Below, one piece after another: positions 1 through 46,965 of a DNA stretch of 46,965 nt. The DNA comes from an uncultured Acidimicrobiales bacterium (GTDB taxonomy: Bacteria > Actinomycetota > Acidimicrobiia > Acidimicrobiales > SHLQ01). A program made the translations under genes and the position numbers. The DNA is taken from contig CALHXU010000205.1 in NCBI GenBank assembly GCA_938040365.1, forward strand, positions 1-46,965. The letters are read 5' to 3'. Each line of letters opens with the position of its first letter. Position 1 is the stretch's first letter. The notes below the pieces were generated by a model. The model had not been told where the DNA came from. It did no database searches and worked only from the letters and a program-made list of their open reading frames with translations.

Positions 1-11
1 AGGAGACCAAC

Positions 12-410
12 ATGAGCATTCGAAAATCTGCAGACATCAACCCGACCCTCACGGCACTTACCGAAACGTTCAACGAGCACGAGCTCGCATCGCTGAGCAA
101 ACTCGGAACCGTCGTCGACCTTCCCGCAGGCCAAGTGCTCGCCCATGAGGGTGCCGTTGGCCAAGAGGCCATCGTTGTGATCGAAGGAACCGCGCTCGTC
201 GTTCGAGATCAGGAAACCGTTGCGACCGTTGGCGCATCGACCATTCTGGGCGAAGCAGCCCTGCTCACCGGGGCGACACGAAACGCGTCGCTGATCGCAG
301 AAACCGACCTCGTCGTTTCGGTCCTGAACCGGCGCGAGTTCAACTCGTGGCTCGACCAGTGCCCGCGCATCGAACAGCAGGTCAACGGCCTGGTCGAACA
401 GCGCGCCTAA
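12..410 (+). CDS. Cyclic nucleotide-binding (cNMP) domain protein
   Basis: AGGAG RBS at 1-5; cNMP-fold motifs (LAHEGAVG, VVIEG, ILGEAALL..ATRNAS); no HTH tail. Confidence 0.85.
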   Translation: MSIRKSADINPTLTALTETFNEHELASLSKLGTVVDLPAGQVLAHEGAVGQEAIVVIEGTALVVRDQETVATVGASTILGEAALLTGATRNASLIAETDLVVSVLNRREFNSWLDQCPRIEQQVNGLVEQRA

Positions 411-471
411 CCGCCGTCGCTGCCAAGCAAACGCTGCGTAGCCAGCACCACCAGCGCCAGCGGTGAGCCAG

Positions 472-477
472 TAGCCT
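472..477 (+). promoter_or_regulatory. Putative -10 element (TAGCCT) of leaderless valS transcript
   Basis: TANNNT 6 nt upstream of GTG start, no SD; same geometry at many other genes in the window. Confidence 0.55.
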
Positions 478-483
478 GTCGCT

Positions 484-3400
484 GTGAGCGACACACTTCC
501 CGAATCAGACACCCAGGAACTAGCAACCGTCTATGTCCCGAGTGAAGCCGAACACCTGGTCACCGAGCGCTGGGCGGAGAGCGGCGCCTTCCACGCAGAG
601 CCGTCAGGGAGCGCTGACACACCGACCTACTCGGTCGTCATTCCTCCTCCAAACGTCACGGCGGCGCTGCATCTCGGCCACGCTCTGAACAACACGCTCC
701 AAGACGTCCTCGTTCGTTTTCACCGCATGAACGGGCACAACACACTCTGGATGCCCGGCACCGACCATGCCGGTATTGCAACCCAGACCGTGGTCGAAAA
801 GCGCCTTCTACAGGAGGGCACCAAGCGTCTTGAGATGGGTCGTGACGCATTCATCGAGAAGACCCAAGAGTGGAAAGATGAGTACGAGGCCACCATTCTG
901 GGACAGCTCTCCGAAATGGGAGCGAGCTGTGACTACGAACGTACCCGTTTCACGATGGATGACATGTGTGCAACGGCCGTCCGTCACGCGTTCTACACAC
1001 TCTTCGAAGATGGGCTGATCTACCGCGGAAAGCGGCTTGTCAACTGGGACCCAGTGACCGGTACGGCGCTCGCCGACGACGAGGTCGAAATGGAAGAGGT
1101 GCAGGGTCACATGTGGTACCTGCGGTACCCACTCGAAGACGGGTCTGGCCATGTCACCGTCGCCACGACGCGCCCCGAAACCATGCTTGGAGACACGGCG
1201 GTCGCGATCAACCCGAACGACCCTCGGGCCGCCGACTTGGCCGGAAAGAACGTCGTGCTCCCAATCGTTGGGCGCGTCATTCCAATCCTCGAAGATGACT
1301 ACGTGGTCCTTCCCGATCCGGACTCGTCAGACACAAAAGCCCAAATGTCGAGCGGATGCTTGAAGGTCACCCCAGCCCACGATCCAAACGACTGGGACAT
1401 CGGCCTTCGACACGACCTCGATGTCATCAACGTCATGGCAGCCGACGCCTCGATCAGTGACCAGTACGGCTGGGACGACGTTTCGAACGATGCTCGAGCC
1501 TTCGTTGGACTCGGCCGCTACGAAGCCCGCGAAGCAATCGTTGCGTGGTTCGACGAGAACGGCCTCCTCGAAAAGGTCGTCGACTACAGCCACTCGGTCG
1601 GTCACAGTTATCGCAGCCACGTCCCGATCGAACCGTGGCTTTCTGATCAGTGGTACGTCAAGGCATCCGACGACCGGTTCGCCGGATCGGCGCTTCGCGC
1701 ACAGAACCCCGACCAAGTCACCGGACTCGCCGCTCAACACACCGCTGGCGACGCGAACGGCGATGGCGAACTCACTTTCGTTCCCGAGCGCTATGCCAAG
1801 ACCTTCCAGCAATGGCACGAAGGCATCCGAGACTGGTGCATCAGCAGGCAGCTCTGGTGGGGTCACCAGATTCCGGTCTGGAGCGCCGCTGTTGTCGACA
1901 CTTCTGGTCGACATCCCCAGCCCGCGATCGCCGAAGCGCTCGCCTCGGTCGAAAGTGGCACTGCGGTCAAGATCGACAGCAAGTGGTCAAACGCTGGCGC
2001 AATCCACGTCGTCCGACAAGTCACCGACACCGAATTTGTTGAGAGCATCTGCGTACCGGGCGACTCGACCCTCCGCCGTCTCGACCGATCCGATACCTCC
2101 ATGGACGAGGCCGCCATCGTCGCAGCGCTCGAAGCAGAGGGCTTCAAACGAGACCCCGACGTTCTCGACACCTGGTTCTCGTCCGCGCTGTGGCCCATGT
2201 CGACCATGGGCTGGCCCTACCCCGAAGACTTTCCCGAAACGACCGGCGATGGCTCCGACTTGTTGTCGACGTTCAATCCAACGTCGCTGCTCAGCACCGC
2301 TCGCGAGATCATCACGTTGTGGGTGAGTCGCATGGTCATGTTCAACCGCTACTTCATGGACGGCCAACTGCCGTTCACCGACGTCTTCATCCACGCGATG
2401 GTCCAAGACGGCCATGGCCAAAAGATGTCGAAGAGCCTCGGCAACGGCGTCGACCCCCGCGACATCATCTACAGCCACGGCGCTGACGCGATGCGCTTCA
2501 CGCTCGTCCAGATGACCACCGACACCCAAGACGTGAAGATGCCGGTCGACATGGTTTGTCCGCACACGAACACGCCGTTTACGCCCGAGTTCATTACGAC
2601 CAAGGCCGGCCACCTCGTGGCCGCGCCAACCCAAACCAGCCCTGAGGACCCGTCCAAAACAATGGTGAGTGCCTATGGCGTTGCCGTCGGCGAGGTAGCG
2701 CCAACCAATGACGTCCCCCTCGCCCGGAACACCTCGGCGAAGTTCGATGCTGGCCGCAATTTCTCGAACAAGGTCTGGAACGCCGTTCGCTTCGCCATTG
2801 GTCGACTCGATTCTGAAACCGTCGAGGCCGGCCCGATCGACATCAGCTCGGCTCGTTTCGTCGACCAATGGATCGTTGCCCGACTCGCCGCCACGATCGA
2901 CAAGCTCGAGGCCGCAATCGCGACCTATCAGTTCAACGTCTATGCCGACACGCTCTATGACTTCATCTGGCGCGACCTCTGCGACCGCTACCTCGAAGTG
3001 GTCAAGCCGACCATCGACGACGACCCAACCCAGCAAGCGGTACTCGCCGCGGTCTTCGACGCGTCGCTCCGGATCATGGCACCGGTATGCCCGTTCATCA
3101 CCGAGACGCTCTGGCCTTACGTCAGCGACGCCCGAGGCGGCGAGATCATCGGACTCGAACTACCGGCCTCAGATCTGCTCGCGACTGCAGCCTGGCCGGT
3201 AGCCGCCGACAGCATTGCCAACCCCAACGTCATCATCGATTTCGATCGGGCCTACGCGCTCATCACCGAAATCCGTACCCTGCGTGCGAGCCAGAACGTC
3301 AAACCGAAACAGAGGATCACGCTCAACGGCCCCGCCGAAGTACTCGCACTCATCGCAGCGACCGGCGGCACGGTCGAGACCCTCGCCGGTCTCGGCGAAG

Positions 3401-3693
3401 TCGCTGACGACAGCGAAGGGGCGCCACCAGTTTCGTCGGCCGTCGCCTTCGAAGGCGCGCAGGTCTTCTTGTCCGGCCTGACCGACGAAGTCGATATCGA
3501 CGCGGAGAAAGCCCGACTCGAAGACGTCATTGCACAAAAGACGAAACAGATCGGCGGCTTCCGCGGGAAGCTCTCGAACGACGGATATGTAAACGGCGCT
3601 CCCCCACACCTCGTCCAAGAGACCCGAGATATGCTCGCCGCTGCTGAGGCCGACCTCGCCGCTGCCGAGGCGTCGCTGGAGCGGCTCGCGTGA
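484..3693 (+). CDS. valS: Valine--tRNA ligase
   Basis: PPPNVT..LHLGH (HIGH), GTDHAGIATQ, ATTRPET editing motif, DWCISRQLWWGH, DVLDTWFSS, KMSKS, C-terminal coiled coil. Confidence 0.97.
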   Translation: MSDTLPESDTQELATVYVPSEAEHLVTERWAESGAFHAEPSGSADTPTYSVVIPPPNVTAALHLGHALNNTLQDVLVRFHRMNGHNTLWMPGTDHAGIATQTVVEKRLLQEGTKRLEMGRDAFIEKTQEWKDEYEATILGQLSEMGASCDYERTRFTMDDMCATAVRHAFYTLFEDGLIYRGKRLVNWDPVTGTALADDEVEMEEVQGHMWYLRYPLEDGSGHVTVATTRPETMLGDTAVAINPNDPRAADLAGKNVVLPIVGRVIPILEDDYVVLPDPDSSDTKAQMSSGCLKVTPAHDPNDWDIGLRHDLDVINVMAADASISDQYGWDDVSNDARAFVGLGRYEAREAIVAWFDENGLLEKVVDYSHSVGHSYRSHVPIEPWLSDQWYVKASDDRFAGSALRAQNPDQVTGLAAQHTAGDANGDGELTFVPERYAKTFQQWHEGIRDWCISRQLWWGHQIPVWSAAVVDTSGRHPQPAIAEALASVESGTAVKIDSKWSNAGAIHVVRQVTDTEFVESICVPGDSTLRRLDRSDTSMDEAAIVAALEAEGFKRDPDVLDTWFSSALWPMSTMGWPYPEDFPETTGDGSDLLSTFNPTSLLSTAREIITLWVSRMVMFNRYFMDGQLPFTDVFIHAMVQDGHGQKMSKSLGNGVDPRDIIYSHGADAMRFTLVQMTTDTQDVKMPVDMVCPHTNTPFTPEFITTKAGHLVAAPTQTSPEDPSKTMVSAYGVAVGEVAPTNDVPLARNTSAKFDAGRNFSNKVWNAVRFAIGRLDSETVEAGPIDISSARFVDQWIVARLAATIDKLEAAIATYQFNVYADTLYDFIWRDLCDRYLEVVKPTIDDDPTQQAVLAAVFDASLRIMAPVCPFITETLWPYVSDARGGEIIGLELPASDLLATAAWPVAADSIANPNVIIDFDRAYALITEIRTLRASQNVKPKQRITLNGPAEVLALIAATGGTVETLAGLGEVADDSEGAPPVSSAVAFEGAQVFLSGLTDEVDIDAEKARLEDVIAQKTKQIGGFRGKLSNDGYVNGAPPHLVQETRDMLAAAEADLAAAEASLERLA

Positions 3694-4517
3694 CCCAGCT
3701 CGTTCGTGTCGGTGGCGTTCCCGAGCACTTCAACTATCCCTGGCACGTCGCGATCGACTCTGGTGCGTTCGACTCGCTCGGCGTCGCCGTCGAGTGGATT
3801 GACTTCCCCGGCGGCACTGGCGCCATCATGGCCGCGCTCGAATCGGGCGAGATCGACATGGCGACACCACTGACCGAAGGTGCAATCACCGCGATTGCGA
3901 ACGGCAACCCCTCCGAGCTGGTTTCGATATGGGTCGACTCTCCCCTGCTTTGGGGAATCCACGTCGCAAACGACTCGCCCTTCGACCGTGTCGAAGGCTT
4001 GGAAGGCCAGCGCTTTGCCATCTCGCGCTATGGCTCGGGATCTGAGCTTATGAGCCTCGTGCTCGCCCAAAACAACGGTTGGACGCTCACCGACGACAGT
4101 TGGGTACCCGTGGGCGGCCTCGACGGCGCGCTAGCAGCTCTTCCTGCGGGCGACGCCGAAGTGTTTCTCTGGAACCTGTCCATGACCCAACCACATGTAT
4201 CGGACGGGACCTTTCGACGTATCGGCGTTCTGCCGACGCCATGGCCGAGCTTTGCAATCGCTGCCTCAACAGCATTCCTCGATGCCGACGCCAGCCTCGC
4301 CCGGCGTATTTCGGTGATTGCGCGCCAACAAGCGGACGCCCTCGAACTTGATGAAGAGCTCGGCCAGCTCGTCGTCGACCGCTACAACCTCGAAGTTGAA
4401 AGCGCGCTCGAGTGGGTCGACCAGATCGACTGGACAAGCCCCGATGCTGCGATCGACCCTGCCATGGTCGCCGCAGTGACAGCACGGATGGTGTCAGTCG
4501 GGAGAATCAACTCCTGA
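3690..4517 (+). CDS. Periplasmic-binding-protein type 2 fold protein (NMT1/THI5/SsuA-like), no signal peptide
   Basis: GGVPEHFNYPW, FPGGTGAIM, AISRYGSGSELM, PTPWPSF motifs; GTGA overlap with valS stop. Confidence 0.75.
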   Translation: MTQLVRVGGVPEHFNYPWHVAIDSGAFDSLGVAVEWIDFPGGTGAIMAALESGEIDMATPLTEGAITAIANGNPSELVSIWVDSPLLWGIHVANDSPFDRVEGLEGQRFAISRYGSGSELMSLVLAQNNGWTLTDDSWVPVGGLDGALAALPAGDAEVFLWNLSMTQPHVSDGTFRRIGVLPTPWPSFAIAASTAFLDADASLARRISVIARQQADALELDEELGQLVVDRYNLEVESALEWVDQIDWTSPDAAIDPAMVAAVTARMVSVGRINS

Positions 4518-6615
4518 TCTCACCTTCGTTGGGGTCAACGAGCGCTCGCATCAGGAAATCTCGTTGAAGATGCAGCAGGTTCTCCGCCACCTGAGCTTGC
4601 GGTGTCATGTGGGTGACACCCGACAGGGGTAGCACCTCGTGGGGCCGACCGGCTTCGAGCAGTGCTTGGCTGAGTTTGAGCGTGTGCGCGGCGACGACGT
4701 TGTCGTCAGCGAGCCCGTGAATAAGCATGAGCGGGCGCGAAAGCGTTGGCGCGTCTGAGATCAGGCTGCTCTTTTCGTAGTTGTCGGGGTGCCGAGCGGG
4801 GTGGCCGATATAGCGTTCGGTGTAGTGGGTGTCATAGAGCGCCCAGTCGGTCACCGGAGCGCCGCTGACGGCAGCGTGCACAACATCGGGGCGCCGCATC
4901 ACTGCGAGCGCGGCGAGGTATCCCCCGAAAGACCAGCCACGGATCCCGACCCGGGAAAGATCGAGCTCATCACGGCTGGCAGCGAGGGCGGTAAGCGCGT
5001 CGATTTGGTCGTCGAGTACCTTCGTTGCGAAGTCGCCCCAGATCTCTCGTTCAAACGCTGGACCTCGGCCCGGCGTACCACGGCCGTCGACGACAACGAC
5101 CGCGAAACCCTGTTCGGCGAACCACTGTGAGGTGGAAAAAGCATTTCGCTGGCGCAGGACGCGCTGGGCGTGCGGCCCACCGTACGGATCGAGCAGGACC
5201 GGCAGGGGCGAGCCATCGTGATTCGCAGGCAAGCACAGTGCAGTTGCCAACGCACGAGCGGCCACGAAATGAAACTCGGGGGCGCACGGGAAGCCCGGAG
5301 ATCCGCCGTGCGAGTCGACGATCGAAGTCGTTCCATCCGCCCAGCGGATCTCATAGTCGGTGTCGCCGTCGGGGCGGGCCGTCGTCAACGCCATCGTGCC
5401 ACCCCCGGCAACGGCGCTTGCGAAGTGCCCAGGTTCGCTCACCATATCGACCTCACCTCCAGGGGCTAGGCGAGCAACGACCGAATCGGTGCCGTCGGTG
5501 GTCACGGTAGCGAGCACTGCGCCAGCCTCGACGCCAATGAGGTTGCGCACTTGATAGTCACCGTGATCGATTGTGTTTCCATCGATCGCGAGACGCCGGC
5601 GCCCATCGTCGACGATGGTCACCACGCCAAGGTCACTTTGATGGGGAGTGCCAGCCTGTAGCTCAACCCACTGAGTGTCGGTCACGCGCTGGAGTTCGGT
5701 CGCCTCGCCTGAGTCGGGATCGATGTCGAGGATGACCAATGTTTTTTGGTCGCGGGTCTGGACCGTGCAACGAATCACTTCGGTGCCGTCGACCTCCAAC
5801 CACGAAACATCGGCCAAATACTCAAACTCGTCGCGGACCCAATCGAGTTGACGTTGTGGCCCGCCCTCAACATCGACGATCCACAGTTGCACCTCAGCGT
5901 TGCTCGTGCCCGCCGCAGGGTACCGGATCGGACGAGGCGCGACCTCAGGGCGTTCGGGCGAAGAGATCCACCACTGTTCGACCGGCGCGGTGTCGACGCG
6001 GCAGGCTACGACACGGCCACCGCCTGGCGACCACCAATATCCTCGTGTGCGACCCATCTCTTCAGCGGCAACAAATTCGGCTGTTCCCCACGACACGGTC
6101 TCGCCGCCCTCGTCAGTGCCTAGAACCAAACGGTCGGTCGTCCCGTTTGTGACCCGAAGACTCGATCCGCTGGCGTACATGATGCGAGCACCACCTGGCT
6201 CAAAGCGAGGATCAAAGGCATTCCCGTTGGTCGCAATGGGCGTCGTTTGTCCGCCGCGAACGACATGTAGCTCGCCGCCAAGCGCGAAGACCACCTCGCT
6301 ATTGTCGGCCCGAGCGACATACGCGACGACGCCACCGGCTTGCTCGCGCTTTCGTTCTCGGCGCGCCTTCTCGGCTGCGGTCAGCTCGCCATCGCCGTGC
6401 GCGCCAGCATCGAAGAGCACATGGGCCTCACCTCCGGGACGGATGCTCCAGAGGTTGTTGCTCGGATCATTCGGGCCATTCGATCGCAAAAACAGCACCG
6501 AGGAGCCGTCGTTTGCGACCGAGAACGATCGTGGAGCGCCGAGCGAGAACCGCCGTGTTTCGGCAAAGCGGCGCGGAAAGGTTGCAACATTTTCTTCTGT
6601 TCTGGATTTAGTCAC
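4507..6615 (-). CDS. S9 family peptidase (dipeptidyl peptidase IV-like)
   Basis: DPP-IV N-terminal propeller, YGGPHAQ, nucleophile GWSFGG, YDTHYTERY, HGLADDNV, catalytic His (GVTHM). Confidence 0.93.
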   Translation of the reverse strand: MTKSRTEENVATFPRRFAETRRFSLGAPRSFSVANDGSSVLFLRSNGPNDPSNNLWSIRPGGEAHVLFDAGAHGDGELTAAEKARRERKREQAGGVVAYVARADNSEVVFALGGELHVVRGGQTTPIATNGNAFDPRFEPGGARIMYASGSSLRVTNGTTDRLVLGTDEGGETVSWGTAEFVAAEEMGRTRGYWWSPGGGRVVACRVDTAPVEQWWISSPERPEVAPRPIRYPAAGTSNAEVQLWIVDVEGGPQRQLDWVRDEFEYLADVSWLEVDGTEVIRCTVQTRDQKTLVILDIDPDSGEATELQRVTDTQWVELQAGTPHQSDLGVVTIVDDGRRRLAIDGNTIDHGDYQVRNLIGVEAGAVLATVTTDGTDSVVARLAPGGEVDMVSEPGHFASAVAGGGTMALTTARPDGDTDYEIRWADGTTSIVDSHGGSPGFPCAPEFHFVAARALATALCLPANHDGSPLPVLLDPYGGPHAQRVLRQRNAFSTSQWFAEQGFAVVVVDGRGTPGRGPAFEREIWGDFATKVLDDQIDALTALAASRDELDLSRVGIRGWSFGGYLAALAVMRRPDVVHAAVSGAPVTDWALYDTHYTERYIGHPARHPDNYEKSSLISDAPTLSRPLMLIHGLADDNVVAAHTLKLSQALLEAGRPHEVLPLSGVTHMTPQAQVAENLLHLQRDFLMRALVDPNEGEIRS

Positions 6616-6649
6616 CCAATCATCTTGGCCCGAAGGCGAACTATGACCG

Positions 6650-7081
6650 ATGATGTTGGACGTGAGTACCGAACTTCAGGTTGACGACGAAACCCGCGCT
6701 GCACTTCTGCTCTTCAATGAGCGGGTCGAGCAGAACGCTGCTGCTGAGCGAGGCAAGAAGAAAATTGCCAAAGCCGAGCGCATTAAAGATGACGCTGCCA
6801 AGGAGGTGCGAAGGGTCAACAACAACCCCGATGCAACCGCCGAGGAGAAGGCCGAAGCCGAGGCAAAGTACAAAGAAGCATCGGACGCGTTCCAGGTTGT
6901 GCAGGCAAATCCGCTCGCGGATGAACAGAAGAAGCCAAAGCCAGAAACTGAGGCTGAGGCTGAAGATGCTGCGCCAGCTGAGGACGCCGCACCCGCAGAA
7001 GCTGAAGATGCTGCGCCAGCTGAGGTCTCTGCCGACGAAGAGGCGCCAGCAGTGCCAGAGGCAGAAGCCGAGAGCGAGTAG
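6650..7081 (+). CDS. Hypothetical helical protein with acidic Ala/Glu/Pro-rich tail
   Basis: Fills gap upstream of fabH; coding-like codon usage; AEDAAPAE repeats; start uncertain (GTG 6662 possible). Confidence 0.7.
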   Translation: MMLDVSTELQVDDETRAALLLFNERVEQNAAAERGKKKIAKAERIKDDAAKEVRRVNNNPDATAEEKAEAEAKYKEASDAFQVVQANPLADEQKKPKPETEAEAEDAAPAEDAAPAEAEDAAPAEVSADEEAPAVPEAEAESE

Positions 7082-7087
7082 TCCTCG

Positions 7088-8146
7088 TTGGGCGCACACA
7101 TCATTGGAACGGGAGTTGCCCTTCCCGAGATCGTCATAACCAATGACGATCTCGCAAGAATCATGGATACCTCCGACGAGTGGATCCAAAAGCGAAGCGG
7201 CGTAAAGCAACGACGAATTGCAGGTAAAGGCGTCGGGTCAGCCGATCTTGGCGCCGAGGCCGTACTCGCCGCACTTCGCGACGCGGGCATCGAACCTACA
7301 GACGTCGACGCAATCGTCTCTGCCACGATGACCCCCGACCATTACGCTCCGGGCAATGCGCCCCTGATCCAACATCGTGCTGGCCTCGGCGAAATCGCAG
7401 CATTCGACATCCGCCAACAATGCAGCGGCTTTCTCTACGGCATGGACATGGCCGACATGCTGATCGCTACCGAACGCGCGGAGACCGTCGTCGTCGTTGG
7501 GGCCGAAGCGCACCGTGGCTACATGCCCTACGGCAAGAGTATGGATATTTTGCTCGGAGAATCAGACGCCGCAGTGTCCCCTGAGGACTACGCCACGGCG
7601 ACCGAGAGTCGGGCATGGGCCGTCCTATTCGGCGATGCGGGCGGTGCGGTCGTCATGGGACCTGGAACCGAAACGACCGGATTTCTCGGATCGAGCCTGC
7701 ACAGCAGCGGCGAGCACTTCGACCTCATCCACGTACCCGGGCCGGGCTTTATCCACCATCCCTGGTCGAGCATCGAACAGATCGATGCCGGTTTGCACCG
7801 CCCGCACATGAACGGCCGCGAGCTCTTTCGCCAGGCGGTCCGGCGGATGCCCGAATCGATCCTCAGCGTTCTCGAAGCGTCGATCTATGAGTTGGCCGAC
7901 GTCGACCTGGTCCTTTCCCACCAAGCGAACCAGCGGATCCTCGATGGCGTCACCAACCAGCTCGGCGTCGATGCCGAAAGGGTCCCGTCAAACATTGCCG
8001 AACATGGCAATACCACGGCGGCCACGCTGCCGCTGCTCTACCACGACGTGAAAAACACACGCGGTCTAACAAGCGATGAACTGCTCGCCTTCACTGCGTT
8101 TGGAGCCGGCGCCCACTGGGGCGCCATGCTCTATCTCGTTCCCTAA
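7088..8146 (+). CDS. fabH: 3-oxoacyl-ACP synthase III family protein
   Basis: MDTSDEWIQKRSG, catalytic Cys (QQCSGF), LFGDAGGA, HQAN, HGNTTAA, FGAG. Confidence 0.9.
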   Translation: MGAHIIGTGVALPEIVITNDDLARIMDTSDEWIQKRSGVKQRRIAGKGVGSADLGAEAVLAALRDAGIEPTDVDAIVSATMTPDHYAPGNAPLIQHRAGLGEIAAFDIRQQCSGFLYGMDMADMLIATERAETVVVVGAEAHRGYMPYGKSMDILLGESDAAVSPEDYATATESRAWAVLFGDAGGAVVMGPGTETTGFLGSSLHSSGEHFDLIHVPGPGFIHHPWSSIEQIDAGLHRPHMNGRELFRQAVRRMPESILSVLEASIYELADVDLVLSHQANQRILDGVTNQLGVDAERVPSNIAEHGNTTAATLPLLYHDVKNTRGLTSDELLAFTAFGAGAHWGAMLYLVP

Positions 8147-8164
8147 CGCTGCCTATCGGCTTAA

Positions 8165-8394
8165 CGGAGCGCCAAACGGCTTAACGCTGCCCAGGGCCCG
8201 AGCGGCCCGTCGCCGGAGGCGACAGAAGCGGGGAAAGGCCAAGGAGCTTAGCCGTATGATCTGGCGCGGAGCGCCAAACGGCTTAACGCTGCCCAGGGCC
8301 CGAGTGGCCCGTCGCCGGAGGCGACAGGAGCGGGGAAAGGCCAAGGAGCTTAGCCGTATGATCTGGCGCGGAGCGCCAAACGGCTTAACGCTGC
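8165..8394. repeat. Tandem 102-bp REP-like palindromic repeat (2 full copies plus a partial)
   Basis: Units start at 8165, 8267, 8369; internal hairpins GGGCC-CGAGC-GGCCC and GTCGCC-GGA-GGCGAC; between convergent fabH and RDD genes. Confidence 0.9.
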
Positions 8395-9044
8395 TTGGTA
8401 ACGACGTAGGTGTTGGCGAAGCGATCCATGACCGTGCGGTGCTCAGGATCGGTGAACAAGAAGACCAACGAAACCAAGTTGATCACGAGCTGGGCCAGAC
8501 CAACAACGATGGTGCCGATGATTGGAATCACGCCAACGATATCGAGGAGGTGATTTCCGCTTCGCTTGATTCCGTCTGGAGTGCCGAGCGGCTCGGTGCC
8601 ATCGGCGCGAACGATCCGTAGACCGAGCGCTTGTTTGCCAACGCCACCGCTCATGTAGGTGTTCATCAGCGTGTGGTACGCCGCAACGATCAGCGTCGAA
8701 ATCAGGCCAGCAACGACGAACTCGCTGCTCGTAAGGTCAATGCCGCCGCCATCGCCGAAAGCGTCCAATGCCAGCGCACCGCCGCCGGTGACGAGGCTCA
8801 CCAAGAACGTGATGAAGAAGAGGAAGATCGCGTCGATCACCGCTGCTGCGATACGCATCCACGGATCGGCGAGCTCGCGGCCGTTCGGAAGGCCTCCGCC
8901 ACCTGGCACCACATACCCGTCTTGTTGTTGCGCGCCCTGCTGTTGGGGGCCACCAACCCACTGTGATCCGTCCCACCATCGAACTGTGCCGGCCGGGTCT
9001 CCTTGAGCTGGGTACCAGCCCGCCGGTTGATTTCCTTGACTCAT
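8385..9044 (-). CDS. RDD family membrane protein with N-terminal DUF2510-like motif
   Basis: PAGWYP..D....RWWDGSQW N-terminus; RIAAAVID, GKQALGLRIV, HRTVMDRFANTYVV. Confidence 0.9.
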   Translation of the reverse strand: MSQGNQPAGWYPAQGDPAGTVRWWDGSQWVGGPQQQGAQQQDGYVVPGGGGLPNGRELADPWMRIAAAVIDAIFLFFITFLVSLVTGGGALALDAFGDGGGIDLTSSEFVVAGLISTLIVAAYHTLMNTYMSGGVGKQALGLRIVRADGTEPLGTPDGIKRSGNHLLDIVGVIPIIGTIVVGLAQLVINLVSLVFLFTDPEHRTVMDRFANTYVVTKQR

Positions 9045-9194
9045 TTTCTTCTCCCACGCATCAAACGTTTTGTGTGCACCTTACGCGAACGGCGCGGGTC
9101 GGTCTGGTTTTGTGCGCCTGCGCTTCCTCGCTCAATATCGAGCAACCGTCGGCTTTACTGCCGTAACCAGGCCGAACTCCCCTACTCTGAATCC

Positions 9195-10052
9195 GTGCAA
9201 CCGATCGAGTACGAGCGTCACAAAATTCCCGAACTTGAGCGCCCGATCTTCGTGATGGCCCTGAAGGGCTTGTTCGACATGGGCGAAGCAGCCACCGCCG
9301 CGGTCGACTGGCTCTCGATGACCCACAACGGCAAGCCTGCCGCATCGATCGACCCTGAGATGCTCTTCGACTTCCAAGAAGTGCGCCCAGAGGTGAAGAT
9401 GGGAGCTCAGGGGCTGCGCGAGATCCACTGGCCAACCAACAACGTTCTGTGGGCAAAGACGCCCGATGGATCTTCCGACTTGGTGCTGCTGAGCGGTGTC
9501 GAGCCGAACCTACGTTGGCGCTCGTTCTGCGCCACGCTCATCGAGATCTTCGAGATGACCGGCGCCGTGCAACTCGTCACGCTCGGTTCGGCGCTTGCGA
9601 TGGTTCCCCACACTCGCGCCTTCCCCGTTACGGCGTCGACGAGCAATGTCGAGCTTGCGACCCGTCTCAAGATCGCCCTTCCGAGTTATGAAGGCCCGAC
9701 GGGCGTCATTGGCTCGCTCCACCAGGAAATGACCGGATCGGAAATCCCGACGCTGTCACTTCGGGTCAACGTCCCCCACTACATCCCGGGAAGCCCTTCG
9801 CCGAAGGCAACCTCGTGTCTCCTCGCCCACCTCGAACTGCTCTGCGAGATACCCACGAATCACGTTGCAATGGCCGACGAGATTCGCGACTGGGAGTCTC
9901 GGGTTCATCGCGCGCTCGATGACGACGAAGAGGTTCGGGCCTATGTCAAAGACCTCGAAACAAAGAGCGACAACGAACCTCAGGTGCTCTTTGAGAGCGG
10001 CGAGATGGCCGACGAGGTCGAACGTTTCCTACGGGATCAGGATGGGGGCTAG
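9195..10052 (+). CDS. PAC2 family (proteasome assembly chaperone-like) protein
   Basis: DPEMLFDFQEVRP, GVEPNLRWRSF, VPHTR, YEGPTG, VPHY; start moved to GTG 9195 (TACTCT -10 6 nt upstream). Confidence 0.88.
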   Translation: MQPIEYERHKIPELERPIFVMALKGLFDMGEAATAAVDWLSMTHNGKPAASIDPEMLFDFQEVRPEVKMGAQGLREIHWPTNNVLWAKTPDGSSDLVLLSGVEPNLRWRSFCATLIEIFEMTGAVQLVTLGSALAMVPHTRAFPVTASTSNVELATRLKIALPSYEGPTGVIGSLHQEMTGSEIPTLSLRVNVPHYIPGSPSPKATSCLLAHLELLCEIPTNHVAMADEIRDWESRVHRALDDDEEVRAYVKDLETKSDNEPQVLFESGEMADEVERFLRDQDGG

Positions 10053-10060
10053 GGAGCTCT

Positions 10061-10150
10061 GCCGATAGACGCTCCGCGCCCGATTGTGCGGCTAAGCCCC
10101 CTAACATTTCTCCCGCTCTTGTCGCCTCCGGCGACGGGCCGCTTGGCCCC
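10061..10150 (-). repeat. Diverged inverted copy of the 8165-8394 REP-like unit
   Basis: Reverse complement GGGCCAAGCGGCCCGTCGCCGGAGGCGACAAGAGCGGG...GCTTAGCCG...GGCGCGGAGCG aligns with the 102-bp unit; between convergent genes. Confidence 0.85.
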
Positions 10151-10165
10151 TTCGGCCCTAGGGGG

Positions 10166-11152
10166 CTAGGAGCTCACGTCGACGACGACTCGGCCGCGGA
10201 TGTTGCCAGCCACGATGTCGGTTGCGACGCGAGGAACTTCTTCCAAGCCGACCTCGGTGGTGAGCGCATCGAGCAGGTTCACATCGAGATCTGTCGCCAG
10301 CCGGTTCCAGGCGAGTTCGCGTCGCTCGGGGGTCTCGTGCACCGAGTCGATTCCGACCAACGTGACCCCTCGAAGAATGAGCGGTGCGACCGTCGTCTCG
10401 AGATCCATCCCCTGGGCCAAACCGCAGGCGGCCACGCAACCCTTCGCATCCGTTGCGGCAAGGACGTTGGCCAACGTGTGACTACCCGCCACGTCGATCG
10501 CTCCGGCCCAACGAGCCTTTGCGAGTGGCCGACCACCAGACTCGGCAAGCTCGTCGCGGTGAATGAGTTCGGATGCGCCAAGCGTGGTGAGGTACTCACC
10601 TTCGCTCTCGACACGCCCCGATGATGCAATTACTTCGAAGCCGAGCTTGGAGAGCACAGCTACTGCGACCGATCCAACACCGCCCGCTGCGCCTGTCACC
10701 AAGATCGGCCCGCGCTCGGGCGTAAGTCCATGATCTTCGAGGGCGAGGACGCAAAGCATGGCGGTGTAGCCAGCGGTTCCGATTGCGGCGGCCTGGTAGG
10801 TAGAGAATTCTTCGGGGATCGCGGTCAGCCAGTCCGACTGGACCCGCGCTCGTTCTGCCAGCCCGCCCCAGTGTTTCTCGCCCACGTCCCAACCGTTGAG
10901 GACGACGCGGTCCCCGGTCTTGAGCGATTCGCTCTCGGTCATGAGCACCGTGCCGGCAAAGTCGACGCCGGGGACCATTGGCCATGAGCGAACGATCGGC
11001 GAGGTGTTCGTGATCGCCAAGCCATCTTTGTAGTTGATGGTCGAGTACTCGACAGAAACGAGTGTGTCTCCCTCGGGAAGGTCGTCCTCAGAGACATCAT
11101 CGATGGTGACGGAGAACTCGTCATCGACCTTTTTCAGCAGTACTGCACGCAT
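10166..11152 (-). CDS. acuI: MDR family oxidoreductase, acryloyl-CoA reductase AcuI/YhdH type
   Basis: YSTINYKDGLA, PGVDFAG, AAIGTAGYTAML, VTGAAGGVGS, CGLAQGMDL, LRGVTLVGIDSV. Confidence 0.88.
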   Translation of the reverse strand: MRAVLLKKVDDEFSVTIDDVSEDDLPEGDTLVSVEYSTINYKDGLAITNTSPIVRSWPMVPGVDFAGTVLMTESESLKTGDRVVLNGWDVGEKHWGGLAERARVQSDWLTAIPEEFSTYQAAAIGTAGYTAMLCVLALEDHGLTPERGPILVTGAAGGVGSVAVAVLSKLGFEVIASSGRVESEGEYLTTLGASELIHRDELAESGGRPLAKARWAGAIDVAGSHTLANVLAATDAKGCVAACGLAQGMDLETTVAPLILRGVTLVGIDSVHETPERRELAWNRLATDLDVNLLDALTTEVGLEEVPRVATDIVAGNIRGRVVVDVSS

Positions 11153-11233
11153 GGGCCAGACCCTAGGCGTTCGGTGTCAGAGCGGCGCAACCGTGCGCAA
11201 ATTTGACCGCACGAGCCACGAATGATCTGGGAG

Positions 11234-11899
11234 CTATTGCGTCGCAGTGGGATGAGGAACTGCTGGCAAGTTTTTCAGGCTGCTGTAGTTCTGGAATGCC
11301 ATCCCTGCGAGGATGATCGGTGCGAACAGCAGTCCGAGGGTGAACCAGAGTATTGGCGCCAAGATTGCAGCGACCGCAATTGACACCCACGCGGCCCGGC
11401 GCCGACGCTCAAGGCGATCGCCGGGAAGGATATCGGTCATGATGTGACCACCATCGAGCGGGACGATCGGAACGAGGTTGAACGCACTCCAGCCAAAGGT
11501 CGTGAAGAGCCCGATTCTGAAGAGGTCTCGTATGAAGACGGTCTCCTCGATTACTCCCGCTTGACGAACACCCAAGATGATCGCGCCAAGAACGATCCCG
11601 GTGAGCGGCCCCGCAAAGCTGATGAAGATCGACTTCGCCCTCGTGGGTGCCTTTTCTAGGCGATAGCGCGTGAGGCCAGCCATACCGGCGAGGCTGATCG
11701 TCGGCGTGCCAACCGTGCCCTGTGACTTTGCAGCGAACGCGTGGCCGAACTCGTGGATCAAAACAGCGATCACCGCAATGGCAACAAACGCAACGATCCG
11801 GTCGATTTGGTTCTCAAACGAGAGGAAGCCGAGGAACCCCAGCGTTATCAGGAACGACCCTTCGATGTTGACCGGAAACCCCAGTAGTCGAACGTTCAT
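11234..11899 (-). CDS. Site-2 protease (M50) family membrane metalloprotease
   Basis: HEFGH, ISFAGP, FNLVPIVPLDGG; multiple TM segments; GAAGGAG RBS. Confidence 0.9.
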   Translation of the reverse strand: MNVRLLGFPVNIEGSFLITLGFLGFLSFENQIDRIVAFVAIAVIAVLIHEFGHAFAAKSQGTVGTPTISLAGMAGLTRYRLEKAPTRAKSIFISFAGPLTGIVLGAIILGVRQAGVIEETVFIRDLFRIGLFTTFGWSAFNLVPIVPLDGGHIMTDILPGDRLERRRRAAWVSIAVAAILAPILWFTLGLLFAPIILAGMAFQNYSSLKNLPAVPHPTATQ

Positions 11900-12082
11900 A
11901 GTTTCTCCTTCGGCTCCGCCAGTGTTTCGCGCAGAATCGAGCGAATGGCATCAGGATATTGGACGCGAACCATCTTGATGTTCAGCGCGGGCCGAGATGG
12001 GCGAATCGTGGTTCTCAGGCCAGACTGTTGGCGTGGTACTCCTGCTGAGTAGAGCGACCGTTATCTTCGTGAGGACTTCTCA

Positions 12083-13129
12083 GTGAGGCGATCACGTGCC
12101 GCAATCGTCGTGCTTAGCCTTTTCCTTGCGAGCTGTTCGACGCCCGCCGAAGTAGCCGTACCAACAACGACGACCGACGGCCCCCGTCAGGTGGCTCCAG
12201 ACGAGACCGTCACATCGACCACAACGACGTCCACGACAACAACCTCAACGACGACCACCACCGAGCCGCCGCCACCACCTCCGGTAGCAATTGACGCGCT
12301 GGGCGCCATCCGCACAGTTCCCCTGCCCGACACCGACACCGATGCCGAAGACGAAGACGCGACCGCCGAAGAACCCGAGCAAACCGGCCCGACCGTCTTT
12401 GACAACGATGCCACACTGGCGACGCTTGGCTGCACCAGCTCAACGGGCTGTGCTCCAACCGACCTCGCAACCTTTGCCGCAAACCAGATCGATGTGATCA
12501 ACCTCGCGACCTCTGAGGCAGCGGCGGACGGCACCGAGGTCCTCGGCGAGTACCAAGCCGCGTTAATCTCGACCGGGGTCGCAACGGTCGGCTACGGCGA
12601 AAACCTAGAGCAAGCAACGACACCGGTTGTACTAGGCCCTGAAGGTCGGCTCGTCGCTATCTACAGCATTAGTTTCACACCCGAGCTCGACACCGATCTC
12701 GTGGCGTCGGAAACAACCGCCGGCATTGCTGCGGGTGACGAGGCGCTGGCACGGATCCTCGAACGAGTCCGGACCAGCATCGACGGTGGGGAGAAAACGA
12801 TCATCATGGTCGACTGGGGACAAACCGACGACCGAGCACCCACCGAAGCTCAGATCGAGTGGGCGCAGGCCTTTGTCGACGCCGAAGCGAACGTCATTAT
12901 TGGTTACGGTTCTGACTTCCTTCAACGATTCGAGCGCATTCCTCCGACAGCGGTGGCCTTTAACCTCGGCAACGCTGTAACGCTCGACGAAGAACCGTTG
13001 CGCCGCGATACGGCAGTCCTGCATGTGAGTTTCACCGAGGAAACAGAACAGACCTGCTTGCTTCCCGCCGTCGGCGGCGAACTTGGCATCACACTTGACA
13101 ACCCAGCCGAAACCGACTGCAACCAGTAA
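12083..13129 (+). CDS. CapA/PGA_cap-like lipoprotein, metal ligands degenerate
   Basis: Lipobox LASC, Thr/Pro linker; CapA-like blocks IDVINLA, IIMVDWG, DAEANVIIG, AFNLGN. Confidence 0.7.
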   Translation: MRRSRAAIVVLSLFLASCSTPAEVAVPTTTTDGPRQVAPDETVTSTTTTSTTTTSTTTTTEPPPPPPVAIDALGAIRTVPLPDTDTDAEDEDATAEEPEQTGPTVFDNDATLATLGCTSSTGCAPTDLATFAANQIDVINLATSEAAADGTEVLGEYQAALISTGVATVGYGENLEQATTPVVLGPEGRLVAIYSISFTPELDTDLVASETTAGIAAGDEALARILERVRTSIDGGEKTIIMVDWGQTDDRAPTEAQIEWAQAFVDAEANVIIGYGSDFLQRFERIPPTAVAFNLGNAVTLDEEPLRRDTAVLHVSFTEETEQTCLLPAVGGELGITLDNPAETDCNQ

Positions 13130-13156
13130 TTTGCGTCTGCTCCGCCCGACCCCCTC

Positions 13157-13810
13157 CTAGGCGGAGAGCAGGCGGCGGTAGATCAGCTGTTGTCGAAGCA
13201 GCTCTGGGCGTTCGAACAAGATCGCATCGAAACCGAGTGTCGTTGCGGTCACGACGTTTGCTGAAGAGTCATCGATAAAGACGGCGTTCGTCGGCGACAC
13301 GTCATAGCGCGCACACAAGATGTCGAAGATCTCCCGATCGGGCTTCACCACGCCTTCGCGACCGCTGATCACCATGCCATCGAAGCGGTCAAAGAACTCA
13401 TAGTCCGCCTCGATCGAGGCAAACGTGTCCTTGCCCCAGTTGCTGAGGGCGAGTAGCCCCACCCCTTGACGACTGAGGTCATCGAGAATCTCGACCGACC
13501 CCGAGATCACCTCACCCAAGGTCTCCTTCCACCGATCGGCGAACGCCATCACGAGGTCGTGGTGTTGGGGGTGGCGACGCGCAACTGCGGCAGCCACCTC
13601 GGTGACGGGCGTGCCCCGGTCGAGTTCTGCGTTGTCGTCCATCGTGAAGACGTTGTCGAGGAACCAGTCGAGCTCGCCCGGATCGGGAATTAACTTCTCG
13701 TAGAGGTTCCGGCGGTCCCACTCGATCAGCACATTACCCAGGTCAAAAATTACGAATTCAGCCCCACCGGTCACCGAAACATCATCGCTGGTTTGCTGCG
13801 ACGAGGACAA
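13157..13810 (-). CDS. HAD-superfamily hydrolase (HAD-IA)
   Basis: FDLGNVL motif I, LSN motif II, KPDREIF, FIDD; start uncertain. Confidence 0.88.
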   Translation of the reverse strand: MSSSQQTSDDVSVTGGAEFVIFDLGNVLIEWDRRNLYEKLIPDPGELDWFLDNVFTMDDNAELDRGTPVTEVAAAVARRHPQHHDLVMAFADRWKETLGEVISGSVEILDDLSRQGVGLLALSNWGKDTFASIEADYEFFDRFDGMVISGREGVVKPDREIFDILCARYDVSPTNAVFIDDSSANVVTATTLGFDAILFERPELLRQQLIYRRLLSA

Positions 13811-13866
13811 CGCCGAGGTCGGTGGTCGACAACCAGTGTTCGATCAGCTGTGTTGGATTGACAGTC

Positions 13867-16800
13867 TTAGAGGTCCATGACCTCGGTCAAACGTTCGACC
13901 AGTTCGGGGGCTCGTTCAAAGCCAATGATGCACTGATCTTCAGGGAGGAAGTGGACGCCCTCGATCGTGACGACCTCAAAGTTGACGTCGCCATGAAGCT
14001 CGCGCCACGGGTCGACCGTCACTGCGTTCGATGATTCGCTCGCGCTGACATAGATAACTCGGATGCTCTGTTCGTCTGGCCTGTACTTCGCTGCGGCACG
14101 CCGGATTACCGGACCGAGCTGGCGCTCGGCGTCGGTAAAGCTTGGGGTCTGTCCCGACGCTCGAGCATTGCGGTAGCGACGGCGAGCAAGCGCAAAGTCA
14201 ACACGTTCATAGGCCCGCCGGGCACTTTCAGAAGCGACGGCCTTTGCGCCGTCGTTGCGAAGCATGTCCTGGTATTTTTCACGGATCGTTCCGGTGTCGT
14301 CTACCCGCAATCCCGCCATGACGGTGTCGACGAGTACAACCGCTTCGACCTGATCGCCCCGGGCGGTGAGCAGGCGCGCTATCTCCCACGCCAACAACCC
14401 TCCGGTCGACCAGCCAAGAAGACGATACGGGCCGTTCGGTACGGCGGTATCGAGCGCGTCGAGCATCACGGCGGCTTGACCTTCGATCGAGTCGACGATC
14501 TCGCTGCGAGCGTCGGCGCCGGGAAGCCTGAGTCCGACGACGGGAATGTCCGAGCTGAGCGAACGAACGAGTGGTGCATAGCGCAGGAGGTTGCCGCCAC
14601 CGGGTGGCAAGACTACTAACGGACGTTGGGTACCGGTCGCTCGAAGCCACTCGACCAGCTCGTCGGTGTCCGGTCGACTGGGCACTGCGGGCAACGGGGA
14701 GTCTGCGGGCCGCGAAGTTCCGACCCCGAACCGTTGATTCGCGAGCAGTTGAGGTGTCGGAGCATCGATCAGCTCGCCGATCGCCACCCGCTTTCCAAAC
14801 TCGGCTTCGAGCATTGAGACAACCGCTACCGCTCGCAGCGAGTCTCCCCCGAGCTCGAAGAAGTCACTCGTTGACGTGACCTGCTCGCCATCGAATGCTG
14901 CGCTGAAGATCTCAACGATCTTTTGAACGACTTGGTCATCGTCTGCGCTATCGACCAGCGCTATCGACGCGTGTGCTGGCGCCATTGAGGCAACGCTCGT
15001 AATTGGACTGTCCAAAGCGGCAGTGTCGAGCGCATTGCGGTCAAGTTTCCCATTGGTGTTGCGGGGAAGTTCTCGAACGATGCGGATCTGTCGTGGCAGG
15101 TGACTCGCCGGAAGAACCATCGCTGCACGTCGGCGGAGTTCGGCTGTATCGAGCCGCTCCTCAGCACCGCGCATGGGTTCGATGTATGCGATCAGACCGC
15201 GATCTGTCGCTGCGACCAAGCAGGCCTCTACACCGTCGAGGTTGGTGAACGCGACTTCGACCTCACTCGGTTCAAGGCGGACGCCACCGACGGACAGTTG
15301 ATCATCGATCCGCCCAAGAAAGTCGATCGACCCGGAGCCACGTCGGACGACCAAGTCGCCTGTCAAATACGTCAAATCCCCGTCGATCGAACCAAAACAT
15401 TCTGACTCGTCATTATCCTCGGTCGAGATATAGCCGTTGCTGATCCCGGGTCCGGAGAGACGAAGCTCACCTGCGACATCGATCGGTGCCGGTGTGCCCG
15501 TGGTATCGATGACCTCGACGGTCATTCCAGGGATCGGAGTGCCAATGGGCACCGAGAAACGCTCACCATCGCGGGGCGTGCACCGATGCACGGTGGCCCA
15601 CACCGTGGCTTCGGTGGGCCCGTACTCGTTGATCAGCTGTGTCCCAGGAAGTGCGGTGAAGTGTGTATCGATGATCGACGGTGGACAGGCCTCGCCTGCG
15701 ACTATGACGACGTCGAGCCCGGTCAATGCACCAGGGTCACGCTGCAACATTGCGGCGTACACCGATGGCACCATGAGGCCATGGGTGATGTCATGGTCCG
15801 AGATGAGCTCGGTGAGCGCATCGATATCGTGCACCTCGCGTTCGCTTGGAATGATGAGCTCGCCGCCATCCGCGAGCGTCCAGAACAAGCCGGCGATCGA
15901 GGAATCAAACGCCGCGCTCGAAACGAGCAGGTAGCGAGCAACCGGGCGGTCGTACCACTGTCGGCGAGCCCGCACGGACGCTTCGAGGTTGCGATGCGAG
16001 ATCGACACACCCTTTGGGCGTCCGGTAGAGCCGGAGGTAAAGATGACGTACGCCTCGTCGTCTGGTCCGGCAAAATCGGTTTGAACGAGCGGCAGAATTC
16101 TAGGGTCGGGAACGTCGACGAGCACGGTAGGAACCTCGGATAGTCCGGGGTGGCCAGCGCCTGAAGAAACAGCGGCCTGAACGCCAGCCGCCGAGATGAG
16201 CGCGGTGAGTCGTGAGGCCGGCTGGGAAATGTCGATCGGAACGTAACTCGCGCCGATCATCCACGTTGCATAGATCGCCGGAATGAGATCCACCGAACGT
16301 TCGAGGCAGAGCGCGACGCGGTCGTTTGACCCAACGCCGATAGCCCGAAGCCGAGCAGCGATGACTCGGGCCCGCTCGTCAAGGTCTCGATACGAGATGG
16401 AGGTCCCGCCGCTCGATACGGCTTTCGCGTCTTGACCGTTTTCGATCGACGCCGCAATGAGTCCTGCAACCGGCTGCTCGGAGCCGACGAGGGGCACTCC
16501 GGCCAAGGGTGCCGGCGCCGAGTAGAGGTCGGCAACGGTCGAGTCTGGTTGGGTAGCGACCATGTCGAGAGCAGCCGAGAATGCATCGAGCAGAAGTTTT
16601 GCTTGGGCTCTGCTCACGACCGAACCGCGGTACTCGACGCCGAGTTCGACGCGTTCGGCGCGCAACTGGACGAAGAACGTCAGATCGTTGACGGCTGTTC
16701 CAGACGCCAGGATCGTATGGTCGACGACCTCGCCATCGAGTTTGCTCGGCGCGAGGTCTTCGACCGCCAGCATGACCCGACCACTCGGAGGTTCAACTCC

Positions 16801-19800
16801 TCGCTCTCGTGCAGAAGAAATGACCTCACCAAAAGGCACCGCTCGATGTTCGAGTGCCGTACTGAGCTCATTACCGGTACGTAGCGCAAGTTCTCTGAGC
16901 GAGGTATGCCGCTCGACGGGCAAGAGCAGTGGCAGCGGATTAAGGAAGTAGCCAACGACGTCTTTGATCAACGGGTGATCTCGGACCGACGAGGTCACGT
17001 TCAACTCGATGTTGGGTCCCTCATGGAAAGAGCGAAGGCCAGCGGCGAGCGCGGCGAGCGCATTGCCAAACAGCGTTGGAGCCGGTGCCTGACGCAGTTG
17101 AGATGTCGTTACCGAGGCTTCGCGGTGAAGGTATCCATCGGCCTCTGGCGCCTCGGTACGGACACGAAGGTTTGAGAGCGGAGCGCCCGGTGCCCACAGC
17201 TCCTCTGGGCGTGTTGGACGACTCGCTTGCCACGCGCCGTGCTCTGCGTACGTTATCGCGAGGGGCGGCAGCGGCTCGCCGCCGTAGGCAAGATCGAGCT
17301 GTTCCCAGAAGATATCGAGCGACCCTGCATCGCTCACGATGTGATGTGTGCGAAGAAGGAGGCCGCGTCGGACCGGACCCTCGGGACTGGCGCCCGAGAG
17401 GAAATGCGCCGTGATCAAGGGCCCATGCACGAGGTCGAAGGGCACATCGTTGAGCTGTTCGGCAAGTGCGGTTAATGGCGCGACGGTCGACTCAAAATCA
17501 CCGATCCGAAGCGCATCATCAACATCGAGCTGTGCCCGGTCGATGCCATAGGAGGTATGGAGCGTCGGTTGGTGCGCCACCACGGCACGAAGTGCCGCAT
17601 CGAGGCGGTCCCGATCGAAGGTGTCGGGCAGCTCGTAGAGTCGTGCGACGTTGTAGCGAGGGTCGGTCGGGTCCCGGCGCCATTCGTAGAGCATCGCTGC
17701 TTCACCAGCTGAGAGCGGCGCCGCAACGTCGCTCCCTAACGTCGGGATCGCAAAATCGGGTGCACTGCTGGTGTTCGTCGCGCCGTGATCTAGTTCAGCG
17801 AGGCGCTCCTCGACGTACCGGGCGAGGTCAGAAACGGTCCGCTCCTTGAACGCGAGGGATTCGGGGATGATGATTCCGAAGTGGTCGCTGATCCGCACGA
17901 TCATCTCGAGCGCATGCAGCGACGTCCCACCGAGGGCGAAGAAGTCGTCGACTGCGCCAACTTCGGGAAGTCCCAGCACCGAGGACCACACCGATGCGAT
18001 GTCTTTTTCAACGGTTCCTGCAACCGAACGTCCGGTGCGCGTCGCAACGGTTCGCCAAATCGATGGAGCAGGAAGCGCGGCGGAATCAACTTTCCCGTTT
18101 GCGGTGAGCGGGATTTCGGGCACGACTTCGATCGCTCGGGGGATGGCGTGGCTTGGCAACTCGTTTGCGAGCGCGGCCTCGACGAGCGCGGCGTCGAAAT
18201 CAGCTGATGCCTCAACCCAGAGCGTAAGAACCTCAGGCTTCTTTGGCTCGTACCCGACCTCAGCGAGCATCGAGGTAATCGCCGCCAATTCTTCGTCGTC
18301 CATTGGGTCGTCGAGTTCGAAGAGTGCCTCTTCTCGCGTCTTGTGACCGAGGCGAACATCCCAGCTATAGGGAGCTGCATAGTTGTGATGCTGTTGTTCC
18401 ATCTTGTGCACGAAGATGCCAGCCGAGTTGATCAGACAGTTGGTCGATCGACCCGAGTCCGGCGGGCGCTGCCAGGTATTGCTCGCTTCGAGCGCCGCGT
18501 ACATCTCCGAGAGTGGCACGTCGACGTACCGGTAGATGTCAATGAAGGTAATGCGGTCGAAAATCTCGGGGTCGGCGAGGAACTCGACGTCCATGTTCTC
18601 CGAAACCGCGTCGGGCGTCGTGTGGTAGACGTGGCGTGCCTGTCGCACCATCTCGTCGATCGCGTCCGGATCGAAACGATCCTCGCCGAACATTTCAGGG
18701 ACGAGTCGGGTCTCGAAGAACTGTCCGCGCGACAGACCGGTAACGATCGCGCCGATTCCTAACTCCTCGGCTTTCGCGAGCGCGATCGTGTAGATCGCCT
18801 TGTAACAGCCGTTGCAAACGTTCGAGAAGCGCTCGAGGCTGTCTCGGAAGATGTCGTTCATCCCCTCGACTGTGACGAACTCGTGGTCGACGCCGAGCGC
18901 CTCGGTAGCCCGGCGAACGTTTGCCTTTGCCACCTCGGCAATAAAGCCATTGTCGAGGGTTATCGCAAAGACGCGCGCACCCATCTCGACCAGCTTGTAC
19001 ATGGCATACGTCGAGTCCTTGCCCCCTGAGATGAGGTGGATGACGTCGTAGTCTCCGGTCGACCGAGCACGAGCGTCGGCGAGGACTTCGGCGAGATCGT
19101 CTTCGTTTCGGAACCATGCCTCGGCTTGTGGTGCAACCAGTTCGAACTGGTGACAGCTGCTGCATACGCCGTCGCCGTCGATGACGACGTCGGGCACATC
19201 GGATGGCAGCCCACAACGAACACAGTGTTCGACCGCGGGCTTCGCCGTTGGTGTCCAGAGGCGAGTGACCGCGCGGGCAACGCCGGGAACCGACTGGGCC
19301 ACAAACTCGATCTCGCCGGGTTCGAGGCGGATGCCGCCGACCTTGATCTGCTCATCGACTCGTCCGAGGTACACCATCTTGTTGGCGTCGGCCATTCGAG
19401 TGAGGTCGCCGGTCTTATACAACACGTCGGCGCTACCCGATTCGGGAATGACTGCTAGACGTTCCACACTCAGGTCGTCTCGACCGAGGTAGCCAGCGGT
19501 CATTCCTGGGCGGGAAATATGGAGTTCACCGGGAACTCCGAGGGGAACGGGGTAGCCGAACCGGTCGAGGATATGGAGTCCAACACCGGGGGCTGGTCGT
19601 CCAATAGGAACCTCCGGGCCGTTGTCGTGCTCGGGGTCATAAAGGTGGACCATGCAACCAACGACCGCTTCGGTCGGGCCGTACTCGTTGTAGATCCGAA
19701 GCGACGGGCCACATTGCTCCAAGAGACGGTCGGCGAGGTCGACCATGAACGCCTCGCCACCGACGATCAGACCCGAGAGCCCTTCGAGCTTGTTGCGTTC

Positions 19801-21837
19801 GCCGAGCATGCGCACGAGGAGTTCGAGATGTGACGGCGTTGCCTTCACCAGGGTTGCGAGGCCTTGGTCGACAATCTCGCCAAGCGCGGCCAATCCGCCC
19901 TCGGGGTGGATGGTCATCAGGCCACCAGAGAGCAGCGGCAGGTACAGCGTGGTGATCGTGAGATCGAACGACAGCGACGTAAAGAGTGGCATCGTTGGCG
20001 ACTCACGGTCGATGTACGTCGAGTACGCAAAGCCGAGATATTCGCCCAGCCCTTCGTGGGTAATCGGCACGCCCTTTGGCATACCGGTCGATCCCGATGT
20101 GTAGATCACATAGGCGAGGTCGCTTGGCCTTTGCACGAACGCGGCCGGTTCGGCATCGACCACCGGGAGCGAGTCGATGTCGCTGCGAGCCGAGACAACG
20201 AGCTTTGCGTGTGAGTCGGTGCGAATGTGCTCGCGACGAGCTTCGGGGTAAGTCGGATCGATCGGCACAAACGCAGCACCCGCACGTTGAATGCCGTGAA
20301 TGATGCACACCGCCTCATGGGAGATGCCCATCTCGACACCGATGAGGTCACCGGGTCCGTAACCAGCGCGCCGAAGATGCGTTGAGATTGCCTCGATCTC
20401 CTCATCGACTTCACGAGCGGTGAGCGTCTCGCCATCAGCGGTTCGGATCGCTGGCCGATCACCATGCATCATCAATCGCTGGCTGACAACACTCGGTACC
20501 GCACCATCGATTGGCGTCCCACCACCGGGGTGAGTGAACGGTTCTAAGAGCAGTCGTTCGTCGTCGTCGAGCAGTGAAATCGACTGCACCAAACGGTTGG
20601 GATCATCGAGCATGGCATCGAATACCGCAGCGATGTGATGACGAGCGCGCTGTCGATGACCAGAATTGCCGGCCGCATGATTGATGTCGACGCCGAGTTC
20701 GATAACACCGGTGTCGTCATAGTCGAGCGCCTGGATTCGAAGCAGGTGGTGTTTGTCGACATGGCCCGGGTGAATCCACGACGTCGTTGCATCGATGGTG
20801 CCAAAGCTGCCCATTCGTGCGCCCTGTACGTTCAGCACGATGTCGAACGACTGACGCGGGCTCGTCCCAGGTAGCGCATTGCTGAGCAGCGTGAAGAAGG
20901 ACCGGGCGATCTTCTTGTGGAGCGTCGCAAACGAATCGTCGTCAGCGACCTCGATCCGCAATGGGAACAGCTCGACCAGCGGCCCAATGACAGCTTTCGA
21001 AGCTTTGGTCGACCGGTGATGGATCGGTACGCCAATCGTGACCGTGTCGTTGCCGAGCCGAGCGAGATAGCTCGCCGTCATCAGCGCTAGCCCTGCTGCC
21101 CGGCTGAGTTCGGGGCTGAGCAGTTTGAACCGAGGATCATCGACGAATGCGTCGAACTTGTCTTGCCGACCGGCCGACATGTCGATGTAGACGCGCTCAG
21201 CGGCCGACGTTGCTTCACCCGCGGTGTAGAGCTGTGTGGCTTGCGGCTCGGGTTGTATTTCCCAATAGTCGCGAGCTGAGGTCAACCGCTTCGGGTTCAC
21301 CCCCGCAATGAGATCTGACCACACCTGCTCGTAGCTGTCGAGCGCTACTGAACGACCTTCGTATTCACTCGCGACTGCGTTGAATAGGTTCGCTGAACTA
21401 CTGGCATCGATCACGAGGTGGTGCACGTTCATGAACCACGCCCAGTCGTCATTACCAAGATCGATGAGCACCGATTCATAGCTCGACTTCGCAACGTCGA
21501 GCGGTTGGGCAATTCGCTCTGCCACCCACGCGTCGAGGTCGTTCGGGTCAACCCGAGTGACAGCACATGGTGCCGGCGGCGCCGCCGAAATCGTCGGGTG
21601 CGGCACACCGTCAACATCGCGCACCAGCGTGCGCAGACAGTCGCTTTGTGAGACGACGGTATCGACCGCAGTAAGGAACTTCGCCGGATCGATAGGCGAA
21701 CCGAAGCGAGTCAGCAGCGCCATGTTTTGGTGTGGCGACGTTGGTTGTAGACGCTGCGAAGTCCAGATCAGCTCTTGGCTCGGTGAAAGCGTGCGTCGAG
21801 GTTGTAGCTGAACCGATTGCGACATGTGTTCACGCAC
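13867..21837 (-). CDS. Bimodular NRPS C-A(Asn, interrupted by PP-loop/AMDH-like domain)-T-C-A(His-like)-T-TE
   Basis: HHLVIDA and HHIVSDA (C); YTSGSTG/FTSGSTG, NEYGPTE, TGDL, NGKV/LD (A x2); FFALGGTSL and FFELGGDSL (T); GWSTGG (TE); SGGKDS insert; ATG 21825 is an alternative start. Confidence 0.95.
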   Translation of the reverse strand: MREHMSQSVQLQPRRTLSPSQELIWTSQRLQPTSPHQNMALLTRFGSPIDPAKFLTAVDTVVSQSDCLRTLVRDVDGVPHPTISAAPPAPCAVTRVDPNDLDAWVAERIAQPLDVAKSSYESVLIDLGNDDWAWFMNVHHLVIDASSSANLFNAVASEYEGRSVALDSYEQVWSDLIAGVNPKRLTSARDYWEIQPEPQATQLYTAGEATSAAERVYIDMSAGRQDKFDAFVDDPRFKLLSPELSRAAGLALMTASYLARLGNDTVTIGVPIHHRSTKASKAVIGPLVELFPLRIEVADDDSFATLHKKIARSFFTLLSNALPGTSPRQSFDIVLNVQGARMGSFGTIDATTSWIHPGHVDKHHLLRIQALDYDDTGVIELGVDINHAAGNSGHRQRARHHIAAVFDAMLDDPNRLVQSISLLDDDERLLLEPFTHPGGGTPIDGAVPSVVSQRLMMHGDRPAIRTADGETLTAREVDEEIEAISTHLRRAGYGPGDLIGVEMGISHEAVCIIHGIQRAGAAFVPIDPTYPEARREHIRTDSHAKLVVSARSDIDSLPVVDAEPAAFVQRPSDLAYVIYTSGSTGMPKGVPITHEGLGEYLGFAYSTYIDRESPTMPLFTSLSFDLTITTLYLPLLSGGLMTIHPEGGLAALGEIVDQGLATLVKATPSHLELLVRMLGERNKLEGLSGLIVGGEAFMVDLADRLLEQCGPSLRIYNEYGPTEAVVGCMVHLYDPEHDNGPEVPIGRPAPGVGLHILDRFGYPVPLGVPGELHISRPGMTAGYLGRDDLSVERLAVIPESGSADVLYKTGDLTRMADANKMVYLGRVDEQIKVGGIRLEPGEIEFVAQSVPGVARAVTRLWTPTAKPAVEHCVRCGLPSDVPDVVIDGDGVCSSCHQFELVAPQAEAWFRNEDDLAEVLADARARSTGDYDVIHLISGGKDSTYAMYKLVEMGARVFAITLDNGFIAEVAKANVRRATEALGVDHEFVTVEGMNDIFRDSLERFSNVCNGCYKAIYTIALAKAEELGIGAIVTGLSRGQFFETRLVPEMFGEDRFDPDAIDEMVRQARHVYHTTPDAVSENMDVEFLADPEIFDRITFIDIYRYVDVPLSEMYAALEASNTWQRPPDSGRSTNCLINSAGIFVHKMEQQHHNYAAPYSWDVRLGHKTREEALFELDDPMDDEELAAITSMLAEVGYEPKKPEVLTLWVEASADFDAALVEAALANELPSHAIPRAIEVVPEIPLTANGKVDSAALPAPSIWRTVATRTGRSVAGTVEKDIASVWSSVLGLPEVGAVDDFFALGGTSLHALEMIVRISDHFGIIIPESLAFKERTVSDLARYVEERLAELDHGATNTSSAPDFAIPTLGSDVAAPLSAGEAAMLYEWRRDPTDPRYNVARLYELPDTFDRDRLDAALRAVVAHQPTLHTSYGIDRAQLDVDDALRIGDFESTVAPLTALAEQLNDVPFDLVHGPLITAHFLSGASPEGPVRRGLLLRTHHIVSDAGSLDIFWEQLDLAYGGEPLPPLAITYAEHGAWQASRPTRPEELWAPGAPLSNLRVRTEAPEADGYLHREASVTTSQLRQAPAPTLFGNALAALAAGLRSFHEGPNIELNVTSSVRDHPLIKDVVGYFLNPLPLLLPVERHTSLRELALRTGNELSTALEHRAVPFGEVISSARERGVEPPSGRVMLAVEDLAPSKLDGEVVDHTILASGTAVNDLTFFVQLRAERVELGVEYRGSVVSRAQAKLLLDAFSAALDMVATQPDSTVADLYSAPAPLAGVPLVGSEQPVAGLIAASIENGQDAKAVSSGGTSISYRDLDERARVIAARLRAIGVGSNDRVALCLERSVDLIPAIYATWMIGASYVPIDISQPASRLTALISAAGVQAAVSSGAGHPGLSEVPTVLVDVPDPRILPLVQTDFAGPDDEAYVIFTSGSTGRPKGVSISHRNLEASVRARRQWYDRPVARYLLVSSAAFDSSIAGLFWTLADGGELIIPSEREVHDIDALTELISDHDITHGLMVPSVYAAMLQRDPGALTGLDVVIVAGEACPPSIIDTHFTALPGTQLINEYGPTEATVWATVHRCTPRDGERFSVPIGTPIPGMTVEVIDTTGTPAPIDVAGELRLSGPGISNGYISTEDNDESECFGSIDGDLTYLTGDLVVRRGSGSIDFLGRIDDQLSVGGVRLEPSEVEVAFTNLDGVEACLVAATDRGLIAYIEPMRGAEERLDTAELRRRAAMVLPASHLPRQIRIVRELPRNTNGKLDRNALDTAALDSPITSVASMAPAHASIALVDSADDDQVVQKIVEIFSAAFDGEQVTSTSDFFELGGDSLRAVAVVSMLEAEFGKRVAIGELIDAPTPQLLANQRFGVGTSRPADSPLPAVPSRPDTDELVEWLRATGTQRPLVVLPPGGGNLLRYAPLVRSLSSDIPVVGLRLPGADARSEIVDSIEGQAAVMLDALDTAVPNGPYRLLGWSTGGLLAWEIARLLTARGDQVEAVVLVDTVMAGLRVDDTGTIREKYQDMLRNDGAKAVASESARRAYERVDFALARRRYRNARASGQTPSFTDAERQLGPVIRRAAAKYRPDEQSIRVIYVSASESSNAVTVDPWRELHGDVNFEVVTIEGVHFLPEDQCIIGFERAPELVERLTEVMDL
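18245..19240 (-). other. Inserted adenine-nucleotide alpha-hydrolase (PP-loop) domain within A1, AlbIV/CysH AMDH-like
   Basis: Lies between A8 (GRVDEQIKVGGIRLEPGEIE) and A9 (LPSHAIP); CVRC..CSSC, SGGKDS (19012-19029), TLDNGF, CNGC, STNC; boundaries approximate. Confidence 0.8.
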
Positions 21838-22075
21838 TCATTTGGAGGTCGAGGTATGCCGACATCTTGGCGACGGTCTGGAAGTTTTCGAGCGTCACAT
21901 CGCCGGGATCGACATCGACTCCGGTCGTCTCTTCGATCCAGTGCGTAATTCGGATCACCCCGAGGCTGTCGACCGCGCCGGTAAGGAGCAGATCGGTCTC
22001 AGCATCGATGGTGATGTCGTCGATGACGATCTCGTCCTGAATGAACTTGGTGAGTGCTTCAATGTGGGGGTTCAT
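21830..22075 (-). CDS. Stand-alone peptidyl/aminoacyl carrier protein (PltL/RedO-like)
   Basis: 81 aa, acidic, LTGAVDSLG phosphopantetheine Ser motif, ENFQTV tail; ATGA-coupled to upstream A domain gene. Confidence 0.9.
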   Translation of the reverse strand: MNPHIEALTKFIQDEIVIDDITIDAETDLLLTGAVDSLGVIRITHWIEETTGVDVDPGDVTLENFQTVAKMSAYLDLQMSA

Positions 22076-23712
22076 AACACTTCTCTCGCTAATTCGGTCG
22101 CCATCTGCGCTGCGGTTTCACGCAGTGCACGACGGTCGAGCTTGCCGCTGCCGGTAAAGACCGCGGCGGAAATAAGGACCGTACGAGTTGGTACGGCATA
22201 GGTAGGCACGATGGATGCAGCCGCAGCGACGAAGTGCTCACCGTCAAAGTTCGGTTGAGCACCCAAGATCCCGGCGATGATCTCGTCTTCACCCGATTCG
22301 GAGCGCATCACCGACACGACGACGCTCTCGGCTATCCCGTCAGCCTGCACGAGCGTTTCGAGGTCGGCTTCGATTCCTTCGATCTCGATCCGGAAACCTC
22401 GGACTTTGATCTGATGATCGACCCGGCCATGAAAGGAAAGTTCTCCGTCGGCTGATTCCGATACGAGGTCGCCCGTGCGATAGAAGCGTTCCCCGTCCAC
22501 CGATTGGATCACCTGTTCGTTGAGGGCTTCTCGGTTCCAGTAGCCGGCCATGAGCTGGGGAGTCGCAACCCAGAGTTCGCCGACTTCACCGCCGGGGACA
22601 AGGTTCTGACCCTCAGGCGAATCGGCGCTCGGGTCGACCAGTCGCACCTCGGTCTTGTCGACCGGAGTCCCAATCGAGAGTTGACCAACGCCACTTGGCG
22701 GGCTGTCAAAGATCGCCGTCGTGCAATGGTTCACCTCCGCCGGACCAAAGATGTTCGCAAAGCGAGCGTTCGTGCAGTGCGACATCATGGTTGCGATAAT
22801 TCCGGGCGGAATGACCTCACCACCGAAATGGACCCAACGAAGGGCATCGAGATTGCGGTTGTCCAGATCGCCCCGGAGCACGAGCTGTTGGAGAAGGAAG
22901 GGTACCGAGTACCAGATCGTCGCAGCTTGGTCTTCGAGCAGTTGGCTATGGCTTGCAGGGAGTCGTTGGTACGCCTCATTGATGACGATGTTGGTGGCTC
23001 CCGCAAGTGGCGTAGCCCACAGTGAAAAGGTCGAAATGTCGAAATGATGTGGCGAGATATCGGTGACGCGATCGGTCGAGTTGACACCGAATTGTGCGAC
23101 GGTCATATCACCGTAAGCACGACCGCTTTGATGGGTGTGGGCAATTCCCTTGGGTTCACCCGTGGAGCCTGACGTCGTCACGATGTAGGCGAGCGAATCG
23201 GGCGACACTGCGACTGGTGCTTCGGGGTCGAGCGCGTCGATGTCCTCAACGCTCATGACATCGACGGATTGATTTTCCTGGTCGAACACCTCGGGGGCAA
23301 TGCCGAGAATTGCTCGAAGTGGGAGCGCCTCGTGAAGTGCTCGAACGCTCTTCAGTCGAGGTTTGTGGGTGATCACGACCGCGATGTCCATCTCGTTGCA
23401 GATTCGAGCCAAACGACGTGTGGGCGATGCCGGATCGAGCGGCACCGTCACGGCGCCTGCCGAGACGACTGCGTGCATCGCAATGAAGCCCTCCGCGCAC
23501 TTGTTGAAGTGCACCCCGACCCGGTCGCCAGGCTTCACGCCAACGAGGCGAAGGGCCGCCGAATACCTTTCGATGCTCGTAGCTGCCTCTTCGTAGGTCC
23601 ACGTGCGCGCAACATCGACGATCGCCTCAGATGTTGCAACTCGACTCGCTTGCTCGCTCACGACGCCGCTTAGGCCCACAAATTCCCTCCATGCAAAACT
23701 TGTAGTTTGCAT
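22072..23712 (-). CDS. Stand-alone amino acid adenylation enzyme (PltF/RedM-like proline--carrier protein ligase family)
   Basis: TTSGSTGEPKG, HFDIS, IWYSVP, FGPAE, YRTGDL, GRVDHQIKVRGFRIE, SGKLDR. Confidence 0.85.
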   Translation of the reverse strand: MQTTSFAWREFVGLSGVVSEQASRVATSEAIVDVARTWTYEEAATSIERYSAALRLVGVKPGDRVGVHFNKCAEGFIAMHAVVSAGAVTVPLDPASPTRRLARICNEMDIAVVITHKPRLKSVRALHEALPLRAILGIAPEVFDQENQSVDVMSVEDIDALDPEAPVAVSPDSLAYIVTTSGSTGEPKGIAHTHQSGRAYGDMTVAQFGVNSTDRVTDISPHHFDISTFSLWATPLAGATNIVINEAYQRLPASHSQLLEDQAATIWYSVPFLLQQLVLRGDLDNRNLDALRWVHFGGEVIPPGIIATMMSHCTNARFANIFGPAEVNHCTTAIFDSPPSGVGQLSIGTPVDKTEVRLVDPSADSPEGQNLVPGGEVGELWVATPQLMAGYWNREALNEQVIQSVDGERFYRTGDLVSESADGELSFHGRVDHQIKVRGFRIEIEGIEADLETLVQADGIAESVVVSVMRSESGEDEIIAGILGAQPNFDGEHFVAAAASIVPTYAVPTRTVLISAAVFTGSGKLDRRALRETAAQMATELAREVL

Positions 23713-23929
23713 CCCTCAGCGTCCCACGCTGCGTAGTAATCGCACATAGTCCATTCAGCCCCGCTCACTGCGAAATGTCCGCAGGTCAATTCGCCGAAAT
23801 CAGGGTGGGGCCAAATGGACGATATGACGTGGTGAAATGGTGCGACAAGATAGTTGCAGATGCAAGTGCAAGAGTGTGTCAGACATGGAGAGGGATGCGA
23901 GGGCGCCCCGTGGCCGGGATAAGTAGTCG

Positions 23930-25126
23930 ATGAACAACGACGAGACTGTGGGATCATCGGACCACATCGAAGTTCTTGACGCGCTCCTCGATAACGAGCA
24001 CCCCACGAAAGTGGCGGTAGCCGACTGGGCCCGAACTGCGCTTGACGATCCAAAGCTCGAACAGCGTGACCTCGAGTGCACCTTTTGGGTGGAGGGGTGG
24101 CAAGCCATTGCGGAACGTGGGCTACTCGCCTCTTTGATCGCCGAGGAGTACGGCGGGCGCGGTAACTCGTTGACGACCACCCTTCTCCAACTCGAAGGCC
24201 TCGGACATGGCTGCCGCGATGACGGCCTCGTGCTCGCAACCACCGCACAGGTCCTCACACTGAGCCTTGCCATCGAACGCTTCGCAAGCGAAGACCAAAA
24301 GCGTGAGTGGCTGCCGAAGCTCGCTCGCGGCTCGGCGATCGGCTCTTTTGCCATGTCGGAAGCAACGTCGGGCTCCGATGCCTACTCGCTCACAACCACC
24401 GCAACCAAAACCGCAGACGGCTACGTCCTGAACGGTGAGAAGGCGTGGGTGACACTCGCTCCGGTCGCCGATATGTTCCTCATCTTTGCCTCCACCAACC
24501 CCGACGTTGGCCGCTGGGGCATTAGCGCATTCCTTGTACCCCGAGACACGCCCGGCCTCATCATTGGTGAGAACCGACCCAAGATGGGCCTGCGAACCAC
24601 ACCGTTCGCGAACATCACATTCGATGATTGCGTTATCCCCGACTCGGCGTTGATCGGTGCCGAAGGTTCGGGTGCAAGCATCTTTTCGGCGTCGATGGAG
24701 GCCGAACGCGGCTTCCTTCTCGTCGGTACGATCGGTGCGCTCGAGCGCGTTCTCGACGACGCCGTCACCTACGGCCGAGAACGCAAGCAGTTCGACCAGC
24801 CAATCGGAGCCTTTCAGGGCGTCTCGCACCCAATCGCAGGGATCAAGCTCGGCCACGAATCATCGCGGCTCCTCATGTACAAAGCAGCAGCGCTCCAACA
24901 GCGGGGCACTCCATCGATGATGGCAGCGGCGCTCAGCAAACTCGCCGGCAGCGAAGCCGCACTTTCAGGGGCGCTCACTGCCCTCGAAGTACACGGCGCT
25001 CGCGGTTATGTCACCGAGTACGGCGTTGAACGCGACCTAAGAAATCTCAGCGGCGGCGTCATCTACGGCGGCGCCTCAGCAATCCAAAAAAACATCATCG
25101 CCCGACTCTTAGGCCTTCCGGCCTAA
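23930..25126 (+). CDS. Acyl-CoA dehydrogenase family, L-prolyl-PCP dehydrogenase (PltE/RedW/CloN3)-like
   Basis: EEYGG, LEGLGHGCRDDGL, SEATSGSD, LNGEKAWVT, RKQFDQPIG, HGARGY; MCAD-type C-terminal Glu absent (IYGGAS), SMEAER helix Glu present. Confidence 0.85.
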   Translation: MNNDETVGSSDHIEVLDALLDNEHPTKVAVADWARTALDDPKLEQRDLECTFWVEGWQAIAERGLLASLIAEEYGGRGNSLTTTLLQLEGLGHGCRDDGLVLATTAQVLTLSLAIERFASEDQKREWLPKLARGSAIGSFAMSEATSGSDAYSLTTTATKTADGYVLNGEKAWVTLAPVADMFLIFASTNPDVGRWGISAFLVPRDTPGLIIGENRPKMGLRTTPFANITFDDCVIPDSALIGAEGSGASIFSASMEAERGFLLVGTIGALERVLDDAVTYGRERKQFDQPIGAFQGVSHPIAGIKLGHESSRLLMYKAAALQQRGTPSMMAAALSKLAGSEAALSGALTALEVHGARGYVTEYGVERDLRNLSGGVIYGGASAIQKNIIARLLGLPA

Positions 25127-25151
25127 TTCTCTTGAAGGCAACGAACTCGCA

Positions 25152-26555
25152 ATGCACTCTAGAAAAATCACACCACCGAAAGCATCTAAGACCATGATGA
25201 AACGTCGTTCCCCCAAAACCGTTCTCGCTTTGCTCGGCATCTTGTTGATACCCCTCTTCGGAGGACTCTTGACGGGAACCGCATCAGCTCACGATGGACA
25301 GTCCACGGTCATCTATTTCGACCTGTTCCCCGATGGCACCGCCCAGGGTCAGATCGAACATCCCATCACGCTGCTCAATGAAGAGTTTGCGACCGGGCTG
25401 GACCAAGACGCTGCGACCGAAAACGACATTGCGGCGATCGAACCGCTGATTCGTGCATACAACGAGCAGAACCTGACCGTCACCTCCCCCGACGGCCAAC
25501 CGTGGGACATCACCTTCACCGGCGAGGTCGAGCCGATTGAGACCGAAACCCAGATCTACGCCGCCTTCAAGTTCGACGTCGAGAATGTCTTCGAAAGCGC
25601 ACCTCGCGTCTTCGACGTCACCTTCGACGGCATCTTCGATAACGGCACCCATTTTGCGTTCGTTGTGATGCGCACTGATCCCGTGACCGGCGTCTTCTTG
25701 AACGAGGGCGACGCCGTGCCGGGCATCGTCACCGATGACTCACCAAACCTTGGGGTCAACCTCGACGATCCAAACACGCTGAAGGCCTTCACCGGCACCG
25801 TCGCCCTTGGTATGGAGCACATCTTCATCGGAACCGACCACATCCTGTTCGTGCTCGTTCTGCTTCTTCCTGCGGTCATGATGTTCTCGCTCGCCGATGG
25901 TTGGGCACCAGTGCCGACGTTCCGAAGTGGACTGTGGCGCGTCCTCAAGATCGCAACCGCCTTCACACTCGCCCACTCGATCACCCTCACGTTGGGAGGT
26001 CTCGACATTGTCCAGCTACCGAGCAAATTCGTCGAGACGGTCATTGCGCTATCGATCGTTGCGACGGCCTTCCACAACCTGAAACCCATCTTCGCAAACC
26101 GCGAATCTTCGATCGCATTTCTTTTCGGTATCTTCCACGGCTTCGGATTTGCGGGCTTGCTGAGCGACCTTGGCGTCGGTAACGGGCAGCGAGTGCTGTC
26201 GCTCCTCGGCTTTAACGTCGGCGTCGAGATCGGCCAAGCGTTCATCATCTTGCTGCTCTTCCCTGCACTCTTCTTGCTGCGCCGCACGACGATTTATGTG
26301 CCGTTCCTCCGGGTTGGCTCGATTGCACTTGCGGTCGTTGCGACGATCTGGGCGATCGAACGCATCTTTGAAACCTCGCTCGGTATCGACACCGTGTTGG
26401 AGAAGTTCACCAGGGCACCTCGCGTGTTCTTCCTCGTGGCGATAGTGACCCTCTTCGCGGCTGCGATCTACAAGATCCAAGACCAGCAGGGGACGCTCGC
26501 TCCAGTTTCAGACGACACCGAGGCAACCCGAGCACCGGACCTCGTCGACGCCTAG
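25152..26555 (+). CDS. HupE/UreJ family membrane protein with N-terminal extracytoplasmic domain
   Basis: Signal peptide ending ASA-H; GMEHIFIGTDHILF, TAFTLAHSITL, FHGFGFA, FNVGVEIGQ; start may be ATG 25194. Confidence 0.88.
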   Translation: MHSRKITPPKASKTMMKRRSPKTVLALLGILLIPLFGGLLTGTASAHDGQSTVIYFDLFPDGTAQGQIEHPITLLNEEFATGLDQDAATENDIAAIEPLIRAYNEQNLTVTSPDGQPWDITFTGEVEPIETETQIYAAFKFDVENVFESAPRVFDVTFDGIFDNGTHFAFVVMRTDPVTGVFLNEGDAVPGIVTDDSPNLGVNLDDPNTLKAFTGTVALGMEHIFIGTDHILFVLVLLLPAVMMFSLADGWAPVPTFRSGLWRVLKIATAFTLAHSITLTLGGLDIVQLPSKFVETVIALSIVATAFHNLKPIFANRESSIAFLFGIFHGFGFAGLLSDLGVGNGQRVLSLLGFNVGVEIGQAFIILLLFPALFLLRRTTIYVPFLRVGSIALAVVATIWAIERIFETSLGIDTVLEKFTRAPRVFFLVAIVTLFAAAIYKIQDQQGTLAPVSDDTEATRAPDLVDA

Positions 26556-26581
26556 CCGAGCAGCCGATCGACACGGCTCCG

Positions 26582-26598
26582 AGGGCCCGAGCGGCCCG
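26582..26598 (+). repeat. Partial copy (first hairpin) of REP-like unit
   Basis: AGGGCCCGAGCGGCCCG identical to the corresponding part of the first unit at 8165; between convergent genes. Confidence 0.65.
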
Positions 26599-26602
26599 CT
26601 CC

Positions 26603-27088
26603 TTAGCGAGCCGTGCGGCGTCGGATGCCTTCGAGGGTCTTGACCATGTTTTCTTGGAGCATGGCTAAGCGGCCCTCGATGAGTTTCGCTTCTGATTCGG
26701 GGTACGTTTCGATTCGGTCGCGGAGGCCCGAGGGCCCAGGTCCATGCACAAAGCTGTAGCTCACCTCGGTGCCGTCGGGAACGCTGCGCATGTGCATTGT
26801 CCACGTGGCGGTGACGTCATCGACGTTGCCAACGACCCATGAGAACTCTTTTCCGGGTGTCGCGGTGATAACCGTCGATGTGGTTTCCCACTCGCTGTCG
26901 CCTAGTCGCTGCTGACCAGTGAACGTGGCGCCTACCGAGCCGGGTTTGCCGCTCGACCATTCGCCACGTTGGAACTCGGTTCCGAAGCTCGCCATTGCCT
27001 CGAGGTCCGATGCAACCTCATAGACACGCTCGGGCGTTGCCTTTATGACGGTCTCTACGCTGACGCTTGGGCGATCTGACATCTGCAT
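26603..27088 (-). CDS. SRPBCC (START/polyketide cyclase-like) family protein
   Basis: VETVIKATPERVYEVASD, VGATFTG, PGKEFSW, C-terminal helix TLEGIRR. Confidence 0.85.
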   Translation of the reverse strand: MQMSDRPSVSVETVIKATPERVYEVASDLEAMASFGTEFQRGEWSSGKPGSVGATFTGQQRLGDSEWETTSTVITATPGKEFSWVVGNVDDVTATWTMHMRSVPDGTEVSYSFVHGPGPSGLRDRIETYPESEAKLIEGRLAMLQENMVKTLEGIRRRTAR

Positions 27089-27188
27089 GCCGTCATCCTA
27101 AGTGTCCTGTTCGCCAATCGCGTCGAGACCAGCGTTTCGAATCGGATTGCCTTTCGAGACAGATTGCCTTTGGAGTCGGGTGGCCTGC

Positions 27189-27794
27189 TCAGGTTGGGCG
27201 CAGGGTTCGACCGGCCAAAAAAGCGTTTCGTTCGAGTTCGCAGGGTTCGTGGGCGAAGCACGTTGCATCGTGGTCGTTTGTCAGCCCCTCAGACTGCATG
27301 AACGCGTATGCGGTCGTCGGGCCGAAGAATCGCCAACCCCGTGATTTGAGGGTTTTGGCGAGCGCGGCGGACCGCTCGGTCTTCGCTGGCATCGCACCGT
27401 TTTCTCGTTCCGGCACATCGACCGCCCACGTCCAGATCCAATCGACGAGCGAACCTTCAGCTTCGCAAAGCTCGATGCATCGTTGTGCGTTGTTGATCGT
27501 CGCCTCGATCTTGCCTCGGTGACGAATGATCCCAGTATCGGTAAGGAGCCGTTCCACATCGGTCTCGTCAAAGCGTGCAACCTGCTCGAAGTCAAAGTCG
27601 CAGAAGACCTCACGGAAGCGATCTCGTTTACGAAGGATGGTGAGCCACGACAGGCCACTTTGAAAGCCTTCTAGGCAGATCTTTTCGAATAGGCGGTGCT
27701 CGTTCGTGGTCGGCCGACCCCATTCAGCGTCATGGTAGGCAAGGTAGTCGGCGTGCCCAGCAGGCCAGCCACATCGCTGTAGTGATGAGTCCAT
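27189..27794 (-). CDS. tag: DNA-3-methyladenine glycosylase I
   Basis: RCGW, YHDAEWG, LEGFQSGLSWLTILRKR, IIRHRGKI, FFGPTT.YAFMQ..G..NDH...C. Confidence 0.95.
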   Translation of the reverse strand: MDSSLQRCGWPAGHADYLAYHDAEWGRPTTNEHRLFEKICLEGFQSGLSWLTILRKRDRFREVFCDFDFEQVARFDETDVERLLTDTGIIRHRGKIEATINNAQRCIELCEAEGSLVDWIWTWAVDVPERENGAMPAKTERSAALAKTLKSRGWRFFGPTTAYAFMQSEGLTNDHDATCFAHEPCELERNAFLAGRTLRPT

Positions 27795-27923
27795 ATCGCG
27801 ACCATAGTCACCAATTCGATGCCGTCGTCAACGGAGCGCCAAGTCGCGCAGCTCGTAAGCAATTCGGATCATCTCGCCTTCCAATCCCTTCAGAAACTTG
27901 AAGAAGTTGCCGATCACAAAATT

Positions 27924-28121
27924 ATGAGTCGGCACCTTCACCTCGTTCCCGCTGGACAAGACTTCGACACCGAGGTGGAAAACGCGCCCGTCGAAGTTGT
28001 TGACACCAACGTTGTCGACCTTGAGAGCGAACGTCTACGCCGCCGCTACCGTTACCACCCTTCGGCTGGGCAACAGTGGATCGACGACCTGTTCGACGAC
28101 GACTTCGACCCTGTCTGTTAG
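27924..28121 (+). CDS. Small hypothetical protein (65 aa)
   Basis: Occupies gap between tag and next gene; coding-like composition from ATG 27924 (MSRHLHLVP...RYHPSAG). Confidence 0.55.
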   Translation: MSRHLHLVPAGQDFDTEVENAPVEVVDTNVVDLESERLRRRYRYHPSAGQQWIDDLFDDDFDPVC

Positions 28122-28160
28122 CTGCGAGTAACAGCGCTAGCTGCGAGTAACAGCGCTAGC
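28119..28160. repeat. 19-bp tandem duplication TAGCTGCGAGTAACAGCGC (x2.2)
   Basis: Copies at 28119-28137 and 28138-28156, spanning the stop codons of two convergent genes. Confidence 0.85.
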
Positions 28161-29082
28161 CGCGCATGAGGCGGATCAAGAGTTCGAGGTCGCTCTCCGT
28201 TGGTTGGGCAGCGACGGTCGACCGGGTTGAGATTCCAGTCTCGAGAACGGCGAAGGCCTCGGCGAAGTCTCCTGCACCGGTCGCAAAGTCAGGCGCTGCA
28301 GCCGATGGCCACCAGGGAACATTGCCAGCGATCCCTCGCTGCCGACGCCACTCGTCGCGTTCGTCATTCGAGTTGAACTCGACGTCGATGGCGTGACCCA
28401 ATTCGTGAGCGAACACGCGGTGAATCGTTTCTGGAGTGTCGTCGCTACGGATGTAGATAACGATGCGTTTCTCGCCGGGGTAGGTCAGGCCTCGGATGCC
28501 TGCTCGTTCTCCTTCGAACTCGATTACCCAGTCGGGAAACGCTGACCGCCAGTCGAACTCGACCAGTTCGAGCATCCGTTGGGCCTTCTCTTGATTCGTC
28601 AGCGACCGGGAGATCGTGGTTGTGGGCGCAGATGTCGTCGTAGGTGCAATCGTCGTCGTCGCTGGCGGCACAGTCGTTGGCGGCACCGTGGTTGGCGGCA
28701 CAGTCGTTGGCGGCACTGTGGTCGCTGGCGGCACTGTGGTGGTTGGCGGCACGGTGGTTGGCGGCACGGTGGTTGGCGGCACGGTGGTCGCTGGGGGCAG
28801 AGTCGTTGGCGGCGGCTCGAGCGCTGTCGGCTCCTCGGTTGGGGTGGCTGACGTCGACGTCGTGGCATCCACGGACACGCCAACTGCCGAGAGCAGCTCT
28901 TCAAAGACGAATGGGCCACTTTGCGATCGTTCCTCGAGTGGAAGCTGCAACGCTGCAGAGACCGGCTCGAGGACGGTCGCCGATACTGCAGCACCGGCCT
29001 CTGGGTCGCCTGAAACCCGTGGGAGAAGGGCGAACAGTCCGCACAGCAGCAGCGCTAGAAATGCCCTCGGCCCAAACTTCAC
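28156..29082 (-). CDS. Secreted protein with (PPTTV)n linker and C-terminal HEXXH zincin-like domain
   Basis: Hydrophobic N-terminal signal; PPTTV/PPATTV repeats at about 28660-28810; VFAHELGHAID and GDFAEAF. Confidence 0.75.
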   Translation of the reverse strand: MKFGPRAFLALLLCGLFALLPRVSGDPEAGAAVSATVLEPVSAALQLPLEERSQSGPFVFEELLSAVGVSVDATTSTSATPTEEPTALEPPPTTLPPATTVPPTTVPPTTVPPTTTVPPATTVPPTTVPPTTVPPTTVPPATTTIAPTTTSAPTTTISRSLTNQEKAQRMLELVEFDWRSAFPDWVIEFEGERAGIRGLTYPGEKRIVIYIRSDDTPETIHRVFAHELGHAIDVEFNSNDERDEWRRQRGIAGNVPWWPSAAAPDFATGAGDFAEAFAVLETGISTRSTVAAQPTESDLELLIRLMRG

Positions 29083-29212
29083 GTCACTTGTTTTAGAGCC
29101 CCGAGCGCGGCCGTGCCAACGCGGAATGTGGCAAACGCTGCGTTGTAGCTCACGTGAAGTCGAGCTCGGCGTTCCCGGATTGTTCGCTCGCAGACCCGAC
29201 GGTCATGGCTCG

Positions 29213-29569
29213 CTAACTGAGCAACTCTCTGATTCGTTCCTTGGGCCGGCCAATGATCGCCTTCGTGCCAGCCACGACGACAGGGCGCTGCAGCAGTGCC
29301 TTGCGTTCGACCAGCAGATCGACAACCGCTTCGGGGTTCCCGACATAGTCGTCGGGGTTCAACTCGAGCTTCTTGAATTGGCTGTCCTTGCGGACCAAGT
29401 CCTCGACGGGGTCTTCGAGGATCGACACGATGTGCTCCAACGTTTCCCGATCGGGTGGCGTCTTCATGTACAAGACGGTTTCGGCATCCACGCCCAATTC
29501 CTCGGCGACCGCCAAGGCATTCTTCGAGGAACCTCAATGAGGGTTGTGATAGATCGTTACGTCAGCCAT
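29213..29569 (-). CDS. arsC: ArsC/Spx family arsenate reductase-like selenoprotein (Sec at codon 12)
   Basis: ATG 29569 gives MADVTIYHNPH-TGA-GSSKNALAVAEE in frame with the 29213-29515 ORF; TGA (29534-29536) sits at the ArsC catalytic Cys of IYHNPxC; LLQRPVV..IIGRP C-terminus. Confidence 0.85.
29500..29517 (-). promoter_or_regulatory. Putative bacterial SECIS hairpin
   Basis: CCUUGGC-GGUC-GCCGAGG stem-loop; apical loop begins 23 nt after the UGA. Confidence 0.75.
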
Positions 29570-29625
29570 GTCCTCACCCTAGAGGGAGGCGAACTCACGG
29601 TGCGAACTAGGCGAGCGCGAGCAAC

Positions 29626-29973
<348 letters not shown>

Positions 29974-29984
29974 TTACGCGATCC

Positions 29985-31022
29985 TCAGGTCGCTGACGCT
30001 CGTAGGGCGCTTACATCGAACGACGCTGATCCTTCGACCGCTTCGGCAGGCCAGTGCACGCCAATCTCGACCGCACCCTGCTCGACTTGTGGCCAAACCC
30101 ACCAGTCGCTCGTAATGACGTGCTGGCGAGAGAGTCGCCGGTCATTCAAGCTGATCTGTTCGTCGCGCTGACCAAGGCGAATCAACCGAGATTCAGAGGG
30201 CTGGGACAGTTCGAAGCGATTGATGACCTTGCGGTTGTCGATAACGGTGCCCTCGGGCATCGTCACCGAAAGCAACAGGAAGTCAGGGCCTGGCTTGTAT
30301 TGCGCACCACGACCAGGAACGAGGTCTTCCTCTGGCGCAAAGACCGGCGGAAGGACCCAATCTCGAAGCGAACGGACCGTCATCGTAAAGCCAAAGCCAA
30401 ACTCATCGGAACCAAATGCGGTCAGCTCAAGATGAGCCGAATCGCTACTCGCGATTTCGAGCGGGACGAGTCCAGGAGTACGAACCGCTTCGAGACGTCG
30501 AGCCGGATCTGGCCCCCACCATGCACGGTGGCCCCCGCCGCGGCGGTCGAGCGTGGTCAAGAGATCGTCGATTTGTTCGCGGTCGAGATGTCGCAAGCCG
30601 TACGAGACGAGGCGACGGGCCTCGAATGGCTGTACGCCGAGTTGACGGAGTACCTGGCATGCACCCGAGTCGCCATCGACGAGCATCCCGTGGAGCAACT
30701 CGAAAAGGCCCGTTGGGCCGTTTCCGTCGATTCGTGGCGTTTGCAGCGCCTCGATTGCGCGGTTTGTCAGGAATGGTTCGACCGCTGGCGAGGGAACTAC
30801 CCCACGCGCCTCCATCATCTGCTCGATCGCACGATCGATCCTCAATGTATTGAGAGCGAAGAGGTCGACGAGTTCGGAGATCTCCGCTCGCGCCGTCGCC
30901 ACGATCCCATACAGGAGGTATTCGGTTCCACACCGTTCATCGCCGTTGGCGAGGGCAGCGTGCCTTGCGACCTGCAACGCGAGTGCGGCGTGGTCATCGA
31001 GTGAGAATTCTTCATGCATCAA
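29985..31022 (-). CDS. Clp protease N-terminal (Clp-N) domain protein with unknown C-terminal domain
   Basis: Two Clp-N repeats (CGTEYLLYGIV; GLFELLHGML..GDSGACQVLRQLGV); no Walker motifs; start probably ATG 31019. Confidence 0.75.
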   Translation of the reverse strand: MMHEEFSLDDHAALALQVARHAALANGDERCGTEYLLYGIVATARAEISELVDLFALNTLRIDRAIEQMMEARGVVPSPAVEPFLTNRAIEALQTPRIDGNGPTGLFELLHGMLVDGDSGACQVLRQLGVQPFEARRLVSYGLRHLDREQIDDLLTTLDRRGGGHRAWWGPDPARRLEAVRTPGLVPLEIASSDSAHLELTAFGSDEFGFGFTMTVRSLRDWVLPPVFAPEEDLVPGRGAQYKPGPDFLLLSVTMPEGTVIDNRKVINRFELSQPSESRLIRLGQRDEQISLNDRRLSRQHVITSDWWVWPQVEQGAVEIGVHWPAEAVEGSASFDVSALRASAT

Positions 31023-31251
31023 TCTCCGACGATAGAAGCCAATCCATGCTCGTGAAAGGGCAAAACACCCATTCGAACCTCATTGCCCAATACGTAGGTC
31101 CAGATGGTCCGCCACAGCAGGTTCCGACGACCTAATTACCCGGCTGAAATCGTGTGTGAAGCGCGAATTCGATCGGTGGAGCCGTTCCTTTGGGTTGTCG
31201 CCGCTGACGTGAGTCCACCACTGAGGAAAGTCCGCCCATTATGTTTGCGCT

Positions 31252-32097
31252 ATGTCTCTCTATCCGCCAGATGACGTCGACATCATCGATCTTGACGATC
31301 TCGACCGCAACCAAGGCGGAAACCGGCGGCGTCCACGCTCGTCGACGCCCCCACCACCGCGGGGATCAAACCTGCCCGCCGCCGATCCTCGAATCCTCGT
31401 TCCGGTGTTCTTATTCGTCGTTGCGCTGCTCCTCATCGGCCTCGCCTGGCGGTCACGGGGCGGAAGCGAGGAATCCGACGTTGCGATAGCGGTAAGCACC
31501 GAACTTTCTCAGGCGGTGCGCGACGCTGAACTTCGTGCAGGGTTCGACGGGTTGGTCGTCGAAGAGATCGACGGCGTTCTGGTCATCACTGGACGCGCTG
31601 CAAATGCCACCGATGTCGCAGCGATCGGCGCCGTTGCGCGATCGGTTGAAGGATCTCAGCGGGTCGACAATCGTGTCACCGTTGAGGGCGGGTCGATAGA
31701 CACACCGTTCCCTGCGACCGAGTCTCCTCTCACCAACGGTGGAACCGACCTCGCAGGACAATTGAATAGCCTCGGCCGGATCACGTTCCAAGCAGGAAGC
31801 TCCGATCTCACAAGCGAGGGCACCATCGTTGTCGACAACGTTGCGCGCCTCATGGAGCAGAGTCCTGGTGTCAGAATTGAAGTGCACGGCCACACCGACT
31901 CCGACGGTGACGAATCGGCAAATCAGGTACTGAGCCAACAACGGGCCCAAGCGGTTGTCACGGCGCTGAGTCAGCGGGGCATTAACAGCGCCCGGCTCGT
32001 CGCTATCGGTTTTGGCGAACTCAACCCAATCGCTCCCAACATTACCGAAGATGGGCGAGCCACGAACCGCCGAATCGAGTTCGTAATTCCGCAATAG
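31252..32097 (+). CDS. Membrane-anchored BON + OmpA-C (peptidoglycan-binding) protein
   Basis: Single TM; BON-like segment ending RVDNRVTV; ITFQAGSSDL, VHGHTDSDG..NQVLSQQRA, GFGE.NP, NRRIEF. Confidence 0.9.
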   Translation: MSLYPPDDVDIIDLDDLDRNQGGNRRRPRSSTPPPPRGSNLPAADPRILVPVFLFVVALLLIGLAWRSRGGSEESDVAIAVSTELSQAVRDAELRAGFDGLVVEEIDGVLVITGRAANATDVAAIGAVARSVEGSQRVDNRVTVEGGSIDTPFPATESPLTNGGTDLAGQLNSLGRITFQAGSSDLTSEGTIVVDNVARLMEQSPGVRIEVHGHTDSDGDESANQVLSQQRAQAVVTALSQRGINSARLVAIGFGELNPIAPNITEDGRATNRRIEFVIPQ

Positions 32098-32431
32098 CGC
32101 TTGGTGGCGAGTGCGACACGCCTTCGGCGTGATTTTGTCGCACTCCCAACCAGACATCATTCCCCTTCGGGGAGATCGTTCAAGCGGCACAGTGAAGCTT
32201 CGAAGCCTGGGCGTCGGTGACGGCGCCGGTTTTGTTGGTTGGCACGCGTAGTTTGCGAAGGTCCCCCAGGACCGCCGCAATACCTGCGCAGGCAAGACTT
32301 CGCTGTGCTAGGCAGGTCGTACCGCACATAATTCACCACAATACGCGACTTTTGTAGTCGGTCATGCGTCACAAAAATCGAGGCGGTTCCGCTCGAATTA
32401 TGTGCGGAAATTTGACAAATAGGAGGAGCAG

Positions 32432-34030
32432 ATGGCTGATAGCCGACCACCGAAACCGGGTCGACTGAGTTCCGATACGCTCGCTCGCGCCAGATCTGGG
32501 GACGTCGAAGTCTTCGAGACCGCAAATTGGTCCCGCTCTGCGCTCATGCGAGGAAATGGCAGGGGCAAAGAACCCCTTGGCAAGACGAATTGGGCGGTGT
32601 GGTGGTGGCTCGCTCCACTTCTCTTCATCGCCTTTGCGATCGGGGCGCTGTTCTGGGGCGTCAATCGGATTCAGAACTCGCTCGAATCATCGGCAGCCGG
32701 AATCTTGGAAAATGCCGGGATCAGCGCAGAGGGCCTCGAATTCGACGCCTCGTACCGCGACCTCGAAGTCACGGGCGAACTTCCCGCAGGCGTAAGTGCC
32801 GAACAGATCGAAGAAGCACTCGAATCTGACGACTCGAGCTCGTTCGACGTGCGCAACGCGACCGTTGTCGCTGCGGCAGCGGTCGTCGCTGCTCCCGAAC
32901 TCGCTGCGATCGACGTAAGCGCGACCTCAGATGGTGAGGCGATCACCTTGATCGGAACCGTCCCATCACAAGAGCACGCCGACGAACTCATCGCCGCAGC
33001 CGAATCCACAGGGCTCCCGGTCGACTCGACGGGGCTCACCGTTGCGGGCATCGACGCGAGCTCTGATGATCCTGATGGTCAAATCGAAAGTTACAGCGCG
33101 CTTCTCGGCTCGCTAACTGCTGGGAGCTTCACCGCGGCAAACCTCGCGATTGGCGATTCTGGACCGGTCACCGGCGAGATCACCGCAGTCGACGAGGGTG
33201 TCGCGGGCGAACTTCGCCCGGTCGTTGGCAGCGATGTCGACGTGACGGCACCTGCAACGCTGGGAGCGATCGACACCTCGGTCAACTTCGACGGTGAACG
33301 GATCGTGCTCGACGGCACGGTGCTTAGCCAGGAACAATCCAACACGCTCGAGACCGCCGCAACCGAGGTTGTGGGCGCCGGCAATGTCGTGAACAACCTT
33401 GCGATCTCCGGCCTCGATGAAGCGGTTGCTGGTGCAGACGACCGAGTCGCCGCACTCGCAGCATCGATCAGCACCTTTGACGGACTGCAGTCGGCAGACG
33501 CAACCATGAACGACACCGATCTTACGATCAACGGTGTCGCGAGTGATGAAGCTGGCCAGCTGCTCACCAGCGACACAACGGCTGCTGCCGAGGACGCAGG
33601 GCTTAGACCGGGCGGGGCAATCACCTTGCCCGAGGCTCCAGGCCTTGCCGAACAAATCGACCTTCTTCAACAAGAACTCGACGCACTCCAAGAGGAGATT
33701 CGAGAGAACGTCGTGTTCGATACGAACACCGCCGACCTCACCCCGACAGCGATCGGAACCTTGGACAAAGTCGTTGCTGCTATGCAACGGTATCCGCTGC
33801 CGGTGGTCGAAGTCGGAGGACACACCGACTCTCGAGGCGCAGACGACTTGAATCTGGCGCTCTCGCAAGCTCGTGCCGACTCCGTATCGGCCTACCTGGG
33901 TCAAACCGTTGAACCCGCCCGTCTCTCCGCCAACGGATTTGGAGAGACCCAACCAATTGCTGACAACACCACCGAAGAAGGTCAGCAAGAAAACCGCCGA
34001 GTTGAATTCATCGCAAAAGAAAGCTTCTAA
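32432..34030 (+). CDS. Multi-BON + OmpA-C protein (ArfA/Rv0899-like architecture)
   Basis: GGAGGAG RBS; TM helix; repeated BON-like units (ITLIGTVPS, IVLDGTV..VVNNLAI); VGGHTDSRG..NLALSQARA, NRRVEF. Confidence 0.88.
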   Translation: MADSRPPKPGRLSSDTLARARSGDVEVFETANWSRSALMRGNGRGKEPLGKTNWAVWWWLAPLLFIAFAIGALFWGVNRIQNSLESSAAGILENAGISAEGLEFDASYRDLEVTGELPAGVSAEQIEEALESDDSSSFDVRNATVVAAAAVVAAPELAAIDVSATSDGEAITLIGTVPSQEHADELIAAAESTGLPVDSTGLTVAGIDASSDDPDGQIESYSALLGSLTAGSFTAANLAIGDSGPVTGEITAVDEGVAGELRPVVGSDVDVTAPATLGAIDTSVNFDGERIVLDGTVLSQEQSNTLETAATEVVGAGNVVNNLAISGLDEAVAGADDRVAALAASISTFDGLQSADATMNDTDLTINGVASDEAGQLLTSDTTAAAEDAGLRPGGAITLPEAPGLAEQIDLLQQELDALQEEIRENVVFDTNTADLTPTAIGTLDKVVAAMQRYPLPVVEVGGHTDSRGADDLNLALSQARADSVSAYLGQTVEPARLSANGFGETQPIADNTTEEGQQENRRVEFIAKESF

Positions 34031-34032
34031 CC

Positions 34033-36189
34033 ATGACCTTTGCACTTCTACAACTACTTCCCGCACTACTCATCCTCTTCCTCCTAGGCCTCATCATTGG
34101 CTGGCTTGTCTGGCGATGGCGACGTCGCCTCGTGAGTTCGAGTGAATGGAACAGTCTCTCGAACGCGGCGAATCGGGCGAAGTCCGATCTTGCATCGGCC
34201 GAAGCGGCAAACGCAGAGCTCTCCAATGAGCGAAGCGCCCTGTCAAAGCAGGTCTCGTCGCTCAACGGACAGTACGAGACGACCCGAACCGAGCTCGGTA
34301 CGGCGACTCGCACAAATGAAACCCTCGGCAAACAGGTCGAAGAGCGCGACATTGAGTTGGCGAGACTCCGTGGCGAACTCGACGATCGAGACGGAAAGCT
34401 TGCACTCATCGAAGGCGACCTTGACAACGCGAATACCAAGATCTCCGGATTCGCAAACATCGAAGGCGAAGCAGAACAGCTTCGTGGTCAGGTCGAAAGC
34501 TCGGGTTCACGGATTGCAGAGCTCGAGGGCGAGCTTGGCAAGTCGAAGTCTGAGCTGGCGTCCAACAAGGAGGCGCTGGCAAAGAGCAACGACCAGGTCA
34601 ACAACAAAGATGCAGAGCTGGCGAAGCTGCGAACCGAACTCGAAAACGCGAACGGTGAGCTGGCCGGACGCGACGGAAAGATCGGCAAGCTCGAGGCTGC
34701 AGTAGCGGCATCGGCTGCAACCGCCGCCGCAATGAAGGCAATGGAGTCAGACAACGGTGACCTGAAGGCGCAGCTCCAACAGGCGCTCGATGCCAGGGAC
34801 GCTGAAGCTGCACGAGCGAAAGAACTTGGCTCACTCGTCGATTCCACCCGATCCGATCTCGATGGCGCCCATGGGCGAGTCGCAGAACTCGAAGGCGAGC
34901 TCGGTGCAGCACAGGGCCAGGTTGCCGAGCTCACGCCGTTCAAGGCAAACGCTGAAGCCACAGGCGCTCAGCTCAACGACGCCAATGGCCGTGTCGCAGA
35001 GCTTGAGGGCCAACTCGGCGACATGGGCCAACTCCAAGACCAACTCAACGGAGCGAATGGCCAACTCGATGCCGCCAATGGCCGTATCGGCGAACTCGAA
35101 GGCCAACTCGCCGAACTGCAACAGCTGCGAGACCAGCGTGACGCAGCAAATGGCCAACTCGATGACGCCAATGGTCGCATCGGCGAACTCGAAGGCCAAC
35201 TCGCCGAGCTGCAGCAACTGCGAGACCAGCGTGACGCAGCAAATGGCCAACTCGATGACGCCAATGGCCGCATCGGCGAACTCGAAGGCCAACTTGTGGC
35301 AATGGGACAGCTTCAAATCGACATCACCGAACGGGATCGTCGAATTGAAGAACTCGAACTTGCGGCACAGCAGTCGGCGCAGGCCCAGGCAGACCTCGAT
35401 GCACTGCGTCGTCAACTTGACGAGGCGAACCAACTGGTCGACAAGTCCGCAGGCACGATCGATACCAAAGAAACGGTCATCATCGATCTGCGCAAACAAC
35501 TCGCCGACAAAGAAGCCGAGGCCGAGGCGCTCCCAGAACCACTGCGTCGGGTCGCGTCATTCCACGCTGGAAGCTGGAAGGTGGGAACGACGAAACTCGG
35601 CACTGCGGGCGCCGACCATACCGATGATCTAAAGGTCGTCAGTGGCATTGGCCCGCAGATGGAGAAGCTTCTCAACAGCTTCGGCATCACCTCGTGGGAG
35701 CAACTTGCAGCGCTGACACCTGAAGAGGTCGCAACGGTCGATGCGGCGCTCGAAGATTTCCCTGGACGCATCACCCGTGACGAATGGGTCGAACAAGCCC
35801 AAGACATCATGGATGCGGGCCACAAGCCAGTGAAGCGTGCGCCAAAGGCCCGGCCGGCTCCGGCGGCACCTTCATGGCAGAAGGGCACCACGAAGCTTGG
35901 CACGGCAGGTGCAAGCCATACCGACGACCTCAAGTGCATCAACGGCATTGGCCCAAAGATGGAGAAGCTCCTCAACAGTTTCGATATCACGGCGTGGGAG
36001 CAGCTTGCGAACCTCAGCAAGGCCGAGGTCAACAAGGTCGATGATGCCCTTCAACAATTCCCTGGACGCATCACCCGTGACGAATGGGTCGAACAAGCAG
36101 GCGAATTGGTCAAGCAGTTCCCCAACCATGTCGACCGGCCGAGTAGCAAGAACTTCTTGCATCGTTCGACCGAAGGGGTACTGGCCTAG
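34033..36189 (+). CDS. Membrane-anchored long coiled-coil protein with two C-terminal helix-hairpin-helix (DUF4332/NuoE-tail-like) domains
   Basis: N-terminal LFLLGLIIGWLVW anchor; heptad repeats; duplicated DDLK.I/V.GIGP.MEKLLN.F.IT.WEQLA...RITRDEWVEQA. Confidence 0.8.
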   Translation: MTFALLQLLPALLILFLLGLIIGWLVWRWRRRLVSSSEWNSLSNAANRAKSDLASAEAANAELSNERSALSKQVSSLNGQYETTRTELGTATRTNETLGKQVEERDIELARLRGELDDRDGKLALIEGDLDNANTKISGFANIEGEAEQLRGQVESSGSRIAELEGELGKSKSELASNKEALAKSNDQVNNKDAELAKLRTELENANGELAGRDGKIGKLEAAVAASAATAAAMKAMESDNGDLKAQLQQALDARDAEAARAKELGSLVDSTRSDLDGAHGRVAELEGELGAAQGQVAELTPFKANAEATGAQLNDANGRVAELEGQLGDMGQLQDQLNGANGQLDAANGRIGELEGQLAELQQLRDQRDAANGQLDDANGRIGELEGQLAELQQLRDQRDAANGQLDDANGRIGELEGQLVAMGQLQIDITERDRRIEELELAAQQSAQAQADLDALRRQLDEANQLVDKSAGTIDTKETVIIDLRKQLADKEAEAEALPEPLRRVASFHAGSWKVGTTKLGTAGADHTDDLKVVSGIGPQMEKLLNSFGITSWEQLAALTPEEVATVDAALEDFPGRITRDEWVEQAQDIMDAGHKPVKRAPKARPAPAAPSWQKGTTKLGTAGASHTDDLKCINGIGPKMEKLLNSFDITAWEQLANLSKAEVNKVDDALQQFPGRITRDEWVEQAGELVKQFPNHVDRPSSKNFLHRSTEGVLA
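35056..35294 (+). repeat. Intragenic 93-bp (31-aa) tandem repeat, about 2.5 copies
   Basis: AATGGCCAACTCGAT recurs at 35056, 35149, 35242. Confidence 0.9.
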
Positions 36190-36207
36190 CCAGCTAAACT
36201 ACATGGC

Positions 36208-37515
36208 ATGAGAGGAAGCCCGCGAACGACCTTCGCGGGCTTCGCCTGTTTTGCGCTGCTCTTCGTCGCATGCACTCAGGCGGATGATTCTGCAGCGTTG
36301 CCCGACGGATTCGAAGGCGGAAATCAACCGGCCACAGGAGACGACGGCGAAACCCAGGCAACCCCCGGAGCACCTTCAGAAGGCCCGGTTCCAAACCTCG
36401 ATGATCTACCCGGCAGCATCGCCGTTCGCGATGGCGACGGCCAGATCGTGGTGGTCGCGCCGACCGGCGCCGAAGAAATGGTGTTGGACGACGGTGGCGC
36501 GGAACACTCCCAACCCACCTGGTCTTCATCTGGCGAGCAGCTTGCCTGGTCGAGCGTCGGCAGCGACGGGCCGCTACTGACCATTGCAGATCGAAATGGC
36601 GCCACGAGAAACAGTTTGCCGGTGACAGCCCCAGCGTTTTATCTCTCATGGTCAGAAAGCGACTCTGCTGTCGGTGGACTCCGGCCCACGCCGACCGGAA
36701 TGGAGATGTTCGTCGTTGACGAGGCCCTCACAACAGAACAGTTCGTGAGTTCATCACAACCCTTCTACTTCGAGTGGAACGGCGACGAAATCGTCGCGGC
36801 GGTCGGCGGCCAGATACTCGTCGACATCACGATCGGGGACGAGATCCAGCGCCTGGCCCGCCCGCTTCAGGCTCAACTTGGAGCATTTCAGGCGCCAGCA
36901 ATATTGGCGAACAGGGACGTACTCGTCGCATTGAACCTCGACGGAGTAAATACCGTGAGCCGGATCACGCCCACCACAATCGAACCAATCGCCACAGCAA
37001 ACGCTCCCCTCTTTCTTGCGCTATCTCCCGATGGTCGCCAGCTCGCAGTTCTCGTACAACCCACACGGACTCAAGAAGCAGAATCGCAAGAGATTGCGTT
37101 CCAGTTCGACGAACCAATCCAACTCGACACCGGGCGAGTGACGGTCATCGATCTTGAGACCGGCGAGGTGAACGAGCTGAGCGACCAGCGCGTCGTGTCG
37201 ATCAGCTGGAGTCCTAATGGAGAGACGCTAGCGATGCTGCGAGCCACAGCTGACGGCCTCGAATGGCGTTTCCTCACAAACGGCGAGACGATTCTCGGCA
37301 CGAGCTTTACTCCAAGCCAACGTTTCAGCCAGAGCTACTTGCCGTTCTTTGATCAATACAATTTGTCGTCGACACCGTGGTCACCCGATAGCACCGCGGT
37401 CACCTTTGCCGGTCAGGTCGGCGACCAAACCGGCGTGTTTGTCGACCGAGTCGACGACGAAGTCGGTTCGGCTCGGATCGCCAGCGGCGATATTGCCTTC
37501 TGGTCACCGAACTAG
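36208..37515 (+). CDS. TolB-like (PD40/WD40) beta-propeller lipoprotein
   Basis: Lipobox FVAC; repeated PTWSSSG, LSPDG, SWSPNG, PWSPDS, FWSPN. Confidence 0.8.
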   Translation: MRGSPRTTFAGFACFALLFVACTQADDSAALPDGFEGGNQPATGDDGETQATPGAPSEGPVPNLDDLPGSIAVRDGDGQIVVVAPTGAEEMVLDDGGAEHSQPTWSSSGEQLAWSSVGSDGPLLTIADRNGATRNSLPVTAPAFYLSWSESDSAVGGLRPTPTGMEMFVVDEALTTEQFVSSSQPFYFEWNGDEIVAAVGGQILVDITIGDEIQRLARPLQAQLGAFQAPAILANRDVLVALNLDGVNTVSRITPTTIEPIATANAPLFLALSPDGRQLAVLVQPTRTQEAESQEIAFQFDEPIQLDTGRVTVIDLETGEVNELSDQRVVSISWSPNGETLAMLRATADGLEWRFLTNGETILGTSFTPSQRFSQSYLPFFDQYNLSSTPWSPDSTAVTFAGQVGDQTGVFVDRVDDEVGSARIASGDIAFWSPN

Positions 37516-37519
37516 CACC

Positions 37520-37668
37520 CGCTCGGCCAAGCGAGCGCAACTTCGGCGTTGCAGTCACGAACTTCGTCCTCGGCTTCGCATTGGTCGCTTCGCTCCCTCG
37601 CTGCAGAAATCGGACGAACTCCGCACCTACCCCACCGACTTGCGCTCGCCCGAGCGCCTATCGGCTAA
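37520..37668. repeat. Intergenic long imperfect palindrome (REP/MITE-like)
   Basis: CGCTCGG/CCGAGCG, GCGAGCGCAA/TTGCGCTCGC and TTCGTCC/GGACGAA nested arms; between convergent genes. Confidence 0.7.
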
Positions 37669-37673
37669 GCGAC

Positions 37674-39029
37674 CTACAGCTCGGGGTCGGTGCAGTCATG
37701 GAAGCCGCCGGTGCCGTTCGATGAGCCGTCGACGAAGTCGTCGAGGTAGCCATAGCCAACGTCGGCCGATGTGCGCCAGCGGATCATTGCGTCGGCGATT
37801 GCCTTGCCATGGGACCATTGGAACTCGTTCGTGACGAAGAGGTCGGCTTCTGATGGATTGCTCATGTAACCAGCTTCGGTAATGACCGATGGAATTCCAG
37901 GGGTGAACCGGTGGATGCCGTAGAGGTCGGCGCCTGATTCGTTGAGACGAGTGCCGACACCGTTGCGCCATCCGCCTACCCAATCGGCCTCATAGCCAGA
38001 GAAGTGGTCGATCATCTCTTCGAACATCAGCCCGCCGAGGCGTCGTGCCTCGGGGTTGCCACCGTCGACGAAGAGCTCGCTGCCGGGCGTGTCCTGGAAC
38101 CGTGTTGCTCCGCCGTTGTGGTGAATCGATACAAATGCGTCCGGCTGAATTGCGACAGCGATTGCGGCTCGTGTCCGCAACGGCAGGCGGATGTCGGTTG
38201 TCCGAGTTTGCAGGACCGTATAACCGGCCTCCACGAGGTACCACTCGACAATCTGCGCGACACGAAGATTGAGGTCTTTTTCGGTGACACCGTTGTAGGC
38301 AACCGCTCCAGGTTCTGAACCACCGTGGCCAGCATCGAGTACGAAGTCCACATGGGGAACGTGGGTGCCGTTCGTGATGGTCACCTCATTTCCACACGGC
38401 GTCGCCGCACGGAAACCGCCGTTTGCACCGGGTGCAATAATTGGCAACACCACACCGCGCGGACTGATGACCACGCCAGTGCTTCCCGCAGGCGGAGCCG
38501 GTGCTGCAGTGGTGGTTGTCGTTGGTGCTGCGGTGGTCGTGGTGGTGGTTGTCGTCGGTGCAACCGTCGTTGTTTCAGCAGCAGTAACGACGGTGGTCTC
38601 GGTCTCTGCCGGTGGAGCGACAGGTGCTGGCTGCGGTTCAATCGAGAGCGATCGGTCGGTAGAAATCGACGCTGGTTCAATCTCGATCTTTTTGATCAGG
38701 TCGTCGAGCACTGCGGCTGTCTGCACCTCGCCGAGGACCTCGGCGAACACGACATCACCAGCGGGCTCGATTGGTGACACTACGGCGCGACTCAGCGTGC
38801 CATTGCCGGAGGCTTGGATGCTCGTAGAGGTAGCCGCTTGCTCAGTAGCAACGACGTTGGTGCGATCCTCAGCGGGCGCTCCAACATCTTGGCCATCGCC
38901 AACAATGGCGAGGCGGTCGCCAGCGGTCTGTGGAATAAGAGAAGACTCGGTTTCGCCGATCGGGGGAAGAGCGAGCAACGCAGCAATGACTAACAGCGTG
39001 CCAATGGCTGCGGTGAAGATATAACGCAC
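37674..39029 (-). CDS. N-acetylmuramoyl-L-alanine amidase (Amidase_3) with Thr/Pro-rich linker
   Basis: LDAGHGG, EKDLNL, FVSIHHN, ITEAGYMSN; N-terminal signal/TM; GGAGG RBS. Confidence 0.92.
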   Translation of the reverse strand: MRYIFTAAIGTLLVIAALLALPPIGETESSLIPQTAGDRLAIVGDGQDVGAPAEDRTNVVATEQAATSTSIQASGNGTLSRAVVSPIEPAGDVVFAEVLGEVQTAAVLDDLIKKIEIEPASISTDRSLSIEPQPAPVAPPAETETTVVTAAETTTVAPTTTTTTTTAAPTTTTTAAPAPPAGSTGVVISPRGVVLPIIAPGANGGFRAATPCGNEVTITNGTHVPHVDFVLDAGHGGSEPGAVAYNGVTEKDLNLRVAQIVEWYLVEAGYTVLQTRTTDIRLPLRTRAAIAVAIQPDAFVSIHHNGGATRFQDTPGSELFVDGGNPEARRLGGLMFEEMIDHFSGYEADWVGGWRNGVGTRLNESGADLYGIHRFTPGIPSVITEAGYMSNPSEADLFVTNEFQWSHGKAIADAMIRWRTSADVGYGYLDDFVDGSSNGTGGFHDCTDPEL

Positions 39030-39202
39030 GGGACCTCCGCACCCTAAAGGGTGCTTACAAGGGTCAGGTCACCAGAAATGACCTAACAGAGAACAAACAC
39101 ATGCCCCTGCTCCGCTTGGAAAGTGTAGGTGAAGGCCAACCACTAAGTGTTGGACCAAACAAATTTGATCTCGGCCGATCGAGGATTGGTTGGCGCGCTT
39201 GG

Positions 39203-40204
39203 CTAGTCGCCAGCTCCGGAACCACGAGTTGAATCCCACGCTGTTCCCGAGTTGTCGCGTGTAAAAGGCTCACTCGGCGGCGTGCGACCGGACAATTCGG
39301 CATCGATTACGTCGAGTTTCCAACGCGCTTTCGAGATATCGATGCGAAGATCAGCGACCTCATGCCCAGTCTTTGCGCCCTCAGCTTTCTCGAGCACCTC
39401 TCGGTACGTCGACGACGCATCGACGAAACGGTCCTTGAGTTTGCGGTCGTCAGCGAGCGTTACACGCGGATCGAGGTCCAAGATCAGGTCGCTCATCGCC
39501 TGCAATTGCTCTTTTGTGTCGTCTCGAGCACCGGCAGTAGTCACTGTGCGCCGGGCCTTTTTGTTTCGCGCCGATATGACCGACGCAAGCGCGAGCGCTC
39601 CGGCGACGATCGCCAAAATAATGAGTATCCGCATACCGGCAAAGATACCGGTTTCTGGGTTACTCGTGACGTCCGCTTCGTCGGTGGTGTCAGCGAGCGC
39701 AGACTCTGGGACCGGAGCAAAGTTGTCACCAAGGAGTAGCAGCTCTGTCGCGGCCCGAGAGAAATCGGCCGGTGCTGATGACCGGTCGAAGTCGGCGAGG
39801 ACCTGACCAATGTTGAAGAACGGGAAGGTGTTGGTCGCTCCACCTACCTGGTCGCCCGTGACGAAAAGGAGTGTCTGTGGACCGCCTTGGGTTGCGAGAA
39901 GGTCGAGCGTCGCCTGCGATATAAGACCAGCGGGGTTCTGACCCGGGTCCTGGGTTACCTCAAACGAACGATCCGTAAACGCAAAACCGAACTCGTCACC
40001 GAACTCGGCTACGAGCGAATCCATCTCGTCCGAGGACAGCGTTCCCGACTCATCCCACCAACCATCTTCGAGGATGGCCTCGGCCATGACCGCCTGGAGC
40101 GAGCGCTGCCCTGAACCGTCGTCTTGGGCTGACAGCGATCCCCCGTTGACGAAGACGACGAGGACGGCGAGAAGCGTTGTGACCAGTACGCGATACCGCG
40201 TCAC
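39203..40204 (-). CDS. Hypothetical membrane protein (signal peptide, extracellular domain, TM, cytoplasmic helical domain)
   Basis: Two hydrophobic segments; GTGA overlap with AAA gene stop. Confidence 0.75.
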   Translation of the reverse strand: MTRYRVLVTTLLAVLVVFVNGGSLSAQDDGSGQRSLQAVMAEAILEDGWWDESGTLSSDEMDSLVAEFGDEFGFAFTDRSFEVTQDPGQNPAGLISQATLDLLATQGGPQTLLFVTGDQVGGATNTFPFFNIGQVLADFDRSSAPADFSRAATELLLLGDNFAPVPESALADTTDEADVTSNPETGIFAGMRILIILAIVAGALALASVISARNKKARRTVTTAGARDDTKEQLQAMSDLILDLDPRVTLADDRKLKDRFVDASSTYREVLEKAEGAKTGHEVADLRIDISKARWKLDVIDAELSGRTPPSEPFTRDNSGTAWDSTRGSGAGD

Positions 40205-41655
40205 TCCGCTTCCTCGGTCGCGGCTCCCGCTTCGACATCTTCGGGTACGGGTTGTTCTTCGACCAACTCGATCCCATCGATGTCGTCGCTCGTCAACGTC
40301 ATCAACTCGTCGTTGGTTGGATCGGCAATTTCGACCATACGCACGGCATGGCGCGAAACGGCGGCCTCGAAGAGGTTCCGGGCAGTGCGACCATTGCCGA
40401 AACCCTGTCCTCGGTCTTGGGTCGCGAAGAAGTCGAGCACCGATTGTTCGCCGCTCTCGTCGAGGTGGTACTCGGTACTCGCCGAGATCAAGCTGAAGAT
40501 CTTCAACAATTCGTCGTCGTCGTAGTCCTCAAAGCGAATCGTCCGTGGGAACCGAGATTTCATCCCTGGGTTGGCTTCGACGAGGTCGGCCATCTCGTTG
40601 GGGTAACCGGCGAGAATCACCACGACGCTGTCCCGCCGGTCTTCGACGAGCTTGACCATCGTGTCGATCGCTTCGCGACCAAAGTCCTTCTCGCCACCAC
40701 GTGTGAGCGAATACGCTTCATCGACCAGCAGGACGCCTTGATCGGCCCGGTCGAACAGTTCGTTGACCTTGGTCGCTGTCTGGCCAACAAACCCAGCAAC
40801 CATTCCCGATCGGTCGGTTTCGACGAGGTGCCCTTTGTCGACAACGCCAAGGCTGCGATAAATCTGGGCGAGCAGACGGGCTACGGTCGTCTTTCCCGTC
40901 CCGGGGTTCCCAACGAAGATCAAGTGCCGACTTGAGTCGGGCACGGGCAGGCCACGCTCCTCACGAAGCTTCTGCACCTTGAGTAGCGCAGCGACGAGCT
41001 TGACTTCTTCCTTGACCGATTCGAGTCCGATCAACTCGTCGAGTTCTTCGAGAAGCTCATCGAGGTCACGCTCGGGCGGAAGCTCTTGTTCAGCCGGCGC
41101 CTCGTGAGCAACTGGTGAACCACTCGTTGCGACCGACGCCCCCGACGCGACGTTTCCGGTCTTCATCGTGCGCAACATCATCGATCGGAACTGCTCGACG
41201 CCACTCAACTCGAAGCGGCTTGTGTAGTCGTCGAGGCCAATAGCGGTGTGTGCCATGCGAAGCGCCTGTTCGTAGTACACGCTCGAGTAGGCGGTGTGCG
41301 ACTGTTGGTCGACGGCGACGATCGAGTTAAAGAGCCCAGAAGGCTGGTTGAGCCACGAACGCTTTCCAGTGATCAGGCCCGCAGCTCGAACATCAGCAGG
41401 TTTGGTGTCCTCGGGCAAGAGATCGGGAAAGTGCTTTTCGAGCGCCACGATAAACGCTTCGAGTTCGAGGTCGGAGTGACTGTCATCGCAGTCGATGAAC
41501 GCCGCCGAACAGTTGAACGCGTCGAGTGCGAGGTCCTTTCGAAGCTGCTCAGGACTCCGACGAAGCGCAGTATCTGCAACTGGTTCGAGCGTGGCCATCA
41601 GTGAGTCGATGAAATTTTCGACCGTGTTGGCCAGTCCAAGATCTAGTTGTGCCAT
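40201..41655 (-). CDS. CbbX/SpoVK-type AAA+ ATPase with N-terminal helical domain
   Basis: LIGLESVKEEV, HLIFVGNPGTGKTTVAR, LLVDEAYSL, ILAGY, NPGMKSRF, GNGRTARN; start reset to ATG 41655 (TAAGAT -10 upstream, avoids overlap with ltaE). Confidence 0.9.
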   Translation of the reverse strand: MAQLDLGLANTVENFIDSLMATLEPVADTALRRSPEQLRKDLALDAFNCSAAFIDCDDSHSDLELEAFIVALEKHFPDLLPEDTKPADVRAAGLITGKRSWLNQPSGLFNSIVAVDQQSHTAYSSVYYEQALRMAHTAIGLDDYTSRFELSGVEQFRSMMLRTMKTGNVASGASVATSGSPVAHEAPAEQELPPERDLDELLEELDELIGLESVKEEVKLVAALLKVQKLREERGLPVPDSSRHLIFVGNPGTGKTTVARLLAQIYRSLGVVDKGHLVETDRSGMVAGFVGQTATKVNELFDRADQGVLLVDEAYSLTRGGEKDFGREAIDTMVKLVEDRRDSVVVILAGYPNEMADLVEANPGMKSRFPRTIRFEDYDDDELLKIFSLISASTEYHLDESGEQSVLDFFATQDRGQGFGNGRTARNLFEAAVSRHAVRMVEIADPTNDELMTLTSDDIDGIELVEEQPVPEDVEAGAATEEAE

Positions 41656-41719
41656 GACGATCATCTTATGTGCGAGCGCTCGGTGAGCAGGTGGTCGGAG
41701 GGGGTTAGCCTTGGGTCCC

Positions 41720-42706
41720 ATGATCGATCTACGTAGCGACACCGTGACCCGACCGGGAAGGCAGATGCGGGCAGTAATGGCCGAAGCCGAAGTCGGCGAT
41801 GACGTTTGGGGCGATGACCCAACGGTGACTGCACTCGAAGCAAAGACCGCCACGCTGTTGGGTTTCGATGCCGGGCTCTTTGTCCCATCGGGTACCCAAT
41901 CAAACCTGTGCGCAATGCTCTCGCACTGTGCTCGGGGTGACGAGTACATCGTTGGCCAGACCGCTCACACCTACAAGTATGAGGCGGGTGGGGCCGCTGT
42001 GCTCGGCAGTATCCAGCCACAGCCCATCGAGTTCAGTGAAGACGGCACACTCGACCTCGACGAAGTAGCGGCAAAGATCAAGGTGGACGACCCGCACTTT
42101 GCCCGCACGAAGCTCCTCTCGCTCGAAAACACCGTGCACGGCAAGGTCTTGCCGGTCGACTATTGCAACGACGCCCGCTCGTTGGCGAACGAGCATGGCC
42201 TGTCGTTGCACCTCGATGGTGCAAGAATTTGGAATGCCGCCGCCGCTCTTCGGGTACCCCCCGCTGAGGTCGCGGCCCCATTCGACAGCGTGTCGGTATG
42301 TCTTTCCAAGGGGCTCGGCGCTCCGGTGGGCTCGGTGCTCGTTGGGTCTCCAGCGTTTATTTCTGCGGCTCGGCGTTGGCGGAAGATGCTAGGCGGCGGA
42401 ATGCGCCAAGCCGGGCTTCTCGCCGCTGCCGGAATCTTTGCCCTTGACGAGCACCGCGACCGGGTCGTCGACGATCATGCGATGGCGAACCGCATTGGGG
42501 ACGTGCTTCGCACGATCGATGGAGCGACGGTGAGTGGCGTGCACACCAACATGGTCTTCTGCGACTTCGATAACCCAGACGAGGCGTCGACAAAGCTCGC
42601 CGCGGCGAACATTCTGGCTGCGGTTGGGCCCTACAACTCGCGATTCGTAACGCACCTCGACCTCCCCGAAGACACACCAGAACAGATAGCCGCAGCCCTC
42701 GGGTAG
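41720..42706 (+). CDS. ltaE: Low-specificity L-threonine aldolase
   Basis: MIDLRSDTVTRP, GDDVWGDDPTV, PSGTQSN, HLDGARIWNA, CLSKGLGAPVGS, GGGMRQAG. Confidence 0.95.
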   Translation: MIDLRSDTVTRPGRQMRAVMAEAEVGDDVWGDDPTVTALEAKTATLLGFDAGLFVPSGTQSNLCAMLSHCARGDEYIVGQTAHTYKYEAGGAAVLGSIQPQPIEFSEDGTLDLDEVAAKIKVDDPHFARTKLLSLENTVHGKVLPVDYCNDARSLANEHGLSLHLDGARIWNAAAALRVPPAEVAAPFDSVSVCLSKGLGAPVGSVLVGSPAFISAARRWRKMLGGGMRQAGLLAAAGIFALDEHRDRVVDDHAMANRIGDVLRTIDGATVSGVHTNMVFCDFDNPDEASTKLAAANILAAVGPYNSRFVTHLDLPEDTPEQIAAALG

Positions 42707-42768
42707 CCAACGATCTGTTCATCGTCGAGCGAACTCGTCATGTCAGTGCGCGCGGCTATGGTCTGACT

Positions 42769-43467
42769 ATCAACTCTCGTGCACCTTCCCCCGAGCTCGT
42801 CTATGCGCTCGATATCGAAACCGACACCACGGTCGATGGTCTCGATCCGCGCATTGCGCCAATCGTTGCGGTCGCAGTTTCTGGCCACGGCTGGACAAAG
42901 GTCTTCGATGGTGACGAGGCTGCCATGCTTCGCGACCTCGATATCTATCTTCGTGGTCTTGCACCTGGGGTCATTGTGACCTGGAACGGTGCCCGCTTCG
43001 ATCTACCGTTTTTGTCCGACCGCGCTCGAACGTGTGGGGTTCGCCTCGGACTCGAGTTGACCACCGATACCGCCTCGCGTTCACCCCATGCGCCGCTTCA
43101 CGGCCACGCGGGCGGTTACTTCGCGTCGTGGTTCGGGCATCGTCACCTCGACGCGTATCGGGTATACCGAGCCGACGTCGGCGCCATGTTGCACCTGCCA
43201 TGTGGGCTCAAATCGCTGGCGTCGTTTATGGGTTTTCGTCCAGTCGAAGTCGATCGAGACCAAATCCACAACCTCGATACTGGGCAGCTCCACGAGTACG
43301 TCGCCAGCGACGCGACGCTCACCCGCCTCCTCGCGTTGCGGCGGTGGCAAACGGCGAAGCATTCGATCGATCCAGTACTCGCCGAAGTGCACACCTCGGT
43401 CGAAGTCCTCGTGCTCGCAGGCCCCAACCTCGATGGCGAATCCGATGTTCAGCGGATCTCGGTGTAG
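42769..43467 (+). CDS. DEDD 3'-5' exonuclease / RNase H-like domain protein, non-canonical start
   Basis: Frame of ORF 42925 extends upstream through YALDIETD (ExoI); TWNGARFDLPFL (ExoII), HLDAY, YVASDA (ExoIII); no in-frame ATG/GTG/TTG before ExoI; ATC at 42769. Confidence 0.75.
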   Translation: MNSRAPSPELVYALDIETDTTVDGLDPRIAPIVAVAVSGHGWTKVFDGDEAAMLRDLDIYLRGLAPGVIVTWNGARFDLPFLSDRARTCGVRLGLELTTDTASRSPHAPLHGHAGGYFASWFGHRHLDAYRVYRADVGAMLHLPCGLKSLASFMGFRPVEVDRDQIHNLDTGQLHEYVASDATLTRLLALRRWQTAKHSIDPVLAEVHTSVEVLVLAGPNLDGESDVQRISV

Positions 43468-44447
43468 TTCGCCACTTGGTGGTGTGCCGTATCGAGGTAG
43501 ACCTTCGCTTCGGGTACACCTCCGAATCGTCCCCGACTCCAGCGGACTTCGATATGGCCTTCGATTGGTCGCCGCGCACCCTTAAGTTCGGCACGCCATC
43601 GCACCATGGGTTGTCCCATTGCATCGGCCCACACGTCGAACGAACGGATCGAGAACTGCCGGCGGAAGTCACTCGGCGTTCCGACCCTGAAGCGCAACGG
43701 CGTTCCATCCGAAGACGCGCCGAGTACGAAGTATGGGGCGGGTTGAAAGCGAAGGAGCCGCCACAACATCAACTCTTGATCTGCTTTGTCGGCCAGGTTG
43801 TCTTTCCAACGATGTGCGGTGGCAACCGAAACCGCGTTCACAAAGTCGCGGTACGGGCTCGTGAGCTCGTCAGGCCACGCGCCGCGAGTTGGAAGTATGT
43901 CCTTTAGTCGTTGACGAGACTCGCCATCGAGGCGCTCAACGCTGTCGGGCATGTCGTCGAGACCGGTGACGGTGACGCTTCGTCGGTAGAGGTCTTGGTA
44001 TGCCTCTGGGGCAATCTCGAGGAACCAGTCCGTGCGATCGCCTCGACGCTCGGCGAGGAGCCGATCAAAGACGTGGCCGGGTGAGACATTGAACAAGATG
44101 TCCGAGCCGTACTTGCAGCTGATGAGATAGACATGATCGACCCTCAAGTCAGCAGGTATCTGGTCATAACCAGGAGGTCGACCGGGGCCTTGCCATTCGA
44201 CTCGGTCAGGCACTCGACCGCGAAGGCCATCGGGTGATTCGAGGAAGCGGCGTCCGTGTTCCCACGCTTGATCGAACTCGGCTTCGGCGTCGCCTGCGGT
44301 TAGCTCGTCGTAGAGCAAGTCGTATTCGTCATCGCCAACATTGTGAAACCAGTCTGGCCGAACACCGAGCGCACGGTCGATGCTTGGAAAGCCAAGCATT
44401 GCAAGACCCGTGACGATCTCGGTGATCTTCGTTCTCGACGATGCCAT
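43449..44447 (-). CDS. Hypothetical protein, PD-(D/E)XK restriction-endonuclease-like
   Basis: PADLRVDHVYLISCKYGS resembles a PD..(D/E/S)xK core; in operon with DNA MTase. Confidence 0.55.
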   Translation of the reverse strand: MASSRTKITEIVTGLAMLGFPSIDRALGVRPDWFHNVGDDEYDLLYDELTAGDAEAEFDQAWEHGRRFLESPDGLRGRVPDRVEWQGPGRPPGYDQIPADLRVDHVYLISCKYGSDILFNVSPGHVFDRLLAERRGDRTDWFLEIAPEAYQDLYRRSVTVTGLDDMPDSVERLDGESRQRLKDILPTRGAWPDELTSPYRDFVNAVSVATAHRWKDNLADKADQELMLWRLLRFQPAPYFVLGASSDGTPLRFRVGTPSDFRRQFSIRSFDVWADAMGQPMVRWRAELKGARRPIEGHIEVRWSRGRFGGVPEAKVYLDTAHHQVANYTEIR

Positions 44448-44471
44448 TGCCCAGGTGCCCTCTGCCCGCCG

Positions 44472-44789
44472 CTACTCGCGAAACAGCGGAGCGAACTGCA
44501 GTTGCGCTCCGATGAGATCGCTCGGAAGGTCGTCCTCTGCATAGACGTGGAGCTGGGTGTAGACATCGATGCCGGTGTTGGTGGTGTCGATCCACTCGAC
44601 GACGGCGTCGGCCCACCGCTCGTCCAAGAGTGCTTTACACATCCGTTCGCGCGAGTTCGGATCGAGGTCGTTAGGGACCGACCGTGCAACGACTTCTAGG
44701 GCTAAGAGGCGTTGGAGAATCTCGATCGACTCGGCCGCATAGACCGTCGGTGGGTCGTCTCGAACCACCGCGTAGGCAACCCCGCTCAT
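44472..44789 (-). CDS. Small hypothetical protein in MTase operon
   Basis: ATGA overlap with MTase stop; 105 aa acidic. Confidence 0.75.
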   Translation of the reverse strand: MSGVAYAVVRDDPPTVYAAESIEILQRLLALEVVARSVPNDLDPNSRERMCKALLDERWADAVVEWIDTTNTGIDVYTQLHVYAEDDLPSDLIGAQLQFAPLFRE

Positions 44790-46486
44790 GCGCCTCGGGA
44801 ATGGAAACGCTCGGCAATGTCTTGAGCACTCCAGTAGCCGGGAAGCGGCTCGGCAGCACCTTGTTGGGCGTAGCTGTGCAAGCGAGCAACGCCTGCGGTG
44901 TTGGTCTCGCCAAGGTCGAGGCCATCGCCTGGATCGTCGAAGATTTCGATGGCATCAAAGAGCGCCCATGGGCCCACCGCGCGCATTGCACGATCGCCCT
45001 CTGAACTCTTTCGTGGGAGGTGCGAGGTAAGCACGAGCAACCGAGTATCGGGATGGGTGGTCTTGAGCACGTTGGCTCGACCGAGCATCTTCCACAGCGT
45101 GTCGGTTCGCATGAGGCCTGGTCGACTGCTCGTGAACGCTCCCGACATGTCGACGTAGTAGCGGTACTCGCCATCCTTGTCGGTGATCTCAAAGTTGAGT
45201 TGCAGTCCGGTGCCTTTGACCTTTACCTTCTCGCCGATGATTTCGAATCCGGCGTCGAGCAACACCTCCTTTGCGAGGTCCTGTGCCTTCTTGCCTTCTT
45301 TCGTGGCGCGGGCTTGGAAGTGCTCGACTCGTTCGTCAAGGTTTTCGGGGACTTGTAGTGTTGGCAATGGTTCATCTCCTGCTGATACGACAGGCCGGTA
45401 GCGTCGCCGTGCCTGTTCTGCTGCGACCCGTTCACGGGCCAGACTCACATAGTCGGGGTCGAGGTCGAAGCCAACGCCGATGCGAGCGGTGCGCTCGGCT
45501 GCGACGACGGTAGAACCCGATCCAAGGAAGGGGTCGAGGACGACGTCGCCCTCGAAGGTGTAGAGATCGATAAGTCGACGGGGAAGCTCGACTGGGAACG
45601 GTGCGGGGTGTCCGACGCGGCGAGCCGACTCGGGGTCGATTCGCCACACGTCGAGGGTTGCTTCCATGAACTCATCGGCGCTCACGCTGCTGCGGTGCGG
45701 CAGGCCCGCTGTCTCGCGCTTTGCGGGCTTTTGGGCTCGGTCGAATCGACCCTTGCTCGCAATGATCACCCGTTCGGTAATGTCGCGAAGGACGGGATTT
45801 GTTGCGGAACGGTACGAGCCCCATGCGAGCGAACCTGAGGCGCCTTCGGCCTTGTGCCAGATGATCTCACCACGTAGCAACATGCCGAGGTCGTCTTGGA
45901 GGATGTTGATGACGTCGGCCGACAGGCTTCGATATGGCTTACGGCCAAGGTTGGCAACGTTGACGGCGATGCGGCCACCCGGCTCAAGCACTCGCAGACA
46001 CTCGCTGAAGACATCTCGCAACATCTGAAGGTAGTCGAGGTAGGTCTTTGGGATTTCGGGGCGATCACCGGCGACTGCTTGTTCGTATTCTTTGCCGACA
46101 AAATACGGCGGGGAGGTAACGACGAGCGCTACCGAATTGTCGGGGATCACATCCATGTGGCGGGCATCGCCATTGACACACCAGTCGTCGAGGTTGAGCG
46201 TCGACAACTCGGGCAACTGGTTCACGGTGTCATCGCTCGATACAACCGGTGGCGAGAATCGGGCGTAGAACTCGCTCGCGTCGTGGCTCTCACGGCGGCC
46301 AGCACCAAAAGCTTGGGTCGCAGTGGCGCCTCGACGCTGAGTATTCGTTGGAGCATCTGCTCCGTTTTTCGGAGCGGTATCTCCGTTGATCGGAGCGGTA
46401 GTCGTATTGGTTGTTTGAGCGATGGGTTCCACGGATGGAGCCTTTCGGAGGTAGGGACGTAATTTTGGATGGTCCTCTGGCGTCAT
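44786..46486 (-). CDS. Site-specific DNA methyltransferase (N4-C/N6-A, beta class) fused to C-terminal nuclease-fold-like domain
   Basis: VTSPPY (motif IV) precedes HPAPFP and VLDPFLGSGST (motif I); extra ~190-aa C-terminal domain; start set at ATG 46486 (GGAG SD), ORF track gives 46534. Confidence 0.88.
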   Translation of the reverse strand: MTPEDHPKLRPYLRKAPSVEPIAQTTNTTTAPINGDTAPKNGADAPTNTQRRGATATQAFGAGRRESHDASEFYARFSPPVVSSDDTVNQLPELSTLNLDDWCVNGDARHMDVIPDNSVALVVTSPPYFVGKEYEQAVAGDRPEIPKTYLDYLQMLRDVFSECLRVLEPGGRIAVNVANLGRKPYRSLSADVINILQDDLGMLLRGEIIWHKAEGASGSLAWGSYRSATNPVLRDITERVIIASKGRFDRAQKPAKRETAGLPHRSSVSADEFMEATLDVWRIDPESARRVGHPAPFPVELPRRLIDLYTFEGDVVLDPFLGSGSTVVAAERTARIGVGFDLDPDYVSLARERVAAEQARRRYRPVVSAGDEPLPTLQVPENLDERVEHFQARATKEGKKAQDLAKEVLLDAGFEIIGEKVKVKGTGLQLNFEITDKDGEYRYYVDMSGAFTSSRPGLMRTDTLWKMLGRANVLKTTHPDTRLLVLTSHLPRKSSEGDRAMRAVGPWALFDAIEIFDDPGDGLDLGETNTAGVARLHSYAQQGAAEPLPGYWSAQDIAERFHSRGA

Positions 46487-46601
46487 AGCCAGTCTCCGAC
46501 CGCTCGGCGACCATGCTACGAACTTGTAGACCACAACCTAGGGATGGGGTCTGACAGTGTCGCTGTCGTTCGTCGCTTCTGGGGAAGCTCCTCACTTACC
46601 G

Positions 46602-46767
46602 CCTTTTCTCCGCTCCGCTCCGAAAACGCTCTGGCGTTTGAAAAATCAATCGCCTGAGGCGGCGTTCGTTTTCTTGCCACGCCTCAGCGTTTTTCTTGGA
46701 GCCAAGCGAAAGAAAAAGACTCAACGTCGCAAACCAACCTTTTCTCCGCTCCGCTCCGAAAACGCTC
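46602..46767. repeat. 30-bp direct repeat pair flanking a hairpin and a degenerate inverted copy (BIME/REP-like)
   Basis: CCTTTTCTCCGCTCCGCTCCGAAAACGCTC at 46602-46631 and 46738-46767; CTGAGGCG...CGCCTCAG stem between them. Confidence 0.85.
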
Positions 46768-46965
46768 AACCCAACTAACGCCGTCTCCGACGCACCGCCT
46801 CCGTGGCTCTGGAACGACCCCCGGAGGGCAAGAAACGGTAAGAGAGGGTCTGACCCTGGTTTACCGTTCTCAAAAGCAGGACTTGAGACACCACAAGACA
46901 ACGAGCGCCTCGGGCGCCCAGGCTGCGTGCCGCTTGAACGCTCCCCCTGAAAGGGACAGCACGTG

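Follow-up and report, generated by a model that had tools for sequence, protein, structure and literature searches.

The gene at 29213..29569 on the minus strand of the contig analysed here (46,965 nt, contig CALHXU010000205.1 of assembly GCA_938040365.1, from an uncultured Acidimicrobiales bacterium; hereafter the window) very probably encodes a genuine selenoprotein. Judged from comparison of sequences, the product would be a glutaredoxin-type ArsC with selenocysteine (Sec) in place of the catalytic Cys, a member of the published 'arsenate reductase, UxxS' family. This high confidence applies to recoding and family placement, and the substrate stands outside it. The in-frame TGA of the gene alternated with Cys among its homologues, a hairpin downstream of it was conserved and covaried, purifying selection acted on both sides of it, and the genome contained the Sec machinery. 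The genome is a metagenome-assembled draft of 3.63 Mb in 277 contigs, 90.7% complete.

Reading frame and comparative evidence for the UGA codon

The coding sequence began with an ATG (29569-29567, minus strand), passed an in-frame TGA (29536-29534) and ended with a TAG (29215-29213), and comprised 118 codons plus the stop. Eleven sense codons (MADVTIYHNPH) preceded the TGA, and the frame was open from there to the TAG. With the TGA read as U, the product had 118 aa and the N-terminus MADVTIYHNPHUGSSKN; Sec was residue 12, in the catalytic Cys column and at the head of the local motif U-G-S-S. The standard listing of open reading frames held only a 100-aa frame, from a TTG at 29515. An earlier note on this DNA, made from the letters alone, had described a truncated frame in phase with the ATG at 29569, and this was the TTG 29515 frame. 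All the positions that it gave on the minus strand, for the ATG, the UGA (29534-29536), a hairpin and an upstream TAGGGT, were correct.

The same note had predicted that standard gene callers would truncate the gene, and they did so. The window's own public call (P0040; 29213..29467, minus strand) was an 84-aa protein from Met35 without the active site, which matched the read-through product with 100% identity over 71% of its length. Many calls in relatives were of 100-101 aa, and the 100-aa form of the TTG 29515 type was the call in, among others, P0007, P0012 and P0077.

A six-frame search with the protein across 40 relatives and the own genome returned 35 matches in 32 of the 41 genomes. 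An orthologue with 73-88% identity and exactly one TGA was present in 22 of the 24 same-genus species, which with the window made 23 orthologues. Single TGAs were also present in two orthologues from elsewhere in the order, each of another genus (63% and 58% identity), and in three paralogues (44-49% identity), and in all 28 of these TGA-bearing copies, from 25 genomes, the TGA fell in a single alignment column. Seven more distant matches (31-45% identity) contained no stop, and all seven had Cys in that column. The alternation of TGA and Cys for which a tBLASTn search had been proposed was thus found, at 28 of 28 and 7 of 7 copies, respectively, and true Cys forms existed at up to 71% identity to the window protein.

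Within the 23 orthologues, the TGA was invariant and U-G-S-S was present in every sequence. Codons 2, 4, 6, 7 and 8 each specified one amino acid through 2-4 different codons. Because the codons before the TGA varied synonymously and their amino acids were kept, translation appears to start at the ATG at 29569 and to pass the UGA.

The hexamer TAGGGT (29576..29581, minus strand), 6 nt before the ATG, resembled a -10 box and had been taken for one. It was indeed present in the window, and TAGGGT or TAGGCT at 6-7 nt before the start was kept in only 5 of the 23 orthologues, namely the window and its three nearest relatives (L028-L031) and L042. Most other orthologues had a purine-rich, Shine-Dalgarno-like stretch instead, and some started only 10-15 nt past the stop of the upstream PII gene. 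In the subclade of the window, TAGGGT may act as the promoter for a leaderless transcript.

Active site, gene neighbourhood and substrate

The read-through product matched Pfam ArsC (PF03960) at residues 7-115 with 57.5 bits (cut-off 24). Its best NCBIfam model was TIGR00014, glutaredoxin-type arsenate reductase, with a score of 96.6 bits (computed with C in place of U) below the cut-off of 106.05. Scores of relatives for this model ranged from 88 to 105 bits, all under the cut-off, and the 105 bits belonged to L056, a Cys form of the clade.

The closest solved structures were arsenate reductases (3rdw, E 1.4e-19; R773 ArsC, 1jzw/1i9d, E about 5e-16). The UGA column corresponded to the Cys of the IYHNP-x-C motif, which is Cys12 of R773 ArsC; the placement of the UGA at the catalytic Cys of ArsC, proposed from the motif, was therefore borne out by the alignment with R773 and by the Cys of the seven stop-free homologues. 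In the 1jzw alignment, U12 stood opposite the Cys of R773 ArsC, and R60, R95 and R108 stood opposite three of its arginines. These three arginines, the catalytic ones of the R773 enzyme, were retained in 28 of 28 Sec copies. The window protein thus resembled the glutaredoxin-coupled ArsC of plasmid R773 / E. coli (1i9d, 1jzw) in its full-length alignment, its IYHNP-x-C/U motif and the aligned arginines. It differed in having Sec and not Cys at residue 12, in its length (118 aa vs 140-141 aa, with the C-terminal tail missing) and in the location of its gene outside any ars operon.

The Spx/MgsR regulators share the ArsC fold with the window protein, and were considered as an identity for it. 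TIGR01617 scored 53.2 bits and Spx chains of the PDB matched with E 3.7e-7 to 8e-4. This identity was rejected, with the TIGR01617 score below the cut-off of 75.05, no CxxC, and the arsenate-reductase arginines kept.

As the ArsC fold and the three arginines are kept, the most likely chemistry is one in which the Sec12 selenolate would attack an oxyanion, by homology arsenate, and the reduced product would then be released in a step that depends on a thiol. Selenolate chemistry at an ArsC active site with retained arginines may be regarded as well grounded. Arsenate as the substrate, suggested by homology, has about an even chance, and any physiological substrate and reductant named for the enzyme are putative. 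Matches to proteins of mycothiol metabolism in the own genome were under their cut-offs, both for an MshC-like (mycothiol ligase-like) protein (430.3 bits, cut-off 485.1) and for a mycoredoxin-like protein (71.7 bits, cut-off 89.5).

The neighbours of the gene were a PII nitrogen-regulatory protein gene 56 nt upstream on the same strand (29626..29964, minus strand; Pfam P-II, 111.1 bits), an unknown 345-aa protein, an exported Pro/Thr-rich protein and a Tag glycosylase. The PII gene was directly upstream in all 23 genus orthologue loci. Among the 20 loci with long flanks, the C-terminal domain of the Pro/Thr-rich protein was found downstream in 19, and the 345-aa protein was present in all 20. 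For the two other-genus orthologues (L051, L052), flanks of 300 nt showed no PII. The linkage to PII may be shared gene order among close relatives.

This neighbourhood bears on a reading in which the protein is a genuine selenoprotein, and arsenate is not its physiological substrate: it would be a selenol redox protein of the ArsC fold, with a thiol/disulfide target or with an oxyanion other than arsenate. Such a role is a substantial possibility, somewhat short of even. It agrees with the preferred explanation on recoding and differs from it only on function. There were no ars genes among the neighbours, which were PII, the Tag glycosylase and unknown proteins. In the 90.7%-complete own genome ACR3 had 39.7 bits at best, below its cut-off of 282.8, and the search for ArsB gave no match; the reading of the gene as one of arsenic detoxification is weakened by the lack of either pump above its cut-off. 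The position of the whole clade, the Cys form L056 included, under the equivalog cut-off of TIGR00014 points the same way, and the functions of these selenoproteins are called largely uncharacterised in the available text of a 2026 review (PMC13188914). Against another substrate, the Cys12 column and the three R773-aligned arginines were kept in every one of the Sec copies, and the best family and structure matches were all arsenate reductases and not Spx. Moreover, a pump may be unassembled in a genome that is 90.7% complete, and a gene order common to one genus only may reflect recent common descent.

Hairpin, selenocysteine machinery and other readings of the TGA

A SECIS-like hairpin was located within the coding sequence at 29500..29517 (minus strand), in codons 18-23. 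Its 5' arm was CCUUGGC (29517-29511), its apical loop GGUC (29510-29507) and its 3' arm GCCGAGG (29506-29500), so that the stem started 16 nt and the loop 23 nt after the UGA. All 7 bp of the stem formed one plain helix, in which an internal pair was a U-G wobble and no base was bulged out. When the 61 nt of the region were folded as a single sequence, the energy was -22.8 kcal/mol (z -1.82), a value equalled or bettered by 9 of 200 shuffles. The fold of the window sequence was only weakly better than chance and no proof by itself; as it was not convincing, the analysis was made comparative.

This stem and its GGUC loop recurred in the minimum free energy fold of every one of the 23 orthologues, with the exception of one broken pair in L038, and exactly these 7 pairs were the sole consensus structure returned by RNAalifold for the 23 orthologues. 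Codons 18, 20, 21 and 23 (GCC, GCG, GTC and GAG) were identical in all 23, with fixed third positions that are fourfold degenerate in Ala18, Ala20 and Val21 and twofold degenerate in Glu23. The flanking Gly13, Ser14, Ser15, Leu25 and Gly26 used 3-4 codons each in the same set. In four of the 23 orthologues, Leu19 was changed from TTG to TTA and Ala22 from GCC to GCT, two synonymous changes that replaced a G-C pair with an A-U pair. This was the only paired variation in the stem among the 23 orthologues. In a gene tree built without the hairpin codons, of limited resolution with its 327 columns, one of the four A-U sequences (L047) was placed outside a 21-row clade (95/96 support) that held the other three; the change from G-C to A-U therefore arose at least twice.

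In the 28-row alignment of all TGA-bearing copies, 90.8% of cells paired, as compared with 28.1-66.3% when the partner was slid by 1-3 columns, and none of 500 shuffles matched the observed pairing or covariation score; the three paralogues were out of register in this alignment and were counted as mostly unpaired. These paralogues had another stem, with a GGGGC/GCCCY core, which likewise carried a GGUC loop, 17 nt downstream of their UGA. The other-genus orthologues L051 and L052 (genomes G028 and G035) had different hairpins, without GGUC. A GGUC-loop hairpin at the same place was found in none of the seven Cys homologues. The Rfam scan of 29100-29700 (E up to 10) returned no SECIS family, with three chance-level matches (psaA, mir-145 and P4), a result of little weight as bacterial SECIS elements are poorly represented there.

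In E. coli fdhF, the SECIS is a stem-loop that lies within the coding region shortly after the UGA and has an apical loop of the GGUC type. The hairpin of the window shared this location, the short spacing from the UGA and the type of loop with it, and differed in its plain 7-bp helix with a U-G wobble and without a bulged base. In the available text of Zhang, Fomenko & Gladyshev (PMC1088965), bacterial SECIS elements are described as stem-loops that are stable, follow the TGA and have a guanosine in their small apical loop. The window hairpin fits this description, being a stem-loop 3' of the UGA with a small G-containing loop. The earlier note's proposal of a SECIS with a GGUC loop thus gained from the comparison, in the conservation of the stem-loop in all 23 orthologues (with the one broken pair in L038) and in the compensatory change.

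Sec machinery elsewhere in the genome, which a selenoprotein would imply, was present for all four components sought, each above its cut-off. The tRNA-Sec scored 63.6 bits (gathering score 47) and had the anticodon TCA. SelA scored 386.3 bits (cut-off 267.9), SelB, adjoining SelA on the same contig, 266.1 bits (cut-off 242.25), and SelD 258.8 bits (cut-off 125). The SelD match formed the C-terminal portion of a protein of 726 aa that carried a pyridine-nucleotide-disulphide oxidoreductase domain at its N-terminus. This protein is an Ndh-SelD fusion, a form common in marine samples according to the available text of the 2008 GOS survey (PMC2398784). SelA was above the cut-off in 23 of 24 TGA-bearing relatives, the exception being a genome of 73% completeness; in the seven genomes with the Cys form only, it was found in five and absent from two.

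With these components, the UGA at codon 12 would be recoded as follows. SelA would make Sec-tRNA(Sec) from selenophosphate supplied by the Ndh-SelD fusion; the 7-bp GGUC-loop hairpin 16 nt downstream of the UGA would act as a bacterial SECIS; and SelB, which is expected to bind this hairpin, would bring the Sec-tRNA(Sec), upon which Sec would be inserted.

If the gene were instead a pseudogene, in which the Cys codon had suffered a nonsense mutation, at most a truncated protein from TTG 29515 or ATG 29467 would be made. A change from TGC or TGT to TGA needs only one base, and exactly such truncated products are reported by gene callers. This reading is nevertheless very improbable. The same TGA was found in 28 copies, down to 44% identity, and one TGA occurred in 93 of the 150 matches listed from across the order; the 11 codons upstream of it were under selection at the amino-acid level. 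The truncated product would be without the catalytic residue, and a conserved, covarying hairpin would be pointless in a dead gene.

An assembly or sequencing error, with TGC or TGT as the true codon, is more improbable still. The draft was assembled from a metagenome into 277 contigs, and the letters were compared with assembled contigs (not raw reads) of four DNA runs from one marine metagenome study, two of which may be the source of this DNA. The stretch was covered by 10, 20, 8 and 4 contig pieces per run. Alternative letters within the gene occurred only at 29528, 29531 and 29540, the third positions of Ser14, Gly13 and Pro10, and none of the contigs of the four runs had an alternative letter at 29534-29536; the TGC or TGT that raw reads had been suggested to reveal did not appear in these contigs, though neighbouring third-position variants did. 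A 625-nt contig of run X3, which was not flagged as a possible source, covered 29100-29558 with 0 differences. The assemblies of 24 other species of the same order had the TGA in the same column.

A genome-wide reassignment of TGA (e.g., to Trp or Gly), which would make it an ordinary sense codon here, is equally negligible: the PII gene stops with TGA where its homologues end, and thus TGA is not reassigned genome-wide; the SelA, SelB and SelD matches were free of internal stops; the column alternated with Cys, never with Trp or Gly; and a dedicated tRNA-Sec with the anticodon TCA was present. Public calls with W at the Sec column exist for some close homologues (P0002, P0004, P0009, P0011 and P0020) and would favour a sense codon, but their likeliest explanation is an artefact, which arose from the choice of genetic code where contigs were short.

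Distribution, published families and meaning

The distribution of the gene was examined in 301 genomes, namely the own genome and 300 others drawn evenly from the order, with matches at E up to 1e-8. A match was found in 185 of the 301 genomes. Among the 150 matches listed, 93 had one TGA and 57 had none, and there were 40 further matches outside that list. The TGA-bearing form was present in at least 88 of the 301 genomes among the matches listed (93 matches), and the best 65 matches of the order-wide sample contained a TGA in every case. The placement of the TGA in its column was checked for the 28 aligned copies, and the order-wide figures refer to the presence of a TGA in the match. Sec-containing ArsC-like proteins had been described beforehand as uncommon; this does not hold in the present lineage, with the TGA form in at least 88 of the 301 sampled genomes of the order.

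Public homologues were represented by the best 120 of 4419 (E up to 1e-10). Many of these best 120 were of 100-101 aa and covered 85% of the query, and those printed began with MAVAE, the equivalent of TTG 29515. Five printed full-length entries among the best 120 of 4419 had W at the Sec column, and four printed entries (62-71% identity) were true Cys forms. Where the sources gave names, the entries were called 'arsenate reductase' and came from metagenome-assembled genomes of Acidimicrobiia or Acidimicrobiaceae.

In the available text of the Sargasso Sea study (Zhang, Fomenko & Gladyshev 2005, Genome Biol 6:R37, PMC1088965), 'Arsenate reductase' (COG1393) is a new selenoprotein family of 14 sequences with the motif UxxS and a SECIS shown. 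ArsC 1 and ArsC 2 are among the marine selenoprotein families in the available part of the 2008 GOS survey (PMC2398784). The accessible text of the 2026 review lists 'Arsenate reductase, TIGR00014, UxxS' and, apart from it, 'Arsenate reductase-like, NF041106, UxxC' (PMC13188914), and in the part available of a 2026 database paper an arsenate reductase-like protein serves as the BLAST example. The window gene resembled the 2005 UxxS family, as described there, in its family (COG1393, with TIGR00014 as the best model), its U-G-S-S motif, its marine metagenome setting and the kind of its SECIS. No distinguishing feature was found in this comparison, which was made with the available description of the family and not by sequence alignment. 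The clade may correspond to ArsC 1, to ArsC 2 or to a sister group of the published families.

The NF041106 'arsenate reductase-like' family, an ArsC-related selenoprotein too, has the motif UxxC in the available text of the review, whereas the motif is UxxS here. It was absent from the NCBIfam matches of the window protein (E up to 0.01) and of three other Sec copies (E up to 1e-5). On the lack of a profile match and the different motif, this identity was rejected.

Because the family has been in print since 2005 and its motif and marine abundance are published too, as far as the available text of those papers goes, and because the TGA form is common in the order, the gene is not new. It confirms a selenoprotein family that is already known, and does not extend knowledge of it.

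A more specific proposal, tentative and rather unlikely as a whole, is that the Sec-ArsC of this genus is not an arsenic-detoxification enzyme, that it is fixed directly downstream of PII, and that, with what looks like a -10 box of its own 6 nt before the ATG, it is expressed from a leaderless mRNA in the subclade of the window. If true, SelB/SECIS recoding would have to work on a leaderless selenoprotein mRNA, at a distance of only 11 codons from a start codon at the very 5' end. Leaderless Sec decoding would by itself go beyond the available text of the cited papers, and so would a substrate other than arsenic for a marine selenoenzyme of such wide occurrence.

The gene is mis-called in public collections, either as fragments of 84-101 aa that lack the active site or as entries with W in place of Sec. 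As about 3 in 10 of the sampled genomes of the order carry a TGA form, selenoproteins are routinely undercounted in these marine bacteria. The GGUC-loop hairpin, with different stems in two paralogous groups, constitutes a clean lineage-specific SECIS pattern, which may be used for finding further selenoproteins in these genomes.

Conservation around the UGA codon and the SECIS

In the metagenome contigs, nucleotide conservation of the Sec-ArsC gene (29213..29569, minus strand) was far higher in the N-terminus and the SECIS than in the remainder of the gene. Many contigs from other organisms in the four metagenome runs matched the window only over a 70-nt stretch (29499-29570; identity ≥90%), which spans the start codon to the SECIS, and diverged on either side of it. 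The His codon immediately 5' of the UGA (codon 11; 29537-29539, minus strand) was CAT in all same-genus orthologues (23/23), whereas the codon of His8 was CAC in 22 of the 23. Fixation of CAT at codon 11 may reflect a codon-context constraint on Sec decoding.

A second group of Sec-ArsC genes

Paralogous, TGA-bearing Sec-ArsC copies (44-49% identity) were located in three Acidimicrobiales genomes (loci L053, L054 and L055 in G009, G001 and G004, respectively), with U-G-K-A as the local motif. Among the matches listed for the order-wide genome draw, a second TGA copy occurred in at least G257, G312, G188, G136 and G233. With the Sec-ArsC of the window as query, no paralogous copy was found in the window's own genome. 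The GGUC loop was common to both groups but the stem differed, and the loop lay 17 nt downstream of the UGA in the paralogues compared with 23 nt in the window's group. Between L053 and L054, one pair of the stem was changed on both sides (A-U and C-G, respectively).

SelD fusion and other genes of the window

In the window's own genome, SelD formed the C-terminal portion of a protein of 726 aa (contig C108, L026:298-2478, plus strand; profile matches), with a Pyr_redox_2 domain N-terminal to it. This protein is an Ndh-SelD fusion as described for marine samples, in which such fusions are reported as common (PMC2398784).

Downstream of Sec-ArsC, the ORF at 28156-29082 (minus strand) translates into a protein of 308 aa. 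Its N-terminus is hydrophobic and was read from the translation as a putative signal peptide; the protein also has an extended Pro/Thr-rich repeat, and its C-terminal domain carries an HELGH motif. No Pfam family matched this protein, whose C-terminal domain was kept downstream of Sec-ArsC in 19 of the 20 loci. An uncharacterised metallopeptidase that is secreted is one possible identity.

By Pfam domains, a 2656-aa non-ribosomal peptide synthetase (13867-21837, minus strand) comprised two Condensation, two AMP-binding and two PP-binding domains and a thioesterase, with a weak ThiI/QueC-like (PP-loop ATPase) match between modules (residues 931-1039). After two adjoining BON and OmpA-domain proteins (31252-32097 and 32432-34030, plus strand) came a coiled-coil protein of 718 aa that contains helix-hairpin-helix motifs.

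Gene calling and database entries

Opposite to Sec-ArsC, a 381-aa open frame (28616-29761, plus strand) covered the entire gene and parts of the adjoining genes. It had no Pfam match, is most likely a shadow ORF of the kind typical for G+C-rich DNA, and could misdirect gene callers. Tryptophan was recorded at the Sec column in at least five public entries (P0002, P0004, P0009, P0011 and P0020), all close homologues from short metagenome contigs, apparently through a gene caller using a code with TGA as Trp. These selenoproteins are thus concealed in databases as seeming Trp variants.
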